IMG/VR virus record: IMGVR_UViG_3300027657_000001
Direction: 5' to 3' (one strand)
DNA from: a virus
DNA: 39,126 nucleotides
In this document: one piece after another, positions 1 to 39,126 of the stretch
Position numbering within the stretch: the first letter of the stretch is position 1
Layout: each line of letters begins with the position of its first letter
Made by a program: the position numbers and the translations under genes
Notes under the pieces: model-generated
Seen by the model: only the letters and a program-made list of their open reading frames with translations
The model's database searches: none
Told to the model about the DNA's origin: nothing

Positions 1-127
1 GGACAAGGACGGGGACTTGCTCTTAAGCAAGAGGCAAGCATGAGTGATGTGGAACAAATACAGCCCCCCCAGATACCACCTTCAATGTTCCAGTTGTCCG
101 AGTCTCTCTCTCGTGAAATTCAAGAGA
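1..127. repeat. Terminal overlap, identical to 39000-39126. It marks the wrap-around of a circular or circularly permuted 38,999-bp genome.
   Basis: Compared base by base: ggacaaggacggggacttgc...cgtgaaattcaagaga occurs at both window ends. The repeat lies inside one continuous reading frame (portal). Confidence 0.95.
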
Positions 128-885
128 TATCGGGAGTTAACGAAGAGTTATTGGGTGCCGCAGATGATGACAAGGCTGGTATTCTTTCCATGCTTCGACA
201 GGGAGCAGGACTTACCACGCTTCAAAATCTATTTGATCAGCTTGATCAATCCCAAAAGATGCTTGGTAAACTCATTCTCAATGTGACTCAGCTCAACTAC
301 ACTCCTGGCAAAATCAAAAGAATCCTCAATGAGGAACCAACCCCACAGTTCTACAATAAGAACTTCGGAGCCTATGACTGCGCTATAGAAGAAGGTGCAA
401 ATACAAGTACGCAACGACAGCTCCAATTCGCTCAACTTCTTCACTTACGAGAAACAGGTGTTCCAATTCCCGAAGATGTCTTGATAAAAGCTTCTACAAT
501 TCAAGATAAAAAGGATCTGATTGAATCGATCCAGGCACAGCAACAAGCGGCGCAGCAGCAACAGCAACTTGCCCAAGAAATAGAACTTGAAGAAATAAAG
601 GCTCGTACTGATCTTGCCAGAGCGCGAGCAGTGGCCGACGAGGGGCTTGGAATGGAACGTGTATCTCGTATACAGGAAAACCAACAACTGGCAGTCGAAC
701 GGGCTGCGCAAGCTCAAGAAAATATTGCAGATTCACAAGCCGCACGAATGAGGGGTGTGCTCGATATGGTGAAAGCTATGAAAGAGCTCGATGACTTAGA
801 CTTGGCCCAAATTGAGCGACTCTACAACCTCGCGCAACAGATAAAACAGCAAGAGTCTGAATCGGTTTTACAAGACCAAATTTAG
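1..885 (+). CDS. Portal protein, C-terminal part. The gene starts at 37854 and wraps across the window junction.
   Basis: Frame 1 is open from base 1 (GQGRGLALKQEASMSDVEQ...) and is the same frame as the end of the window. The Gln/Ala-rich coiled C-terminus is typical of podovirus portals. Stop at 883-885. Confidence 0.85.
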   Translation, partial: GQGRGLALKQEASMSDVEQIQPPQIPPSMFQLSESLSREIQEISGVNEELLGAADDDKAGILSMLRQGAGLTTLQNLFDQLDQSQKMLGKLILNVTQLNYTPGKIKRILNEEPTPQFYNKNFGAYDCAIEEGANTSTQRQLQFAQLLHLRETGVPIPEDVLIKASTIQDKKDLIESIQAQQQAAQQQQQLAQEIELEEIKARTDLARARAVADEGLGMERVSRIQENQQLAVERAAQAQENIADSQAARMRGVLDMVKAMKELDDLDLAQIERLYNLAQQIKQQESESVLQDQI

Positions 886-973
886 TGGTATTATCCCCCC
901 TGTAGATTAGACGCAACGCGTTGCCCTCTACAAAAAAGCGTCGGGGCAGTTTTCTACTAAAAAGGACTGTAGT

Positions 974-1246
974 ATGTCTAAAAAGAAATACTACCAAGGT
1001 GGCGATGACCGCAAAGCAGAGTCTCGCGGAATGAAACGAGCCATGGCAAAGAAGAAAAGCGGCGGTGATATGCTCCCGTACTACTCTAATGATATGTCAG
1101 CGATGCCTCAGCAAGTAATCATGCGTGAATACAAAGATGCAGGATACATTGATCGAGGAAACTATCCGGATACTTATGATGAAAAGAATGCACAAGAAAA
1201 CCGCATGGTAAGTAAAGCTGTTAAGCAGCTTTTCAGAGATTACTAA
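974..1246 (+). CDS. Hypothetical small protein (90 aa)
   Basis: ORF with AAAGGA upstream of the ATG, in the head module downstream of the portal gene. Confidence 0.55.
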   Translation: MSKKKYYQGGDDRKAESRGMKRAMAKKKSGGDMLPYYSNDMSAMPQQVIMREYKDAGYIDRGNYPDTYDEKNAQENRMVSKAVKQLFRDY

Positions 1247-1377
1247 TGCCTCTCATGCCTCGGTTGCCTGGGAAAGGCAAAAAGATAGCATGGGCTATCT
1301 TAGGAAAGCCTGCACCGCTGCGCAGAAAAGGAAGAAGTAAGCGCGACAAGCGGATCTTGCTAGAAAGTAGTTATTAA
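1246..1377 (+). CDS. Possible very basic 43-aa protein (MPLMPRLPGKGKKIAW...RRKGRSKRDKR...)
   Basis: ATG overlaps the TAA of the upstream ORF (TAATG). Below the ORF-track size cutoff, with no other support. Confidence 0.3.
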   Translation: MPLMPRLPGKGKKIAWAILGKPAPLRRKGRSKRDKRILLESSY

Positions 1378-1448
1378 AATTCCCTGGGGGGTGCTGCGTG
1401 CTTCTATCTATAGAACTACTCCGGCACCCTCAGGATGACAGGAACGCT

Positions 1449-1757
1449 ATGCCAAAGAAAAAAAGTAAGCCACAGAAAAAGGTAACTGTTGCCAAAGGCG
1501 TTAAGATATCGCGAGAAAAAGAGAAGAGAATGGAAAAGAAGCCGGGAAGTAGCAATACCGGCGAGTATAAAAACGTTTCTCCAAAAGAGTTCGCGGGTGC
1601 TTCGGGTGGTGCTTCTAAATATAGCTATCCCATTAACACTCGAAAAAGAGCTCTTGCCGCCCTCTCCTACGCGAGAAATGCTCCCAATCCAGGGGGAATA
1701 CGTAGAGCGGTGTATAAAAAATATCCCGATCTAAACCCAAAGAACAAGAAAAAGTAA
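1449..1757 (+). CDS. Hypothetical Lys-rich protein (102 aa)
   Basis: ATG at 1449 inside track ORF 1398..1757. Translation: MPKKKSKPQKK...YPINTRKRALAALSYARNAPNP... Confidence 0.55.
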   Translation: MPKKKSKPQKKVTVAKGVKISREKEKRMEKKPGSSNTGEYKNVSPKEFAGASGGASKYSYPINTRKRALAALSYARNAPNPGGIRRAVYKKYPDLNPKNKKK

Positions 1758-1840
1758 CTGATCGGTAGGTGGGTAGGTATGCTGAGCCTCCCACCTCAAA
1801 AATGCACATGCATACATTTCATGTTTTCCTTTTTTTGACA

Positions 1841-1874
1841 CCTAAAAAGGGGCTTCATCCGGCCCCTTTTTAGG
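1841..1874. terminator. Bidirectional intrinsic terminator between convergent genes
   Basis: Perfect 13-bp stem cctaaaaaggggc / gcccctttttagg with an 8-nt loop. The A-tract and T-tract let it act on both strands. It lies between the + ORF ending at 1757 and the - ORF ending at 1894. Confidence 0.85.
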
Positions 1875-1893
1875 TTCATAACCGAACTCACTC

Positions 1894-3174
1894 TTAAATA
1901 ATCGTACAAGCTTGTTCACTAGCTTGGCGTGAATTCTTACATGTAGAGAGTATTTTCTTGTAAGAAGCAATCCGTTCTGTTTGGGGCTTTGAAGTCCCCT
2001 TAATGAAAGGTAGCGCTGTTTTCATGAGAGTGCCACCTAAATTATATCCCGCTTGATACGGATCCCGTTCATACAGATCACGAGAGTCTTCTATCCATTC
2101 TAACAACGCATCATGTAGAGGTGTATCAACATCAATGCCAAAGTTAACCGCAAAAGATTCAACGAGGAGATTACAGATACTGTGGGCTGCATCGACAATA
2201 GGCCTCACCAAAGCATCAGTCGCTCCCCGTGTCGTACCATACGCTGCCAGTAACGGATGCATAACGCTCTCAATCGCTTGCGTATTCAATGCACCCCATT
2301 GCTCCCATTCAAGAGTTGCGTGTCTCTCTACCATCAATGCTGTCTCTGCAACACTCGCATTAATGTATTGGGTCGTTTCAGACCAGTTAATATCTGTCGT
2401 AAAATTAGGAACGGTGATGCCTTCGCTTCGAAGCATGCCATCGACGTTGTAAATGTCCGTGGTGCATGTCATAGACGTACGCACAAAGTCACAGCTGGCA
2501 AGAATACGATCCTTTCGAGCCTTCACCTCTGGACGCTCTTCATATTTCAATCTGATTGATTCTAGTTGGCGATCGCTGATAACTCCCTGCATATGCAAGA
2601 TAGCAAAACGAGTCAATATCGAGCGAGCCTCATCCTCATTACGAGTGATCATCATCTCCATGGTTTCTACCACTTCAGGAGAATTGGCATGTGACGACCA
2701 GAGCTGAAGCATCTTGGTATAATACAGACGATCTCGTGGAGAAATATCTCTAAGAGAGAGATAATCCATAATACGGCTACGCTCTAATTGCATATGATGA
2801 ATATCTAAATGCTCTACCAAGCGCGTAAATTCTTGGTGTTTCTTTGCCAGATCCCATTGCTGCTGCCGTGGAAGCGTTCTCATATCGATCCCATGCAATG
2901 AGCGACCTGCATTTAAATCATCCAGCGTATATTCTCTTGTATGATGCATAGATGAACGAGCACGGCGTTCCGGTGAATATCCGTGATACTCTCCAGTTAC
3001 AAGTGTTTGTAATACACACCCAAACGTTTCATGCAAGGTGGGGGGTTCATCAAGAAAAATATTAAATGGTCTTTCTTCTGCTGAGTGCCCACCTCCCCTA
3101 AAGGATCGCTCCGATGCTCCTATAAAAACAGTAAAAAAAAGTAGTGGAAATGTAGTGAATTTATGTAGTACCAT
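1894..3174 (-). CDS. Secreted protein of unknown function (426 aa), encoded antisense within the head-gene module
   Basis: Long ORF with GAGGAG 8 nt before the ATG. The hydrophobic N-terminus MVLHKFTTFPLLFFTVFIGAS looks like a signal peptide. It has its own terminator. Confidence 0.8.
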   Translation of the reverse strand: MVLHKFTTFPLLFFTVFIGASERSFRGGGHSAEERPFNIFLDEPPTLHETFGCVLQTLVTGEYHGYSPERRARSSMHHTREYTLDDLNAGRSLHGIDMRTLPRQQQWDLAKKHQEFTRLVEHLDIHHMQLERSRIMDYLSLRDISPRDRLYYTKMLQLWSSHANSPEVVETMEMMITRNEDEARSILTRFAILHMQGVISDRQLESIRLKYEERPEVKARKDRILASCDFVRTSMTCTTDIYNVDGMLRSEGITVPNFTTDINWSETTQYINASVAETALMVERHATLEWEQWGALNTQAIESVMHPLLAAYGTTRGATDALVRPIVDAAHSICNLLVESFAVNFGIDVDTPLHDALLEWIEDSRDLYERDPYQAGYNLGGTLMKTALPFIKGTSKPQTERIASYKKILSTCKNSRQASEQACTII

Positions 3175-3265
3175 TGCGTTACTCCTCTGTAAGGTACACA
3201 GTTCTATCTATTTTAGACTAACAAATGCATAGAACTTGTCAATAATACTTATAAAAAAGGGAATA

Positions 3266-3772
3266 ATGGTAAAGAAGAAAACAGCTGGTCAGCAAATACT
3301 TGAACATACGGCTGGTAAAGAGATGGATGATGCGACCCCTCACGAGCTTTCCCAGGAGATGTTGGAACCGAGTTTTGATGCATCGATAAATGAATGGATT
3401 CGAGAGGCCTGTGGATTGTATGACAATGATTTTTTCATTGTATTGAATCTAAAGTTGGAGCGCTCTCTTCAAAATGCCCCTCATTTGATACCGGAGACTC
3501 GGCAGACGTGTCCTGATCCCTTCTATGATCAATCAGTATGGCATTTTCACCGCGAAGAAGAGAGATTAGAATTTCTCTGGGTGGTACCCGATATTGGTAC
3601 CACAAAATTGTTTTATGATGATCCACTTAATTGTCCCACTGATCAGTTGGAGTTGAGAAAGCATGTACTCGATTTCATGGACGGAACGCTACAAAAAAGA
3701 GCCAATAAGTTAAATGAAGTTATTTTAAGGAGTAAGAATGGAAGAAAAAAACAATCTAGAGGAATCGCTTGA
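3266..3772 (+). CDS. Hypothetical head-module protein (168 aa)
   Basis: ATG 3266 preceded by AAGGGA, in the frame of track ORF 3236..3772. Confidence 0.6.
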   Translation: MVKKKTAGQQILEHTAGKEMDDATPHELSQEMLEPSFDASINEWIREACGLYDNDFFIVLNLKLERSLQNAPHLIPETRQTCPDPFYDQSVWHFHREEERLEFLWVVPDIGTTKLFYDDPLNCPTDQLELRKHVLDFMDGTLQKRANKLNEVILRSKNGRKKQSRGIA

Positions 3773-4436
3773 AATCAGATCTCCAGAAGATCGAGTTGAG
3801 GAGATTCATGAGACTGCTGAAGCCAAACCAGCTCCAGTAAATCAAAATGAATTGAATATTCGTGAGTTACGGGAACAAAAAAAGCGTCTTGAGCGAGAGC
3901 GAGATGAACTGCGGCAACGCATGCAAGCGATGGAGGAGTCACAAAAAAGCGCACCCCAGTCGCCCTCTCTTGCCGATGATGATTTAGTAGAGTGGAAATA
4001 TGTAAAACAGGAAATAGAGGGTTTAAAGAACCACATTTCCAGTCATCAACAGAAAAGCGCTGCAACCGAAGCTGAGATGCGCCTAAAAGCCCGATATAAT
4101 GACTTTGATAAAGTAGTTACATCAGACAATATTCAGCGATTACGGGAAAACTATCCAGAGATTGCAGCTACCCTCTCTGCTAATAACGATCTCTACACGC
4201 AAGCATCAGCTGCCTACGATATCATAAAGCGCTACGGTATTTACAGTGATGATACGTTCGACAAGGATAAAGAGCGCATTCAAAATAATACAGCTAAGCC
4301 TCGCCCAAGTAATACAGCTTCCGGGCAACGTGGCAACAGTCCCCTTGATCAAGCAAATGCGTTTGCTGAAGGTTTGACACCTGAGCTTAAAGAGCAATTG
4401 CGCAGAGAAATGAGAGACGCAATTAAAAGAAGATAA
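3738..4436 (+). CDS. Putative scaffolding protein
   Basis: Acidic, strongly helical/coiled sequence (ELREQKKRLERERDELRQRMQAMEE) immediately upstream of the major capsid gene. Confidence 0.55.
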   Translation: MEEKNNLEESLEIRSPEDRVEEIHETAEAKPAPVNQNELNIRELREQKKRLERERDELRQRMQAMEESQKSAPQSPSLADDDLVEWKYVKQEIEGLKNHISSHQQKSAATEAEMRLKARYNDFDKVVTSDNIQRLRENYPEIAATLSANNDLYTQASAAYDIIKRYGIYSDDTFDKDKERIQNNTAKPRPSNTASGQRGNSPLDQANAFAEGLTPELKEQLRREMRDAIKRR

Positions 4437-4454
4437 GTGCGCCAATACTCAACC

Positions 4455-4489
4455 GGGCCTTCGCTCACTTGAGCGGAGGCCCAATTTTT
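4455..4489 (+). terminator. Intrinsic terminator or attenuator between the scaffold and capsid genes
   Basis: 12-bp stem gggccttcgctc / gagcggaggccc (one G-U pair) with loop actt, followed by aattttt. Confidence 0.75.
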
Positions 4490-4626
4490 GTTATATATCT
4501 ATTTGACTGAATAAAAGACTCGTCACCTTTACGGCTGACATCAGGGACTCGCCAGCCCGTGGCTGACAATGAAGCTCGCCACTTCACAATGTAAATATTG
4601 TGAATCTTTTTATAAAAGGAGAGGCT

Positions 4627-4938
4627 ATGGCTGTAACTACTACAAGCCTTCTGCCCGCTCCAGTACAACAATCGTTTAGTTATAAACTATTGTCTGTTCC
4701 AACACCAGATTTTATTCACACGTTACCTGCTGAGAAGAAATACATGCCACGTCACGGTGGTACTACTCTTCGTTTCCGCAGATATAACCCACTGAATACG
4801 GCGTTGGTTCCACTGGGGAATAGCGGTGTTACACCACCAGCTCAAACACTGAGCGCTGTCGACATTGATGCCCGCATGTCATTCTATGGTACATATGTCA
4901 TACTCAACGAGCAGGTAACTCTGCAAAATCAAGACCCT
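4627..4938 (+). CDS. Major capsid protein, exon 1
   Basis: GGAGAGG then ATG at 4627. KYMPRHGGTTLRFRRYNPL...YVILNEQVTLQNQDP resembles the N4-gp56-type capsid family. The unspliced frame runs into a short unrelated tail and stops at 5001. Confidence 0.85.
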
Positions 4939-4993
4939 AAAATGAATGGGGTCTATAAACTTTCTCTAATTGACTTGGAAGCCGAAGTAGCTC

Positions 4994-5503
4994 TTAGCTA
5001 ACCGGTGACAGGGCCGAAGGATTTTTTAAAGGATGTTCATGCCAACGACTATTAAGATTGCGCAACTCACTCATAAGCTCAAAACGCTGATCATTGATCT
5101 GATCAGGAAGTCTTTTGCTTCCGATGTTTTTGCAGGTCTTTCTATATCGTCTCATGACATCACAATGTGGCTTTTTAATAATAAGATATGGTTCAACTAC
5201 ATCAAGAAGATAATCAAGCATTTCTCCGGTAGCTTGCCAGTTATAAACAGGTCGCGTAAATTTCTTTTTACTCGTCCATCTATAGCGGGAATCACGAGCT
5301 CCTCCAAATGTTTGTTCCAACCACTTAATGAGAATCTCATCGCAACTGGTTACTTTGAGCATGACATGCCATTGCCATCCAGATCCGTATTTACCTTGCT
5401 TAACTCTACCGATGTAGAAGCAACCTTCTCCATCGATGATTCCAGCAAGATAAGCAATTTGAGTGGCAATTTGGTGAGTATGAAAAATAACTTTTTTAGC
5501 CAT
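4994..5503 (-). CDS. LAGLIDADG homing endonuclease (single-motif type), antisense to the intron and capsid gene
   Basis: Motif YLAGIIDGEGCF plus LDYLLDVVEPYLIIKK. ATG at 5503 (MAKKVIF...). The track ORF extends to 5554. Confidence 0.85.
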   Translation of the reverse strand: MAKKVIFHTHQIATQIAYLAGIIDGEGCFYIGRVKQGKYGSGWQWHVMLKVTSCDEILIKWLEQTFGGARDSRYRWTSKKKFTRPVYNWQATGEMLDYLLDVVEPYLIIKKPHCDVMRRYRKTCKNIGSKRLPDQINDQRFELMSELRNLNSRWHEHPLKNPSALSPVS

Positions 5504-5524
5504 ATTGAATCTTTCGTTAATAGC

Positions 5525-5533
5525 AGTATAGCA
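5525..5533 (-). promoter_or_regulatory. Candidate extended -10 promoter (TGcTATACT) for the homing endonuclease gene
   Basis: On the minus strand, tgctatact lies 21 nt upstream of the ATG at 5503. The -35 region is weak. Confidence 0.3.
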
Positions 5534-5723
5534 CATAACGAATGTAAAATCCACGGTGAACGACTAAGTGAGAAAGCAAATGAGATGGAAATAGATAGTA
5601 CAAGAGCTTTTTGTCTCATTTGATGCGATAGTCTGACCTCCGTTCGATAAGACGGAGAGGGAGACCCGAAGAGGTTTCCCCGCCCGAAAGGGTCAGTAGC
5701 CGAAAGGTGAAAGTAACAGAACG

Positions 5724-6362
5724 GTTCTTAACGAAGCGGCAAATAGATTGGGCGTATCCCTTAAGCAAACAGAGGATACTCTTGCTCGTGATATGCTTGC
5801 TTCTACGGCATCGGTTATTAACTGCGTTGGCGGCGTGAACGGAGACAATCCGACTGAAATGACTCGCTCAGACGTAGACCAGGTAGTAAAAGTACTTAAA
5901 GGAAACGATTCTAAACCGTTTCTTTCTGGTATGGCTGGAGAAGACAAATTTGGGTCTGCTCCGGTTCGCTGGGCGTACTTTGCACTTGGAAGTACTGACC
6001 TCATTGGAGATTTGGAGAACGTGTCTGGGTTTATTTCTCAAGCACAGTACCCAAATCCGATGAATGCAATCAGTGATGCTGAGTGGGGTTCTATATCTAA
6101 CCTTCGATTCATGCTGTCTTCAATCGGCTCTAAAACAGCTAATTCTTCTGCAAATGGAAATGACGTATACAACGTCTTCTGTGTTGCACGTGAAGCATAC
6201 GCATGCGTTGAACAAGATGGATATAGCGCACAATTCATCTATCGCCCACCTATCTATGATGGGCCGTTAGCGCAGAACTCTTCTGCAGGGTATAAAATGG
6301 CACAAGTACCTCGAATCTTGAACGATCTCTGGGTACAAAACCTACGTTGCACCCTAGCGTAA
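5724..6362 (+). CDS. Major capsid protein, exon 2
   Basis: The frame is open from 5700. VLNEAANRLGVSLKQTEDTLARDML continues the capsid motif from exon 1. Both exons are multiples of 3 nt, and the spliced product is 316 aa. Confidence 0.85.
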   Translation, partial: VLNEAANRLGVSLKQTEDTLARDMLASTASVINCVGGVNGDNPTEMTRSDVDQVVKVLKGNDSKPFLSGMAGEDKFGSAPVRWAYFALGSTDLIGDLENVSGFISQAQYPNPMNAISDAEWGSISNLRFMLSSIGSKTANSSANGNDVYNVFCVAREAYACVEQDGYSAQFIYRPPIYDGPLAQNSSAGYKMAQVPRILNDLWVQNLRCTLA

Positions 6363-6375
6363 GAAAGGAGAGATA

Positions 6376-7359
6376 ATGGCACAAGGAACTTTATTACAAG
6401 TGGGTAGCTTTACGGCTGATGGATCAAATAAGCGTATTGCTATCAGATCAGACTTTGATTATATCGAAGTCTTTAACCGCACAGCAGCTGCTCAAGCAAC
6501 CGCTGATTTGGGGTATTTTTTCCATTTTCAGCGTGGTGATACTGATGGACGTGGTTACCTAGAAACTAAACTGGGAACGGTAGCAAACGATCCAGTAACT
6601 GTAGGTCAAATTGCTGCTGATAGTGGCTTTTTCCTATTGGATACTTCAGCTAACCCTGTATCTGCGTCTACAGTAGTAGATTCAGCTACTGATGCTACGC
6701 GGCCTGTTGTGTCTACATCAAGCACAGCTGGTCTTGCAGTTGATGATGTTGTTCGTATGACTTTAGTCGGACAAGAAAGCTTAGGCGGCATTGATTTCCA
6801 AATCGATGAAGTTAATTCTGATTCCGACTTTAGAATTAAGTATGTCATGGCAAACTCTCCAGGAGCTGCGGCTACTTCGGGTACATGGCGTAAGATCAAG
6901 TATGACCCAATCTTTTATCCACGCCGTCGCTTTATTGCAAACATTACTGCTGCTTCAAGCGCGGTAGTGAGATGCACTGTTGATCACGGTCTCACCGTTG
7001 GTCAAGAAGTGCGTATGCATGTTCCGGCGGTGTATGAAATGATTGAGATGGACGGATTATCTGGAACTATTACCGCTGTAACTGCAAATGAGTTCACGCT
7101 TGATATCGATTCAAGTGCGTTTACTGCGTTTGTATTCCCACTACCTGCAGATGTTCCATTTACTCCTGCTCTGGTAGTACCGTATGGCATTGATACTGGG
7201 GTGGCTTTAAGCAACTCTGTTGACGATCTTGCTGATGCAACAGAAAACCAAGCTATCATCGGTGTTGATCTCATTGCTGGTGACGATAGTCCAGCTGGTA
7301 ACAACAATGATGTTATTGAGTGGAGAGCTTTTAAAGCTTTCAGTGTAAATAACGAGTAG
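6376..7359 (+). CDS. Virion protein (327 aa) with an internally repeated small beta domain; possible head decoration or fibre
   Basis: Strong SD AAAGGAGAG. It sits just after the capsid gene. Two copies of a G..VR...G..G.I..V....F.L.ID.S.F-like module are visible. Confidence 0.6.
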   Translation: MAQGTLLQVGSFTADGSNKRIAIRSDFDYIEVFNRTAAAQATADLGYFFHFQRGDTDGRGYLETKLGTVANDPVTVGQIAADSGFFLLDTSANPVSASTVVDSATDATRPVVSTSSTAGLAVDDVVRMTLVGQESLGGIDFQIDEVNSDSDFRIKYVMANSPGAAATSGTWRKIKYDPIFYPRRRFIANITAASSAVVRCTVDHGLTVGQEVRMHVPAVYEMIEMDGLSGTITAVTANEFTLDIDSSAFTAFVFPLPADVPFTPALVVPYGIDTGVALSNSVDDLADATENQAIIGVDLIAGDDSPAGNNNDVIEWRAFKAFSVNNE

Positions 7360-7369
7360 TGATGAGTAT

Positions 7370-7393
7370 GGGGCGCTTTCGGGCGTCCCTTCT
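7370..7393 (+). terminator. Weak hairpin plus TTCT after ORF 6376..7359
   Basis: ggggcgc / gcgtccc, 7 bp with one G-U pair and a 6-nt loop. Confidence 0.3.
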
Positions 7394-7405
7394 AGAAGGA
7401 GTATT

Positions 7406-7822
7406 ATGACTAAAATTGCACCAACTGTTGAAAAGCCAAAAAAAGTAAACGCCCGGTTTCAGAGAGAAAAAGATAATCGTCTTGTAAAGGGACGGTTTGT
7501 TTATAATGAACTCCCGGGTGGGGTGCTTGCATTTAACTATTTATTGCATAAAGGTGACAAGCCAATCCGCTATGTCATGCACGACGGGGGCATATACACT
7601 GTTCCTCTTTCAGTAGCGCGACATCTTAATAAAAATGTGGCATACCCCGTATATGACTATATTCCAGGAGAGGATCTGATCGGCGCTCAGGATTCATACG
7701 AAGGAAAAAATATGCGTGTGAAGCGCATGGAAAAACGGTGTTCTTTTGAGCCTCTGGATTTTATTGCAGATGAAGAACTACAGGGCGTAGAGTCAGACGT
7801 AGTATCAGTAGAAACAGTATAG
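7406..7822 (+). CDS. Hypothetical virion-module protein (138 aa)
   Basis: SD GAAGGAG 6 nt before the ATG. Confidence 0.65.
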   Translation: MTKIAPTVEKPKKVNARFQREKDNRLVKGRFVYNELPGGVLAFNYLLHKGDKPIRYVMHDGGIYTVPLSVARHLNKNVAYPVYDYIPGEDLIGAQDSYEGKNMRVKRMEKRCSFEPLDFIADEELQGVESDVVSVETV

Positions 7823-7831
7823 GAGGAGTTG

Positions 7832-8182
7832 ATGGCTGCTGCGGTAGAAGATCCAATTTTTCAGCCTGCCAGAAGAATTATATCTGCTATAACGAACGCT
7901 AATCCGGCAGCGATCCAAACTTCGTTTGATCATGATTACTTTACGGGCGATATAGTACGTCTGATCATTCCAGAGGGATTTGGAATGTGGCAAGCTGACA
8001 AGCTTGTAGGTACAGTAACAGTCACGGGTGGGGATACGTTTACAATCAATATTGATACCACTTCATTTGACTCCTTTAGCGATCCGGATAACGGCAGAGT
8101 GGCCCAAATTATCCCCGTTGGAGAAGTACATAGTTCCCTCGATGGAGCTACAAAAAATACGCTTCCATCGCGCGTTCGATAA
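7832..8182 (+). CDS. Hypothetical virion protein (116 aa) sharing the repeated domain of ORF 6376..7359
   Basis: AGGAGG 5 nt before ATG 7832. GDIVRLIIPEGFGMWQADKLVGTVTVTGGDTFTINIDTTSFDSF parallels GQEVRMHVPAVYEMIEMDGLSGTITAVTANEFTLDIDSSAFTAF. Confidence 0.65.
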   Translation: MAAAVEDPIFQPARRIISAITNANPAAIQTSFDHDYFTGDIVRLIIPEGFGMWQADKLVGTVTVTGGDTFTINIDTTSFDSFSDPDNGRVAQIIPVGEVHSSLDGATKNTLPSRVR

Positions 8183-8265
8183 TGTTAGTATCAATTTGAG
8201 TATTGGTTATGGGGTGCGCTGGTTTCCTTTTTTTTCCCAGCCACCCTTAAAAAAGGGAAGAGAGT

Positions 8266-9312
8266 ATGGCCGATAGCACATTAGACGCAATACGTACTAA
8301 GGTACGGCGCTTGACGCGTTCTCCTTCTGTTGCGCAGATCTCAGACGCTCAAATAAATGAGTATATTAATGTTGCTTACGAACAAGATTTACCCGCTCAT
8401 TTACGTCTCAAGTCATTGCGTAAAACATTCACTTTTTTTACGCAGCCTAATATTGATACATACGCTACTATAGACTCAACGATATTTCCTAGTAGCACGG
8501 ATCCAATGGTCGATTTTAAGAATAAGAACTTGGATCTTGAGAGTCCTATCTATGTAGCCGGTTATGAGCAATTCTTATCGCAAGATAGAGATCAATTTTA
8601 TGGGCTCTACCCCCGTATCACTAACACTGAGCTGATAGGGACTGGTGATGGAGGTACAGTACTATTTACTGGTACTCTTTCAAATGTTCCAGTACTTCCA
8701 GGACAGGTAACGTTTACATCAGTTGATAACTCAAATATGTCTATTGTTATGGTAGATGTTCCGGTGGTAGATGGAACTACGGGAGTGCCATTTTCTCAGG
8801 GAAACCTGTATGAGCCTGGATCAGAACCAACTTCTCCTCCTACTGCGGTTCTTGTTTCTAATAACATAGATTATACTACGGGTGTATTTACAGTTACTTT
8901 TCCATTTGCACCCGATTCAAATGAAGACGTGAATGCTCAAACGGTTCCATCAACCGTTGGTCGGCCTACAGCTGTTCTTTATTACGACAATACATTTACT
9001 TTGCGACCGGTGCCAGATAAGCCCTATCGCGTAGAAATGGATATGTATATTAAGCCCACCGAGCTTTCTAGTGATACAGACGTTCCTCAACTGAAACAGA
9101 TGTGGCAATACATTGCGTATCTGGCAGCAAAAAAAGTCTTTGAAGATCGTATGGATATGGAATCAGTTCAGTCAATCATGCCCGAATTACAGAATCAAAA
9201 GAATCTAGTACTCAGCAGGACTATCGTACAGCAGACGAAACAAAGAACGGCAACCATCTTTACAAGCCAACTTGAAGGCTCAGGATGGAATAGGTGGGGT
9301 AATAATTTTTAA
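8266..9312 (+). CDS. Virion structural protein; head-to-tail adaptor assigned by position only
   Basis: SD GGGAAGAGAG. Assigned from gene order between the capsid genes and the large tail protein. Confidence 0.4.
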   Translation: MADSTLDAIRTKVRRLTRSPSVAQISDAQINEYINVAYEQDLPAHLRLKSLRKTFTFFTQPNIDTYATIDSTIFPSSTDPMVDFKNKNLDLESPIYVAGYEQFLSQDRDQFYGLYPRITNTELIGTGDGGTVLFTGTLSNVPVLPGQVTFTSVDNSNMSIVMVDVPVVDGTTGVPFSQGNLYEPGSEPTSPPTAVLVSNNIDYTTGVFTVTFPFAPDSNEDVNAQTVPSTVGRPTAVLYYDNTFTLRPVPDKPYRVEMDMYIKPTELSSDTDVPQLKQMWQYIAYLAAKKVFEDRMDMESVQSIMPELQNQKNLVLSRTIVQQTKQRTATIFTSQLEGSGWNRWGNNF

Positions 9313-9321
9313 GGAGAGAGT

Positions 9322-9930
9322 GTGGCTTTAAATGACTTGCCAAAATCAGGCCAAACGCTAAATCAAACACGTCAGCCAATTCAAGATAACTTTTTAGGCA
9401 TTGATGCATCTTTTTCGGTAGATCATGAAGCAATGACTGTGCCTACTGCTTCGGGAAATGCCGGGAAGCATAAGAAAGTAACTCTAACCCAACAAGGATC
9501 ATCTCCAACAGTAGGTGCTACTGAAGCAGGTATATATACAAAAGATGTAAGTGGATCTCCTGAGCTTTTTATTAAGACGGGTGCCGATAGCGAAATTGAT
9601 ATTACAAGTGCTGTTACAGGGGCTAGTGCCGGAGAATGCACATTACCTTCAGGTATTAAGTTAAAATGGGGCAGTGGAACAACCGGTGCTACAAGTACGG
9701 GTGTATTAACTTTTACATTTGCGTCACTCAGTCTCACTGATTTTAATACTATTTATAGTGTTCAAGCTACGGCAGCTACTACATCTGCACCCGGCTCTCC
9801 CGGAAACCAGAGGGTAGCACGGGTGGATGCTTATGATACTTCTGGATTAACGATAAGAACTCTACGAATACAGGCTCTCGGTGGAGATCCTCAAGATGCT
9901 CCCTTTACATGGTTTGCCATAGGAAATTAG
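9322..9930 (+). CDS. Tail or fibre-associated structural protein (202 aa)
   Basis: GTG start with AAGGAG 5 nt upstream. Gly/Thr/Ser-rich beta-type composition. Confidence 0.55.
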   Translation: MALNDLPKSGQTLNQTRQPIQDNFLGIDASFSVDHEAMTVPTASGNAGKHKKVTLTQQGSSPTVGATEAGIYTKDVSGSPELFIKTGADSEIDITSAVTGASAGECTLPSGIKLKWGSGTTGATSTGVLTFTFASLSLTDFNTIYSVQATAATTSAPGSPGNQRVARVDAYDTSGLTIRTLRIQALGGDPQDAPFTWFAIGN

Positions 9931-12141
9931 ATGGCTCAAGATCGTTTTTACATTGGCCCATATGATGAAAACTCAGGACAAGATAATAGCGTAAAGCCGT
10001 ATATGATTCCTGATAATGCATTTGCATCATTGCGCAATGCGTATGTCTATCGTGGTCGAGTAACAAAGCGATTTGGGTCTCGATGGATGGGATCATCTCA
10101 GCTAGAATCACGCTTACGGATGGCATTAACTCCTACAGGAGATACAGTAACTACCTTTTCTAATGTGGCAGTGGGGCAAATGTTCTCCATAGGGACAGAT
10201 GTATTTACCGTCAATGATATAACTGCGATGGCTATGCTTCTCTCTACTTCAGGAGTAACGGCTCAGCTTACTGCGGCAAATCAAGTTACTTTTTCTGCTA
10301 TAGCAGGAACCGTTTATTGGTATCCAGCTCTTCCTGTAATGGGATTACTTACGCGAGAAACAAGTAGCGAGAACCAAGAAGCCATAGTCGGATTTGATAC
10401 CAAGTATTCATATTCATACACGGACGCGAGTGGGTGGGATAGGATCGGTACTGCTACGTGGACGGGAACAGATGCACAGTTCTTTTGGGGTGCTAATTGG
10501 CAAGGAACAGATCCCAACGATCTTGCTCTTTTTGTGACCAACTTCAACTCAACTGATAGGATACGCTATTTAATTGGATCGACATGGGCAACTTTTGATC
10601 CAACGCTCTCTACAACACCTTCTACAATAAAACTTACCACTGCCCTTATATTAGTAGTATTTAAGAATAGATTAGTTGCGCTTAATACTGTAGAGGGTGG
10701 GACATCATATCGATTTAGAGCGCGCTATTCTGGAGTAGGATCACCATTAGCTGCAGATGCATGGAATCAAGATATTCCGGGTAATGGAAACTTTATTGAT
10801 GCAGCCACCCAAGAATCAATCATATCTGCTGAGTTCGTGAAAGATCGACTTATTGTATTCTTTGAAAGATCTACGTGGGAATTGGCGTATACCGGTAACC
10901 AAGTATATCCATTCACCTGGCAAAAAATTAATACTGAGCTTGGTGTTGAATCCACATTCTCAATCGTTCCCTTTGATAGAGTTGCATTAGGGGTGGGAAA
11001 TGTTGGAATCCATGCGTGCAATGGTTCTAACGTAGAAAGAATCGATAGTAAGATACCTGATGCAGTCTTCGATATTCACAACGATAACGATGGGCCTCAA
11101 CGCGTATACGGGATACGGGACTACAGGGTTGAGATGATCTATTGGACGTTCCCATCACCTGTCACAAGCCCTAGCTTCAAATACCCTAATCAGGTACTCG
11201 TATACAACTACGGCACAGGTACATGGTCATTCAATGATGATTCTATTACCTGCTTTGGATTCTATCAGCCTTCTACAGCAGCAGCTGCGGGCGTAACGTG
11301 GGACTCAACAATCATTACGTGGGATAGTGATGAGTCATGGGGTGGTACAGGAGGGGGTGCAAATCAAGCGTATTACCGTTTTGTAGTTGCCGGAAACCAA
11401 CAGGGATACACGTTTATAGTAGATCCCAAGATCAATGAGAATGCACCAGCATTACAGATCACAGATCTTTCAGTCAGTGGTAATGTAGTTACTGTTACTG
11501 CATATGACCATAACCTTCGCCAAAAAAATGCGTTTCGGGTGCAAGGGATACAAGATGACGGCAATCTCGGAACGCTCCTCAATGGGTATGTTTTCATAGT
11601 GCAATCAGACACATTTAATGATAATACACCCAATACCTTTACGTTCATCTATGACCTTACTGATACGGCTCTATCTGGAACTTATGAGGGTGGGGGATAT
11701 ATCTCACTCGTAAGTAATCCTACTATCTTAACTAAGCAGTATAATTTTTATGCGCAGCAAGGCAGAAACTTTACTATTGATAAGATAGATTTCTTTGTGA
11801 CTAAAACGAGCACTGGAGCAACTACCGTTAATACGTACGTTGGATCAAGTACTAATGGATTGATTGGCGCTTCTAGTCAGCTTGGAACGAGTGTTCTTGA
11901 GACATCACCCTATCCAGCTTTTCCATGGGAAGCAAATGCAGCTCGATTCTGGCATCCTGTCTATTTTGAGGGTGATGGTGAGTCGGTTCAGTTTGAGCTT
12001 AAAATGACAAATGAACAGCTTACTGATGTTACCAAAGTTACTGAACCTGAAGGTGACCGGTGGGTTGGCCCTGCGTTTGAAGATTTTGAGATTTTCGCAA
12101 TGATGATATATGCGCAACCCACTTCATCGCGTTTCCAATAG
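9931..12141 (+). CDS. Large tail protein (736 aa); nozzle or tail-tubular-B-like by size and position
   Basis: The ATG abuts the upstream stop (TAGATG). Largest protein of the tail module. Confidence 0.45.
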   Translation: MAQDRFYIGPYDENSGQDNSVKPYMIPDNAFASLRNAYVYRGRVTKRFGSRWMGSSQLESRLRMALTPTGDTVTTFSNVAVGQMFSIGTDVFTVNDITAMAMLLSTSGVTAQLTAANQVTFSAIAGTVYWYPALPVMGLLTRETSSENQEAIVGFDTKYSYSYTDASGWDRIGTATWTGTDAQFFWGANWQGTDPNDLALFVTNFNSTDRIRYLIGSTWATFDPTLSTTPSTIKLTTALILVVFKNRLVALNTVEGGTSYRFRARYSGVGSPLAADAWNQDIPGNGNFIDAATQESIISAEFVKDRLIVFFERSTWELAYTGNQVYPFTWQKINTELGVESTFSIVPFDRVALGVGNVGIHACNGSNVERIDSKIPDAVFDIHNDNDGPQRVYGIRDYRVEMIYWTFPSPVTSPSFKYPNQVLVYNYGTGTWSFNDDSITCFGFYQPSTAAAAGVTWDSTIITWDSDESWGGTGGGANQAYYRFVVAGNQQGYTFIVDPKINENAPALQITDLSVSGNVVTVTAYDHNLRQKNAFRVQGIQDDGNLGTLLNGYVFIVQSDTFNDNTPNTFTFIYDLTDTALSGTYEGGGYISLVSNPTILTKQYNFYAQQGRNFTIDKIDFFVTKTSTGATTVNTYVGSSTNGLIGASSQLGTSVLETSPYPAFPWEANAARFWHPVYFEGDGESVQFELKMTNEQLTDVTKVTEPEGDRWVGPAFEDFEIFAMMIYAQPTSSRFQ

Positions 12142-12149
12142 GATGAATA

Positions 12150-12725
12150 ATGCCTACTTCACAGCAAATTAACACTGGCTTATATGTACCTACAACTGAG
12201 ATATTTGATGTAATATCTGGTCTCCAGCAGTCTGACGTGTCGTCTGGAGAATTTAAAGAGCTTCTTATCCGATTGGCTCAGCACGTAAACCGAGTTAATT
12301 TAGCGCTCAACCTCAAAGAATCAGCTCTTTATTTTGAAGAAGAGTTTATGACGGGTGATCTTCTCTTTAATCCATTGAATACGAACCCAGACGCCCAGAT
12401 ACAAATGTTTAGAAAGGTGCTGAGAGAATCTTCTGATCCTCATAAAATGCCAACGCCAGAAGCAGATGTATTGCAGGCAGGATCGACTAACTTCCCTCAC
12501 GTTCTTACACCTCTAGCGAGTACTTCTTCAACGTATACGGGGTGGAAGTTTGTAGGTATATATGGGGGGGCGACCAATACAGTAAGCCGTAATTATTACC
12601 CTCTTAACTATTCGGGTGCTACTTATTTGTCAGCTCGGGCTGATAGTACTAATGTGATAATTGATAATAATACTGGTATCACCTTTGATAAGGTTGATAT
12701 TATACTGTGGTACGTAAAATTTTGA
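12150..12725 (+). CDS. Hypothetical virion protein (191 aa)
   Basis: Tightly packed in the structural operon. Confidence 0.6.
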   Translation: MPTSQQINTGLYVPTTEIFDVISGLQQSDVSSGEFKELLIRLAQHVNRVNLALNLKESALYFEEEFMTGDLLFNPLNTNPDAQIQMFRKVLRESSDPHKMPTPEADVLQAGSTNFPHVLTPLASTSSTYTGWKFVGIYGGATNTVSRNYYPLNYSGATYLSARADSTNVIIDNNTGITFDKVDIILWYVKF

Positions 12726-12735
12726 GGAGAGAGTT

Positions 12736-13392
12736 ATGGCATTATTAAGTCAACCGGGAAGGTTTGAACAATTAGCAAGTGTTGCACCCGAGCAACAACA
12801 AGCAATATTTCAAATGCTTCAGCAAGCACTAGGTCAAATGCAGGATCCGCAATCAGGATTTAAGCCTATTGCCGATCTTGCTCGTCAGCAATTTAACCAG
12901 CAAACTGTTCCTGGTATAGCAGAGAGATTTGCATCTATGGGGGATAACAGATTAGGTTCGGGTGCTTTTGCTTCACAGCTTGGACAGGCGGGTGCTGGTC
13001 TTGAATCACAACTGGCTGCACAGGGTGCTCAATATGGCCTACAGCAACAAGGTCTTGCTCAACAGCTAGCGCAATTGGGACTTTCTCCTACATTCCAATA
13101 TGGATATCATCAGCCGCAAGAGGGCGCATTGAGCAAAATGGGAACTATGGTAGCCCAATTTGGGGGTAATGCTCTCGGTTCTTATTTGGGTGGTGGTGGA
13201 TCAATGGGAAATATTTTAGGTAGCTTGAGAAGTATTCTTGGTGGAGGGGGTGGTCAAGGAGGCGGTATGGCGCAGCCAGCTCAGATGAACCCTATGGCTA
13301 ACCAATTCAATCAGAACTATGGAATGGCACAGCAGGCATTTCAGCCACAAAGCTCAATGGCAAACCTTCGACTGTTGCAAGGAGGATACTAA
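12736..13392 (+). CDS. Gln/Gly/Met-rich low-complexity protein; probable internal virion or ejection protein
   Basis: SD GAGGAGAGAG. Low-complexity QQ.., GGGG.. runs. Position matches podovirus internal core proteins. Confidence 0.5.
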   Translation: MALLSQPGRFEQLASVAPEQQQAIFQMLQQALGQMQDPQSGFKPIADLARQQFNQQTVPGIAERFASMGDNRLGSGAFASQLGQAGAGLESQLAAQGAQYGLQQQGLAQQLAQLGLSPTFQYGYHQPQEGALSKMGTMVAQFGGNALGSYLGGGGSMGNILGSLRSILGGGGGQGGGMAQPAQMNPMANQFNQNYGMAQQAFQPQSSMANLRLLQGGY

Positions 13393-15260
13393 TGGCAGTA
13401 CCAATATATACCATCCCAAAAGAAGAGAGTGGGCTCGCTACTGGTATCGGTCAAGGTCTCGGCTCAATTTTGCAGGGACTCGCGAGTAGAAAAGTAAAGG
13501 AAATGCAGGGAAGGCAGTTTGAAAAAATGGGTCTCCCTTCCGCATTGGCATATCTTGATCCACAGGTGCAGAGTTCTGCTCTTAAACAGATATTTGCAGC
13601 TCAGCAATTAGGACAGCCACAACCTCAGATTCAAGAGGCATTAGCTAAGCTCAGAGAGCTTGAGGAAGGTGGTGAAATTGGCGAGAGGTCTATGTTCAAC
13701 CCAGTTCGATGGACTGAAGGTAAAAAAACTCCTGAAACTGATCTTGCTAAGATGACTGCTGGGCAGTTGAGAAAATTGCTTCCTAAGGGAGAATATGTTC
13801 CAGCTGACTATCATAAGATGGATCCTGAAGCTCGTGCAGAATACTTAGCACAACTAGAGCAAAAATATGGCGCTCAACAACAGCCTATGTCAGTTCCGCA
13901 ACAAGAATCCCTCCAAGCTCAACAGCAAATGGCACAGCAGCAACCGGGTGGAGAGGGGCTTCAAGGGCCATTAGGGTCTGTCCTAAGGACTCTGGGTGGT
14001 GCTGCTATGCAAGCTCCTGCGGCCATAGCCAGTAAAATACCTAGAATAGGTGGGCCAGCATCGGGTGCGATTATAGGTTCAGACTTATTACGAGCGGGAG
14101 ATCCTGAGCACTCTTATGAAGCTACACCTGAACAACTAGCACAATTGACTCCTGATCAACGCGAGTATCGTGAAGCAATAGAGAGAGATACGAGAGAAAA
14201 AGGATCACCGACAGATTATCTTCCTACCACTGACAATATAAAGAAGTTAGTTGGTAAGGTAATCCCTGATAATATTATTACTCCTCGCTCAAAAGAAGAA
14301 AAAATTATAGCCGATTCGGTAGCAAAATTTGTAAATCTCAAGACCCTAGGGAATATGGGGTTTGCTAAAGCTCTCGCGGGCACCGTTACAGGTATGGCTG
14401 GAAGAAAGATTGCCGAAGCAAAGAAATGGAGTCCTTTAGCAGCCAATACAACTGAGTTTCTCTTTACTATGGCTCCAGGGTTACTTTGGAATGCGGCACG
14501 TGCACAAGTAAAAGATACATCGAGTGAGCTGTATAATAAATTTAATGATTCTGCAGCTGCACGTCAGCAGATGGATGTTAAAGATATCTATGAAAAGTCT
14601 AAACAATTACGCAATGAAGCTAACAAGTTTAAGTCGTTAGGATCTAATAAGCAGCTTATAAGCTCTTTAGAAGACTTTGAGTTGCAAGCAGCAGATGGAA
14701 AAATGAAATTTGCTGATGCTGTGCATGCCAAAAGAGAGTTATATCGTATTATAGAAGAAACGCCCTTCGACACTACAGCGGCAGGCAAATTAATGGATTT
14801 TACGGGTGATTTAAGAGATGCAATACTAGATCAAGGGGTAAAGTTAGATCCTGATCTTGGTTTTAATTTTCTTAAAAAAGCAGACGAAATACGTACAGGT
14901 CTCGCAAACTCAAAAACCATAGTTGAATCATTAAGAGATTCTGCAAAAAAAGGCTCACCTAAAGGTGTTTACTTGAGGACAATGCTCAGTAAGTATCCTG
15001 AAGCAACAATGGCAGGTGTAGCTGGACAAGCTGTTGGATTGCCTTTTGCCAGAGGAGCATTACCTGTAGCAATGGCTCAAGAAGTGGCTCAGATGTATAA
15101 ATTCTTTACAAAAACACCGGGAGCATGGGAAGAGCTTGCAAAGATAGCTCTGGATGAACTCCAAGGTAACTCTAGATCCGCAGCAGCTCGTCTTGGAGCA
15201 CTGGATAAGAAAGCAATTAAAGCAGAGAAGAAACAATCACGATTCTTAACAAGGCGCTAA
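13392..15260 (+). CDS. Large internal virion or ejection protein candidate (622 aa)
   Basis: AGGAGG with a TAATG overlap to the upstream gene. Assigned by position and size. Confidence 0.5.
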   Translation: MAVPIYTIPKEESGLATGIGQGLGSILQGLASRKVKEMQGRQFEKMGLPSALAYLDPQVQSSALKQIFAAQQLGQPQPQIQEALAKLRELEEGGEIGERSMFNPVRWTEGKKTPETDLAKMTAGQLRKLLPKGEYVPADYHKMDPEARAEYLAQLEQKYGAQQQPMSVPQQESLQAQQQMAQQQPGGEGLQGPLGSVLRTLGGAAMQAPAAIASKIPRIGGPASGAIIGSDLLRAGDPEHSYEATPEQLAQLTPDQREYREAIERDTREKGSPTDYLPTTDNIKKLVGKVIPDNIITPRSKEEKIIADSVAKFVNLKTLGNMGFAKALAGTVTGMAGRKIAEAKKWSPLAANTTEFLFTMAPGLLWNAARAQVKDTSSELYNKFNDSAAARQQMDVKDIYEKSKQLRNEANKFKSLGSNKQLISSLEDFELQAADGKMKFADAVHAKRELYRIIEETPFDTTAAGKLMDFTGDLRDAILDQGVKLDPDLGFNFLKKADEIRTGLANSKTIVESLRDSAKKGSPKGVYLRTMLSKYPEATMAGVAGQAVGLPFARGALPVAMAQEVAQMYKFFTKTPGAWEELAKIALDELQGNSRSAAARLGALDKKAIKAEKKQSRFLTRR

Positions 15261-15319
15261 TCGCCATCAAATGCTCCAAAAAGGCAAAGAAGAACTAATA
15301 TCCCTAATATATCAACCAT
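15257..15319 (-). CDS. 20-aa hydrophobic peptide MVDILGILVLLCLFGAFDGD
   Basis: GGAGG 5 nt upstream of the ATG, 17 nt downstream of the RHH gene stop. Its stop overlaps the stop of the convergent gene 13392..15260. Confidence 0.45.
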   Translation of the reverse strand: MVDILGILVLLCLFGAFDGD

Positions 15320-15336
15320 AATAACCTCCACGTTAT

Positions 15337-15498
15337 TTATTCTGTGTCGTATTCTTTTTCTTTTTCTACAGCTTGCGTAAGCGCCCGTTCCACCCAGAGC
15401 GCCATACTAATATTGCGTAATGCTGCTCTGTACTTTACGTCAGCATGTAACTTCATTGGTATCCATACCACTAATTGCTTGTCAGATTTGTTTTCCAT
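15337..15498 (-). CDS. Ribbon-helix-helix (Arc/CopG-like) DNA-binding protein, 53 aa
   Basis: MENKSDKQLVVWIPMKLHADVKYRAALRNISMALWVERALTQAVEKEKEYDTE fits a beta-strand, helix, helix pattern. AAGGG upstream. Below the ORF-track cutoff. Confidence 0.65.
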   Translation of the reverse strand: MENKSDKQLVVWIPMKLHADVKYRAALRNISMALWVERALTQAVEKEKEYDTE

Positions 15499-15539
15499 AG
15501 CACCCTTTCTATAATTATAAATATATAGATATATATAGG

Positions 15540-15567
15540 AATAGCAAGCCCCCTTGCTATTATTTTT
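15540..15567 (+). terminator. Intrinsic terminator upstream of the fibre gene
   Basis: Perfect 9-bp stem aatagcaag / cttgctatt with loop cccc, followed by attttt. Confidence 0.65.
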
Positions 15568-15624
15568 CAGGCGTAGGATGATGGCGCGGTAGTGATTTAG
15601 TAACTTTATATAAGGAGAGCCAGT

Positions 15625-17841
15625 ATGGCTGTTAGAAGAAAATCAAGACCATTAGTGGGGTACGGTCTAGACAACAGTTTGCAAAATTTAGCACCACTCG
15701 CAATTATTGCCAATCGTGCACCTACGACTGCCGATATTGCTGAGATTGGGACTACCTGGATAAATAAATTAGCAGATACCGTATATGTACTCACTTCCGT
15801 TGTAGCTGGTTCAGCCAACTGGGCAACTTCACCTGCTTCAGGCGCAACCACCTTAGCATCGCTTACTGTAACTACAACCGCTGATATCGGCACAGACCTG
15901 ACCGTAGGCGGCACATTAGACGTTACGGGTGCAACTACCGTTGGTGATCTGTCTGTTTCAGGTGCTTTCAATCTCAGTGCTGCTACAGGGCAGATAGACT
16001 TTACCTCCTCAGCCAACCAAGCTGATGCGATCGTTTTAGAAGCGACAGCAGGAGGAATTGATATTCTTGCCAGTGGCGCTTCAGCGGGCGAGGATATCGA
16101 TATCGTAGCCACTGGTTCTTCAGTAAATATTAGATCTACTGAAAATGTAGCCAATGCAATCTTCATTGAAGCTGACGGTGGGGCATCAGAAAGCGTTTAT
16201 ATCCACTCAGATCAAGGTACAGGCGTTGAGTCTATTCATTTAGAGTCGGATGTGGGTGGTGTAACCCTTACTTCAGGATTAGCTTCCGCTGATGCTATTA
16301 ACCTCTCTGCTTCAGCAGGTGGCATTGATGTCGATAGCGCCCTCCAACTCAATCTAGCTTCCTCACAGAATGCTGCTGATGCCATTCGTGTAGTAGCCTC
16401 AGCAGGTGGTATTGATGTGGACGCTGTAGGGTCTGCGGGTGAAGATATTAATATTACCAACACTGGTGGTTCTATTGTTCTGTCTGCTACTGAATCAGTT
16501 GCTGACTCTATAAAAATCGAATCTACTGCCGGTGGTATTGATATATTGGCTAGTGGGGCTGCGGCTGGTGAGGATATAGACATTATAGCTACAGGCTCTT
16601 CGGTTAATATTAACTCTACTGAGAACGTAGCTACCTCTATCGTTATCTCTTCAACAAATGGCGGTATAGACATTACTGCTTCGTCTGCTGAGGATATTGA
16701 TATCTCTGGTACAGGTGGTGTAAACATCTCCTCTACTGAGAATGCTGCTGGTTCTGTAACTATCTCCAATAACGGTGGCACGACTGATACACTGGTTCTT
16801 ACAAACACCCAAGGCAGTTCAGCTGCGGCCATAGATATTAATGCAACCGCAGGAGGCATCGACGCAGATGCTGATGGAGCTATCGCATTTGATTCAGCGA
16901 GTGCGGGTATATCTCTTGATGGTGTGACTGCTTCTAACTTCACCGTAACGGGTGCAGGACAAGATCTTACACTTGCTTCTTCTGGAGGATCGGTTTCTAT
17001 ATTGGCAACTGAAGATACTGCTTCTGCGGTATTGATAACAACGAACGGTGGAACAACAGAAACACTGGCCCTTAACGCGGCACAAGGTACAGGAGCTAAC
17101 TCCATAAACCTCGTTTCTGATGCCGGTGGTATCACCCTTACGTCTAACTTAGCCACTGATGACGGTATCAATCTCAATGCAGTTGGCGGAGGTGTCGACA
17201 TAGACGCTGAGCTTCAGATTAACATTGCTTCCTCTGAAGCTGCTGCTGATGCGATCGTTATTGATGCATCTGATGCTGCTGGAGGTATTGATATCAGTAC
17301 TGGTGGCGGTGATATGGATCTTACCTCAGCTGGTGGTATCAATCTGGTATCAACCGAAGATGCTGCAAACGCAATATTCATTGAGGCAGATGCCGGAACC
17401 TCAGAAACTATCTATATTCACTCGGATCAGGGCACAGGAGCTGACTCGGTACACCTAGAGTCTGATGTAGGTGGCGTAACCCTTACTTCAGGGCTTGCTT
17501 CTACCGATGCTATCAATCTCTCTGCTTCTGCTGGTGGAGTTGATATCGATGGAGCGCTTGAAGTAAATATAACTTCATCAGAAGCTTCGGTAGCTGATGC
17601 TGTTACTATAAGCGCATCTCATACTGCTGGTGGTATAACACTTGATGCTGGTGTAACTCCGGGTGTTACTGTTACTAACGGAACTCAATCGTTCCAGATC
17701 CTTACAGGGTCAGGTTCACCAAATGGAAGTGTCAGCGCTGCTCAGGGATCTATGTATGTAGATGTTGGGGGATCAACAAGTACGACTATACTTTTCGTGA
17801 ATACAGACGGTGGAACTACGTGGTTGGGGGTTGGAGCGTAA
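15625..17841 (+). CDS. Repetitive tail fibre or spike protein (738 aa)
   Basis: SD AAGGAGAG. Many degenerate AGGIDI / STENVA / GEDIDI units, with Gly/Ala/Ser/Thr/Asp-rich composition. Confidence 0.75.
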   Translation: MAVRRKSRPLVGYGLDNSLQNLAPLAIIANRAPTTADIAEIGTTWINKLADTVYVLTSVVAGSANWATSPASGATTLASLTVTTTADIGTDLTVGGTLDVTGATTVGDLSVSGAFNLSAATGQIDFTSSANQADAIVLEATAGGIDILASGASAGEDIDIVATGSSVNIRSTENVANAIFIEADGGASESVYIHSDQGTGVESIHLESDVGGVTLTSGLASADAINLSASAGGIDVDSALQLNLASSQNAADAIRVVASAGGIDVDAVGSAGEDINITNTGGSIVLSATESVADSIKIESTAGGIDILASGAAAGEDIDIIATGSSVNINSTENVATSIVISSTNGGIDITASSAEDIDISGTGGVNISSTENAAGSVTISNNGGTTDTLVLTNTQGSSAAAIDINATAGGIDADADGAIAFDSASAGISLDGVTASNFTVTGAGQDLTLASSGGSVSILATEDTASAVLITTNGGTTETLALNAAQGTGANSINLVSDAGGITLTSNLATDDGINLNAVGGGVDIDAELQINIASSEAAADAIVIDASDAAGGIDISTGGGDMDLTSAGGINLVSTEDAANAIFIEADAGTSETIYIHSDQGTGADSVHLESDVGGVTLTSGLASTDAINLSASAGGVDIDGALEVNITSSEASVADAVTISASHTAGGITLDAGVTPGVTVTNGTQSFQILTGSGSPNGSVSAAQGSMYVDVGGSTSTTILFVNTDGGTTWLGVGA
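16153..16335 (+). repeat. 183-bp internal repeat, copy A
   Basis: Encodes NAIFIEADGGASESVYIHSDQGTGVESIHLESDVGGVTLTSGLASADAINLSASAGGIDVD. Roughly 80% identical at DNA level to 17368-17550 by eye. Confidence 0.8.
17368..17550 (+). repeat. 183-bp internal repeat, copy B
   Basis: Encodes NAIFIEADAGTSETIYIHSDQGTGADSVHLESDVGGVTLTSGLASTDAINLSASAGGVDID. Confidence 0.8.
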
Positions 17842-18027
17842 TGATTAGATTGACTTAGTATCTAAAGCATGTTGGGGTGAGCAGCAGCCTCCTCGGCAAA
17901 TGGTGTTCACTAACGTTGATCTTTTATTAATAGAAGCTCGTAAGCGATTATTGGCTTCGGAGTAATAAAAGTACTCATAAAGGGATATAAAAAAGTAGGT
18001 TCATTCTACTCCTCATATCTCGCATGG

Positions 18028-18047
18028 GGGGGCTTCGGCCCCCTTTT
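18028..18047 (+). terminator. Intrinsic terminator after the fibre gene
   Basis: gggggc-ttcg-gccccc (UUCG loop) followed by tttt. Confidence 0.75.
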
Positions 18048-18113
18048 ATATTTGGATGATATTTGGTACAAAGAATGCTATGGTAACAACAATTCAAAAC
18101 ACCAAGGAGTTAT

Positions 18114-18305
18114 ATGAATATTCGTGCGATGGTACAGGCTGAAGTTGAAGTAAGTGGTAGACCTTACTACTTTTATATGCGTCCGGGGACTCCCTATGCA
18201 GACGCAATTAAAGCTGCTGAGCAAGTTGTTGAAGACCTAAAAGAGCTTCAAAAAAGACAAGAAGCTGCTGAGCAACAGCCTGATGTAAAAAAAGAAGAAG
18301 CATAA
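18114..18305 (+). CDS. Hypothetical protein (63 aa)
   Basis: SD AAGGAG 6 nt before the ATG. Confidence 0.6.
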   Translation: MNIRAMVQAEVEVSGRPYYFYMRPGTPYADAIKAAEQVVEDLKELQKRQEAAEQQPDVKKEEA

Positions 18306-18340
18306 GAGGCTTCTAAAAAAAACATAGTAAGGAAGAGAGT

Positions 18341-18661
18341 ATGGCCACCAAAAATTTTATTTTACACGTACCGCTAGCTTCAATTAGTTCTGCCGCGGTA
18401 ACGGCGAGTTACCAGGCAATAAATTCTGGTGGCCTACCTAATGCTTGTCATGGTATCACCATTACAAATGATTCAAATCAAGATGTCACTGTCAGTTTTG
18501 ACGGTACCAATGACCATGATTATTTACCTGCTGGTGAATCACTCACTATCAATACTCCACCTCCATTACTTAACGGCAACCGAGCAGGCACAGTAGTATC
18601 TGTAAAAGGGACAGCTGGAACCGGTAATGTATACCTTGCAGGTTCTTATCTTCCCCAATAG
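18341..18661 (+). CDS. Hypothetical small beta-rich protein (106 aa); paralog of 18678..19022
   Basis: SD AAGGAAGAGAG. ITITNDSNQDVTVSFDGTNDHDYLPAG compares with LEVQNLTDADLQFSLDGVTDHFICAAK. Confidence 0.65.
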   Translation: MATKNFILHVPLASISSAAVTASYQAINSGGLPNACHGITITNDSNQDVTVSFDGTNDHDYLPAGESLTINTPPPLLNGNRAGTVVSVKGTAGTGNVYLAGSYLPQ

Positions 18662-18677
18662 CTAAAAGGACGAGAGT

Positions 18678-19022
18678 ATGGCAAGTAAAAGTGCAATTCG
18701 GTTAGCGTTCGAGGAGCAGCGTTCTCTCGCTTTTGGCTCTATCAGCGCTACATATGCAGGCATCGGGGGTGCATTCGCCCACCCGGTACGTATGTTAGAA
18801 GTACAGAACCTTACTGATGCCGACCTTCAGTTCTCTCTTGATGGAGTAACTGATCATTTTATCTGCGCTGCTAAGCAAGCAAAGATCTATGATATTACCG
18901 CTAATAAGACACAGGACTCAGGGTTCTACGCCGCTGAGGGTGATCGCGTCTATGTAAAAGAAATTGAAGATCCTACTGAAAAAGCAGTGTATGTCACTGT
19001 TATCTATGGGGAGGATCAGTAA
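18678..19022 (+). CDS. Hypothetical small beta-rich protein (114 aa); paralog of 18341..18661
   Basis: SD AAGGACGAGAG. Shares the S.DG..DH motif. Confidence 0.65.
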   Translation: MASKSAIRLAFEEQRSLAFGSISATYAGIGGAFAHPVRMLEVQNLTDADLQFSLDGVTDHFICAAKQAKIYDITANKTQDSGFYAAEGDRVYVKEIEDPTEKAVYVTVIYGEDQ

Positions 19023-19783
19023 TGTCGCAGATTACTAACCTGGAACTGAGTGCGTCTGGATCAGGCGCAGTCATGGATCTTACCGGCAATACGGGTGGGC
19101 CAGTATCTCCGGACATTGATGGAAATATTAATGTGCTTGGTGATGGGACAATTGTTATCACTACAGGCGACCCTGGAACTAATACGCTTACTATCTCCCT
19201 TGAGAATGGACTGGATGGTCAACTTCTTATTGGGTCTACCGCTGGCTCATTGGCATTCGCGACACTCGCCTCTGCTGATAGCTCTGTAACAATCACAAAC
19301 GGATCTAATTCTATAGATCTTTCTGTGGATGCAGCAGCTTCAGGTGCGGTGATAGACTTCTTGCCTGATTCTGGCACTTCTCCAGTAGTACCCGATGGTG
19401 CCGGGTCTGTGACTATAACAGGTGGTACCACAGGGTTTACCTTTGTCGGTGGCGCTAATACCTTAACACTGACAGGCTCACCGTCTGTTATGACTGTTAC
19501 TGCTCTGACTGATAGTGATAGCCCGTATACGGTGCTTTCTACTGATCACTATATGACCTGTGATGTATCAGGGGGGGTATTAACGATAGCACTTCCCAAT
19601 GCTCCTGCAACAGGACGAGTATACATAGTCAAAGATGCTGGTGGTGATGCTGCAGACTTCAATATAACTGTTACTACCGCAGGGGGTGTGGTTGAGATAG
19701 ATGGCGCTACTACCTTTGTGATGAATACAGCATATCAAGCTGCTAACTTCTTGTTCAATGGGAGCTCGTGGGAGGTATTTTAG
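19022..19783 (+). CDS. Tail fibre or receptor-binding-type protein (253 aa)
   Basis: GGAGG with a TAATG overlap. Gly/Thr/Ser-rich. C-terminus YTVLSTDHYMTCDVSGGVLTIALPNAPATGRVYIVKDAGGDAADFNITV... Confidence 0.6.
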   Translation: MSQITNLELSASGSGAVMDLTGNTGGPVSPDIDGNINVLGDGTIVITTGDPGTNTLTISLENGLDGQLLIGSTAGSLAFATLASADSSVTITNGSNSIDLSVDAAASGAVIDFLPDSGTSPVVPDGAGSVTITGGTTGFTFVGGANTLTLTGSPSVMTVTALTDSDSPYTVLSTDHYMTCDVSGGVLTIALPNAPATGRVYIVKDAGGDAADFNITVTTAGGVVEIDGATTFVMNTAYQAANFLFNGSSWEVF

Positions 19784-20125
19784 ATGTCTTACAAACAACG
19801 CTCAACGCTTGTTGTTCCAGAGGGCGGTACGAACCAAGATACCTATGTTGCTTTCTCTCCTGTGGCTGCTGGTACAACTACTACGGGTGCATTTCAGTCG
19901 GTAGCTTCACTCGGAAGCTCTGGGCAAGTGCTCACCTCTACAGGAGTTTCTTCCCTTGCTACCTTCCAAGATGCTCCATCGGGAAGCTCTAATGTGGTAT
20001 ATATGCCCATGGCCTCTGATCCAAGCTCTCCAGCAGATGGTGATGTGTGGTTCAATACAACTGAGAATGAGTTCCGTGGTCGTGTAGATGGGGCTAACTT
20101 TATTTTTAACGTAACACCAGAGTAA
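19784..20125 (+). CDS. Fibre paralog 1 (113 aa), made of the shared N-terminal module only
   Basis: MSYKQRSTLVVPEGGTNQ...DPSSPADGDVWFNTTENEFRG aligns with the N-termini of the next two genes. Confidence 0.65.
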   Translation: MSYKQRSTLVVPEGGTNQDTYVAFSPVAAGTTTTGAFQSVASLGSSGQVLTSTGVSSLATFQDAPSGSSNVVYMPMASDPSSPADGDVWFNTTENEFRGRVDGANFIFNVTPE

Positions 20126-20135
20126 AGGGGTATCT

Positions 20136-21314
20136 ATGGCCTATAAGAGAATATCTCCCCTACCCATAATTGAGGGGGGAACCCAACGAACATCCATAGA
20201 TGCCAATACGGTAGTCTGTGGAGGAACCACGGCAACGGGTGCATTGCAGAACGTATCAGGTGTTGGAGAAAGCTCTCAGGCTCTCACCTCTCAAGGTGCC
20301 GGAAGTTTGCCCATATGGGCTGAGTTATCCAATGCTACCTTCTTTGAGCCGTTAGCATCAGATCCCAGCGATCCTACAGTAGGACAAGTGTGGTATAACA
20401 CTACCTCTCAAGAGTTCAAGGGGGCTATTGATGGCGGAAGTACCCCTACATGGACCACAAAAGCCTCATCGGGAACATCACAAGGTCCTTATCAAGGAGC
20501 TGCGGGGGATGATACTGATGGTCTGGTATTCGGTGATATTTCCGTAGTAGGTCTGACACAGCTCTATGATGGGGGAACTAATAGTTGGTCTACCAAAAAC
20601 TCAATGAATACCAGTCGTAAGCAAGCCGGTGGAGGAGGAACCACTTCTGATGCCTTGGGATTCGGGGGCGGAATTAACACCCCAACAGGAGTTCTTAACT
20701 CTACAGAATCATTTGATGGAACAAATTGGTCTGCTGAAAATAATATGAATACGGCTCGAAGAGAGCTCGCAGGATGTGGCACAACCGGGTCAGATTGCCT
20801 CTCAATAGGAGGCTGGAATAATGATTTTGGCGGCACTATTGGAACTGTTGAACGATGGAATGGCACAAGCTGGACAGCAAAAACTTCGCTCAATACCGTT
20901 CGCAAGCTCTTAACCTCAACTGGAACTGGATCAGATGCTTTAGCTGTTGGTGGTAACACTAATGCCGGAACCTTACTCGCTACCAACGAGCAATATGATG
21001 GTACAGCAAATACGTGGAGCACCAAGGCCTCTATGTCTAATGCGCGCAGAGATCCTGCAGCTGCTGGAACTGTAAGCGATGCTCTTGTATATGGTGGTGT
21101 AGGTTCCAGTGGCACAACAGGCGTTACAGAGCAGTATAATGGAACTTCTAATAGCTGGACTACTGTCGATTCTATGAATACAGCGCTCGCAACATTGGGA
21201 GGATGTGGATTGGTAACAGGCGCACTTGCAATGCTTGGAGGATCAGTAGTTACTGAGAAGTATGAAGGCGTTGTAGGTCCCACAATAGTAGTATTTGATA
21301 TAACGGCAGCATAG
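20136..21314 (+). CDS. Fibre paralog 2: shared N-terminal module plus Kelch-like beta-propeller repeats (392 aa)
   Basis: Repeats of about 47 aa of the form ..YDG..N.W......MNT.R......G...DAL..GG. Confidence 0.7.
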   Translation: MAYKRISPLPIIEGGTQRTSIDANTVVCGGTTATGALQNVSGVGESSQALTSQGAGSLPIWAELSNATFFEPLASDPSDPTVGQVWYNTTSQEFKGAIDGGSTPTWTTKASSGTSQGPYQGAAGDDTDGLVFGDISVVGLTQLYDGGTNSWSTKNSMNTSRKQAGGGGTTSDALGFGGGINTPTGVLNSTESFDGTNWSAENNMNTARRELAGCGTTGSDCLSIGGWNNDFGGTIGTVERWNGTSWTAKTSLNTVRKLLTSTGTGSDALAVGGNTNAGTLLATNEQYDGTANTWSTKASMSNARRDPAAAGTVSDALVYGGVGSSGTTGVTEQYNGTSNSWTTVDSMNTALATLGGCGLVTGALAMLGGSVVTEKYEGVVGPTIVVFDITAA

Positions 21315-21323
21315 GAGAAGAGC

Positions 21324-22505
21324 ATGGCTTATAAACAAGATGCACGACGTCCAGTAAAAGAGGGTGGGACTGAGAAGCTATCCTTCAACGAGTACTCCAT
21401 TATTATTGGAGGACAGACTGCTCCAGAGCCACTCCAGAATGCTGTACCTGGTGCTTCCGGGACTCTTCTTATATCGCAAGGTGTTGGTTCCCCACCATCA
21501 TTTCAGGTACCTCCTATAGATCAGATGAAGTTCCAGCTACTCAGCGCCGATCCGAGTTCTCCAGGAGACGGACAAGTGTGGTATCGTACTGACTTGGATG
21601 AATTTCGCGGGTCTACTACCGATACTGATGGTGTATGGACAGCTAAAACAGGTATCAGTACTGCCACTCGTGGGTTAGCAGCCGCAGGACAACAGGTTGA
21701 TGGGGGTATCTACTTTGGTGGGTTTACTACGGCTCGTGTAGGAACAACCGAGCAGTATGATGAAGGGGGCAATTCCTGGTCAGCTCTCGGCTCTTTGAAT
21801 ACAGCACGATTAGCGCTTGCAGGTGGAGGAAGTAGCAGCGATGCTCTTTCTGCTTGCGGTGATGCCCCAGGAGCATCAGCAACTACTGAACGATTTGATG
21901 GTGCCAATTGGACTGCTAAGACGAATGCTAATACAGCTGTTATCGGTGGAGCAGGGACTGGATCAGACGGGGAAGACTTTCTCAAGTTTGGTGGTAATAC
22001 GGGAGCTGCAACGGCAATTACTGAGCGCTACTCAGGAACGGGAGATTCGTGGACTAATAAGACCTCAATGAACACAGCGAGGTTTAGTTTACAGAATGGT
22101 GGCTCAGGAGCGGCAACAGATGCACTTTCTATTGGAGGATATACGGGTGCAAGCCCCTTTACAACTGTTGAGTTGTATGAAGGTGTGGGTAATACGTGGA
22201 CTGCTAAGACGGGCCTCAATACGGGCATGCGTTCAGGCGCAGCCGCTGGTATAGCAAGTGGAAATGCCCTCTCATGTGGTGGTAATGATGGAGCAGTCTC
22301 AGCAATATGCGAAAGATATGATAGAGCAGGTAATACGTGGGAAGTTATCAGCTCGCTCAATACTGCCCGACAACAGTTTCCCGGCCTCGGAACAGCTACT
22401 TCAGCATTAACGATGGGCGGTTTTACAACGGTAAACGTAGCGACAGTGGAGCAGTATTCTTCACCGGTAGCAACCATATATACATTCGACCTCACCGCAG
22501 TTTAG
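21324..22505 (+). CDS. Fibre paralog 3: shared N-terminal module plus Kelch-like beta-propeller repeats (393 aa)
   Basis: Same architecture as 20136..21314: TERFDGANWTAKTNANTA..., TERYSGTGDSWTNKTSMNTARF.... Confidence 0.7.
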   Translation: MAYKQDARRPVKEGGTEKLSFNEYSIIIGGQTAPEPLQNAVPGASGTLLISQGVGSPPSFQVPPIDQMKFQLLSADPSSPGDGQVWYRTDLDEFRGSTTDTDGVWTAKTGISTATRGLAAAGQQVDGGIYFGGFTTARVGTTEQYDEGGNSWSALGSLNTARLALAGGGSSSDALSACGDAPGASATTERFDGANWTAKTNANTAVIGGAGTGSDGEDFLKFGGNTGAATAITERYSGTGDSWTNKTSMNTARFSLQNGGSGAATDALSIGGYTGASPFTTVELYEGVGNTWTAKTGLNTGMRSGAAAGIASGNALSCGGNDGAVSAICERYDRAGNTWEVISSLNTARQQFPGLGTATSALTMGGFTTVNVATVEQYSSPVATIYTFDLTAV

Positions 22506-22549
22506 GTCTTCGCTCGTTGAGCTACGCCCTACACGTAAACAAGGATACA

Positions 22550-23197
22550 ATGAACAATCTCAAGCCAATACAAGCAATACTACCAACAGAAGAGTTCACT
22601 AAGCTTGAAGCAATCAAACAAGAGCTCGAAGACGCATGGCATAAGCGCCAGATATTCAGAACAGAGACAGAAGCACGCTACTCAGTACTCAACGACCTGA
22701 AGTTTCCTACCAAGGCCGGTAAGTACTGGCAGTCAGTACGAGAGCAGTGTGTGCATTTTGATGAGCTTATGCGCCTCTCATTCAACATGAGACGTAAAGA
22801 GATTGAGCTAAGAGAGATAGATAGAAAAATAGCTGATCTTGAAGATGACGAGATGGAACTTTCCTCCGATTACGACAAAATCCAAGTTGATCGTGATGAA
22901 GCACTGTTTGATCTTGCCTCAATGAAGCAAGTAGCTAAAGACCGTGTTCGTGAGATCATGCAATGGTCTCAATTCAAAGAGGAGCTCAATGACGGCTCAT
23001 TTGATGATAAGAACGTAAACACCCACCAAAAAGAGTCTCTTTTCCGGTCAGTACTTAACCGCGCCAATGCAGCGAGCCCGGATAAACTATCTCCGGAAGA
23101 ACGTATGTCTATTCAAGGCATATTACATATGTTAAAAGATGAGCCTGTTAATAAACAGTTTATAGAGAAGCTAGAAAATAAAGTTTCAAAGGAATAA
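22550..23197 (+). CDS. Hypothetical coiled-coil protein (215 aa)
   Basis: ATG 22550 preceded by AAGGA. The upstream part of track ORF 22337..23197 overlaps the previous gene. Confidence 0.6.
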   Translation: MNNLKPIQAILPTEEFTKLEAIKQELEDAWHKRQIFRTETEARYSVLNDLKFPTKAGKYWQSVREQCVHFDELMRLSFNMRRKEIELREIDRKIADLEDDEMELSSDYDKIQVDRDEALFDLASMKQVAKDRVREIMQWSQFKEELNDGSFDDKNVNTHQKESLFRSVLNRANAASPDKLSPEERMSIQGILHMLKDEPVNKQFIEKLENKVSKE

Positions 23198-23198
23198 T

Positions 23199-23384
23199 AT
23201 GGAACTCATTTGGAAAGCTCTCCTTGTTATTGGATCAATGGTGGTGGCCCTCGCCGGATCATTCGGCCTCGTTAAATGGCAACACGATAATCCAGTAGAA
23301 GAAATGGTAGAACGCTATATACAAGATGAGACGGGGGTGTATATTGATCTTTCCCCTACCGATCCAGATCCGGATCATACCTAG
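23199..23384 (+). CDS. Small single-pass membrane protein (61 aa); holin-like by size only
   Basis: AAGGAA upstream. Transmembrane segment ALLVIGSMVVALAGSFGLV followed by an acidic tail. Last gene of the rightward operon. Confidence 0.5.
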   Translation: MELIWKALLVIGSMVVALAGSFGLVKWQHDNPVEEMVERYIQDETGVYIDLSPTDPDPDHT

Positions 23385-23400
23385 ACTTCATCTCACCTTT

Positions 23401-23442
23401 ATCACACCCCTCAGCTCTCCAAGGAGAACGCGGGGGTGTGAT
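23401..23442. terminator. Long hairpin between convergent operons
   Basis: atcacacccc / gggggtgtgat outer stem with an inner ctcc/ggag stem. It lies between the + gene ending at 23384 and the - gene ending at 23455. Confidence 0.55.
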
Positions 23443-23454
23443 ACATAAAGGCTT

Positions 23455-24153
23455 TTAGATAATTTTCTTACGGGTGTTCTTTATTTCCATCAAGCGGTTA
23501 CGGGTTTGGTGGTAATGCTCTTTAGGAATGTCCGCCAATGATTGTATTTTGAAATAGTGCAGAATCTCTTCTAGGTATCCCTCCATCGTCGGGTCTTGCA
23601 GTTCGTACTCAAGCTCCTCCCTTTGATCGGTAGAGATCACCTCATACTTCTGGTCAGTGGATTTAAACGTACTCATCTTTCCTTTAACGAACTCTTCTCG
23701 CAATGGTATGTCAGCCACGAATGCATCATCATCCTCAGATTCAGCTACCACGCCAATGAGGCTCGCGTATGCCAAACGTTTCATGCTCGATAGGTATGAT
23801 GTGAGGGTTTGTATTTCTTGTTTGGGAGGGGTGAGTTTTAGCCGTGTTTCAATCCATTGTCCGGACGAGTGGAACAGAATGGTATGGAGCATGGAGCTTC
23901 CATCTTCCAGGTGTTTTATTTGCTGCATGACGGAAAGCCCGTGCTTGGTGAGCGCTGGTCTCGATGCATTGACCACATCAACTAGGTCTTCATAACGGTG
24001 TTGGTAGTATTTATTTTGGTGGGAACGTTTTGCTGTTTGAAACTCTGCCTGTGCTTTTGCGAGGGCTCCCGTGAGTTCATTTATTTTGGTGCTCCGATAG
24101 GAGTTGGTTGGATCCACATCACTCATCAAAAGCTCATCACTTACTCTATCCAT
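23455..24153 (-). CDS. erf: ERF-family single-strand annealing protein, paralog 1 (232 aa)
   Basis: NKYYQHRYEDLVDVVNASRPALTKHGLSVMQ matches the Erf signature region (compare P22 Erf KYKYRSCEDILEGVKPLL). Confidence 0.7.
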   Translation of the reverse strand: MDRVSDELLMSDVDPTNSYRSTKINELTGALAKAQAEFQTAKRSHQNKYYQHRYEDLVDVVNASRPALTKHGLSVMQQIKHLEDGSSMLHTILFHSSGQWIETRLKLTPPKQEIQTLTSYLSSMKRLAYASLIGVVAESEDDDAFVADIPLREEFVKGKMSTFKSTDQKYEVISTDQREELEYELQDPTMEGYLEEILHYFKIQSLADIPKEHYHQTRNRLMEIKNTRKKII

Positions 24154-24395
24154 TACTCACCTTTATTCTTTTTAGGGCGCCCCACCTTGCGGTGTTTAGA
24201 GAACGAAACGAGTTCTAGTTGTGCCAGTCGTCGGTGGAGGGTATCCATTTCTTTGAGTATTACTTTGTGATCTGATCGTGAATACTCCCTATGTTTGGCC
24301 ACATTATCCCTTACTTCAACAATACGGGTAGAGGCCCACCACATAAAAAAGGGAAGCACAACCATACTGATTCCATATATAATCGCTAAAATCAT
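24153..24395 (-). CDS. Membrane-anchored small protein (80 aa)
   Basis: N-terminal transmembrane segment MILAIIYGISMVVLPFFMWW. Start and stop overlap the neighbouring genes. Confidence 0.55.
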   Translation of the reverse strand: MILAIIYGISMVVLPFFMWWASTRIVEVRDNVAKHREYSRSDHKVILKEMDTLHRRLAQLELVSFSKHRKVGRPKKNKGE

Positions 24396-24556
24396 AAAGC
24401 ATCCACGGTAAAAAGGTATCCATAAAATGACGCTACTAAGAGAAACAGAACAAAGGGATTCATAGGAGTAGGAGCATGGTAAGAGAGCGCAACGAATAAG
24501 AATGTTGTCATTGCCCTCAGCGTCACCAGTATCTTGTCATTATCGCTTCTGATCAT
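24392..24556 (-). CDS. Small two-segment hydrophobic protein (54 aa)
   Basis: The ATG is 2 nt after the upstream stop, and ATGA overlaps the next gene. Below the ORF-track cutoff. Confidence 0.4.
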   Translation of the reverse strand: MIRSDNDKILVTLRAMTTFLFVALSYHAPTPMNPFVLFLLVASFYGYLFTVDAL

Positions 24557-24558
24557 AG

Positions 24559-31981: not shown

Positions 31982-32131
31982 ATGGCCACTTTTGATGATT
32001 ACATTTGCGTTGGAATTTCCGACAAAGAACCAACCTGGGCAACCGTAGATGATGTAGAAAAAGTAACTCTTGATTACCTTGAAAGTCTGCCTGGTCATTG
32101 GGAGTTTGTATGCGATAAGGATGATGAATGA
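31982..32131 (+). CDS. 49-aa acidic protein
   Basis: TAGAATG junction. Ends in CDKDDE and overlaps the next ATG. Confidence 0.4.
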   Translation: MATFDDYICVGISDKEPTWATVDDVEKVTLDYLESLPGHWEFVCDKDDE

Positions 32132-32352
32132 GTGATAAGTTATTTAAAGACTTTATTAATAATTTGAAAGCTCAATTTGAAAGAAAAGTTAACAGGGTTT
32201 GTTTCATGGAGCACTATGACAAAGAGACTGAAATAGGGGTTTTTGTTTTTAAAGTTGCGCCATGTGATTTTAATAGATGGGCCGACAGAGTAAGCGCTAA
32301 TGTGCAAAAAAATAAATGTGATAAATGCCATTCTTGCTATCCAGGAGGATGA
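32128..32352 (+). CDS. Hypothetical small protein (74 aa)
   Basis: GATAAGGATGATGAATG junction. Confidence 0.55.
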   Translation: MSDKLFKDFINNLKAQFERKVNRVCFMEHYDKETEIGVFVFKVAPCDFNRWADRVSANVQKNKCDKCHSCYPGG

Positions 32353-32355
32353 TGA

Positions 32356-32571
32356 ATGAAGTGGATTAAATGCGGCAATGAATCTGGAAGTTTCTTCAGA
32401 ACTATGGGAAATCCACCCGGACAAAAAGAGTGGTGTTGCTATCACCATAAAGATCTATCAGAGATAGACCTCAATCAGCCGGAGCCTAATTGGGTTAAAA
32501 GGGTATCGTCTGGTAAAAGAATGCCTTTAGGAAGTGGAAGGGTGCTTAGTTTCGATAAGGATGAGGAATGA
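32356..32571 (+). CDS. Hypothetical small protein (71 aa), N-terminus MKWIKC
   Basis: Its 5' 25 nt are 24/25 identical to the start region of the next gene. Confidence 0.55.
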   Translation: MKWIKCGNESGSFFRTMGNPPGQKEWCCYHHKDLSEIDLNQPEPNWVKRVSSGKRMPLGSGRVLSFDKDEE

Positions 32572-32783
32572 AGTGGATTAAATATAAAGATCAGCGCCCT
32601 CCAAAAGAAGGTCGATACCTATGTTCTAATGGTGCTGGATCTCTTGGGATTGGTATTTATCGTACTAACCATTCCTCACGACCGTATGGGGAATGGTTAG
32701 ACGATGGCTGTTGTGGTATGGAATTTAATGCCCCTCCAACGTATTGGTGCGAGCTTGATGAAATAGAAACCCCGAAAGATTAG
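32568..32783 (+). CDS. DUF551-like small protein (MKWIKYKDQRPPKEG...)
   Basis: Family motif plus the conserved junction. Confidence 0.6.
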   Translation: MKWIKYKDQRPPKEGRYLCSNGAGSLGIGIYRTNHSSRPYGEWLDDGCCGMEFNAPPTYWCELDEIETPKD

Positions 32784-32784
32784 A

Positions 32785-33189
32785 ATGAAACAACGTAACG
32801 TATTTCTCTTTCTTATTTCAATATTTGCCACATTTTGCACTAACGCCTACGAGTTCAAGGGCACCCACTATACTGCACAGATGTACGGGTGCGATCATAC
32901 AGCTGTCAGTAAGTGGATCTATGTCTACTCTTATTTTGTTCGGGGGTGTGACGCGTCTGGCGCTACCGTGATCAGAGCTATTCCTCATGTCTTTGAGAAT
33001 GGTTCTGTAACGGCCGTCGCACTCCTTTCTGAGTCTCATGCGAGTATTCATACCTATCCAGAGTTTGATTGCGTCTTCGTTGATTTATTTACGTGTGGGG
33101 ACGACTGTGATTACCGTGAGTTTGAAAAAATCATTGTTGAATGGCTCAAGCCTACTAAGGTGAGAAGAAGGGTGTGGGTGAGAAAGTGA
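32785..33189 (+). CDS. speD: S-adenosylmethionine decarboxylase proenzyme (pyruvoyl, small prokaryotic class) with an N-terminal hydrophobic extension
   Basis: GTHYTAQMYGCD...SGATVIRAIPHVFENGSVTAVALLSESHASIHTYPEFDCVFVDLFTCGDDCD is collinear with the Thermotoga/Bacillus-type enzyme, including the ES self-cleavage site. Confidence 0.8.
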   Translation: MKQRNVFLFLISIFATFCTNAYEFKGTHYTAQMYGCDHTAVSKWIYVYSYFVRGCDASGATVIRAIPHVFENGSVTAVALLSESHASIHTYPEFDCVFVDLFTCGDDCDYREFEKIIVEWLKPTKVRRRVWVRK

Positions 33190-33270
33190 GTGAAGAAGCG
33201 GTCTTTAAAACTGTATCATTTGCCCTCACACACAACTCGTGGTACGAATTAGAAAAACCACGGAGGACTT

Positions 33271-33609
33271 ATGAAACGCCAGTATCTTCTCTTTCTGTTG
33301 CTCTTCATCCCCCTCTTTGCCATGGAACATCACTCAATCAAGATCATCTCTTTGGGCAATCTTCCTCTTGCAGGCCATGGCATTGTTGAGTTGTATTATT
33401 TGCTTGGTAGTGGATTCTATTGCATGTCTGAAACTGAAATTATCAAAGTGAATCTGGATGAGAGCTCCAAAACTATGAGACGGCTTCACTTTCGAAGTCT
33501 CGCTTCCGTCACTGATAAATATACTTTACAATTGTATGAGAATGATGATCACGTATTTGTGCGAATGATACCTTTAGACAAGGGTTTTTCTGTGGTAGAA
33601 CGTGAGTAA
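33271..33609 (+). CDS. Secreted small protein (112 aa)
   Basis: GGAGG 4 nt upstream. Signal-like MKRQYLLFLLLFIPLFA. Confidence 0.6.
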   Translation: MKRQYLLFLLLFIPLFAMEHHSIKIISLGNLPLAGHGIVELYYLLGSGFYCMSETEIIKVNLDESSKTMRRLHFRSLASVTDKYTLQLYENDDHVFVRMIPLDKGFSVVERE

Positions 33610-33681
33610 ATGCATATGACTATCTCCTTTAGTCTGCATCATTCGAGCGGTCTCGTGTCGGGGGCCGCTCGTGATTAATAG

Positions 33682-33882
33682 ATGCAAAATGATAGCAAAT
33701 CAAAGCTAAATTTCCCTTTATGTGTAGGTCAATGTAATTGGTGTAACCAAGATATGCACGAGCTGGATGATCATGTATCTGATCATTTCATGAACGCACA
33801 TATTTCCTGTTGGCAGAAAATGATGACAGAAGTAAAGAATCAGCCTTCTCGGGTGCGTAGAAAGGTGAGGGTGAGGAAGTGA
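33682..33882 (+). CDS. Small Cys/His-rich protein (66 aa) with a basic tail VRRKVRVRK
   Basis: CVGQCNWC...AHISCWQKM. Paralog of 29502 and 30748. Confidence 0.55.
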   Translation: MQNDSKSKLNFPLCVGQCNWCNQDMHELDDHVSDHFMNAHISCWQKMMTEVKNQPSRVRRKVRVRK

Positions 33883-34035
33883 AGACATAATCTATTTCGC
33901 GCGTTATAATCCACCCAAAGGAGTAACGCGTGAACGATATAGAAAAGTTTAGGCTTATCAGTTTTTTTGAAATATTAATGAAGATAGACAAAAGAGAGTG
34001 CATAACGCCAACTGCTAAAAAAGGGAAGTTGGAGA

Positions 34036-34503
34036 ATGAGCGAGTCAAAAAAAAGGCATTTTCAAATGCCAACGGTGAAACGAATCGTTGAGTATTGGAA
34101 TAACAAATTTACTATTTACGATAAAGAATGTTTTGCGTGCGGAAGAATAGCACCACTTCACAGAGCGCATATTGTCCCTTCTTGGATTGAAGAAAATAAT
34201 CACGTATCAAATCTACATCTATTATGTACTATGTGTCATGCTGAATCAGAAGGGCTGAAGCTCTATCAAGAGTGGTTTGATTATAAGCGAAAAAATGAAC
34301 GAAAAGATCCCGTTTCTCATGTTATAGACATGTGGAAAAAGTGCGGTATTCCATTTGATGAAGATGCTAAAGAGTTTGAATTGTATGAAGAGAAATTTGG
34401 AATAGAAAAATACTATAAAGAACTCTTGCCACGCTATATAGAAGAAACGCTAGATAAAGTTTACTACAATAAGCCTTATGCAAAAAAAGAAATGGGGATG
34501 TAG
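34036..34503 (+). CDS. HNH homing-type endonuclease (155 aa)
   Basis: CFACG...LHRAHIVP...NLHLLCTMCH gives the CxxC..H..N..CxxCH arrangement. Confidence 0.8.
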   Translation: MSESKKRHFQMPTVKRIVEYWNNKFTIYDKECFACGRIAPLHRAHIVPSWIEENNHVSNLHLLCTMCHAESEGLKLYQEWFDYKRKNERKDPVSHVIDMWKKCGIPFDEDAKEFELYEEKFGIEKYYKELLPRYIEETLDKVYYNKPYAKKEMGM

Positions 34504-34571
34504 CTCAGTTTGGTTAGAGCGTCCGCCTGTCACGCGGAAGGCCGCGAGTTCAAGTCTCGTCATTCCCGCCA
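34494..34571 (+). tRNA. tRNA-Asp: tRNA-Asp (anticodon GUC) with encoded CCA
   Basis: Cloverleaf folded by hand. Acceptor ggggatg/cattccc, D stem gctc/gagc, anticodon stem tccgc/gcgga with loop ctGTCac, T stem gcgag/ctcgt with loop ttcaagt, discriminator g, then cca. Confidence 0.9.
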
Positions 34572-34585
34572 AGCAAAGGAGTATT

Positions 34586-34861
34586 ATGGTCGATAAAAAG
34601 CTCGTGAAATATAAAGTACTCACAACTCTCAGTGACCTTTCAAAGCCTATAGAGATGGAGCTATATTTTAATGAAAAAGATTTATGGAAGTTTATGGAGT
34701 ATATCCATGCGCTTGAATGGGAAGTGTTAGAATCAAATCTAGTAGCGATGACAGACGAGCATTATACTCTTGCGCTCAATGATGCGTATGGAAAAGGATG
34801 CGAGGAGGGCCGGATGTATGAATGTGAGCATGGTATTGAATCTGGAATAGCGAACAGCTGA
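34586..34861 (+). CDS. Hypothetical protein (91 aa)
   Basis: AAAGGAG 6 nt before ATG 34586. The upstream part of track ORF 34478..34861 reads through the tRNA. Confidence 0.6.
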   Translation: MVDKKLVKYKVLTTLSDLSKPIEMELYFNEKDLWKFMEYIHALEWEVLESNLVAMTDEHYTLALNDAYGKGCEEGRMYECEHGIESGIANS

Positions 34862-34882
34862 AACTAGAAACGAGAGTAGCGC

Positions 34883-37279
34883 GTGAACTTAGAAACAAAA
34901 ATAAAATTAGACGCCTTTCGCCCTAGACCATATCAGAAGCAGCCATTAGACGCTCTTTTCAACAAGGGCTATAAGAGAATGCTATTGGTGTGGCCGCGAC
35001 GCGGAGGCAAAGACGTCACCAGTTGGAATATCATCATACGAGCAGCCCTTACGAAAGTAGGGGTATATTTTTACTGTGCACCTACCTACTCACAAGGCCG
35101 CAAGATTATATGGGACTCTATAACAAATCATGCGGTTAAATTTTTAGATTATCTTCCAAAGGAGTTGATAGATCGGAAGAATGACCAGCAAATGAAGCTG
35201 CATTTAAAGAACGGCTCACTCATCCAGATCATTGGCTCTGATTCCTATGATAATTCAATAGTCGGGTCTAATCCTCAAGGGATCATATTTACAGAGTGGG
35301 CTTTGTCTGATGAGCGTGCGTGGCAGTTTGCTCGTCCTATTTTAATGGCGAATGACGGGTGGGCTATCTTCAATTCTACGCCAAGAGGCAAGAACCATTT
35401 ATGGGCTATGTATCAGCTAGCTCTACACTCTCCACAATGGTTTTGTCAAAAGCTTACCATTGAAGATACGGGTCACATTGATATTGAAACAATCCAAAGA
35501 GAACGTGCTTCTGGTGAGATGTCTGAGGATCTTATTCAGCAAGAATATTTTTGCTTTCCAGGTACTCAAGAGGTATTAGCTCTTGATGGATTAAAGTCTA
35601 TATCCGATATAGAAGTTAATGATATGGTCATATCTCATTCGGGAAGACCGAGAAAAGTTTTAAATACTATAAAAAGAGACTATGAAGGCGATCTAGTTAA
35701 AATATATTCATTTGGGTCTCCAGAGCCTCTGATATGTACGCCAAATCATCCTATACGGGTTTTTAATAAGGCCGCTCAAACATATTCATGGAAAAGAGCG
35801 GAAGATATTACCTTACATGATCGTCTCGTGTTTCCTAAAATGCCACTGGGGAAAGTGCAACTTATATCATATGATCTTTGTATGCTTATTGCTTGGTATA
35901 TCTGTGAAGGCTCTTCTTTTAAAAATGGTGTTCAATTTACTGTTGGGGACACAAGAGAAGTGGAACGCATTACGTCTCTTTTGTGTAATATAAATGTTCC
36001 ATATACTCTTTTTGTGTCTTCAAATGGATCATCAACCAATATTGTCGTTTCAAGCACTCAATTAGTTGATTTTTTTAAATCACTTTGTGGAACAGAATCA
36101 AATAATAAGCGCATACCGTTTATATGGATCGCTACGCATGAGATAGATTTTTTTCATGAGCTTATGTGGGGAGATGGCTGTTATTCAGAGCATAACAATT
36201 ATAAAAAATTTTCTTACACAACAACAAGTAAGACTCTTGCTTACCAAGTTCAGCTTCTTGCCAATAGTCTAAATCTTGGATATGCAGCGGGTATAACGAA
36301 CCGAAAGGGAAGTACTGCTACTTTTCCGCACGGTAAAACCTATAAATGCAAAGATTCGTATTCGGTGCAGATCGGCATAAAAGGCTTGAGAGAAAAGCAT
36401 GGTGCCTTAACAAGAGCAAAATACGGAATAGCTGCTCGTATCAAAAATATAGAAAGAGAAAGTCATAAAGGGGCCGTATACAACTTAAAAGTACAATACG
36501 ATGAAAGCTATGTGGTATTAGGACGCTCGGTACATAACTGTAGCTTTGAGATGGGCGTTGAGGGTTCATTCTACGCGAAATATATCGACACTATGAGACG
36601 AGAGGGACGGATTGGAATAGTTCCCCATGAATCTACTTTCCCAGTACATACAGCATGGGATTTAGGTGTTTCAAAAACTGATTCAACGGCGATAATATGT
36701 TTTCAGGTGATTGGTCAGACCATTAAAATAATTGATTGTTATGAGAGTACTAAGCAAGGTTTTCCAGAATATTTGCATATTCTAGAACAAAAAAAGAAAG
36801 AAGACGGATGGATATGGGGAAAGCATTTTGCGCCACATGATATAAAGGTTTTAGAATTTGGTTCTGGTTTGACACGCCTCGATATTGCAAGGAATATGGG
36901 ATTTTCTTTTGAGGTAAGGAGAGATAGGCATAATAATATTCAATCATTACTTCCACCGCTTACTATAATGGATGGTATTGAGCAAGTGAGAACTATTTTT
37001 CCCCGTGTTTGGATAGATGAACAAAAATGCTCTCCCCTTATTAAAGCTTTAGAAAACTATCGAGCAGAATTTGATACTAGAAATAATGTATATAAACGAA
37101 TACCTGTTCATAATTGGGCGTCACACATGGCCGATGCCATGAGATATTTGGCTATAGCAATTAAGTTAACACAAACGCGCAACTCTACGCCTGAAGAGCT
37201 TGAAAAGAGATACCGTGAAGCCGTCTATGGGCCTCAGCACGGAGGATTTTTCGGTGGACACGGTACGCATCAATGGTAG
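34883..37279 (+). CDS. terL: Terminase large subunit precursor (798 aa) containing an intein
   Basis: Walker A-like WPRRGGKDVTS, Walker B-like GIIFTEW, and nuclease-domain acidic motifs (AWDLGVS, FAPHD, HMADAMRYL). GTG start. Confidence 0.85.
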   Translation: MNLETKIKLDAFRPRPYQKQPLDALFNKGYKRMLLVWPRRGGKDVTSWNIIIRAALTKVGVYFYCAPTYSQGRKIIWDSITNHAVKFLDYLPKELIDRKNDQQMKLHLKNGSLIQIIGSDSYDNSIVGSNPQGIIFTEWALSDERAWQFARPILMANDGWAIFNSTPRGKNHLWAMYQLALHSPQWFCQKLTIEDTGHIDIETIQRERASGEMSEDLIQQEYFCFPGTQEVLALDGLKSISDIEVNDMVISHSGRPRKVLNTIKRDYEGDLVKIYSFGSPEPLICTPNHPIRVFNKAAQTYSWKRAEDITLHDRLVFPKMPLGKVQLISYDLCMLIAWYICEGSSFKNGVQFTVGDTREVERITSLLCNINVPYTLFVSSNGSSTNIVVSSTQLVDFFKSLCGTESNNKRIPFIWIATHEIDFFHELMWGDGCYSEHNNYKKFSYTTTSKTLAYQVQLLANSLNLGYAAGITNRKGSTATFPHGKTYKCKDSYSVQIGIKGLREKHGALTRAKYGIAARIKNIERESHKGAVYNLKVQYDESYVVLGRSVHNCSFEMGVEGSFYAKYIDTMRREGRIGIVPHESTFPVHTAWDLGVSKTDSTAIICFQVIGQTIKIIDCYESTKQGFPEYLHILEQKKKEDGWIWGKHFAPHDIKVLEFGSGLTRLDIARNMGFSFEVRRDRHNNIQSLLPPLTIMDGIEQVRTIFPRVWIDEQKCSPLIKALENYRAEFDTRNNVYKRIPVHNWASHMADAMRYLAIAIKLTQTRNSTPEELEKRYREAVYGPQHGGFFGGHGTHQW
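35552..36538 (+). mobile_element. Intein (329 aa) with a LAGLIDADG endonuclease domain inside terL
   Basis: Starts CFPGTQEVLALDG. Has block B CTPNHP and LAGLIDADG-type motifs LIAWYICEGS and ELMWGDGCY. Ends VVLGRSVHN, followed by Cys+1 (CSFEMG). Visibly more AT-rich than the exteins. Confidence 0.85.
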
Positions 37280-37302
37280 GCTCATACTTGGAAGGGAGTA
37301 CC

Positions 37303-37788
37303 ATGAAAAATCTGATGCTTTTAAGTACGTTGTTGGTTTTTTTTTCGCTGTATGGCAGTGAAAGCGATTCTGAAGAGGTAATATCAAAGCATTCAAGCAT
37401 CCGTGCAGATGAAGCAGCAGAGCGGGTGCTCATCTATCTGTTTGGTGAACGTCCAAGCCAAGAGATTAAAGATAAAGTGGCTTTTCATTTCGAGCAGAAT
37501 ATCCACCATGACCAATCTATTTGCGATTTTGTACGCGTTATCGAATCGAGTTCCTCCTCTTCGTCAGATTACGATCAAAGTGAAATGGCCATGCGTAAAT
37601 TAGTTATTAAAGCAGTCCAAGAAGCAATTGAAGAGCAAAAACTTGTTTCAGCCGACTATTTTATGCAGTTAAGTTTGAGAGAAAAAGAAGTTAAAAGGCA
37701 GAAATATAGATTCTATGGAGCCTTGGCCACCGCTCTTACTTCTGTAGCAGGCGTCGTAACCACCGTACTGGCCTATAATGTTTCTTGA
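37303..37788 (+). CDS. Signal-peptide protein with a C-terminal membrane anchor (161 aa), between terL and the portal gene
   Basis: AAGGGAGTACC then ATG. MKNLMLLSTLLVFFSLYG, a poly-Ser run, and C-terminal ALATALTSVAGVVTTVLAY. Confidence 0.6.
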   Translation: MKNLMLLSTLLVFFSLYGSESDSEEVISKHSSIRADEAAERVLIYLFGERPSQEIKDKVAFHFEQNIHHDQSICDFVRVIESSSSSSSDYDQSEMAMRKLVIKAVQEAIEEQKLVSADYFMQLSLREKEVKRQKYRFYGALATALTSVAGVVTTVLAYNVS

Positions 37789-37853
37789 TATATCTCAGGG
37801 GCCGTTTTAGTATGTGCATATAAGCGACTCGTAGAGAAAAAAGGGAGTACCGT

Positions 37854-39126
37854 ATGTCATTGTTTCCAAATCCTGGGCCTGATTTTAATACCACGGATGA
37901 CATAATCCTTAAAAGGATGGAAAAGTTTTATACTGATGCGATTTCTATAAATCAGTCTCAATGGGCGGAAGGTGACATAGATTGGCGATTTTATTGTGGT
38001 GATCAGTCAGTCTACCAAGAGTTGTACGGGAATATGGCACCCCTTCATAGAAAGAATTTTAGCTTCAACCGTATTCGGAGAATTGTTTCTCTTATAGAAG
38101 GCTTTCAGCGTCGTAACCGAAAATCTACCACGGTTATACCTGTGGAGGGATCAGATCAAGAAACGGCAGATCAATTCACTAAGCTTATGTATTACCTTAA
38201 CAATAGAGAAGGCGTACTGGATACTGTCTCTACGTCGTTTAAGGGTGCTCTTATTTCTGGAATGGATCTTCTGCAGGTGTATGTTGATTATCGACGTGAT
38301 CCTGTTTCAGGTGACGTTAAGGTAGACAACAACGCGTATAATTCTTTTCTTATTGATCCATTCTTTAGAAAATCTGATCTTTCTGATTGTAACACGATCT
38401 GGAAACGTTCATACGTCTCTCGCAAAGAGGCAATTTCCCTCAATCCCGCAAAGGCGGATGAAATTGAGGCACTTCAATCGTTCGTCGCTGATAAATCTGG
38501 AGATATGAAGTTCCAGTTTATGCCTGAGAACTACTCCATAAGTGGGAAAAACCTTCTTTCCTATGATGAATTTTATTATAGAGATTATCGCCTCCAAAAG
38601 ATGTTGGTTGACTCACAAACTGGTGAAACGTTTGAATGGCGAGTAGATGATGAAGCTGCATTGCGGGAATTCCTCGCTCTTTATCCACAAATTACTACCA
38701 TTGATCAAGAGATTCCTACCGTACGGGTAGCAATCGTAGTCCAAGGGAAGGTAATGTACGATGGCCCTAATCCCATGGGCATTGATTCTTTCCCCTTTGT
38801 TCCTGTTTTTGCATATTTTTCTCCGGAAGTGGCATACTACCCACTGCGCGTCCAAGGAGTTGTTTCAAACCTTCGGGACGCGCAGTTCCTTTACAATAGA
38901 AGAAAAGTTATTGAACTCGATATACTTGAATCTCAAATCAATTCTGGTTTCAAGTATAAGGCGGACTCACTCGTAAACCCCGCTGACGTATTCCTTTCTG
39001 GACAAGGACGGGGACTTGCTCTTAAGCAAGAGGCAAGCATGAGTGATGTGGAACAAATACAGCCCCCCCAGATACCACCTTCAATGTTCCAGTTGTCCGA
39101 GTCTCTCTCTCGTGAAATTCAAGAGA
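37854..39126 (+). CDS. Portal protein, N-terminal part. Open to the window end and continuing at base 128. Full length is 676 aa.
   Basis: AAGGGAG upstream of ATG 37854. I translated every codon to 39126 and found no stop. Includes LRDAQFLYNRRKVIELD. It is absent from the ORF track because no stop occurs before the window ends. Confidence 0.85.
   Translation, partial: MSLFPNPGPDFNTTDDIILKRMEKFYTDAISINQSQWAEGDIDWRFYCGDQSVYQELYGNMAPLHRKNFSFNRIRRIVSLIEGFQRRNRKSTTVIPVEGSDQETADQFTKLMYYLNNREGVLDTVSTSFKGALISGMDLLQVYVDYRRDPVSGDVKVDNNAYNSFLIDPFFRKSDLSDCNTIWKRSYVSRKEAISLNPAKADEIEALQSFVADKSGDMKFQFMPENYSISGKNLLSYDEFYYRDYRLQKMLVDSQTGETFEWRVDDEAALREFLALYPQITTIDQEIPTVRVAIVVQGKVMYDGPNPMGIDSFPFVPVFAYFSPEVAYYPLRVQGVVSNLRDAQFLYNRRKVIELDILESQINSGFKYKADSLVNPADVFLSGQGRGLALKQEASMSDVEQIQPPQIPPSMFQLSESLSREIQE
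39000..39126. repeat. Second copy of the 127-bp terminal overlap
   Basis: Identical to 1-127. Offset is 38,999 bp. Confidence 0.95.

Follow-up and report, generated by a model that had tools for sequence, protein, structure and literature searches.

What interrupts the major capsid gene of the virus represented by IMG/VR record IMGVR_UViG_3300027657_000001, and how could an intact capsid protein be made from the interrupted gene? In the stretch of DNA considered here (39,126 nucleotides, hereafter the window), the capsid reading frame breaks off after position 4938 and is taken up again at position 5724, and the intervening sequence was originally predicted to be a self-splicing group I intron. 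The gene and its insertion are arranged as follows.

4627..4938, + strand: exon 1 of the capsid gene, codons 1-104, beginning at ATG 4627 and ending in ...CAA GAC CCT
4939..5723, + strand: insertion read as a group I intron, 785 nt, lying between two codons (phase 0)
5724..6362, + strand: exon 2 of the capsid gene, codons 105-316 plus stop

The evidence assembled below makes it highly probable that a mobile group I intron occupies 4939-5723 and interrupts the major capsid gene of an uncultured phage of ~39 kb. Excision of these positions and joining of 4938 to 5724 generates a capsid protein of 316 residues that matches PHROG 1357 ('major head protein') over its entire length, the junction included, and that has more than 2,500 matching proteins in a collection of 5.8 billion proteins, for which the JGI description is 'N4-gp56 family major capsid protein'. 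The top homologues are uninterrupted, comprise 315-316 residues and share 92%, 85% and 76% identity with the restored protein. In an alignment of 11 capsid sequences, the junction is free of gaps and falls inside the invariant peptide QVTLQNQDP|VLNE, such that the joined ORFs do form the continuous conserved capsid segment that had been anticipated. At the DNA level, the uninterrupted sequence of intron-less relatives L001 and L002 reads ...CAAGACCCT|GTTTTG..., placing the site at CCT|GTT. Because this uninterrupted DNA is known, the borders of the intron are unambiguous, and the predicted break at 4938 and resumption at 5724 proved exact to the base when compared with the intron-less DNA and the ORFs. 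Before the site, intron-bearing alleles always present GACCCT, matching what helix P1 requires, and the synonymous positions at the site are variable in intron-less alleles, which read CAAAACCARGAYCCN|GTNYTNAAYGA. No close cultured relative of the phage was found, with capsid tblastn matches all showing less than 30% identity; the region had no megablast match among GenBank phages, and a distant blastn search with the intron returned two short matches only.

The frame of exon 1 continues past 4938 into the intron as far as TAA 4999-5001, that is, for 21 codons that cross P1', P3, P4 and P5 before the stop, a read-in longer than is usual in bacterial group I introns (PMC3073962). At 5724, exon 2 offers neither a start codon nor a ribosome site, its earliest in-frame start being TTG 5748. 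Exon 1, the ORF found on the sense strand of the insertion and exon 2 lie in three different reading frames.

The RNA corresponding to the insertion and its borders can be folded into the following elements.

4932-4938 (AGACCCU) with 4948-4954 (GGGGUCU), + strand: P1, 7 bp, with U4938.G4948 at the 5' splice site
4944-4947 (guide GAAU) with 5724-5727 (exon-2 GUUC), + strand: P10, complementary
4960-4966 with 5570-5576 (P3' GAGAAAG), + strand: P3, 3 of 7 pairs covarying (UA/CG/GC)
4974-4977 with 5009-5012, + strand: P4, from complementarity and relatives
Between P4 and P5, within 4974..5012, + strand: J4/5, GAA
4981-4984 with 5003-5006, + strand: P5, from complementarity and relatives
4988-4991 with 4997-5000, + strand: P5a, from complementarity and relatives
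5013-5016 with 5554-5557, + strand: P6, from complementarity and relatives
5019-5025 with 5546-5552, + strand: P6a, from complementarity and relatives
5026..5545, + strand: L6 insertion, 520 nt, housing an endonuclease gene and not present in about 110 ORF-less relatives
Between P6' and P7, within 5546..5576, + strand: J6/7
5562-5566 (GACUA) with 5629-5633 (UAGUC), + strand: P7, with A5566-U5629 covarying
5578-5586 with 5613-5621, + strand: P8, a 9-bp stem with a 26-nt loop
From 5622, before P7' at 5629-5633, + strand: J8/7, GAUGCGA
5638-5643 with 5652-5657, + strand: P9, opening the 3' domain (5638..5723)
5660-5666 with 5673-5679, + strand: P9.1, with a conserved CGAAGA loop
5682-5685 with 5690-5693, + strand: P9.2, with a GAAA loop at 5686-5689
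5699-5701 with 5706-5708, + strand: terminal hairpin, with a GAAA loop at 5702-5705
Intron 3' terminus, + strand: AGUAACAGAACG, in the 3' domain, its last base being omega-G 5723

The original prediction had named P1 with its terminal U.G pair, P10, P3, P7, the 9-bp stem of P8, GAAA loops in the 3' domain and a G as last intron base; each is found at the positions given above, with P3 and P7 being further backed by covariation. Every helix listed is perfectly complementary in the window, including those that were not named at the time. P2 is absent from the window intron, and the spacer between P7 and P3' consists of AGU (5567-5569) only, without P7.1 or P7.2. The intron was not assigned to subgroup IA2, the type of the T4 td and Twort introns, given that P7.1/P7.2 and P2 are missing.

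The covariance-model search that had been proposed as a check gave a divided outcome. At the Rfam gathering score (50), no intron was reported in the window. Under relaxed settings, RF00028 (Intron_gpI) gave 21.6 bits (E 0.005) for the window and 14.4 bits for the ORF-less relative L013, in an alignment that places P7, P3', P8, P7' and P9 correctly, this being a class that the model scores poorly. By contrast, a family model built from relatives (R1, see below) reached 93.3 bits.

Relatives of the intron were found by means of the core string AACGACTRAGTGAGA-N8-38-TGCGAYAGTCTGA, which is present in more than 120 viral contigs and, among 185,579 species genomes, in five contigs only, all of them MAG contigs. 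The majority are ORF-less introns of 200-250 nt that interrupt genes in the same manner. This intron family is very large, compact and almost purely phage-borne.

The fold was examined in a structure-blind MAFFT alignment of the window intron, without its L6 insert, and 63 non-redundant relatives. Unaided, RNAalifold recovered P3, P4, P5, P6, P8, P9 and P9.1 from this alignment, and P7 was added to the structure as a pseudoknot before pairs were counted. Standard pairs occupied 96.7% of cells, as compared to 75.5% upon shuffling and ~44% when the partner strand was slid, and double-sided (compensatory) changes were seen in 30 of 42 pairs; the observed values were reached by none of 500 shuffles. 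In 57 sequences, the sole variable pair of P7, A5566-U5629, is A-U, with the other seven showing G-C and none a mismatch, and because the search pattern had let R and Y vary independently, this change represents real covariation. Likewise, a P1 of at least 7 bp ending in U.G was found in 64 of 111 introns, as opposed to six of 129 shuffled controls, with the sequence of P1 varying with the host exon.

The family covariance model R1 was built from 48 ORF-less relatives. Applied to the window, it gave 93.3 bits (E 7e-23) for the 3' half of the intron and 21.8 bits for the 5' half; no further copy was detected elsewhere in the window. When R1 was run with filters off in a 5 kb search against introns of proven splicing, its best outside match was the intron in the tail gene of mycobacteriophages BAKA and Optimus (28.6 bits, E 3e-7 for BAKA), with the end of the alignment coinciding with the 3' splice site mapped by RT-PCR. 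Scores of 26.6, 20.4 and 13.6 bits were obtained for introns I3, I2 and I1, respectively, of orf142 of Staphylococcus phage Twort, and a weak 10.1 bits for the capsid intron of mycobacteriophage LittleE. The group I reading is accordingly supported by the restored capsid, the covarying fold, the splice sites and the matches of R1 to proven introns. Similarly, the comparison of the spliced protein with intron-less homologues, also proposed as a check, gave the gap-free alignment and up to 92% identity described above.

The capsid site used in the window is shared by independent contigs that carry the same intron and the same antisense gene, and L013 is an endonuclease-less remnant of the window intron at the identical capsid site. 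Of 171 distinct intron 3' junctions in the loci examined, 76 lie within this capsid family. Some 40 of the capsid junctions lie at residue 103-105, the site of the window, which sampling favoured, and the remaining ones are scattered over at least 15 other positions, with several introns occurring within 2-3 kb in some contigs. In one widespread group of uncultured phages, the family has spread to at least 15 positions of the capsid gene. In MW202674, a related metagenomic phage, two 'P22 coat protein' CDSs are annotated around an ORF-less relative of the intron.

Given these features, we infer that the capsid pre-mRNA would fold into a group I core and self-splice by two transesterifications. 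An external guanosine would attack after U4938, upon which exon 1 would attack after G5723, and ligation at CCT|GTT would create the junction CAAGACCCT|GTTCTTAACG (CAAGACCCT|GTTCTTAACGAAGC) and hence the 316-residue capsid protein.

The original prediction overlooked a gene on the opposite strand, situated in L6 and taking up two thirds of the insert.

5503..4994, - strand: LAGLIDADG homing endonuclease gene, 169 aa, antisense, in L6
5533-5525, - strand: putative extended -10 element TGcTATACT, read from the sequence, upstream of ATG 5503
5515-5510, - strand: putative ribosome site GAAAGA, before ATG 5503

The last ~11 codons of this gene overlap P6, P4', P5' and P5a. Its product contains a single LAGLIDADG motif, YLAGIIDGEGCF, with the acidic catalytic residue intact, and matches Pfam PF00961 (LAGLIDADG_1) at 23.5 bits (cut-off 23.1) and PHROG 5046 with an E value of 7.5e-22. 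Matches in the PDB include I-PanMI (E 2.4e-7), I-AabMI and I-MsoI; residues 13-156 align weakly (E 0.1-0.3) with the 170-residue I-MsoI, of the homodimer class I-CreI/I-MsoI. Homologues form 229 clusters, with lengths of 161-170 residues, and divergence by codon position (0.22, 0.14 and 0.49) follows the pattern to be expected were the gene under protein-level selection. A free-standing relative of the endonuclease is found in Stenotrophomonas phage StenR_269, between the scaffold and capsid genes. The terminase gene of the genome under study carries a LAGLIDADG intein.

Antisense placement of the endonuclease gene is the rule in this family rather than an oddity. In a sample of 80 metagenome loci fetched with the endonuclease alignment, over 50 had R1 matches flanking the endonuclease gene on the strand opposite to it, as compared to two matches only on the endonuclease strand. 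Of 12 homologous introns, 11-12 show a TATAAT-like box, in many cases following a TG, together with a Shine-Dalgarno sequence (the -10 element being read by eye); a generic scan for sigma-70 -35/-10 pairs upstream of the endonuclease gene found none. These elements suggest that the endonuclease would be transcribed from its own -10-type promoter. With its own antisense promoter, translation of the endonuclease would never place ribosomes on the ribozyme, and its expression would be independent of the capsid transcript, which is late and very strong. As to homing, we infer that in a mixed infection the enzyme would cut intron-less capsid alleles near ...CAAGAYCCN|GTN..., and that repair off intron-bearing genomes would copy the intron into the cut allele. 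As a candidate target, the palindrome CAAAAC...GTTTTG, as would suit a homodimer, was set aside, since it is present in one intron-less allele and missing from the other eight.

Other explanations of the interruption must be weighed against a mobile, splicing-competent intron. Were splicing lost, the insertion would be a dead or decaying intron and the capsid gene a pseudogene in a defective genome. Rfam scores that fall below threshold would be in keeping with such decay, and the L013 remnant at the same site implies that members of the family do decay; in the window, however, all core helices are perfectly paired, the 3' half reaches 93 bits with the family model, the endonuclease ORF is of full length with its acidic motif residue intact, the exons are intact and conserved, and the same arrangement recurs in many independent contigs. 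We therefore hold a dead intron to be unlikely. Still less likely is that no intron exists and that an endonuclease cassette split the capsid into two separately translated, co-assembling polypeptides, as the pair of coat protein CDSs annotated in MW202674 might be taken to indicate. Against such a split stand the lack of a start codon or ribosome site at 5724, with the first in-frame start being TTG 5748, the position of the break within an invariant peptide, the pairing of the flanks with the insert as P1 and P10, and the fact that relatives of 200-250 nt without an endonuclease interrupt genes likewise.

The least probable reading takes the insert for an intein or else for a group II intron. 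It could appeal to the LAGLIDADG intein in the terminase gene of the same genome, and LAGLIDADG genes are also carried by some group II introns. Yet TAA 4999-5001 stops the frame of exon 1 and three different frames are involved, so that the insertion is not translated in frame with the capsid, as an intein would be; there is, moreover, no reverse transcriptase, no domain V and no Rfam group II match, and the fold is that of a group I intron. Reading frames and fold together already refute the intein and group II readings, and the mobile group I intron stands as the best explanation of 4939-5723.

Introns of this kind are already known, with that of LittleE providing a close functional precedent and those of Twort and BAKA being structural relatives. 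The capsid gene gp13 of LittleE contains an 819-bp intron with a bottom-strand LAGLIDADG ORF, and RT-PCR together with protein sequencing proved that this intron is spliced (Pope et al. 2013, PMC3706429). As in the window, a group I-type intron resides in a phage major capsid gene with a LAGLIDADG gene opposite the capsid strand, and the last base of exon 1 is U and that of the intron G. The two differ in that the endonuclease insert of LittleE follows P7/P3' rather than occupying L6, in that P2 is present in LittleE, in that the endonucleases have only the motif (20 aa) in common, and in that the mirror frame of the LittleE gene contains two stops and is not kept open. The tail-gene intron of BAKA and Optimus, of 265 nt and ORF-less, was shown by RT-PCR to splice (PMC3706429). 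It is likewise compact, does without P7.1/P7.2 and shares the motif AGUAACA...G at its 3' end, yet it is GC-rich, lacks an endonuclease, resides in another host gene and bears only a distant sequence similarity to the window intron.

As in the capsid family considered here, Twort (record AF132670) has a single gene for a virion structural protein that houses several group I introns related to each other, and it shares the core strings AACGACUA and AUAGUCUGAAC, the P9 hairpin UAUGGAAACAUA and GUAACA near the 3' end; the Twort sequence used for this comparison was confirmed at 98.6% identity. Landthaler and Shub reportedly described orf142 introns I1-I3 as subgroup IA2 ribozymes. In Twort, P2 is present and P7 is separated from P3' by a 32-nt insert (P7.1/P7.2); the window lacks P2 and has only AGU there. 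The original prediction had also held that introns in phage structural genes are far less often reported than those in nucleotide-metabolism or polymerase genes; published examples, including three in the tail tube gene orf142 of Twort, one each in the capsid genes of Tuc2009 and LittleE and one in the tail gene of BAKA (PMC3706429), show that they are not that rare.

With respect to the placement of the endonuclease gene, the T4 td intron similarly carries the I-TevI ORF in the P6 loop, with the 3' end of this reading frame overlapping core helices, and in T4 td expression of the endonuclease must not disturb folding of the intron (PMC3073962, PMC2988022). I-TevI, however, is a GIY-YIG enzyme encoded on the sense strand, with its ribosome site masked by a hairpin, whereas the gene in the window is antisense and the sense frame is nevertheless open. 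Antisense placement with independent transcription is seen with I-DirII of Didymium iridis, reportedly encoded within a nuclear rDNA group I intron and transcribed from its own promoter (cited in PMC3073962; see also PMC9548176). I-DirII differs in being a His-Cys box enzyme of a eukaryote, its gene driven by Pol II, and because its host RNA is untranslated, the issue of a mirror frame does not arise.

Such a mirror frame does exist in the window.

5033..5623, + strand: stop-free sense frame, the codon-for-codon mirror of the endonuclease gene, with its stop at TGA 5621-5623

The start region of this frame holds AAAGGA (5028-5033) and ATG 5039, and the frame traverses P6', P7, P3' and P8. In most close relatives, AAAGGA is again followed five bases on by ATG, with one relative having GTG instead. 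The mirror frame is open only because the endonuclease gene avoids TTA, CTA and TCA, the complements of which are stop codons. In the other genes of the window, these codons account for 31% of Leu and 29% of Ser codons; within the endonuclease gene, they occur in the last dozen codons only, upstream of the start of the mirror ORF.

The same avoidance was seen in a set of 52 family endonuclease genes embedded antisense, with identities ranging from 77% to about 35%. TTA, CTA and TCA made up 21 of 1,169 Leu plus Ser codons in this set, with 15 of the 21 coming from two doubtful loci, and were entirely absent from 46 of the 52 genes. By contrast, 26 related genes that are not embedded used these codons at 171 of 530 positions, and only one of the 26 was devoid of them. 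Sense-oriented intron endonucleases and the StenR_269 gene showed no such avoidance. In 18 close homologues, each of the 22 conserved Leu/Ser columns uses at least two synonymous codons, and one forbidden codon was observed in 420, where about 126 would be expected. As a statistical pattern, the stop-free mirror frame is solid. The open frame spans a median of 96% of the distance from P4 to J8/7, with a median length of 201 codons, and where frames end near the core, the commonest end is the UGA of an invariant GUCUGA. Long shadow ORFs occur elsewhere in this genome; the notion of a mere shadow ORF was nonetheless rejected, as the longest runs free of TTA, CTA and TCA in other genes comprise 39-95 codons, as opposed to ~157 here.

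The mirror protein is conserved at 46% identity, as compared to 74.5% for the endonuclease, and matched no Pfam family; the mirror ORF is probably not a functional protein, and selection appears to act on the openness of the frame and not on its product. The presence of a stop-free mirror frame in 46 of 52 embedded genes, as against one of 26 others, implies selection for an open, probably translated, sense frame. That the frame has stayed free of stops despite heavy synonymous turnover means that it is read by something. We tentatively suggest, at somewhat below even confidence, that the antisense endonuclease gene is under a second constraint, namely, that its sense mirror remain open, likely because ribosomes translate the L6 insert. 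How this might operate is conjecture. Ribosomes would enter at AAAGGA-N5-AUG 5039, perhaps re-initiating once the frame of exon 1 has ended at 5001, and would stop in J8/7, providing a 'ribosome runway' that shields the long, unstructured and slightly C-rich L6 stretch of the late transcript in heaviest use from Rho-dependent termination or decay, with the endonuclease itself being made from a separate antisense mRNA. This idea opposes the published view that ribosomes inside an intron harm splicing (PMC3073962, PMC2988022).

No description of the intron family or of a mirror-frame constraint was found in the literature, as searched in open-access papers, and the family-wide pairing of an antisense endonuclease with a stop-free sense frame looks new. 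Out-of-frame endonucleases that overlap a second stop-free frame are reported for a cyanobacterial dnaX intein (bioRxiv 10.64898/2026.09.14.751524) and for the ShiLan element (PMC11855218). The second frame in both is the host protein's own, whereas the mirror frame in the window lies on the opposite strand from the endonuclease gene and out of frame with both exons, and the element is a ribozyme. Should ribosomes indeed travel along the intron loop as far as the catalytic core, the notion that bacteria must keep translation away from group I splicing would need refining, and the arrangement would represent a means, hitherto undescribed, by which a mobile intron could bear a gene within a bacterial gene that is translated and highly expressed.

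More broadly, the family offers a natural system for following intron spread and the gain and loss of endonucleases. Endonucleases aimed at the capsid gene of a rival phage could also serve in competition between phages, as is reported for PhiPA3 (PMC11620839). With respect to Rho, the L6 insert is mildly C-rich (skew -0.10, median C/G 1.24), a composition that only weakly supports a Rho-loading signal, and the window yielded no recognisable phage RNA polymerase. Finally, capsid introns cause gene callers to split capsid genes, as is the case in MW202674.

Relatives of the group I intron that splits the major capsid gene of the window were found to be crowded in certain viral and metagenome contigs (loci L166, L163, L020, L016 and L045), where several such introns are packed within 2-3 kb. 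Three lie inside 1.6 kb of L020. L166 and L163 each gave six hits with the family model, a covariance model built from ORF-less members of the family, some of these hits being the two halves of an endonuclease-bearing intron. Across contigs of the phage group to which the window belongs, at least 15 different codons of the capsid gene have been invaded by family introns. One relative without an ORF and one endonuclease gene without an intron were located as follows:

L007 2318-2534 (GenBank MW202674.1 16872-17088): ORF-less relative of the window intron, 5' border approximate
L006 2630-3079 (Stenotrophomonas phage StenR_269, OR838459.1 51942-52391), strand of the scaffold and capsid genes: free-standing LAGLIDADG gene

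The first of these splits the 'P22 coat protein' gene of MW202674.1, annotated in that record as two separate CDSs together with a 39-aa hypothetical protein, and shares 97% identity with the window intron over its last 33 bases. The StenR_269 gene, labeled 'intron homing endonuclease' in its record, encodes a product sharing 31% identity with the predicted endonuclease of the window intron. It is found between the scaffold and capsid genes, similarly oriented to both, and no intron surrounds it at this locus. It could represent a stage either preceding or following association with an intron.

Examination of other regions of the window revealed these genes:

34979-37279, plus strand: terminase large subunit ORF, 766 aa, with terminase matches at aa 3-192 and 662-724
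34494-34568, plus strand: tRNA gene (69.8 bits), directly upstream of the terminase gene
23455-24153, minus strand: ERF-family recombinase gene

A LAGLIDADG intein seems to break up the terminase ORF. Between the two terminase-matching segments lie a Hint start (...EYF|CFPGT) and a Pfam LAGLIDADG_3 match (aa 393-442); Pfam Intein_splicing matches aa 211-520 with a score of 32 bits, slightly below the cut-off, and the candidate intein end reads ...SVHN|CSF. Were this intein real, a single genome would contain two sorts of self-splicing element, and both would come with an endonuclease of the LAGLIDADG family. As for the recombinase gene, an enzyme of that kind would be an asset in the repair step of homing.

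At positions 40-885 the match to the portal profile is confined to its C-terminal half. A further ORF opens at 37273, immediately after the terminase gene. The portal gene thus seems to span the window ends (1-885 and 37273-39126), which makes it likely that the window represents a complete genome of ~39 kb in circularly permuted form.

Long ORFs also occur antisense to large plus-strand genes:

15606-17200 and 20564-21330, minus strand: long ORFs, ranging from 187 to 322 aa across the two regions

Each is either an ordinary shadow ORF or an overlapping gene; they served solely as a caution in assessing the intron mirror ORF, the stop-free plus-strand frame antisense to the endonuclease gene.

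Upstream of the capsid gene, two signals were noted:

4455-4482, plus strand: strong terminator-like hairpin of 12 bp (9 G-C) followed by a T-run, 3' of the scaffold-like gene
4563-4590, plus strand: weak promoter-like site, between the hairpin and the capsid start

The stretch from the hairpin to the capsid start also contains repeated motifs, namely, CTCGYCAC... and two copies of GGCTGACA. Positions 4455-4600 of the plus strand may serve as a late-gene control region.

What the first reader, a model, noticed from the sequence alone, without database searches (positions are those of the whole stretch)
4994..5533. LAGLIDADG homing endonuclease encoded antisense to its host intron, with its own promoter candidate
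The endonuclease ORF (YLAGIIDGEGCF) occupies the interior of the intron but on the opposite strand. It cannot be translated from the intron or capsid transcript. A TGcTATACT extended -10 lies 21 nt upstream of its ATG on the minus strand. Its transcript would be fully complementary to the capsid pre-mRNA, which raises the possibility of antisense interference or coupling between splicing and endonuclease expression. Intron-borne endonuclease genes are usually in the sense orientation.
Basis: partly seen in the sequence, partly recalled or inferred. Interest (0 to 1): 0.75.

Follow-up and report, generated by a model that had tools for sequence, protein, structure and literature searches.

The report
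Backwards homing endonuclease inside capsid intron
A phage's major capsid gene is split by a self-splicing group I intron whose homing-endonuclease gene points the opposite way and has its own promoter; over 100 related environmental phages share this layout and also keep an unexplained 'mirror' reading frame open on the capsid strand.

Summary
Window 4939-5723 (+) is a group I intron that splits a 316-aa major capsid gene (exons 4627-4938 and 5724-6362). Support comes from the P1 and P10 guide pairings, strong covariation in 25 related introns, and natural intron-less alleles with the predicted junction. A 169-aa I-CreI/I-MsoI-type LAGLIDADG endonuclease is encoded on the minus strand (5503..4994), inside the P6 loop. 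It is under purifying selection (dN/dS about 0.1).

Promoter-like scores favour the endonuclease strand in 77 of 83 related loci.

The backwards arrangement is the rule in this clade. Wherever a related ribozyme core lay near the endonuclease gene, it was on the opposite strand, except in two loci (L079, L209). This holds across at least five capsid insertion sites.

New here: the antisense endonuclease genes avoid TTA, CTA and TCA codons. That keeps a codon-aligned open frame of about 200 codons on the capsid strand (window 5033-5623). Free-standing or sense-oriented relatives lack it. The depletion is specific to one frame, which implies that ribosomes read the intron RNA across the backwards gene. 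Transcription, cleavage and the function of the mirror frame remain untested.

The parts
4627..4938 (+). Major capsid protein exon 1 (104 codons). It ends in GACCCU, the 5' strand of P1.
   Evidence: ORF and Shine-Dalgarno site GGAGAG. The spliced 316-aa product aligns in one piece to 26 phage capsid genes. Weak Pfam Phage_capsid_4 match.
4939..5723 (+). Group I intron, 785 nt, without P2. Helices: P1 4933-4938/4948-4953 with U.G at the 5' splice site; P10 4944-4947/5724-5727; P3 4960-4966/5570-5576; P4 4974-4977/5009-5012; P6 5014-5016/5554-5556 plus 5019-5025/5546-5552; P7 5562-5566/5629-5633 (pseudoknot with P3); P8 5577-5585/5614-5622; P9 5638-5642/5653-5657; P9.1 5660-5666/5673-5679; P9.2 5683-5685/5690-5692; terminal G at 5723.
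   Evidence: Covariation over 25 introns: 47 pairs, 96.6% paired, 26 pairs with compensatory changes, 0/500 shuffles reach the observed values. P10 is 94% paired against 33-60% when slid. Rfam Intron_gpI scores only 21.6 bits, E=0.005, below the 50-bit gathering score. Intron-less alleles exist.
4994..5503 (-). Homing endonuclease gene: 169 aa, single LAGLIDADG motif, acidic residue D24. It occupies the P6 loop in antisense. Its last 13 codons (HPLKNPSALSPVS*, 5032..4994) are the reverse complement of the P6 5' strand, P4 3' strand and P5.
   Evidence: Pfam. 229 homologs, with D24 and 32 other columns invariant. Profile matches to I-MsoI, I-CvuI and I-CreI. AlphaFold pLDDT 84 with an alpha-beta-beta-alpha-beta-beta-alpha order. 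Foldseek TM 0.62-0.75 to I-MsoI/I-CvuI/I-CreI. dN/dS 0.08-0.3.
5525..5553 (-). Candidate promoter of the endonuclease gene: -35 TGGATT (5553..5548, the antisense of the P6 3' strand), 17-nt spacer, TG (5533..5532), -10 TATACT (5530..5525, in the loop of the P6a hairpin 5513-5518/5537-5542).
   Evidence: Sequence. It is the only match to TKGAYW-N17-TATAMT in the window; 0.21 expected, so not significant alone. The same geometry occurs in related introns. The promoter score is higher on the endonuclease strand in 77 of 83 loci, Wilcoxon p=4e-12, though the loci are related. The stricter scan did not pick it up because the -35 matches only 3 of 6.
5510..5515 (-). Weak Shine-Dalgarno site GAAAGA, 6 nt before the endonuclease ATG. 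Most relatives have AAAGGA or GAGGA at the same place.
   Evidence: Upstream regions aligned at the ATG.
5033..5623 (+). Mirror ORF: 196 codons open on the capsid strand, codon-aligned with the endonuclease codons. It starts at a conserved UAA-AGG-AUG (5027-5035) and ends at a UGA in the P8 3' strand, just before P7'.
   Evidence: all 25 aligned introns have 128-249 stop-free codons there; 24 have at least 185, and L010 has 128. Endonuclease bodies avoid TTA/CTA/TCA: 0.5% against 4.0% in non-intronic or sense relatives, 4.7% in other window genes and 5.2% in capsid exons of the same loci. Replicated at 0.07% against 3.9%. Frame-specific: 0.35 against 5.5 and 10.2 stops per 100 codons. No Pfam match.
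5724..6362 (+). Major capsid protein exon 2 (212 codons plus stop). It begins with GUUC, the 3'-exon strand of P10.
4999..5001 (+). First stop (UAA) in the exon-1 reading frame, 61 nt into the intron and 31 nt before the mirror-ORF AUG.
   Evidence: ORF 4600..5001. In most related introns the exon-1 frame stops at the equivalent place, 23-51 nt before the mirror AUG.

Best explanation
This is a mobile group I intron in the major capsid gene of a roughly 39-kb environmental tailed phage. Its homing-endonuclease gene is inserted backwards in the P6 loop and runs as an independent transcription unit.

Shown:
- The ribozyme is on the capsid strand. It has guide pairings to both exons, so it should be removed from the late capsid pre-mRNA to give an uninterrupted 316-aa capsid protein.
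- The minus strand encodes an intact, selectively maintained I-CreI-like LAGLIDADG protein.
- That gene is preceded by a conserved sigma-70-like -35/-10 pair and a ribosome-binding site. These are built out of the antisense of P6 and the P6a hairpin loop.
- The arrangement is inherited or repeated across over 100 related loci and several capsid insertion sites.

Inferred:
- Host RNA polymerase transcribes the endonuclease from this internal promoter. Transcription would start near 5518 and leave a leader of about 15 nt. It would be independent of, and converging with, capsid transcription.
- The protein acts as a homodimer. It cuts intron-less capsid alleles near ...CAAGACCCT|GTTCTTAAC... in co-infecting relatives, and repair copies the intron in (homing).
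- The backwards orientation uncouples nuclease dosage and translation from the very highly expressed capsid message. It also keeps ribosomes that translate the nuclease off the ribozyme.
- Heavy late capsid transcription probably shuts the convergent nuclease gene down.
- The capsid-strand RNA across the backwards gene is itself read by ribosomes. That reading is what keeps the mirror frame open.
For: Intron:
- P1 with an invariant U.G pair, P10, the P3/P7 pseudoknot, P4, P6, P9 and P9.1 are supported by 26 covarying pairs. Pairing is 96.6% against 38-50% in slid controls.
- G.U pairs make the fold strand-specific.
- Intron-less alleles carry the predicted junction, and capsid homologs are contiguous across it.

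Endonuclease:
- Pfam match and 229 intact homologs with an invariant D24.
- I-MsoI/I-CreI profile and fold matches.
- dN/dS of 0.08-0.3 with saturated dS.

Orientation:
- 113 of 114 3'-core hits and 102 of 102 5'-core hits in loci L001-L086 lie on the strand opposite the endonuclease, and the gene sits between them.
- 39 further non-duplicate metagenome loci are all antisense.
- Only L079 and L209 are sense.

Promoter and ribosome-binding site:
- T[GT]GAC[AT]-16/17-TATAAT-like pairs lie 18-48 nt before the ATG, and AAGGA/GAGG lies 6-9 nt before it, across divergent loci.
- The strand asymmetry holds in 77 of 83 loci.
- The phage has other near-consensus sigma-70-like promoters.
- No phage RNA polymerase was seen among the ORFs scanned.

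Mirror frame.
Against: - There are no transcript, splicing or cleavage data, and the host is unknown.
- Rfam's group I model scores below its gathering threshold (21.6 against 50 bits).
- In this window the -35 matches only 3 of 6 and the Shine-Dalgarno site is weak (GAAAGA). A standard promoter scan did not flag the site.
- The promoter statistics rest on related sequences, and the -35 coincides with a conserved ribozyme helix. Part of its conservation is therefore not independent evidence.
- No convincing terminator follows the endonuclease gene on the minus strand. Its transcript might run antisense into exon 1.
- The target is not detectably palindromic: 6 of 11, which 67% of shuffles reach. 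That is neutral to slightly awkward for a homodimer.
Confidence: 0.8

Rival explanations
1. The endonuclease gene is a silent or decaying passenger. It landed backwards by accident, is not expressed, and the intron is no longer mobile.
For: The window's own promoter and Shine-Dalgarno site are weak. ORF-less mini-introns in the same capsid genes show that endonuclease genes are lost in this family.
Against: dN/dS is 0.08-0.3 with saturated synonymous sites. There are 229 intact homologs and an invariant catalytic Asp. Promoter geometry and the ribosome-binding site are conserved. The same layout occurs at several insertion sites, which implies repeated successful invasion.
Confidence: 0.07
2. 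The endonuclease is expressed, but by read-through from a distant minus-strand promoter or from a phage-specific promoter type. The -35/-10 look-alike is then only AT-rich loop sequence plus the antisense of P6.
For: The -35 overlaps a structurally constrained helix. AT-rich loops give TATAAT-like words easily. The pattern alone is not significant in the window.
Against: All neighbouring genes for kilobases are on the + strand; the nearest minus-strand genes with family matches are at 23.4-25.1 kb, and an unassigned minus-strand ORF lies at 1894-3174. The same 90 nt score higher on the endonuclease strand than on the other strand in 77 of 83 loci, and spacing is held at 16-17 nt while the spacer sequence changes.
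Confidence: 0.12
3. The insert is not a splicing intron. The capsid gene is simply split by a free-standing endonuclease cassette and made as two polypeptides, or it is a pseudogene.
For: Rfam is below threshold. Cultured relatives carry free-standing endonuclease genes next to homologous capsid genes, for example StenR_269.
Against: P1 and P10 pair with both exon ends and covary. The catalytic-core helices, including the P3/P7 pseudoknot, covary. Exon 2 has no ATG and no visible Shine-Dalgarno site at its start. The exons join in frame to a full-length capsid protein.
Confidence: 0.03
4. The mirror reading frame on the capsid strand is a by-product of the endonuclease's amino-acid or codon composition and has no function.
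For: The mirror product has no family match. Variation by codon position fits selection on the endonuclease frame only. Its start signals are not conserved in the more distant introns. Four antisense loci (L041, L052, L055, L080) lack it.
Against: Homologs of the same protein family that are free-standing or sense-oriented use TTA/CTA/TCA at 4.0% and 3.9%, against 0.5% and 0.07% in the antisense-in-intron set. Other genes of the same phages use them at 4.7-5.2%. The depletion is confined to one of three frames. It is maintained across lineages with dS above 1.
Confidence: 0.25

Closest known systems
Nuclear rDNA group I introns with antisense His-Cys box homing endonuclease genes (Didymium iridis Dir.S956-2 / I-DirII; D. 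squamulosum Dsq.L2066 / I-DsqI; Porphyra SSU introns)
   Same: The endonuclease gene is inserted in a peripheral loop of a group I ribozyme on the opposite strand. It is thought to be expressed from an internal promoter. Antisense interference with the host transcript is recognised as a problem (PMC9548176; PMC3679873; PMC2585584).
   Different: Those are eukaryotic, sit in rRNA genes, encode His-Cys box enzymes, are expressed by RNA polymerase II with polyadenylation and spliceosomal introns, and are proposed to avoid interference by nucleolar/nucleoplasmic separation. Here the host is a phage protein-coding gene with coupled transcription and translation, the enzyme is LAGLIDADG, the promoter is sigma-70-like and built from ribozyme sequence, and a mirror frame is kept open.
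Phage T4 td, nrdB and nrdD(sunY) introns with I-TevI/II/III, and other phage group I introns with sense-oriented endonuclease genes
   Same: Mobile group I introns in phage protein-coding genes. The endonuclease ORF is looped out of a peripheral helix (P6 in td and nrdB, from my own knowledge). The endonucleases have their own promoters (PMC2988022).
   Different: All are sense-oriented, and the enzymes are GIY-YIG or HNH. The review of bacterial group I introns I checked never mentions an antisense or opposite orientation (PMC3984707).
I-CreI / I-MsoI / I-CvuI homodimeric LAGLIDADG endonucleases
   Same: One LAGLIDADG motif, about 160-170 aa, the same alpha-beta-beta-alpha-beta-beta-alpha core. 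They are the best sequence-profile and fold matches.
   Different: Only 13-21% identity. Those are encoded in the sense orientation in chloroplast 23S rRNA introns (my own knowledge). Dimerisation and cleavage were not tested here.
Ambigrammatic narnaviruses (reverse ORF over the RdRp gene)
   Same: A codon-aligned reverse-strand frame is kept free of stops over a whole gene. The reverse product shows no homology to known proteins, and translation itself rather than the product has been proposed to matter (10.1101/761890; PMC8316113; PMC8155312). From my own knowledge, the forward gene there also avoids TTA, CTA and TCA.
   Different: Those are RNA viruses of eukaryotes, and the ORF spans the genome. 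Here it is a DNA phage, and the open frame lies on the host-gene strand of an intron across a backwards endonuclease gene. It is bounded by the ribozyme cores and ends at ordinary stops.
Free-standing LAGLIDADG gene next to the homologous capsid gene in Stenotrophomonas phage StenR_269
   Same: A distant relative of the endonuclease (31% identity) sits beside a homologous capsid gene in the same portal-scaffold-capsid module.
   Different: It is on the same strand as the capsid gene, lies between genes rather than in an intron, and has no mirror frame (7 TTA/CTA/TCA codons).

Membership tests
Group I intron | P1 formed by the 5' exon end and an internal guide sequence, with a U.G pair at the 5' splice site | tested here: met
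   GACCCU/GGGGUC. U.G is present in 25 of 25 introns, and L017 shows a compensatory change (GAUCCU/GGGAUC).
Group I intron | Terminal G and P10 pairing with the 3' exon | tested here: met
   The last intron base is an invariant G. P10 GAAU/GUUC is 94% paired against 33-60% when slid, with 9 compensatory cells.
Group I intron | Conserved core: P3-P7 pseudoknot, P4-P6 domain, P8, P9 | tested here: met
   47 pairs, 96.6% paired, 26 with changes on both sides, 0/500 shuffles as high. P4 is nearly invariant, so it is uninformative. P2 is absent.
Group I intron | Match to the curated Rfam model RF00028 at its gathering score | tested here: not met
   21.6 bits against 50, E=0.005 in the local search. 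No hit at the gathering threshold. The match aligns the R and S elements and P9. The model cannot span the 510-nt insertion.
Group I intron | Self-splicing with guanosine cofactor | not testable with these tools
   Needs an in vitro or in vivo assay.
LAGLIDADG homing endonuclease, single-motif (I-CreI-like) | LAGLIDADG motif with a conserved acidic residue at the helix end | tested here: met
   YLAGIIDGEG. D24 is invariant in 35 of 35 sequences and aligns to the I-MsoI motif. Pfam PF00961 scores 23.6 bits against a 23.1 cut-off.
LAGLIDADG homing endonuclease, single-motif (I-CreI-like) | alpha-beta-beta-alpha-beta-beta-alpha fold resembling solved family members | tested here: met
   AlphaFold pLDDT 84, with H13-26, E27-35, E43-53, H56-66, E69-76, E83-91, H93-106. 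The top 36 Foldseek hits are I-MsoI, I-CvuI and I-CreI chains, TM 0.57-0.76.
LAGLIDADG homing endonuclease, single-motif (I-CreI-like) | Homodimer that cleaves a roughly 22-bp pseudo-palindromic site spanning the intron insertion site | tested here: inconclusive
   The best symmetry around the junction is 6 of 11, which 67% of shuffles reach. Cleavage is not testable here.
Mobile (homing) intron | Presence/absence polymorphism of the intron at the same site in related genomes | tested here: met
   About 26 loci have the intron at codon 104/105. At least 12 related capsid genes are uninterrupted there.
Ambigrammatic gene (as defined for narnaviruses) | Codon-aligned reverse frame free of stops over essentially the whole gene, beyond what codon usage gives | tested here: met
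   Mirror-frame stops per 100 codons are 0.35 against 5.5 and 10.2 in the other two frames, and against 4.1 in non-intronic relatives.
Ambigrammatic gene (as defined for narnaviruses) | Reverse frame is translated | not testable with these tools
   Inferred only, from the frame specificity of the stop depletion.

The most novel reading that the evidence does not exclude
The backwards endonuclease gene is 'ambigrammatic' by selection. Because the gene is antisense, about 500 nt of the capsid pre-mRNA inside the intron would otherwise be untranslated.

Under this reading, the phage keeps a codon-aligned frame open on the capsid strand. The frame runs from a conserved UAA-AGG-AUG just after the 5' ribozyme core to the 3' core. 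Ribosomes released from exon 1 can then re-initiate and travel across the insert.

Translation itself, not the product, would do the work. It could protect the nascent late message from Rho-dependent termination or nuclease attack. It could also stop the message from pairing with the endonuclease mRNA, and it would deliver an unfolded 3' core for ribozyme assembly.

This would be a new way for a mobile element to make an antisense cargo gene tolerable inside a bacterial operon. It would also be the first ambigrammatic gene described in a DNA phage.
Probability: 0.35. Interest if true: 0.9.

Novelty: new variant of a known kind. Interest (0 to 1): 0.8.

Why it matters
Mobile group I introns with homing endonucleases are a textbook selfish element. 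In bacteria and phages, the cases I could find described all carry the endonuclease gene in the sense orientation.

This clade has over 100 environmental phage loci, several insertion sites in one capsid gene, and up to four introns per gene. In it the backwards orientation is the rule, and the gene has its own promoter carved out of ribozyme helices. That gives a natural system for three questions:
- How a nuclease can be expressed independently of a very highly expressed host gene.
- How convergent transcription and sense/antisense RNA pairing are tolerated or exploited.
- How far a ribozyme core, a protein tail and a promoter can share the same nucleotides.

The frame-specific loss of three codons is a purely sequence-based sign that ribosomes read intron RNA across the antisense gene. 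It makes a long-standing question directly testable with synonymous mutations: how untranslated introns survive transcription-translation coupling and polarity in bacteria.

In practice, gene callers will mis-annotate these capsid genes as fragments, and they may call the mirror frame as a gene.

Tried and rejected
- Rfam at gathering thresholds found only a tRNA. The permissive search gave a sub-threshold group I hit. No hits appeared in eight related loci. Structure therefore had to be established by covariation.
- blastn of the region against 50,697 phage records gave no match. No cultured phage carries this intron.
- Protein searches of cultured phages found only 22-34% identical endonucleases, all co-oriented with their neighbours in the three regions inspected.
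- The scan of 185,579 reference genomes gave no close homolog, so the host could not be inferred.
- Target-site pseudo-palindromy is not above chance.
- The standard promoter scan did not flag the candidate. The terminator scan found nothing convincing downstream of the endonuclease on the minus strand. The antisense of P1 followed by UUGAUUUUG could act as a weak terminator, but its U-run is not conserved in relatives (by eye). I dropped this idea.
- The promoter pattern alone is not significant in the window.
- I considered the mirror ORF as a real protein. It has no Pfam family, and its first codon position is the most variable. I therefore treat only its openness as selected.
- I looked for a conserved start signal for the mirror ORF. 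It is clear in the close family (GAAGGA...UAAAGGAUG) but not in distant introns.
- DNA for the most distant protein-database homolog (P0120) could not be fetched.
Full report
**1. What is at the coordinates.**
The minus strand of 4994-5503 holds a 169-codon ORF, with ATG at 5503..5501 and TAA at 4996..4994. Its product contains YLAGIIDGEGC and passes Pfam LAGLIDADG_1 narrowly, at 23.6 bits against a 23.1 cut-off. TGCTATACT lies on the minus strand at 5533..5525, ending 21 nt before the ATG.

**2. The host is a real group I intron on the opposite strand.**
- The + strand carries a capsid gene in two pieces, 4627-4938 and 5724-6362. Joined, they give a 316-aa protein that aligns in a single piece to 26 annotated phage major capsid genes at 22-28% identity.
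- The 785 nt between the pieces start after GACCCU. That sequence pairs with GGGGUC (4948-4953) to give P1, with U.G at the splice site.
- The adjacent GAAU pairs with the first exon-2 bases GUUC, giving P10. The insert ends in G.
- Rfam's single group I model reaches only 21.6 bits (E=0.005; gathering score 50), aligning the R and S elements and P9. I therefore tested the fold by comparison.
- The endonuclease has 229 database homologs. DNA for 86 related loci was fetched.
- Twenty-five introns at the same capsid codon (104/105) were aligned.
- A hand-drawn structure gave 47 pairs across P1, P3, P4, P6, P6a, P7 as a pseudoknot with P3, P9, P9.1 and P9.2. These are 96.6% paired, against 38-50% when one strand is slid.
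- Twenty-six of the pairs show changes on both sides. No shuffle out of 500 reaches the observed values.
- P10 is 94% paired, against 33-60% when slid.
- Invariant and frequent G.U pairs fix the fold to the capsid strand.
- At least 12 related capsid genes are uninterrupted at this codon and read ...CAAGA(C/T)CC(N)GT(N)(C/T)T(N)AA....

**3. The protein.**
- Thirty-five homologs align without frame disruption. D24 and 32 other columns are invariant.
- A profile of them finds I-PanMI, I-MsoI, I-OnuI, I-CvuI and I-CreI among solved structures. The full-length matches are to the homodimeric I-MsoI.
- The AlphaFold model (pLDDT 84) has the alpha-beta-beta-alpha-beta-beta-alpha order.
- Its best fold matches are I-MsoI, I-CvuI and I-CreI, with TM 0.57-0.76.
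- Against 17 relatives, dN/dS is 0.08-0.30 with dS mostly above 1. Differences by codon position are 6834, 5015 and 12301.
- The gene is therefore functional and maintained.

**4. Anatomy of the overlap.**
- The ORF sits in the loop closed by P6 (5014-5025 with 5546-5556).
- Its last 13 codons (HPLKNPSALSPVS*) are the reverse complement of the P6 5' strand, the P4 3' strand and P5. This most conserved stretch of the protein may owe its conservation partly to the ribozyme.
- Upstream of the ATG, on the minus strand, lie GAAAGA (5515..5510), TATACT (5530..5525) with TG at 5533..5532, and, exactly 17 nt further up, TGGATT (5553..5548).
- The -35 is the antisense of the P6 3' strand. The -10 lies in the loop of a covarying hairpin, P6a.

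**5. Survey of orientation.**
- Sequence profiles of the 5' and 3' ribozyme cores were searched against the 86 loci, in all of which the endonuclease is on the + strand. All 102 5'-core hits in the loci and 113 of the 114 3'-core hits lie on the minus strand.
- The endonuclease gene is bracketed by a 5' core at its C-terminal end, often overlapping it, and a 3' core 48-145 nt from its start.
- Capsid exons are likewise on the opposite strand in about 75 loci.
- Antisense endonuclease genes occur in introns at capsid codons 24/25, about 88-93, 97-100, 104/105 and 181/182.
- Many capsid genes hold two to four introns, some of them without an ORF.
- A second set from metagenome contigs added 39 non-duplicate antisense cases.
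- Only two loci have the endonuclease in the same sense as a related ribozyme: L079, in a different capsid-like gene, and L209.
- More distant relatives with no intron core nearby are co-oriented with their neighbours. These include free-standing genes in cultured phages such as StenR_269, where the gene lies between the scaffold and a homologous capsid gene.

**6. Promoter.**
- Aligned at the ATG, nearly every intron shows T[GT]GAC[AT] or a close variant, 16-17 nt of variable sequence, a TATAAT-like hexamer often preceded by TG, and AAGGA or GAGG 6-9 nt before the ATG. Several are near-consensus; L029, for example, has TTGACT-17-TATAAT.
- A simple score is higher on the endonuclease strand than on the other strand of the same 90 nt in 77 of 83 loci (Wilcoxon p=4e-12).
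- The loci are related and the -35 overlaps a helix, so this is supportive rather than proof.
- The window's own copy is weaker (3/6 at -35, 5/6 at -10, plus TG) and was missed by the stricter scan. As a pattern it occurs once in the window against 0.21 expected.
- The phage has other near-consensus sigma-70-like promoters, and no RNA polymerase gene was seen among the ORFs scanned. Host polymerase is therefore the likely reader.

**7. An unexpected feature: a mirror reading frame.**
- The + strand ORF 5033-5623 looked like a shadow of the endonuclease gene.
- All 25 aligned introns carry a long stop-free run there. Twenty-four have 185-249 codons and L010 has 128.
- The frame is codon-aligned with the endonuclease. 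Its stops would correspond to TTA, CTA and TCA codons in the endonuclease.
- Those three codons make up 4.7% of codons in other genes of this phage and 5.2% in the capsid exons of the related loci.
- In the bodies of 74 antisense-in-intron endonuclease genes they make up 0.5%, and 59 of those genes have none.
- In 51 relatives with no ribozyme core detected nearby the figure is 4.0%, and the sense-oriented L079 has 7 in 122 codons.
- The independent set gave 0.07% against 3.9%.
- The depletion is confined to one frame: 0.35 stops per 100 codons against 5.5 and 10.2 in the other two frames. Relatives with no intron core nearby have 4.1, 4.6 and 6.0.
- Four antisense loci, all at the capsid site near codons 88-93, lack the feature.
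- In the close family the open frame begins at a conserved UAA-AGG-AUG (window 5027-5035), preceded by GAAGGA. It ends in P8, at the GUC-UGA of P7', in P9 or P9.2, or runs on into exon 2.
- The exon-1 frame usually stops in P5, 23-51 nt upstream of that AUG.
- The product matches no Pfam family and shows no protein-like constraint.
- Only ribosomes distinguish reading frames. I therefore infer that the capsid-strand RNA is, or recently was, translated across the backwards gene.
- The closest precedent is the reverse ORF of ambigrammatic narnaviruses, for which translation itself has been proposed to protect the RNA.

**8. Mechanism: shown and inferred.**
- Shown by sequence and comparison: the ribozyme and its splice-site pairings; the intact, constrained I-CreI-like gene on the other strand; the conserved promoter-like and ribosome-binding elements; the family-wide antisense layout; presence/absence polymorphism of the intron; and the mirror frame.
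- Inferred: transcription from the internal promoter by host polymerase, independent of late capsid transcription; homodimeric cleavage of intron-less alleles and homing; the benefit of the orientation, namely uncoupling nuclease dose and translation from the capsid message; shut-off by convergent late transcription; and translation of the mirror frame as an anti-polarity or protective device.
- Pairing of the endonuclease mRNA with the pre-mRNA is possible. It would cover the guide sequence and the 5' strands of P3-P6, roughly 4939-5518, and so could inhibit splicing. Nothing here tests it.

**9. Relation to what is known.**
- Antisense endonuclease genes in group I introns are documented in nuclear rDNA of myxomycetes, red algae and fungi. 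Those are His-Cys box enzymes expressed by RNA polymerase II with polyadenylation and spliceosomal introns (PMC9548176; PMC3679873; PMC2585584).
- Full-text searches found no bacterial or phage case.
- The bacterial group I intron review does not mention orientation.
- The T4 review notes antisense orientation only for the free-standing segD gene.
- The components are therefore known kinds. The combination is a new variant: a phage capsid gene, a backwards LAGLIDADG gene with a promoter built from P6/P6a, a protein tail sharing nucleotides with the ribozyme core, clade-wide conservation, and a mirror frame.

**10. Context.**
The window carries a 127-bp direct repeat at its two ends. This indicates a complete circular or circularly permuted assembly of about 39.0 kb. 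It has a P22-like portal, a terminase that contains an intein, Erf-like genes and one tRNA.

Noticed in passing
window 5033-5623 (+): A stop-free 'mirror' frame, codon-aligned with the antisense endonuclease gene, is conserved in related introns. It arises from avoidance of TTA/CTA/TCA codons and is absent from free-standing or sense-oriented homologs.
   Followed up: yes
window 34883-37279 (+): The large terminase ORF (798 aa) contains an intein with a LAGLIDADG_3 domain (Intein_splicing and Hom_end_hint matches). It is a second, unrelated homing element in the same genome.
   Followed up: no
window 23455-24153 (-) and 24559-25065 (-): Two minus-strand ORFs both match the N-terminal part of the ERF single-strand annealing protein profile. 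They could be a duplication or a gene split by about 400 nt. Not resolved.
   Followed up: no
window 1894-3174 (-): A 426-aa ORF lies on the minus strand between the portal and scaffold-like genes, where the + strand has no long ORF. It has no Pfam, PHROG or cultured-phage match.
   Followed up: partly
window 1-127 and 39000-39126: A 127-bp direct terminal repeat. The portal gene runs across the window ends, so the window is a complete circular or permuted genome of about 39.0 kb.
   Followed up: partly
L029, L009, L011, L022, L028, L055 and others: Related capsid genes carry two to four group I introns each. Some are ORF-less mini-introns of roughly 170-250 nt, for example L009 around 2100-2268.
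   Followed up: partly
L079 2181-3885; L209: These are the only loci where a related endonuclease is in the same orientation as a related ribozyme core. In L079 it splits a different capsid-like gene. Both lack the mirror frame.
   Followed up: partly
L041, L052, L055, L080: These antisense endonuclease genes sit in introns near capsid codons 88-93 and have 7-13 TTA/CTA/TCA codons, so they have no mirror frame. They are exceptions to the rule and unexplained.
   Followed up: partly
window 5087-5122 (+): Two terminator-like hairpins with U-rich tails lie on the capsid strand inside the intron. The second (GGAAGUCUUUUGCUUCC, then GAUGUUUUUG) is the antisense of the conserved endonuclease motif KNIGSKRLP. 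It could be a pause site or a coincidence.
   Followed up: no
window 4455-4482 (+) and 4563-4590 (+): A strong intrinsic-terminator-like hairpin (12 pairs, 9 G-C) follows the scaffold-like gene. A promoter-like site (CTGACA-16-CACAAT) precedes the capsid gene. The capsid gene may therefore be its own transcription unit.
   Followed up: no
window 34494-34571 (+): tRNA-Asp (GTC) lies just upstream of the terminase gene.
   Followed up: no
window 20136-22505 (+): Two adjacent ORFs of about 390 aa have Kelch-repeat matches. They are probably tail-fibre or receptor-binding proteins.
   Followed up: no

Follow-up and report, generated by a model that had tools for sequence, protein, structure and literature searches.

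The Antisense Genes and Their Late-Gene Neighbors

The DNA analyzed here is a viral sequence of 39,126 nucleotides (IMG/VR record IMGVR_UViG_3300027657_000001), hereafter referred to as the window, and all coordinates are given on it. Among its late genes, 364 nt separate the stop codon (TAA, 15258–15260) of a plus-strand gene encoding a 622-amino-acid protein (13392–15260) from the start of a plus-strand gene encoding a 738-amino-acid, fiber- or tailspike-like protein (15625–17841). Two minus-strand open reading frames (ORFs) lie in this gap. The first (15337–15498; ATG at 15498, stop codon at 15339–15337) encodes a 53-amino-acid ribbon-helix-helix (RHH) protein, a predicted autorepressor, and is the first gene of the antisense operon proposed below. 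The second (15257–15319) follows after 17 nt and encodes MVDILGILVLLCLFGAFDGD, a predicted single-pass membrane peptide of 20 amino acids with an acidic tail. Its ATG is preceded, at a distance of 5 nt, by a Shine-Dalgarno (SD) sequence, GGAGG (15324–15328, minus strand), and its stop codon (TAG, 15259–15257) overlaps the TAA of the convergent 622-amino-acid gene, with 4 nt common to both ORFs.

The first-pass annotation of this DNA had described the two ORFs, the 17-nt spacing, the GGAGG element, and the overlapping stop codons, all of which were confirmed. It had also described both ORFs as missed by the ORF track; public gene calls for identical contigs do include the 53-codon gene, and only the 20-codon ORF is uncalled in them. 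The stop-stop overlap recurs in many relatives. It was not counted as evidence, because a late gene with YTAA or YTAG at its end would give such an overlap in ~1 in 6 cases when convergent genes are compact. The window revealed no terminator that would serve the minus-strand unit, and no Rfam RNA family was detected between positions 14800 and 16000.

The 622-amino-acid protein had been designated an ejection protein. This designation could not be established, as the protein gave no family match. Homologs (P0003 and P0004) are found at the same position in two related loci, L003 and L005, and a search of IMG/VR with the 622-amino-acid protein returned no confirmed relative. The product of the 738-amino-acid gene is conserved over its N-terminal ~70 residues, while the remainder is variable and repetitive, and we infer that it is a fiber. 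Relatives of the window were gathered by alignment of this N-terminal domain, which is common to 84 IMG/VR loci and occurs in proteins of 274–880 amino acids in the relatives that were read. Searches of the INPHARED phages by megablast and tblastn, using the region, the 622-amino-acid protein, the fiber N-terminus, and the RHH protein, revealed no cultured relative. Similarly, tblastn of the window RHH protein against 50,697 phage records gave no match.

A Bare Ribbon-Helix-Helix Protein

Sequence profiles, an AlphaFold model, and a fold search all support the earlier assignment of the 53-amino-acid protein to the RHH superfamily, and as judged by these profiles and the predicted structure, it is a bare RHH domain. 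Its direct family matches are weak. That to the RHH part of the Pfam HicB family (20.1 bits, E = 6e-4) falls just below the cut-off of 21 bits, and its PHROG matches are HicB-like and, weakly, Arc-like. A word-indexed search with the RHH sequence retrieved only the sequence itself, and an exhaustive HMMER search identified 35 representative homologs. Among the RHH family members (n = 37), HicB was matched by 22 and ParD by 14, with FitA, CopG, Omega, or RHH_5 matched by others. The profile matches in the PDB were without exception RHH proteins (9/9).

The AlphaFold2 model of the protein (pLDDT 92.6) contains an extended N-terminus at approximately residues 7–14, followed by helices at residues 15–27 and 32–51; in a monomer model such as this, the strand goes unscored. 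The top Foldseek matches of this model were RHH repressors or the DNA-binding domains of antitoxins, with TM-scores of 0.7–0.8. At ranks 1–20 and 22–23 and at most others of the 50 listed, the matches were RHH proteins (TM-scores of 0.6–0.8), examples being StnY, AmrZ, CopA, ORF56, VapB, Arc, TacA, CopG, and ParG. The domain fills all 53 residues, leaving no C-terminal extension of the kind that binds toxins.

The position of this gene is conserved. Of 83 related loci, 68 have an RHH homolog that is antisense to the late genes and divergent from the fiber gene, and RHH-like proteins could be recognized in several further loci below the threshold.

The Promoter Region and a Candidate Operator

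The AT-rich, promoter-like stretch noted in the first reading proved to contain a minus-strand site resembling a sigma-70 promoter, TTGCTA-16-TATATT (15520–15547), which was found by a consensus scan, matches the consensus at 9 of 12 positions, and ends 21 nt short of the RHH start codon. Sites of this type are no commoner in this region of the window than in shuffled sequences (2 found, 2.5 expected). An inverted repeat, AATAGCAAG-N4-CTTGCTATT (15540–15561), lies over the -35 hexamer and is a candidate RHH operator. Its 9-nt arm was reached by 3% of shuffles of the region.

Because these promoter and hairpin statistics are weak when taken from the window alone, the real support comes from the relatives. 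Upstream of the RHH gene, a promoter score of at least 10 was found in 16 of 61 regions, compared with 2.6 expected and a maximum of 8 in 200 shuffle sets. Inverted repeats with arms of at least 7 nt were found there in 18 of the 61 regions (5.3 expected), five of which reached at least 9 nt (0.4 expected), and they often lie between or over the promoter hexamers. A palindrome, TGTGTACACA, tracks one RHH subfamily despite differences in the flanking DNA (Fisher P ~1e-4, without correction for phylogeny). The assignment of the window operator is nonetheless tentative, since comparison of its repeat with the palindrome of L034, the nearest relative with respect to the β-strand, revealed only an AATAG/CTATT core in common. 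A low-complexity direct repeat, CTATATAT-N2-CTATATAT (15521–15538), which spans the spacer and the -10 region in a 10-nt register, may tentatively be considered as an operator in place of the inverted repeat or together with it. The motif TATATATTTATA is also present in the RHH promoters of L005, L041, L014, and L024.

When read on the plus strand, the inverted repeat forms a hairpin (15540–15561) followed by ATTTTTC, which the first-pass annotation had taken for a terminator. This would be a weak hairpin in RNA (-9.6 kcal/mol, z = -0.84), and among 33 comparable intergenic regions, the window is the only one with a terminator-like hairpin. Termination was consequently rejected as its main function. 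The hairpin overlaps the -35 region of the RHH promoter, where the relatives have palindromic operators, and the sequence is more likely to be an operator.

The divergent arrangement also lends some plausibility to a reading that we hold to be possible, although doubtful, in which the RHH protein chiefly times the adjacent fiber gene and the peptide is incidental. Its models would be SvtR of SIRV1, or Mnt and Arc in their presumed effect on read-through into the P22 tailspike gene. In essentially all relatives, the RHH and fiber genes diverge, whatever cargo accompanies the former. Furthermore, the second-best sequence-profile match in the PDB, 2kel, is SvtR, which represses a tail-fiber gene as well as its own (PMC5569661). 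The 126-nt intergenic region between the RHH and fiber genes, however, has no sigma-70-type promoter for the fiber gene, and the palindromes of the relatives are located on the RHH promoter side. Timing of the fiber gene would also be compatible with the self-repressed operon that we prefer, rather than exclusive of it.

The Cargo Slot and the 20-Amino-Acid Peptide

The genes found behind the RHH gene in the relatives are varied. Most encode small membrane proteins, with transmembrane (TM) products ranging from 18 to 96 amino acids; a 101-amino-acid soluble family, a KilA-N protein (in one relative, L037), and Cys-rich proteins also occur. By visual inspection, the window gap has no similarity to the gene for the 101-amino-acid cargo. 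The start of the first cargo gene in the relatives checked falls within a range of -14 to +21 nt relative to the RHH stop codon. In at least six lineages (L021, L023, L029, L031, L074, and L083), the RHH gene is alone, and its stop codon abuts the convergent gene. Across the relatives, this slot is flanked by conserved late genes, which together with the promoter enrichment and the variable cargo gives the unit the features of a phage moron.

The window peptide is the smallest form of such cargo. It consists of 20 amino acids when read from the ATG at 15319–15317 and 24 when read from a GTG at 15331, and its hydrophobic stretch of ~14 residues is short for a membrane span. The gap that contains it is AT-rich, and hydrophobic codons are common there.

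It is unlikely, in our estimation, that only the RHH gene is real and that the 20-codon ORF is a chance frame in an AT-rich spacer of 76 nt, preceded by a fortuitous GGAGG. Shuffling of this gap produced an ORF of at least 15 codons, closed within the gap, in 41% of cases. Such an ORF was TM-like in 3.8% of all shuffles, and in just 0.24% was it both TM-like and preceded by an SD site at the correct distance. The window ORF takes up nearly the whole gap. Gene callers left it out, and a comparable ORF is absent from four to six relatives with short gaps (L038, L044, L052, L058, and L063). Nevertheless, 13 of the 22 short-gap loci carry a TM-like ORF on the RHH strand, whereas 1 has it on the other strand and 1.1 would be expected (P ~1e-15). 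Close positional parallels of the window peptide are MTFIGIVITIFIIRWLLD in L008 and MMSYIDLEILVFLLLLFPLCG... in L003, both of which exhibit the same stop-stop overlap.

These small TM ORFs, which occur at the same position in relatives far above chance, indicate that the 20-codon ORF is probably a real gene. The support is positional and compositional, as the peptide has no sequence homolog. Nearly all relatives of the phage have a unit of this kind. Two other samples carry DNA that is 100% identical to the window and thus offer no polymorphism in the peptide, and no close relative was found.

A Probable Self-Repressed Operon Set Antisense in the Late Genes

The sequence features of the window and its relatives make it likely that the two genes form the smallest version of a self-repressed operon that is driven by a host-type promoter and lies antisense to the late genes around it. 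The sigma-70-type promoter (~15547–15520) would drive transcription of the RHH gene and, 17 nt farther on, of the micropeptide gene with its own strong ribosome-binding site. We predict that a dimer or tetramer of the RHH protein binds to the inverted repeat over its own -35 hexamer and represses its own promoter, which would lead to early, low, and buffered expression of the operon by host RNA polymerase. Late transcription, arriving from the opposite side, would run antisense through the operon. Repressor bound 63 nt upstream of the fiber gene may also tune the transcription that enters this gene. The micropeptide would represent a minimal form of the variable cargo, for which a membrane-level accessory function, e.g., superinfection exclusion, appears likeliest. 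Exclusion in particular is a guess, and an exclusion role expressed from a prophage has no lifestyle support, because neither an integrase nor a CI-type repressor was found among the ORFs scanned.

A bolder proposal, which strikes us as improbable, views the operon as a clade-wide antisense checkpoint, in which repressor bound at an operator between the divergent genes would gate late transcription into the receptor-binding fiber gene. The co-transcribed micropeptides of 18–40 amino acids would constitute an unrecognized class of ultra-short membrane peptides and block the DNA-ejection channel of superinfecting relatives. Such a block would explain why the micropeptides always adjoin the genes for large internal proteins.

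The first-pass annotation had also raised a toxin-antitoxin-like pair. The peptide would then be a membrane-damaging toxin, and the RHH protein both its antitoxin and an autorepressor. We consider this very unlikely, because at least six lineages have the RHH gene by itself and its product lacks the C-terminal tail that antitoxins use for toxin binding. In favor of such a pair, RHH is the commonest DNA-binding module of type II antitoxins, the best family matches here are to the HicB, ParD, FitA, and CopG antitoxin families, and a gene order with the regulator first is in keeping with it. Type I toxins are typically small hydrophobic peptides, and in a variant of this reading, the late transcript would act as the antisense antitoxin of a type I system. 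The geometry is suitable for this, since the peptide mRNA would be covered entirely by late transcription from the opposite strand. Type I toxins usually have basic tails, however, whereas those of the peptides are acidic, and the cargo behind the RHH gene is heterogeneous.

Hardly any credence can be given to a true immI-type immunity region, in which the RHH protein would hold lysogeny by repressing an antirepressor: the position equals that of mnt and arc in P22 and L037 has its KilA-N protein downstream of the RHH gene, yet the window cassette has no ant-like gene, no lysogeny gene, including any for an integrase or CI-type repressor, was recognized by Pfam or PHROGs among ~35 window ORFs scanned, and a search of GTDB genomes with one pattern set gave no relative. 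The contigs that carry the family are all at most ~42 kb, so that no member is seen within a bacterial chromosome.

With this operon, a likely regulator, promoter, and operator can be named for a clade of uncultivated phages of ~36–42 kb that has no cultured relatives. The analysis also draws attention to very short membrane ORFs (18–40 amino acids), missed by gene callers, as candidate exclusion or membrane-modulating peptides.

Comparison With Known Systems

The parallel with the position of the P22 immI region, drawn in the first-pass annotation, is apt. The P22-like phage NC_030919 has a similar layout, comprising an ejection-protein gene (plus strand), a sieA-like gene and an mnt-like RHH gene (both minus strand), arc and ant (plus strand), and the tailspike gene (plus strand), and the relative L037 even carries KilA-N cargo. 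The ant moron of P22-like phages (Lederbergvirus) encodes the RHH repressors Mnt and Arc together with the membrane protein SieA, and a presumed effect on transcription that reads through into the tailspike gene has been ascribed to it; its gene content varies, and some phages retain just a repressor and one gene of unknown function (PMC2629481). Like this moron, the window unit is a variable accessory cassette in the late operon, located between genes for large virion proteins and a tailspike or fiber gene. Its small RHH repressor is antisense to the late genes, as mnt is, and its predicted membrane product is encoded on the RHH strand and convergent with the upstream late gene, as is that of sieA. 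The two differ in several respects. Only the RHH superfamily is common to their regulators (Arc E = 0.32 in a profile search; PHROG Arc-like E = 0.027), the window has neither an arc-ant pair nor a sar-like RNA, and its phage shows no lysogeny genes among the ORFs scanned. In the window clade, the RHH gene is near-core and directly divergent from the fiber gene, and the cargo is 20 amino acids in the window, compared with 160 for the SieA-like protein of the P22-like phage.

Other systems resemble parts of the unit. SvtR (gp08) of the Sulfolobus rudivirus SIRV1 represses its own promoter and binds most tightly to that of a tail-fiber structural gene (PMC5569661). Both SvtR and the window protein are small RHH proteins of viruses. 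The match between them is marginal (E = 0.01), and SvtR differs in belonging to an archaeal virus, acting at archaeal promoters, and having no membrane-peptide partner. The RHH antitoxins (the C-terminal domain of HicB, ParD, FitA, CopA, VapB, and TacA) provide the best matches and have in common with the window protein the RHH fold and its predicted autoregulatory logic; the window protein differs from them in having no toxin-binding extension and no recognizable toxin partner, and in standing alone in several lineages. Phage morons of the HK97 gp15 type encode a small inner-membrane exclusion protein that is independently promoted within the block of virion genes. These morons lie on the late-gene strand and are not known to have a dedicated RHH regulator, and their proteins are much longer than the window peptide.

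The P22-type layout, in which an antisense RHH repressor and a membrane protein are encoded between genes for internal proteins and a receptor-binding gene, is thus matched in phages of an unrelated group. This recurrence suggests that it is a general solution rather than a peculiarity of P22. The window unit is closest to the P22 ant moron, or immI-sieA region, and does not amount to a new kind of system.

Organization of the antisense cassette

The 622-aa plus-strand late gene (13392-15260) ends in a TAA stop at 15258-15260, 364 nt before the start of the 738-aa plus-strand gene, a putative fibre or tailspike gene, at 15625. On the minus strand of this interval lie a 53-aa ORF encoding a ribbon-helix-helix (RHH) protein (15498-15337) and, 17 nt past its stop, the ATG (15319) of a 20-aa peptide, MVDILGILVLLCLFGAFDGD. 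A GGAGG sequence is located 5 nt before this ATG, and the peptide's TAG stop (15259-15257) shares bases with the convergent TAA. Consensus scanning placed a promoter-like site, TTGCTA-16-TATATT, at 15547-15520 on the minus strand and a hairpin with a T-run at 15540-15561 on the plus strand. These elements are all present as described in the first-pass annotation, which also stated that gene calling had missed both small genes; the peptide is indeed uncalled, but the 53-aa gene appears in the public calls for identical contigs.

If the window is considered by itself, the signals of the cassette are weak. Promoter-like sites show no excess over shuffles in this region, and the hairpin has a folding energy of -9.6 kcal/mol (z -0.84). 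A TM-like ORF closed inside the 76-nt gap downstream of the RHH gene arises in 3.8% of shuffles, and one accompanied by a Shine-Dalgarno site in 0.24%.

Other features of the phage genome

The large terminase subunit gene (GpA-type ATPase; 34883-37279, +) contains an intein with Hint and LAGLIDADG homing-endonuclease domains; just upstream of this gene, an HNH-endonuclease-like ORF (34036-34503) shares its final bases with a tRNA-Asp(GTC) gene (34494-34571, +). Two separate, neighbouring genes encode ERF-family single-strand annealing proteins (23455-24153 and 24559-25065, both -); the related locus L003 has a single ERF gene. ORF 5748-6362 (+) matches a major-head-protein profile in its C-terminal half only (profile positions 142-339) and lies 125 nt downstream of an unassigned 196-aa ORF (5033-5623, +), an arrangement that might reflect a split or interrupted capsid gene. 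A 426-aa minus-strand ORF (1894-3174) without a match in Pfam or PHROG lies among structural genes that are otherwise on the plus strand, possibly as a further antisense insertion. The ORF at 32785-33189 (+) encodes a clear S-adenosylmethionine decarboxylase domain (Pfam E 4e-25), and adjacent paralogues of 392 and 393 aa (20136-21314 and 21324-22505, +) both match phrog_27227, a family without an assigned function.

The 53-aa protein and its conservation

Direct matches of the 53-aa protein are marginal, consisting of HicB in Pfam (its C-terminal RHH part, 20.1 bits) and HicB-like, ParG-like, and Arc-like families in PHROG. An exhaustive HMMER search yielded 35 representative homologues of 48-90 aa, with the consensus KRLxxxxPxxLHxxIKxRAAxRNISMxxWxxRAIxxAIxKExxYE, which match the HicB, ParD, FitA, CopG, and Omega families. 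The PDB matches of the family profile are RHH proteins only (CopG-family StnY, SvtR/56B, ParG, ParD, ORF56, Arc, and Omega). AlphaFold2, supplied with the homologue alignment, gave a model (pLDDT 92.6) with an extended N-terminus and two helices, for which Foldseek returned RHH repressors and antitoxin DNA-binding domains (TM 0.7-0.8). Profile, model, and structural matches agree with the original RHH assignment, and the protein consists of the RHH domain alone, without extension.

No cultured relative of the phage was found among INPHARED phages by megablast and tblastn. Identical phage DNA was assembled from two other samples. Two related contigs were identified through homologues of the 622-aa protein, both with a minus-strand cassette at the same place whose first gene encodes a 50-55-aa RHH protein. 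Alignment of fibre N-termini provided 80 IMG/VR loci. The RHH-peptide pair proposed in the first-pass annotation is conserved in its first member: an RHH homologue lies directly upstream of the fibre gene, on the opposite strand, in 68 of 83 loci, and an RHH-like protein occupies this position in several sub-threshold loci. No contig with a family member exceeds about 42 kb.

Promoters and candidate operators

Within 100 nt upstream of the RHH genes, sigma-70-type promoters are over-represented, 16 of 61 regions having one with a score >=10 where 2.6 would be expected. Inverted repeats are likewise enriched within 90 nt upstream: of 61 regions, 18 have an arm >=7 (5.3 expected) and 5 an arm >=9 (0.4 expected). 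Many of these repeats overlie the promoter hexamers or fall between them, e.g., TTGACA-ATG-TGTACACATGGTGTACA-AT in L040, CAATGTACATATGTACATTG in L057, TGATAACATGTTATCA in L044, and ATAAAATAGTTGACTATTTTAT in L003. The palindrome TGTGTACACA tracks the RHH subfamily GRKRLAxDxP ... NITITKW against a background of dissimilar flanking DNA (Fisher P about 1e-4, uncorrected for phylogeny). From sequence, this pattern is the apparent signature of autoregulating repressors, whose operators would co-evolve with the DNA-reading strand.

The window counterpart is AATAGCAAG-N4-CTTGCTATT, the right arm of which supplies the -35 hexamer. The same element had been read as a plus-strand terminator; its hairpin is weak, and because, of 33 comparable regions, that of the window alone has a terminator-like hairpin at this position, a candidate operator is the more economical reading, both roles being possible. 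The RHH mRNAs of L068, L079, L053, and L047 may be leaderless, as only 6-7 nt separate the end of the best -10 hexamer from the RHH start codon and a Shine-Dalgarno site is lacking. In L077, a GC-rich unit of ~20 nt (GGCCTACCTGGGCCTGCATA-like) is repeated in tandem four to five times between the RHH and fibre genes.

Cargo downstream of the RHH gene

Across relatives, -4 to about 1,500 nt separate the RHH stop from the convergent late gene. The RHH gene stands alone in at least six lineages, and cargo elsewhere is heterogeneous, including numerous small membrane proteins (18-96 aa) unrelated to one another, a KilA-N protein (L037), Cys-rich proteins, signal-peptide proteins, and, in seven loci, a 101-aa soluble family that also adjoins the closest RHH homologue, P0006. 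The recurrent soluble cargo (~95-110 aa) has the motif W..VA..Y ... SKGGGF.F and no Pfam match, and is encoded directly behind the RHH gene (L003 12054-12359; L005 7744-8049; L006 303-506; L010, L013, L042/L046, L043). In the relatives checked, the first cargo gene starts -14 to +21 nt relative to the RHH stop, an operon-like spacing.

The peptide's closest parallels are MTFIGIVITIFIIRWLLD in L008, beginning 1 nt past the RHH stop, and MMSYIDLEILVFLLLLFPLCG... in L003, both with a C-terminal Asp and a stop-stop overlap like that of the window. Such overlap was discounted as evidence, roughly one in six being expected for compact convergent genes. Of 22 non-redundant loci with gaps of 45-200 nt, 13 have a TM-like ORF on the RHH strand, against 1.1 predicted from shuffles (P about 1e-15), and 1 has such an ORF on the opposite strand. 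A chance origin of the window's own peptide ORF is improbable, at a level that is still appreciable.

Regulatory model and comparison with P22-like phages

The best-supported picture is an operon antisense within the late genes that would be driven by a host promoter and self-repressed, with the RHH protein as its putative conserved regulator, followed by a variable cargo slot that would hold only the 20-aa predicted membrane peptide in this phage. Since nearly all members of the clade carry the RHH gene, always in divergent orientation to the fibre gene, the RHH protein may also influence transcription into the fibre gene; this part is inference, the consensus scan of the window having detected no fibre-side promoter. 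Mnt/Arc have been proposed to influence transcription into the P22 tailspike gene (PMC2629481), and SvtR was shown to affect transcription of a rudiviral tail-fibre gene (PMC5569661). For the peptide, an exclusion-type or other membrane-level accessory function is tentatively favoured because of the SieA analogy and the predominance of membrane cargo. The toxin-antitoxin pair raised as an alternative in the first-pass annotation is unlikely, given the solitary RHH genes of several lineages, the lack of a toxin-binding tail, and the mixed cargo. A genuine immI immunity function is unsupported: the window lacks an antirepressor, Pfam and PHROG scans of about 35 window ORFs turned up neither an integrase nor a CI-type repressor, and integrated copies were not seen among the contigs with family members or, with one pattern set, in GTDB genomes.

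Among known systems, the P22-like ant moron comes closest, and the positional parallel with P22 immI drawn earlier holds. NC_030919 has, in sequence, ejection-protein genes (+), a sieA-like gene (-), two small ORFs, an mnt-like RHH gene (-), arc and ant (+), and tailspike (+). Position, an antisense RHH gene, and a membrane protein (predicted in the window) ending convergently with the upstream late gene are common to both. The window differs in that arc and ant are absent, its cargo is a micropeptide, and its RHH gene is almost a core gene of the clade, whose product has no sequence relationship to Arc/Mnt past the superfamily level.

Follow-up and report, generated by a model that had tools for sequence, protein, structure and literature searches.

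We identified in the genome of a tailed phage (a stretch of 39,126 nt, hereafter the window) a speD gene that is established, by family, fold and catalytic residues, as encoding a class 1b pyruvoyl S-adenosylmethionine decarboxylase (AdoMetDC, SpeD) proenzyme, and whose first ~21 residues form a genuine-looking Sec-type signal peptide predicted to be cleaved. The explanation that we favour, with a probability of about 0.58, is that the gene product would be a bona fide exported class 1b AdoMetDC with a cleavable Sec signal and a Chlamydiota-like origin, carried by the phage as cargo for polyamine supply. To our knowledge, AdoMetDC is regarded as cytoplasmic in every studied system, and SAM-dependent chemistry is unusual outside the bacterial cytoplasm.

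Family, fold and catalytic residues

The speD pre-proenzyme gene is a complete ORF of 134 codons (ATG to TGA) at positions 32785–33189 of the plus strand, and the family matches of its product are far above chance. Indeed, Pfam PF02675 (AdoMet_dc) matches with E=4e-25 and 88.7 bits, over its cutoff of 25, ORF residues 28–133 being aligned to profile positions 1–106 of 107, while the NCBIfam equivalog TIGR03330 (adenosylmethionine decarboxylase) scores 84.2 bits, above its cutoff of 75.65, and PHROG 3125 and, in the PDB, Thermotoga maritima SpeD are matched with E=2.6e-23 and E=2e-15, respectively. Note that two entries ranking high in the representative search (P0375 and P0424) were discarded as multi-repeat artefacts without catalytic motifs.

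When aligned to T. maritima SpeD, the phage segment LLSE83/S84HASIH89TYPE93...DLFTC104G corresponds in every column to the segment with E62/S63, H68 and C83, of which S63, H68 and C83 have described roles in processing and catalysis (PMC10407285). Ser84 (codon at 33034–33036, plus strand), the predicted autoprocessing serine that would be converted into the pyruvoyl cofactor, is equivalent to S63 and invariant in the 120 homologues, in which E83-S84, H89 and C104 are likewise unchanged (120/120). Pro92 and Glu93 do not vary within the clade either, and F24, G26 and H28 show no or almost no variation in it. The predicted mature beta chain, placed by the same alignment, covers residues 22–83 with Glu83 as the last one (32848–33033, plus strand), and its 62 aa after signal removal equal the length of the T. 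maritima beta chain (residues 1–62). The predicted alpha chain covers residues 84–134 (33034–33186, plus strand) and carries His89 (33049–33051) and Cys104 (33094–33096), which align with H68 and C83, as well as Pro92 and Glu93. In addition, the AlphaFold2 model of the ORF product (pLDDT 93.5) has the alpha-beta-beta-alpha sandwich fold of SpeD: the top Foldseek matches were 1VR7, 1TLU, 1TMI and 2III, and eukaryotic AdoMetDCs ranked next; 1VR7/1TLU gave E=1.8e-12 and an rmsd of 1.1 Å over 108 columns at 32% identity. An earlier sequence-only reading of this DNA had proposed collinearity with small prokaryotic pyruvoyl AdoMetDCs and conservation of the self-cleavage site and catalytic neighbourhood. 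Both proposals are borne out by PF02675, TIGR03330 and the T. maritima alignment, on which Ser84, His89 and Cys104 are intact, and the HMM search that it suggested as a check supported the family above curated cutoffs.

A signal peptide ahead of the decarboxylase domain

The conserved domain begins at about residue 22–26 of the phage protein, so that about 21 residues are extra. Our own heuristic scoring, which considers a positive n-region, an h-region of 7–15 residues and small residues at −3/−1, predicts for residues 1–21 (32785–32847, plus strand) a Sec (SPase I) signal peptide with the n-region MKQRN (+2), the h-region VFLFLISIFATFC, a 14-residue uncharged run and the c-region TNA, cleaved between A21 and Y22 (TNA/YEF). 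Residues 2–17 are helical in the AlphaFold2 model, where the pLDDT is lower. Two other signal types were rejected: for a lipoprotein (SPase II) signal, the ORF has A-T-F-C18 with Phe at −1, and the lipobox [LVI][ASTVI][GAS]C is not matched; for a twin-arginine (Tat) signal, the RR pair is absent from the n-region MKQRN. The annotated start is the only plausible one, since the upstream ORF (32568–32783) ends in a stop codon 1 nt ahead of the speD ATG and the first in-frame ATG, GTG or TTG beyond M1 is M33, within the first conserved beta-strand. The extra hydrophobic N-terminus and the lack of an alternative start codon before M33, both noticed in the sequence-only reading, were thus confirmed, and the signal-peptide prediction that it advised returned the n/h/c shape of a Sec signal.

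That reading also considered an exported AdoMetDC an oddity. The signal character holds, but the oddity is not unique to the phage, since heuristic scoring gives an equivalent signal for about 110 of the 120 homologues closest to it, and an AXA-like (small-x-small) site is found 0–8 residues ahead of the conserved Y-x-F-x-G-x-H in 110/120. Alignment of these homologues showed that the extension varies in sequence and keeps its hydrophobicity, and it is retained across ~110 homologues at 40–80% identity. The uncharged N-terminal run of 14 residues in the phage protein equals the median and reaches 20–21 residues in some homologues; others insert linkers of 8–30 residues between signal and domain, and a lipobox-like LLPLHG/C occurs in a single relative (P0009/L089). 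Signal-bearing SpeD forms ~30 clusters at 50% identity and is present in hundreds of relatives, chiefly chlamydia-like bacteria. Most of these homologues stem from genome bins of Chlamydiota or from 36–40 kb phages of one family with P22-type portals. In many Chlamydiota bins, the gene is chromosomal and lies in ordinary housekeeping neighbourhoods. Since the signal is a hallmark of a large clade, the enzyme was most likely exported already when the phage inherited it. Literature searches for an exported SpeD or SpeE and for SpeD of chlamydiae gave nothing relevant, and signal peptides go unmentioned in the papers on SpeDA and SpeDC (PMC10407285, PMC9992855). The signal-bearing SpeD clade is large and apparently undescribed, and signal-bearing SpeE forms a smaller one.

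Comparison with characterised and phage-encoded SpeD

The T. maritima TM0655 (1TLU/1VR7) and Aquifex aeolicus (2III) enzymes share with the phage protein the fold, the E/S processing site, the His, the Cys and the HT(W/Y)PE motif. However, these cytoplasmic enzymes have only 4 residues ahead of G-x-H, whereas the phage protein has 21 extra residues and its genome window lacks speE. Among phages, the validated SpeD of cyanophage S-PM2 (PMC9992855) is also a class 1b enzyme with the same catalytic motif, but has no extension. In INPHARED, 121 phage records match the window SpeD at only 28–40% identity, and the match begins at about query residue 22–28 in most listed rows. Of the tblastn matches that seem to extend further upstream, the two checked (S-TIM54 and S-SKS1) run into the preceding gene and were dismissed as extensions, and a signal-bearing SpeD was not seen in any isolated phage examined.

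A dedicated SpeD/SpeE pair with a product that works beyond the cytoplasm has a precedent: work attributed to Johnson et al. in 2012 reportedly found that surface spermidine made through speD2/speE2 (PA4773/PA4774) protects the outer membrane of Pseudomonas aeruginosa. There, the enzymes are cytoplasmic as far as known and only the product is at the surface, whereas here the enzymes themselves bear export signals.

Substrate and the link to spermidine synthase

We infer that SAM is the substrate of the phage enzyme, and several lines of sequence evidence point that way. The SESHASIHTYPE motif contains Pro92, the diagnostic proline of the HT(W/Y)PE motif (here H89-T-Y-P92-E93), which is reported to be present in every bona fide AdoMetDC and missing from the derivatives that decarboxylate arginine (PMC10407285). 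The central region corresponds to the T. maritima and S-PM2 AdoMetDCs at each position except for a W-to-Y change. Phe70, Thr76 and Glu93, which occupy positions that we take to be ligand contacts, are Phe, Ser/Thr and Glu in both T. maritima SpeD and the validated S-PM2 SpeD. The contact roles that we assume for them lean in part on the Phe7/Phe223 stacking reported in PMC5377238.

Genomic association gives a further argument, since the signal-less sisters of the phage protein adjoin or are fused to spermidine synthase. These homologues are 43–48% identical over the whole mature domain, come from loci (L008–L078) of Melainabacteria, Pirellulales, Planctomycetia and Cyanobacteria, and have speE directly downstream or fused in 19 of 27 cases, against 1–3 of the 52 signal-bearing loci. 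Their speD-speE operons and SpeD-SpeE fusions have a LLSESHASIHTYPEH...FVDLFTCG core identical to that of the phage protein; they differ in having no hydrophobic N-terminus and in being genetically tied to spermidine synthase, whereas the phage gene bears the signal and stands alone. Indeed, direct search found no speE in the window, none was present in related phage loci, and a neighbouring speE was missing at almost all signal-bearing chlamydial loci examined. No conserved polyamine neighbours were found in three Chlamydiota contigs, and speB, aguAB and speY were not seen in the three chlamydial neighbourhoods whose Pfam gene calls were inspected. Nevertheless, signal-bearing SpeE exists in ~20 clusters, and two genomes pair it with the exported decarboxylase: in a Chlamydiae bin (L028), the signal-bearing speD and a speE likewise encoding a signal peptide are convergent, and in a second chlamydia-like genome (L155) the two signal-bearing genes are separated by one gene. 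Such pairing, with both enzymes exported, suggests that polyamines are synthesised extracytoplasmically.

The phage, its relatives and its host

The window corresponds to a tailed phage of ~40 kb with a P22-type portal, a large terminase (TerL), virion and tail proteins and two Erf recombinases. Related IMG/VR phages have 13–19 window ORFs in common with it and carry a speD homologue beside TerL and portal, and all members of this 36–40 kb podovirus-type family keep speD near the packaging module. One phage (L097) also has a signal-bearing SpeD paralogue that is catalytically dead and might, like prozyme, activate the active enzyme as its heterodimer partner. The family is remote from isolated phages: a megablast of 6 kb against them gave no match, and the best match of the portal among isolates is Pseudomonas phage phiR18, at 28% identity. 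Prophage copies were not found, all portal homologues (413/413) being on contigs of at most 38.6 kb, and none of 80 genome loci shared a second gene with the window. A search near speD for a promoter or terminator of its own, as for a moron gene, gave matches not above shuffled expectation.

The link to Chlamydiota comes from the taxonomy of full-length matches from GC content and tetranucleotide usage, and from an NCBI name, that of a Rhabdochlamydiaceae member. In a rough neighbour-joining tree, built from BLOSUM distances without support values and usable for orientation only, the phage sequences form a clade next to that of Chlamydiota rather than within it. Most likely, the phage obtained the gene from a Chlamydiota-like lineage and has retained it as cargo.

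Two other ORFs of the window carry similar N-termini. The adjacent downstream ORF (33271–33609, plus strand, 112 aa) has the signal-peptide-like N-terminus MKRQYLLFLLLFIPLFA/MEHH and is possibly part of the same exported cargo; its Pfam and PHROG searches gave no match, its identity as a SpeD paralogue was rejected by hhalign, and it is not conserved beside speD in the closest relative (L088). The third signal-bearing ORF (37273–37788, plus strand, 171 aa) lies between large terminase and portal, with M11 as its likely start and the signal MKNLMLLSTLLVFFSLYG/SE, and its homologues in two related phages (L090 and L092) directly adjoin the speD homologue, again between TerL and portal.

Proposed mechanism and alternative explanations

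In the model that we prefer, the chain would be exported unfolded by the Sec pathway, signal peptidase I would cut after Ala21, and folding and dimerisation would take place outside the cytoplasm, where autocatalytic cleavage between Glu83 and Ser84 would turn Ser84 into the pyruvoyl cofactor. A pyruvoyl AdoMetDC may suit an extracytoplasmic site, because it needs no external cofactor. The enzyme would then convert SAM into decarboxylated SAM (dcSAM) in the periplasm or further outside, and dcSAM would feed an aminopropyltransferase, either an exported spermidine synthase or enzymes of the eukaryotic host cell. SAM is normally unavailable outside the cytoplasm unless the bacterium lives in a eukaryotic cell. 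During infection, the phage could use the exported AdoMetDC to raise polyamine supply. The host, activity and localisation of the phage SpeD in this model are those that we infer. Reprogramming of polyamine synthesis, suggested in the sequence-only reading, is retained as the best idea, except that the exported SpeD/SpeE pair of two chlamydia-like genomes would place it outside the cytoplasm. Several points speak against this explanation: outside the cytoplasm SAM is scarce, the surroundings are oxidising although the active-site Cys104 has to be kept reduced, and the phage and most signal-bearing chlamydial loci have no adjoining speE. Against the Chlamydiota link speak the lack of prophage copies and the place of the phage clade in the rough tree. 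A broader scenario, which we put forward tentatively as possible, though doubtful, is that chlamydia-like intracellular bacteria (and Dependentiae) carry out partly extracytoplasmic polyamine synthesis from host-derived SAM and putrescine, using the exported AdoMetDC and, in some lineages, an exported spermidine synthase, that a widespread family of ~40 kb tailed phages infecting them captured the decarboxylase, and that a signal-less version is found in giant viruses infecting the same protists.

The solitary speD could hint at a different substrate, since the Michael laboratory found that SpeD homologues without SpeE, those of phages among them, often decarboxylate arginine or ornithine instead (PMC9992855, PMC10407285), and an 'anomalous SpeD' without a speE neighbour elsewhere flagged such enzymes (PMC10407285). 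An exported pyruvoyl-dependent arginine or ornithine decarboxylase, derived from AdoMetDC like SpeDA and SpeDC, would yield agmatine or putrescine, or use protons (acid resistance), in the periplasm or vacuole, where amino acids are likelier substrates than SAM. The context, a stand-alone phage homologue with no SpeE partner, is indeed that in which SpeDA and SpeDC were discovered, and arginine decarboxylase derivatives can hardly be separated from true AdoMetDCs on sequence grounds (PMC10407285). SpeDA is recognised by loss of the conserved proline and by agmatine-processing genes (speB, aguAB) or speY alongside, and SpeDC by a diagnostic Gln, Thr, Phe and Tyr, all four in its central region (PMC10407285). 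However, the proline lost in SpeDA is invariant here, a discrimination that the authors of PMC10407285 regard as weak at the sequence level, the central motif is of the same type as in validated AdoMetDCs, the closest signal-less relatives are speE operon partners or fusions, and the exported form is paired with an exported spermidine synthase in two genomes, so that we consider an amino-acid decarboxylase unlikely.

The remaining alternatives concern location and purpose. An active AdoMetDC held by an uncleaved anchor on the outer side of the inner membrane would agree with the uncharged runs of up to 20–21 residues in some homologues and with Cys18 inside the h-region of the phage protein; we give it little credence, because 14 residues, in the phage protein as in the median, are too few for a typical membrane span, the small-x-small site precedes the domain at 0–8 residues in 110/120 homologues, and one relative has a lipobox instead. 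The sequence-only reading had also raised SAM depletion against SAM-dependent host defences. Phages encode SAM-destroying enzymes, which offers a general analogy for a counter-defence enzyme whose removal of SAM would disable restriction or other SAM-dependent defences, and Chlamydia trachomatis imports SAM from the eukaryotic cell, so that a periplasmic decarboxylase could intercept SAM if the host does likewise. This role is nevertheless highly improbable: an enzyme exported before folding and self-activation would not drain the cytoplasmic SAM pool, from which export removes it, chromosomal copies in housekeeping neighbourhoods of Chlamydiota are a poor fit to an anti-defence weapon, and pyruvoyl AdoMetDCs are slow, as judged from family kinetics (PMC10407285). 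Finally, a cytoplasmic AdoMetDC with a non-functional or mis-annotated leader would conform to all characterised AdoMetDCs, but is scarcely credible given that a start at M33 would remove the first conserved strand and no in-frame start lies between M1 and M33, that translation from this start is coupled to that of the preceding ORF, and that the extension persists in ~110 homologues over such a range of identity.

Implications

The signal separates the window speD from the well-known signal-less cyanophage speD, and as conserved cargo the gene provides a handle for host assignment of an abundant uncultured phage family. If the Chlamydiota-phage reading is true, the window would also represent one of the first tailed phages that can be assigned to Chlamydiota. 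Moreover, signal-bearing SpeD and SpeE raise a testable question about the spermidine source of obligate intracellular bacteria. If the export model holds, some host-associated bacteria and their phages would synthesise polyamines, or act on them, in the periplasm, in the vacuole or in the cytosol of the host.

SpeD family, fold and catalytic residues

The ORF at 32785-33189 on the plus strand (134 codons, ATG to TGA), which the sequence-only reading had described as a SAM decarboxylase gene, is present as described, and its product can be assigned to the class 1b pyruvoyl AdoMet decarboxylases (AdoMetDCs; SpeD) with very high confidence. Indeed, residues 28-133 match nearly the entire Pfam AdoMet_dc profile (PF02675, E=4e-25, 88.7 bits for a cutoff of 25 bits), the NCBIfam equivalog TIGR03330 (adenosylmethionine decarboxylase) is matched at 84.2 bits, above its curated threshold of 75.65, and PHROG 3125 and the T. 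maritima SpeD crystal-structure sequences (E=2e-15) are matched as well. Modelled confidently by AlphaFold2 from 120 homologues (mean pLDDT 93.5), the protein displays a helix at residues 2-17 and then the SpeD fold, and Foldseek aligns the model with T. maritima SpeD at 1.1 Å over 108 columns, ranking this enzyme above A. aeolicus and eukaryotic AdoMetDCs. The self-cleavage site and catalytic residues are also kept, as had been proposed: in pairwise alignment, Glu83-Ser84, His89 and Cys104 correspond to T. maritima Glu62-Ser63, His68 and Cys83, the residues needed for self-processing and catalysis (PMC10407285). Every sequence and structure feature of class 1b AdoMetDCs that we examined is found in the window protein.

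N-terminal extension

The homologous domain begins ~4 residues ahead of Gly26, so that ~21 residues are extra, close to the ~22 first noticed, and the claim that no alternative start exists was borne out: after Met1, no start codon of any type occurs in frame until Met33, within the first conserved strand. A single base separates the ATG from the stop of the ORF before it. Residues 1-21 (MKQRN/VFLFLISIFATFC/TNA, followed by YEF) comprise a positively charged n-region, an h-region of 14 uncharged residues, which is shorter than a typical membrane span needs, and small residues at -3 and -1. Comparison with homologues provides decisive support for what appears to be a conserved export signal. 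Among the best 120 homologues from a collection of 5.8 billion proteins, ~110 are arranged equivalently, their AXA-like site preceding the conserved Y-x-F-x-G-x-H motif by 0-8 residues, and it is the physicochemical character of the extension, not its sequence, that is conserved. In close phage relatives, 8-30 residues can be inserted between signal and domain, in one of these relatives (P0009/L089) a lipobox replaces the usual signal, and the beta chain left after predicted signal cleavage has 62 residues, the same as in T. maritima. Note that the signal is present in ~30 of the top 150 representatives (50% clustering), and that S-PM2 SpeD has no extension. By tblastn, no signal was found in isolated phages: most matches start only at residue 22-28, and of those that apparently reach further upstream, the two examined run into the upstream gene. 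Altogether, we consider the N-terminus a predicted functional export signal, with a probability of about 85%.

Genomic context in the phage and its relatives

The window is a phage genome, carrying a P22-type portal (C-terminal part, 40-885), virion and tail proteins, an HNH endonuclease, a tRNA-Asp, two separate genes for Erf-family single-strand annealing proteins on the minus strand (23455-24153 and 24559-25065) and a large terminase gene interrupted by an intein (TerL, 34883-37279, plus strand; Pfam). The latter encodes 798 aa versus 451-469 aa in related phages, with Intein_splicing at residues 243-552 and LAGLIDADG_3 (homing endonuclease) at 425-474. Since the portal is split across the window ends, the sequence represents a permuted, nearly complete genome of ~40 kb. 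The 3′ end of the HNH ORF (34036-34503, plus) overlaps the start of tRNA-Asp(GTC) (34494-34571, plus), and the mechanical ORF 34478-34861 is doubtful because it overlaps this whole tRNA. No close relative was found among isolated phages, and no integrated copies were seen among 413 clusters of portal homologues, none of which lies on a contig longer than 38.6 kb. Related IMG/VR contigs (L088-L098) share 13-19 window ORFs each (6 for L090), and each has the same decarboxylase gene beside terminase and portal genes, in several cases between TerL and portal together with other small signal-peptide-bearing ORFs.

Two such small ORFs of no known family, with signal-peptide-like N-termini, are found on the plus strand of the window (33271-33609 and 37273-37788); homologues of the second directly adjoin the speD homologue in L090 and L092. 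As a set, these ORFs point to a cassette for exported cargo close to the packaging genes. Upstream of speD are several small plus-strand ORFs opening with MKWI (30993-31232, which has a DUF551 Pfam match, 32356-32571 and 32568-32783), and ORFs of this type recur 5′ of speD in L088 and L089. In L097 (9381-9791) and also L098, a second signal-bearing paralogue of SpeD fold occurs (hhalign probability 97.5%). In L097 it lies two genes after the active signal-bearing SpeD and is predicted to be exported and catalytically dead because the processing Ser and the catalytic His and Cys are missing, which is reminiscent of the trypanosomatid AdoMetDC ‘prozyme’.

Distribution and host

When one genome per prokaryotic species was scanned, at least 591 relatives were found. 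Among the best 80 of these, Chlamydiota bins (Rhabdochlamydiaceae, Parachlamydiaceae, Simkaniaceae and unclassified Chlamydiae) supplied the overwhelming majority of the matches covering the N-terminus; a few others are labelled Verrucomicrobia, and one is a Dependentiae. Some of the Verrucomicrobia-labelled matches may be chlamydial, since GTDB places Chlamydiia inside Verrucomicrobiota. One cluster member is named ‘adenosylmethionine decarboxylase [Rhabdochlamydiaceae bacterium]’ at NCBI. Two environmental metagenome bins titled ‘Chlamydia trachomatis’ (L010 and L034) contain an environmental-type signal-bearing SpeD and are probably mislabelled records. The hydrophobic segment is absent from homologues of Pirellulales, Planctomycetia, Melainabacteria, Cyanobacteria, Omnitrophica, Anoxychlamydiales and giant-virus bins. 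In a rough neighbour-joining tree, the phage-family clade and giant-virus sequences adjoin a large PVC/Chlamydiota/Melainabacteria clade; signal-less SpeD of the same subfamily occurs in IMG/VR giant-virus bins and viral contigs of 190-360 kb (L099-L103, L146), and in this rough tree these members group next to the phage-family clade. The window has a GC content of 0.42, and in GC content and tetranucleotide usage it most resembles the Chlamydiota loci (mean r 0.55; the other multi-locus groups of a limited panel reach 0.15-0.46), a weak indication of host. A chlamydial host is thus a tentative proposal, with slightly less than even chances.

Probable substrate of the putatively exported enzyme

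Some SpeD homologues of phages, such as that of S-PM2, are known to be true AdoMetDCs, whereas others are derived decarboxylases of arginine or ornithine (PMC9992855; PMC10407285). The proline of the HT(W/Y)PE motif is reportedly completely conserved in bona fide AdoMetDCs and not in the arginine decarboxylase derivatives (PMC10407285). This proline is invariant in the clade of the window SpeD, whose central motif can be matched, position for position, with that of the T. maritima and S-PM2 enzymes. Moreover, at the ligand-contact positions, Phe70, Thr76 and Glu93 correspond to T. maritima Phe49, Ser55 and Glu72 and to human Phe223, Ser229 and Glu247. In human AdoMetDC, ligands stack on Phe7 and Phe223 (PMC5377238). 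The strongest line is the genomic context of the sister group: signal-less homologues, 43-48% identical over the entire mature domain, are directly followed by a gene for spermidine synthase (speE), and in Melainabacteria SpeD and SpeE are fused into one protein of 446-454 residues with AdoMet_dc and Spermine_synth domains. Such fusions (446-521 aa) were seen in L075, L076 and L078 (Melainabacteria/Obscuribacterales) and as proteins P0181, P0188, P0205 and P0217. Among 79 classified loci, speE lies within 6 kb in 19 of the 27 signal-less loci but in only 1-3 of the 52 signal-bearing ones (Fisher p = 3e-9). Since the signal-less sisters are linked or fused to speE, the subfamily descends from canonical speD-speE pairs. 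These three lines favour SAM, which is probably the substrate. Nevertheless, the exported form stands alone, the ‘anomalous’ setting that exposed neofunctionalised enzymes elsewhere, and for this reason an arginine or ornithine decarboxylase is a less likely but serious alternative.

A spermidine synthase predicted to be exported bears on the same question. In L028, a Chlamydiae bin contig of 3.1 Mb, a signal-bearing speD (5962-6405) and the gene for a 345-residue SpeE homologue (6451-7488, minus strand) converge, and the N-terminus of this SpeE, MSFRSLLHIAFCLCICPLTAS/LIY, is also signal-bearing. A search with this SpeE returned ~20 clusters of 340-360 residue homologues with similar signals (proteins P0135-P0158), encoded on contigs whose sizes reach 3.1, 2.3 and 1.6 Mb. 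No such signal is present in ordinary SpeE (~300 residues). In L155, another large contig, a single GNAT-like gene without signal (6017-6745, minus strand; identified by motif) lies between signal-bearing speE (5001-6035, plus strand) and signal-bearing speD, and could encode a polyamine acetyltransferase; in two other large contigs, speE stands alone beside rpoC. The pairing of signal-bearing SpeD and SpeE is hard to explain unless both act in one extracytoplasmic compartment, which supports decarboxylated SAM as the product of the exported decarboxylase. Neither exported SpeD or SpeE nor chlamydial SpeD turned up in our full-text literature search, whose coverage was incomplete and which hence offers absence of evidence only.

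Proposed role

The window SpeD differs from all characterised class 1b AdoMetDCs, phage SpeDs included, by its export signal and the lack of a linked speE. Family, fold, intact catalytic residues, the signal-like N-terminus with its conservation and the genomic contexts are established; beyond this anatomy, we infer that SpeD would be exported by Sec, cleaved after Ala21, folded and dimerised outside the cytoplasm and self-cleaved between Glu83 and Ser84 to form the pyruvoyl cofactor, and would then decarboxylate SAM. Function at this location is feasible because the cofactor of a pyruvoyl enzyme does not have to be imported. A bacterium living in a eukaryotic cell would have the necessary SAM and putrescine at hand. 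Such a lifestyle agrees with two observations: the signal-bearing form is confined to Chlamydiota and Dependentiae, and signal-less relatives are present in giant-virus bins. Either a spermidine synthase that is itself exported or the aminopropyltransferases of the host cell could use the product. A precedent is Pseudomonas, where extracytoplasmic spermidine reportedly serves as an outer-membrane protectant. The depletion of SAM against host defences, also put forward in the sequence-only reading, fits poorly, since an exported enzyme would hardly drain cytoplasmic SAM. speD is retained across a phage family diverged to ~40% identity, and the benefit to the phage is likely a higher polyamine supply. 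That speD sits among genes for presumed exported cargo proteins hints at a site of action at the cell envelope or in the compartment around the cell, not in the cytoplasm. Exported SpeD and SpeE enzymes would surprise a polyamine specialist, and they are directly testable with existing assays.

What the first reader, a model, noticed from the sequence alone, without database searches (positions are those of the whole stretch)
35552..36538. 329-aa LAGLIDADG intein in the large terminase
The intein is inserted between ...IQQEYF and CSFEMGVEG..., at the boundary between the ATPase and nuclease halves. All splicing blocks are readable: Cys1 in CFPGTQEVLALDG, TxxH in CTPNHP, the terminal HN, and Cys at +1. 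Two LAGLIDADG-type motifs are also present. Removing it leaves a 469-aa terminase. With the capsid intron and the HNH gene, three independent homing-type elements target the packaging and capsid genes of one 39-kb genome.
Basis: partly seen in the sequence, partly recalled or inferred. Interest (0 to 1): 0.7.

Follow-up and report, generated by a model that had tools for sequence, protein, structure and literature searches.

The report
Homing intein in phage large terminase
The large terminase gene of this roughly 39-kb uncultured phage carries a real, intact self-splicing protein element (an intein) with its own DNA-cutting domain; this is a well-known kind of selfish element in phage packaging genes, so it is a solid but ordinary find.

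Summary
ORF 34883..37279 encodes 798 aa. Codons 224-552 (nt 35552..36538, 329 aa) are an in-frame insertion between ...IQQEYF and CSFEMGVEG.... About 50 intein-less terminases here, and all 584 GenBank phage hits, run collinear across that point.

The insert has all class 1 intein residues: Cys1, T63-x-x-H66, D317, H328-N329 and Cys+1. It has two LAGLIDADG motifs with catalytic E119 and D208. An AlphaFold model (pLDDT 94.6) matches solved intein-endonucleases (TliVMA, PI-SceI, PI-PfuI; E down to 4e-18).

Seventy other metagenomic terminases carry the same intein at the same site (37-80% identity), with every catalytic residue conserved. The nearest terminase relatives lack it. Intein and host-protein similarities are discordant, and empty Cys-type target sites exist. 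This points to active homing. Splicing and DNA cleavage are inferred, not shown.

The site lies after the last lid helix of the ATPase domain, 40 residues before the first nuclease Asp, so "domain boundary" is roughly right. It is not one of the seven terminase sites catalogued in mycobacteriophages, and no isolated phage in the collection has a close relative.

Verdict: new member of a known kind; modest interest.

The parts
34883..37279 (+). Large terminase (TerL) precursor gene, 798 codons plus stop, GTG start
   Evidence: ORF list and translation. The start matches the MNLET... N-terminus of the intein-less relative P0041. tblastn hits to annotated large terminases. PHROG phrog_2 terminase large subunit for P0041. 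Foldseek of the extein model to D6E, T4 gp17 and Sf6 gp2 terminases.
34883..35551 (+). N-extein, 223 aa: ATPase domain with Walker A-like PRRGGKD (nt 34994-35014), Walker B ...IIFTE, C-motif NSTPRG, lid helices, ending in the invariant Q-E of IQQEYF
   Evidence: Alignments A1 and A3 with invariant R39 R40 G42 K43, E138, Q220 E221. Profile match to the P74-26 and T4 gp17 ATPase domains. Secondary structure of the model.
35552..36538 (+). Intein, 329 aa, class 1, with embedded LAGLIDADG homing endonuclease
35552..35839 (+). N-terminal splicing (HINT) region, intein aa 1-96: block A Cys1 (35552-35554) and block B T63-P-N-H66 (35738-35749)
   Evidence: C1, T63 and H66 are invariant in 71/71 homologues. 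Beta-strand-only architecture in the model. Pfam Hom_end_hint, Vint and Hint N-terminal matches.
35864..36400 (+). LAGLIDADG endonuclease domain, intein aa ~105-283: motif 1 LIAWYICEGS (35885-35914, catalytic E119), conserved K186, motif 2 FFHELMWGDG (36149-36178, catalytic D208)
   Evidence: Pfam LAGLIDADG_3 at 36.4 bits. E/D119 in 70/71, K186 in 70/71, D208 in 71/71 homologues. Two alpha-beta-beta-alpha-beta-beta units in the model. Foldseek to I-DmoI, I-Tsp061I and the endonuclease domains of PI-SceI and PI-PfuI.
36407..36538 (+). C-terminal splicing region, intein aa ~286-329: block F VYNLKVQYDESY (D317) and block G GRSVHN (H328, N329)
   Evidence: D317 in 69/71, H328 and N329 in 71/71. 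Strands 286-328 in the model. Pfam Intein_splicing match runs to profile end 155/155.
36539..36541 (+). +1 Cys codon (TGT), first residue of the C-extein and second nucleophile of splicing
   Evidence: Cys in 71/71 intein-bearing proteins and in all 28 occupied loci that passed a filter requiring HN followed by Cys. Thr or Cys in the empty alleles.
36539..37279 (+). C-extein, 246 aa plus stop: linker, then RNase H-like nuclease domain (first catalytic Asp in TAWDLG, GAT 36659-36661; later HDI and ADAMRY motifs)
   Evidence: Invariant D593, H652, D653, D697 and D751 in A1. Foldseek to the P22 and G20c terminase nuclease domains.

Best explanation
Nt 35552-36538 encode a canonical class 1 intein that carries a double-motif LAGLIDADG homing endonuclease. 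It is inserted in frame in the large terminase, immediately after the invariant Gln-Glu of the QQE(Y/F)x motif. That motif closes the ATPase lid and leads into the nuclease domain.

Inferred mechanism from the conserved residues and established intein chemistry:

1. The 798-aa precursor is translated late in infection.
2. Cys1 makes a thioester with Phe223.
3. Cys+1 takes over the N-extein by trans-thioesterification.
4. Asn329, helped by His328, cyclises and releases the 329-aa intein.
5. An S-to-N shift leaves a normal peptide bond and a 469-aa active terminase.

The freed intein then acts as a site-specific DNase. In a cell co-infected with a related intein-less phage, it would cut the empty terminase allele across the ...CARGARTAYTWY|TGYAGCTTYGAGATGGG... 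junction. Repair from the occupied allele then copies the intein in (homing).

Shown here: the sequence anatomy, the fold, the exact insertion point, conservation of all catalytic residues across 71 copies, and the patchy, host-discordant distribution. Inferred: that this copy splices, that its endonuclease cuts, and which sequence it recognises.
For: - **Anatomy and coordinates:**
- **Family models:** LAGLIDADG_3 is above Pfam's cut-off and Intein_splicing is 0.8 bit below it. There are intein-part matches in NCBIfam.
- **Fold:** the AlphaFold2 model has pLDDT 94.6 and pTM 0.91. Its best PDB matches are bifunctional inteins: TliVMA 7qsu (E 3.8e-18, TM 0.73), PI-SceI, PI-PfuI and PI-PkoII. I-DmoI matches the nuclease part and the hedgehog Hint domain matches the splicing part. 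Best viral matches are inteins in phage RNR, ThyA, polymerases and terminases.
- **Clean insertion:** there is a 329-residue gap against four annotated terminases. All 584 phage hits align in two pieces.
- **Conservation in 71 copies at the same site:** C1, T63, H66, D208, H328, N329 and Cys+1 are 100% conserved. E/D119 and K186 are conserved in 70/71, and D317 in 69/71. The window copy matches the consensus at all 76 positions that are at least 90% conserved in the other 70. All copies are 321-333 aa, so no decayed mini-forms were seen.
- **Mobility signals:**
  - The closest terminases (P0041, P0043, P0046; 84% identical in the N-extein) lack the intein.
  - The closest intein (P0003, 80%) sits in a terminase that is only 66% and 49% identical.
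  - Intein and extein identities over 1225 pairs correlate only moderately (Spearman 0.56), with discordant pairs of 20-28 points in both directions.
  - Empty Cys-type alleles match 32 of 36 nt around the window's spliced junction.
- **Precedent:** terminase inteins of mycobacteriophages splice in a reporter, and two of them cut the intein-less allele of a partner phage (PMC5050341, read).
Against: - No experiment exists. Splicing and cleavage are inferred from residue conservation.
- Pfam Intein_splicing is just under its gathering score (35.0 vs 35.8 bits).
- Direct sequence search of the PDB gives only a weak hit (PI-PkoII, E 8e-4).
- The nearest intein-less relative differs at 9 of 36 nt around the site and has Thr (ACC) instead of Cys at +1. 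That particular allele may not be a target.
- Discordant identities could partly reflect unequal rates or recombination in the terminase itself. The window's terminase is mosaic.
Confidence: 0.88

Rival explanations
1. The element is a splicing-competent intein whose endonuclease no longer cuts. It persists by vertical descent alone, as a late stage of the homing cycle.
For: Activity was not tested. The nearest empty allele (L005) differs strongly at the junction. No pair of nearly identical inteins in clearly different terminases was found in the sampled set; the highest intein identity to the window copy is 80%.
Against: The catalytic E/D119, D208 and K186 are kept in 70-71 of 71 copies. The whole endonuclease domain is modelled with high confidence, and the window copy has no deviation at any of 76 conserved positions. 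No shortened copies occur. Closest terminase relatives lack the intein, and intein and extein similarities disagree. These patterns are not expected for a purely vertical, decaying element.
Confidence: 0.1
2. Besides being selfish, the intein is a conditional switch. Cys1 and Cys+1, or other conserved cysteines such as C62, respond to redox state or another cue, so active terminase appears only when conditions suit packaging.
For: Cys at both junctions and a 94% conserved Cys62 next to block B. The insertion follows an invariant Q-E dyad of the motor protein. The literature proposes regulatory roles for inteins in ATPases (PMC5050341).
Against: Nothing in the sequence requires this. Insertion at conserved sites is the general rule for inteins and is explained by endonuclease target conservation. 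Many close relatives do without the intein.
Confidence: 0.07
3. It is not a splicing element but a permanent inserted domain of the terminase, or an assembly chimera.
For: Pfam Intein_splicing is marginally below its cut-off.
Against: All splicing nucleophiles and assisting residues are invariant in 71 copies. The model has the HINT fold. The insertion splits a conserved motif next to an invariant Q-E. The identical gene occurs in two independent assemblies, and related ones in dozens of metagenomes.
Confidence: 0.02

Closest known systems
Mycobacteriophage terminase inteins, sites TerL1-a to -e, TerL6-f and Pham3880-g (Kelley et al. 2016, PMC5050341)
   Same: Inteins, often with LAGLIDADG endonucleases, inserted at conserved motifs of the terminase ATPase half. 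Representatives were shown to splice, and two to cut the intein-less allele. Same logic and same host protein.
   Different: The insertion point differs. The catalogued sites are in the P-loop, a helix, Walker B, the C-motif and just after motif III. I read the Pham3880-g junction in ScottMcG gp245 as ASSPY|C...HN|SKIG. Here the site is QQEYF|C, after the lid helices. There is no detectable sequence relationship: the intein finds no Mycobacterium phage at E<=1e-3 among the listed records or top organism counts (22 further records and 3 further organism names were not shown). The host terminase family and phage type also differ (P22-like portal, ~39 kb).
Archaeal and yeast VMA/PI-type bifunctional inteins: TliVMA (7qsu), PI-SceI (1vde), PI-PfuI (1dq3), PI-PkoII (2cw7)
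   Same: Same two-domain architecture (HINT splicing domain interrupted by a double-motif LAGLIDADG nuclease). Class 1 residues. Best structural matches (E 4e-18 to 4e-12, TM up to 0.73).
   Different: Only 11-18% sequence identity. The present intein is smaller (329 aa vs 360-540) and appears to lack the extra DNA-recognition region of PI-SceI, judging by size and by the shorter aligned span. The host protein is different.
Inteins of other phage proteins: Lactococcus phage AM4 anaerobic RNR, Aeromonas phage PS1 ThyA, crAss-like phage terminases
   Same: Closest predicted viral structures (TM 0.79-0.85), and the only hits among isolated phages.
   Different: At most 26% identity, and in different host proteins or sites. 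No isolated phage in the INPHARED set has a member of this intein family.

Membership tests
Class 1 intein (HINT superfamily) | Nucleophile (Cys/Ser) as first residue | tested here: met
   Cys1, TGC 35552-35554; Cys in 71/71 homologues.
Class 1 intein (HINT superfamily) | Block B Thr-x-x-His | tested here: met
   T63-P-N-H66, nt 35738-35749; T and H invariant in 71/71.
Class 1 intein (HINT superfamily) | C-terminal His-Asn followed by Cys/Ser/Thr at +1 | tested here: met
   H328-N329 | Cys+1; invariant in 71/71.
Class 1 intein (HINT superfamily) | HINT fold of the joined N- and C-terminal regions | tested here: met
   Model with pLDDT 94.6. Foldseek to solved inteins and to hedgehog Hint 1at0.
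Class 1 intein (HINT superfamily) | In-frame insertion in a host protein whose homologues are collinear without it | tested here: met
   Exact 329-residue gap in A1. Two-piece hits in 584 phage records. About 49 empty alleles among the top homologues.
Class 1 intein (HINT superfamily) | Curated model score (Pfam Intein_splicing PF14890 gathering cut-off) | tested here: inconclusive
   35.0 bits for the isolated intein against a cut-off of 35.8; E 1.5e-8.
Class 1 intein (HINT superfamily) | Autocatalytic protein splicing | not testable with these tools
   Needs expression and detection of ligated exteins.
Class 3 intein | Trp-Cys-Thr triplet (blocks B, F, G) with an internal block F Cys as first nucleophile | tested here: not met
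   Block B is TPNH without the Trp. Block F VYNLKVQYDESY has no Cys. Block G is VHN. Cys1 is invariant. Definition from PMC5050341.
Double-motif LAGLIDADG (DOD) homing endonuclease | Two LAGLIDADG helices, each ending in an acidic catalytic residue | tested here: met
   LIAWYICE119GS and FFHELMWGD208G. E/D in 70/71 and D in 71/71. Pfam LAGLIDADG_3 at 36.4 bits, above the 22.5 cut-off.
Double-motif LAGLIDADG (DOD) homing endonuclease | Pseudo-dimeric alpha-beta-beta-alpha-beta-beta-alpha fold | tested here: met
   DSSP elements H107-119/E120-131/H134-146/E152-166/H169-179 and H197-208/E209-224/H227-239/E244-276. Foldseek to I-DmoI and I-Tsp061I.
Double-motif LAGLIDADG (DOD) homing endonuclease | Site-specific cleavage of the intein-less allele | not testable with these tools
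   Only candidate targets could be listed.
Terminase large subunit (host protein) | N-terminal P-loop ATPase (Walker A, Walker B, C-motif) plus C-terminal RNase H-like nuclease with conserved Asp residues | tested here: met
   Invariant R39 R40 G42 K43, E138, and D593/D653/D751. Profile hit to the P74-26 and T4 gp17 ATPase domains. Foldseek of the intein-less relative to D6E, T4, Sf6 and P22 terminases.
Catalogued terminase intein sites a-g (Kelley et al. 2016) | Same insertion point as one of the seven described sites | tested here: not met
   Sites a, b, e and f are in the P-loop, Walker B and C-motif. Site g was read directly as ASSPY|C..HN|SKIG. Sites c and d are described only as a poorly conserved helix and could not be aligned. 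The present site follows the invariant Q220-E221.

The most novel reading that the evidence does not exclude
This may be an undescribed terminase intein allele. Its home is the QE(Y/F)x|C junction between the ATPase lid and the nuclease domain.

- It has spread across several distantly related terminase families: P0123, P0125 and P0185 carry it at the homologous motif.
- It occurs only in uncultured phages.
- Its homing may shape the host gene. Cys is found at +1 in every occupied allele, while Thr is common in empty ones.
- Homing may also promote exchange of whole terminase domains. The window's terminase switches from about 90% to about 58% identity with its nearest relatives some 17 codons downstream of the intein.
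Probability: 0.3. Interest if true: 0.45.

Novelty: new member of a known kind. Interest (0 to 1): 0.3.

Why it matters
Inteins in phage terminases are textbook selfish elements, so the find does not change how anything is thought to work. Its practical and scientific value is more limited:

- **Annotation.** The 798-aa ORF should be annotated as a 469-aa terminase plus an intein. Terminase phylogenies and packaging-type predictions for this phage group need the intein removed.
- **A possible new catalogue entry.** The family adds an insertion site that is not among the seven experimentally studied terminase sites. It has about 70 diverse, apparently intact copies in the best 120 database matches, with natural empty target alleles. 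This is a ready-made system for studying homing, target-site immunity (Thr versus Cys at +1) and co-conversion in uncultured phage populations.
- **A possible tool.** A compact 329-aa Cys/Cys intein with an intact LAGLIDADG nuclease could also be a source of a new rare-cutting enzyme.

Tried and rejected
- **Sequence search of the PDB with the intein alone.** It gave only a weak hit (PI-PkoII, E 8e-4). The structural route was needed.
- **Scan of 185,579 representative bacterial and archaeal genomes for relatives of the intein.** Only distant (22-33%) haloarchaeal inteins turned up. There was no prophage copy, so no host could be inferred.
- **tblastn of the intein against 50,697 GenBank phage records.** Nothing was above 26% identity over most of its length (one 97-residue stretch reached 35%), and among the listed hits none was annotated as a terminase.
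- **Rfam over the whole window at gathering thresholds.** Only the tRNA was found. The "capsid intron" appears only as a sub-threshold match in a targeted search.
- **Residue-level mapping of the insertion site on solved terminases.**
  - The profile search aligned only residues 11-186 to P74-26 and T4 gp17.
  - Foldseek output gives no residue correspondences.
  - The domain-boundary statement therefore rests on the model's secondary structure and on an approximate offset to gp17 (about residue 360-370, the hinge). That offset is inference.
- **Supplementary tables of the 2016 MBE intein survey** are not held. I could not check whether prophage Terminase_6 inteins use this site.
- **Class 3 intein:** considered and rejected (no WCT triplet).
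- **BIL or non-splicing Hint domain:** considered and rejected (canonical HN and Cys+1, and an embedded nuclease).
- **Donor of the divergent nuclease half:** considered and rejected as the intein's closest relative. P0003's C-extein is only 49% identical.
Full report
**1. What is in the sequence**

The ORF 34883..37279 on the plus strand is open for 798 codons from a GTG. Its first residues (MNLET...) match the start of the nearest relative.
- TGC at 35552 is the Cys of CFPGTQEVLALDG.
- AAC at 36536-36538 is the Asn of ...GRSVHN.
- The next codon, TGT at 36539, is the Cys of CSFEMGVEG.
- The segment is 987 nt = 329 codons, and its removal leaves 469 residues.
- Its G+C content (36.7%) is below that of the window (42.9%) and of the flanking terminase parts (42.3% and 39.4%).

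**2. Is it an insertion?**

Yes.
- A tblastn search of 50,697 GenBank phage records found 584 with a homologous terminase. Every one aligned in two pieces covering 53-68% of the query, and none covered the middle.
- In an alignment with four annotated large terminases (two Manatee Spring podophages, Alteromonas phage ZP6, Pelagibacter phage HTVC010P), the 329 residues form one clean gap between QQE[FY]x and [CN][SD][WF].
- Among the 120 best matches in the 5.8-billion-protein collection, about 49 are 446-479-aa terminases that close up at the same point.

**3. Is it an intein with a homing endonuclease?**

*Sequence models.*
- Pfam LAGLIDADG_3 scores 36.4 bits (cut-off 22.5). Intein_splicing scores 35.0 bits (cut-off 35.8, E 1.5e-8) and aligns to the last profile position. 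Weaker matches to Hom_end_hint, Vint and Hint fall on the first 40-70 residues.
- NCBIfam matches fall on the intein portions of intein-containing Tes, GyrA, RpoA'', RFC and DnaB models.

*Residues.* Cys1, T63-P-N-H66 (block B), D317 in VYNLKVQYDESY (block F), H328-N329 (block G) and Cys+1 make a standard class 1 set. The Trp-Cys-Thr signature of class 3 is absent (definition in PMC5050341).

*Endonuclease.* LIAWYICE119GS and FFHELMWGD208G are the two LAGLIDADG helices with their acidic residues, 89 residues apart. K186 lies between them.

*Structure.*
- An AlphaFold2 model built on 25 family members has mean pLDDT 94.6 and pTM 0.91. It shows an all-beta splicing domain (residues 1-96 and 286-329) wrapped around two alpha-beta-beta-alpha-beta-beta units.
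- Its best matches among solved structures are bifunctional inteins: TliVMA (E 3.8e-18, TM 0.73), PI-SceI, PhoVMA, PI-PfuI and PI-PkoII.
- Free-standing LAGLIDADG enzymes (I-Tsp061I, I-DmoI) and the hedgehog Hint domain follow.
- Against predicted viral structures, the best matches are inteins inside phage RNR, ThyA, polymerases and terminases (TM up to 0.85, identity at most 24%).

**4. The family**

- Seventy other proteins among the 120 best matches carry a homologous intein (37-80% identity, aligned end to end, 321-333 aa) at the same junction: QE[YFW]x|CFP...HN|C[SND][FWY].
- Across the 71 copies, C1, T63, H66, D208, H328, N329 and Cys+1 are invariant. E/D119 and K186 are kept in 70, and D317 in 69.
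- The window copy agrees with the consensus at all 76 positions that are at least 90% conserved in the others. There is thus no sign of decay in either the splicing or the nuclease part, and no shortened mini-intein was seen at this site.
- A profile search of 1.84 billion representatives listed about 85 clusters (at 50% identity) of 700-870-aa proteins with the intein near residue 220.
- It also showed the same intein family at the homologous motif of quite different terminase families. Examples are P0123 and P0125 (...QEYE|CFP...HN|CSF and ...VEFN|CFP...HN|CNF) and P0185.
- IMG/VR holds 38 loci with relatives of the intein. At least 600 loci match the terminase-family patterns, so carriers are a minority there. 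This is a rough comparison because the search patterns differ.
- No isolated phage in GenBank has a member. The best full-length match is 26% identity, in methyltransferase, ThyA or RNR genes. No representative bacterial or archaeal genome has one either.

**5. Evidence for mobility**

- The terminases closest to the window's (P0041, P0043, P0046; 84% identical over the N-extein) have no intein.
- The closest intein (P0003, 80%) sits in a terminase that is only 66% (N) and 49% (C) identical.
- Over 1225 pairs of single-intein proteins, intein and extein identities correlate only moderately (Spearman 0.56). Some pairs differ by 20-28 points in either direction, for example P0028/P0018 (intein 73%, extein 49%) and P0018/P0026 (intein 45%, extein 73%).
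- At the DNA level, empty alleles fall into two types.
  - About 45 distinct sites have TGY (Cys) and about 26 have ACN (Thr) at the +1 codon.
  - All 23 distinct occupied sites have TGY, but they were extracted with a filter that requires Cys after HN. The unfiltered evidence is the 71 of 71 intein-bearing proteins with Cys at +1.
- Two empty Cys alleles (L034, L038) match the window's spliced junction at 32 of 36 nt. The nearest Thr allele differs at 9 of 36.
- These patterns fit an element that still homes. They suggest either that Thr alleles are poor targets or hosts, or that Cys is brought in with the intein by co-conversion. None of this is direct proof. Terminase inteins have been shown to splice, and to cut partner alleles, in mycobacteriophages (PMC5050341).

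**6. Where in the terminase?**

- The N-extein has the ATPase motifs: PRRGGKD, IIFTE and NSTPRG. The C-extein has the nuclease Asp residues, in TAWDLG, HDI and ADAMRY.
- A model of the intein-less relative P0041 has pLDDT 81.9. Its pTM of 0.59 fits two domains with an uncertain mutual orientation. It matches the D6E, T4 gp17 and Sf6 gp2 terminases, the P74-26 ATPase domain and the P22 and G20c nuclease domains.
- The order of elements in that model is as follows:
  1. last core strand, 186-190;
  2. three short helices, 193-196, 201-210 and 215-221;
  3. the insertion point, 223|224;
  4. a 14-residue coil with lower confidence;
  5. helix 236-245;
  6. first nuclease strand, 259-265, with the catalytic Asp.
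- Q220 and E221, just before the site, are invariant in 46 intein-less terminases.
- So the intein lies in the lid-to-linker segment. "Boundary of the two halves" is a fair but approximate description.
- It is not one of the seven sites described for mycobacteriophage terminases. Those are in the P-loop, a helix, Walker B and the C-motif. I read the seventh, in ScottMcG gp245, as ASSPY|C...HN|SKIG, next to motif III.
- The same terminase family has at least four further intein sites. Terminases with three inteins also exist (P0121, P0122).
  - P-loop: WPRR|C..HN|SGKD.
  - GSDNYD|C..GN|SL.
  - C-motif: FxS|C..HN|TPRGK.
  - Nuclease: ASHA|C..HN|SDAMRYL.

**7. How it most likely works**

See the best explanation: autocatalytic class 1 splicing restores a 469-aa terminase, and the excised intein acts as a homing endonuclease on empty alleles during co-infection. 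An insert of 329 residues between the lid and the nuclease domain should prevent a working motor until it is removed; this is inference. Kelley et al. make the same argument for their sites.

**8. Novelty and score**

Terminases are the commonest intein hosts in phages. There are 293 of 784 actinobacteriophage inteins in terminases (bioRxiv 10.1101/2025.01.02.630785), and crAss-like phage terminases also carry them (PMC7886860). Some database copies are already auto-labelled "intein/homing endonuclease".

This is a new member of a known kind. It sits at an insertion site that I could not find described, and it belongs to a sizeable family known only from metagenomes. Interest is 0.3.

**9. Side observations**

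The window is a circular assembly with a 127-nt terminal repeat. It also carries a split capsid-like gene with a LAGLIDADG ORF, a sporadic HNH ORF next to a tRNA-Asp, and a mosaic joint in the terminase about 17 codons after the intein. These are listed under Noticed in passing.

Noticed in passing
window 4627-6362 (insert ~4940-5720; minus-strand ORF 4994..5554; Rfam match 5406..5657): A capsid-like gene is split. The two parts lie in different frames and together match the uninterrupted 316-aa protein of the relative L005 (86% and 92% identity). The ~780-bp insert holds a minus-strand 186-aa ORF with a LAGLIDADG_1 match (23.5 bits, cut-off 23.1). It also has only a sub-threshold group I intron match (21.6 bits, cut-off 50, E 0.007).
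   Followed up: partly
window 34036-34571: A 155-aa HNH-motif ORF (PHROG HNH families, E 2e-6; no Pfam hit) ends 10 nt inside a tRNA-Asp(GTC) gene at 34494-34571, just upstream of the terminase. Neither is present in the close relative L005. Only one of about 140 related loci (L032, 38% identity) has the HNH ORF. It is therefore an accessory, possibly mobile, gene, and nothing shows what it cuts.
   Followed up: partly
window 36539-37279 (breakpoint near nt ~36590-36600, terminase residue ~240 of the spliced protein): The terminase is mosaic. It is about 90% identical to the P0041 group over spliced residues 61-240. From about residue 241 onward the identity drops to about 58%, and it is no closer to that group than to others. 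The switch lies about 17 codons downstream of the intein site. The donor of the nuclease half is unsampled, and it is not the lineage of the closest intein.
   Followed up: partly
window 1-127 and 39000-39126: An exact 127-nt terminal direct repeat, the usual sign of a circularly assembled contig. The genome unit is about 38,999 bp.
   Followed up: yes
window 1894-3174 (minus strand): A 426-aa ORF on the opposite strand to its neighbours, with no Pfam match. It lies in a ~1.65-kb stretch between the portal region and the scaffold/capsid genes that the relative L005 lacks.
   Followed up: no
related proteins P0002, P0009, P0010, P0038, P0053, P0055-P0057, P0066, P0070, P0080, P0081, P0121, P0122: The same terminase family is an intein hot spot, with at least five distinct insertion sites: P-loop, GSDNYD|SL, C-motif, QEY|C, and the nuclease ASHA|SDAMRYL motif. 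Proteins with two or three inteins reach 1472 aa. The nuclease-domain site contrasts with the ATPase-only distribution reported for mycobacteriophages (PMC5050341).
   Followed up: partly
L005, L027-L106 (empty alleles) versus L107-L141 (occupied alleles): The residue at the +1 position is polymorphic in empty terminase alleles (Thr in about 26 distinct sites, Cys in about 45, and single Ser and Asn cases). It is Cys in every occupied allele (71 proteins; the 23 distinct DNA sites were extracted with a filter that requires Cys after HN). The window's nearest relatives are of the Thr type.
   Followed up: partly
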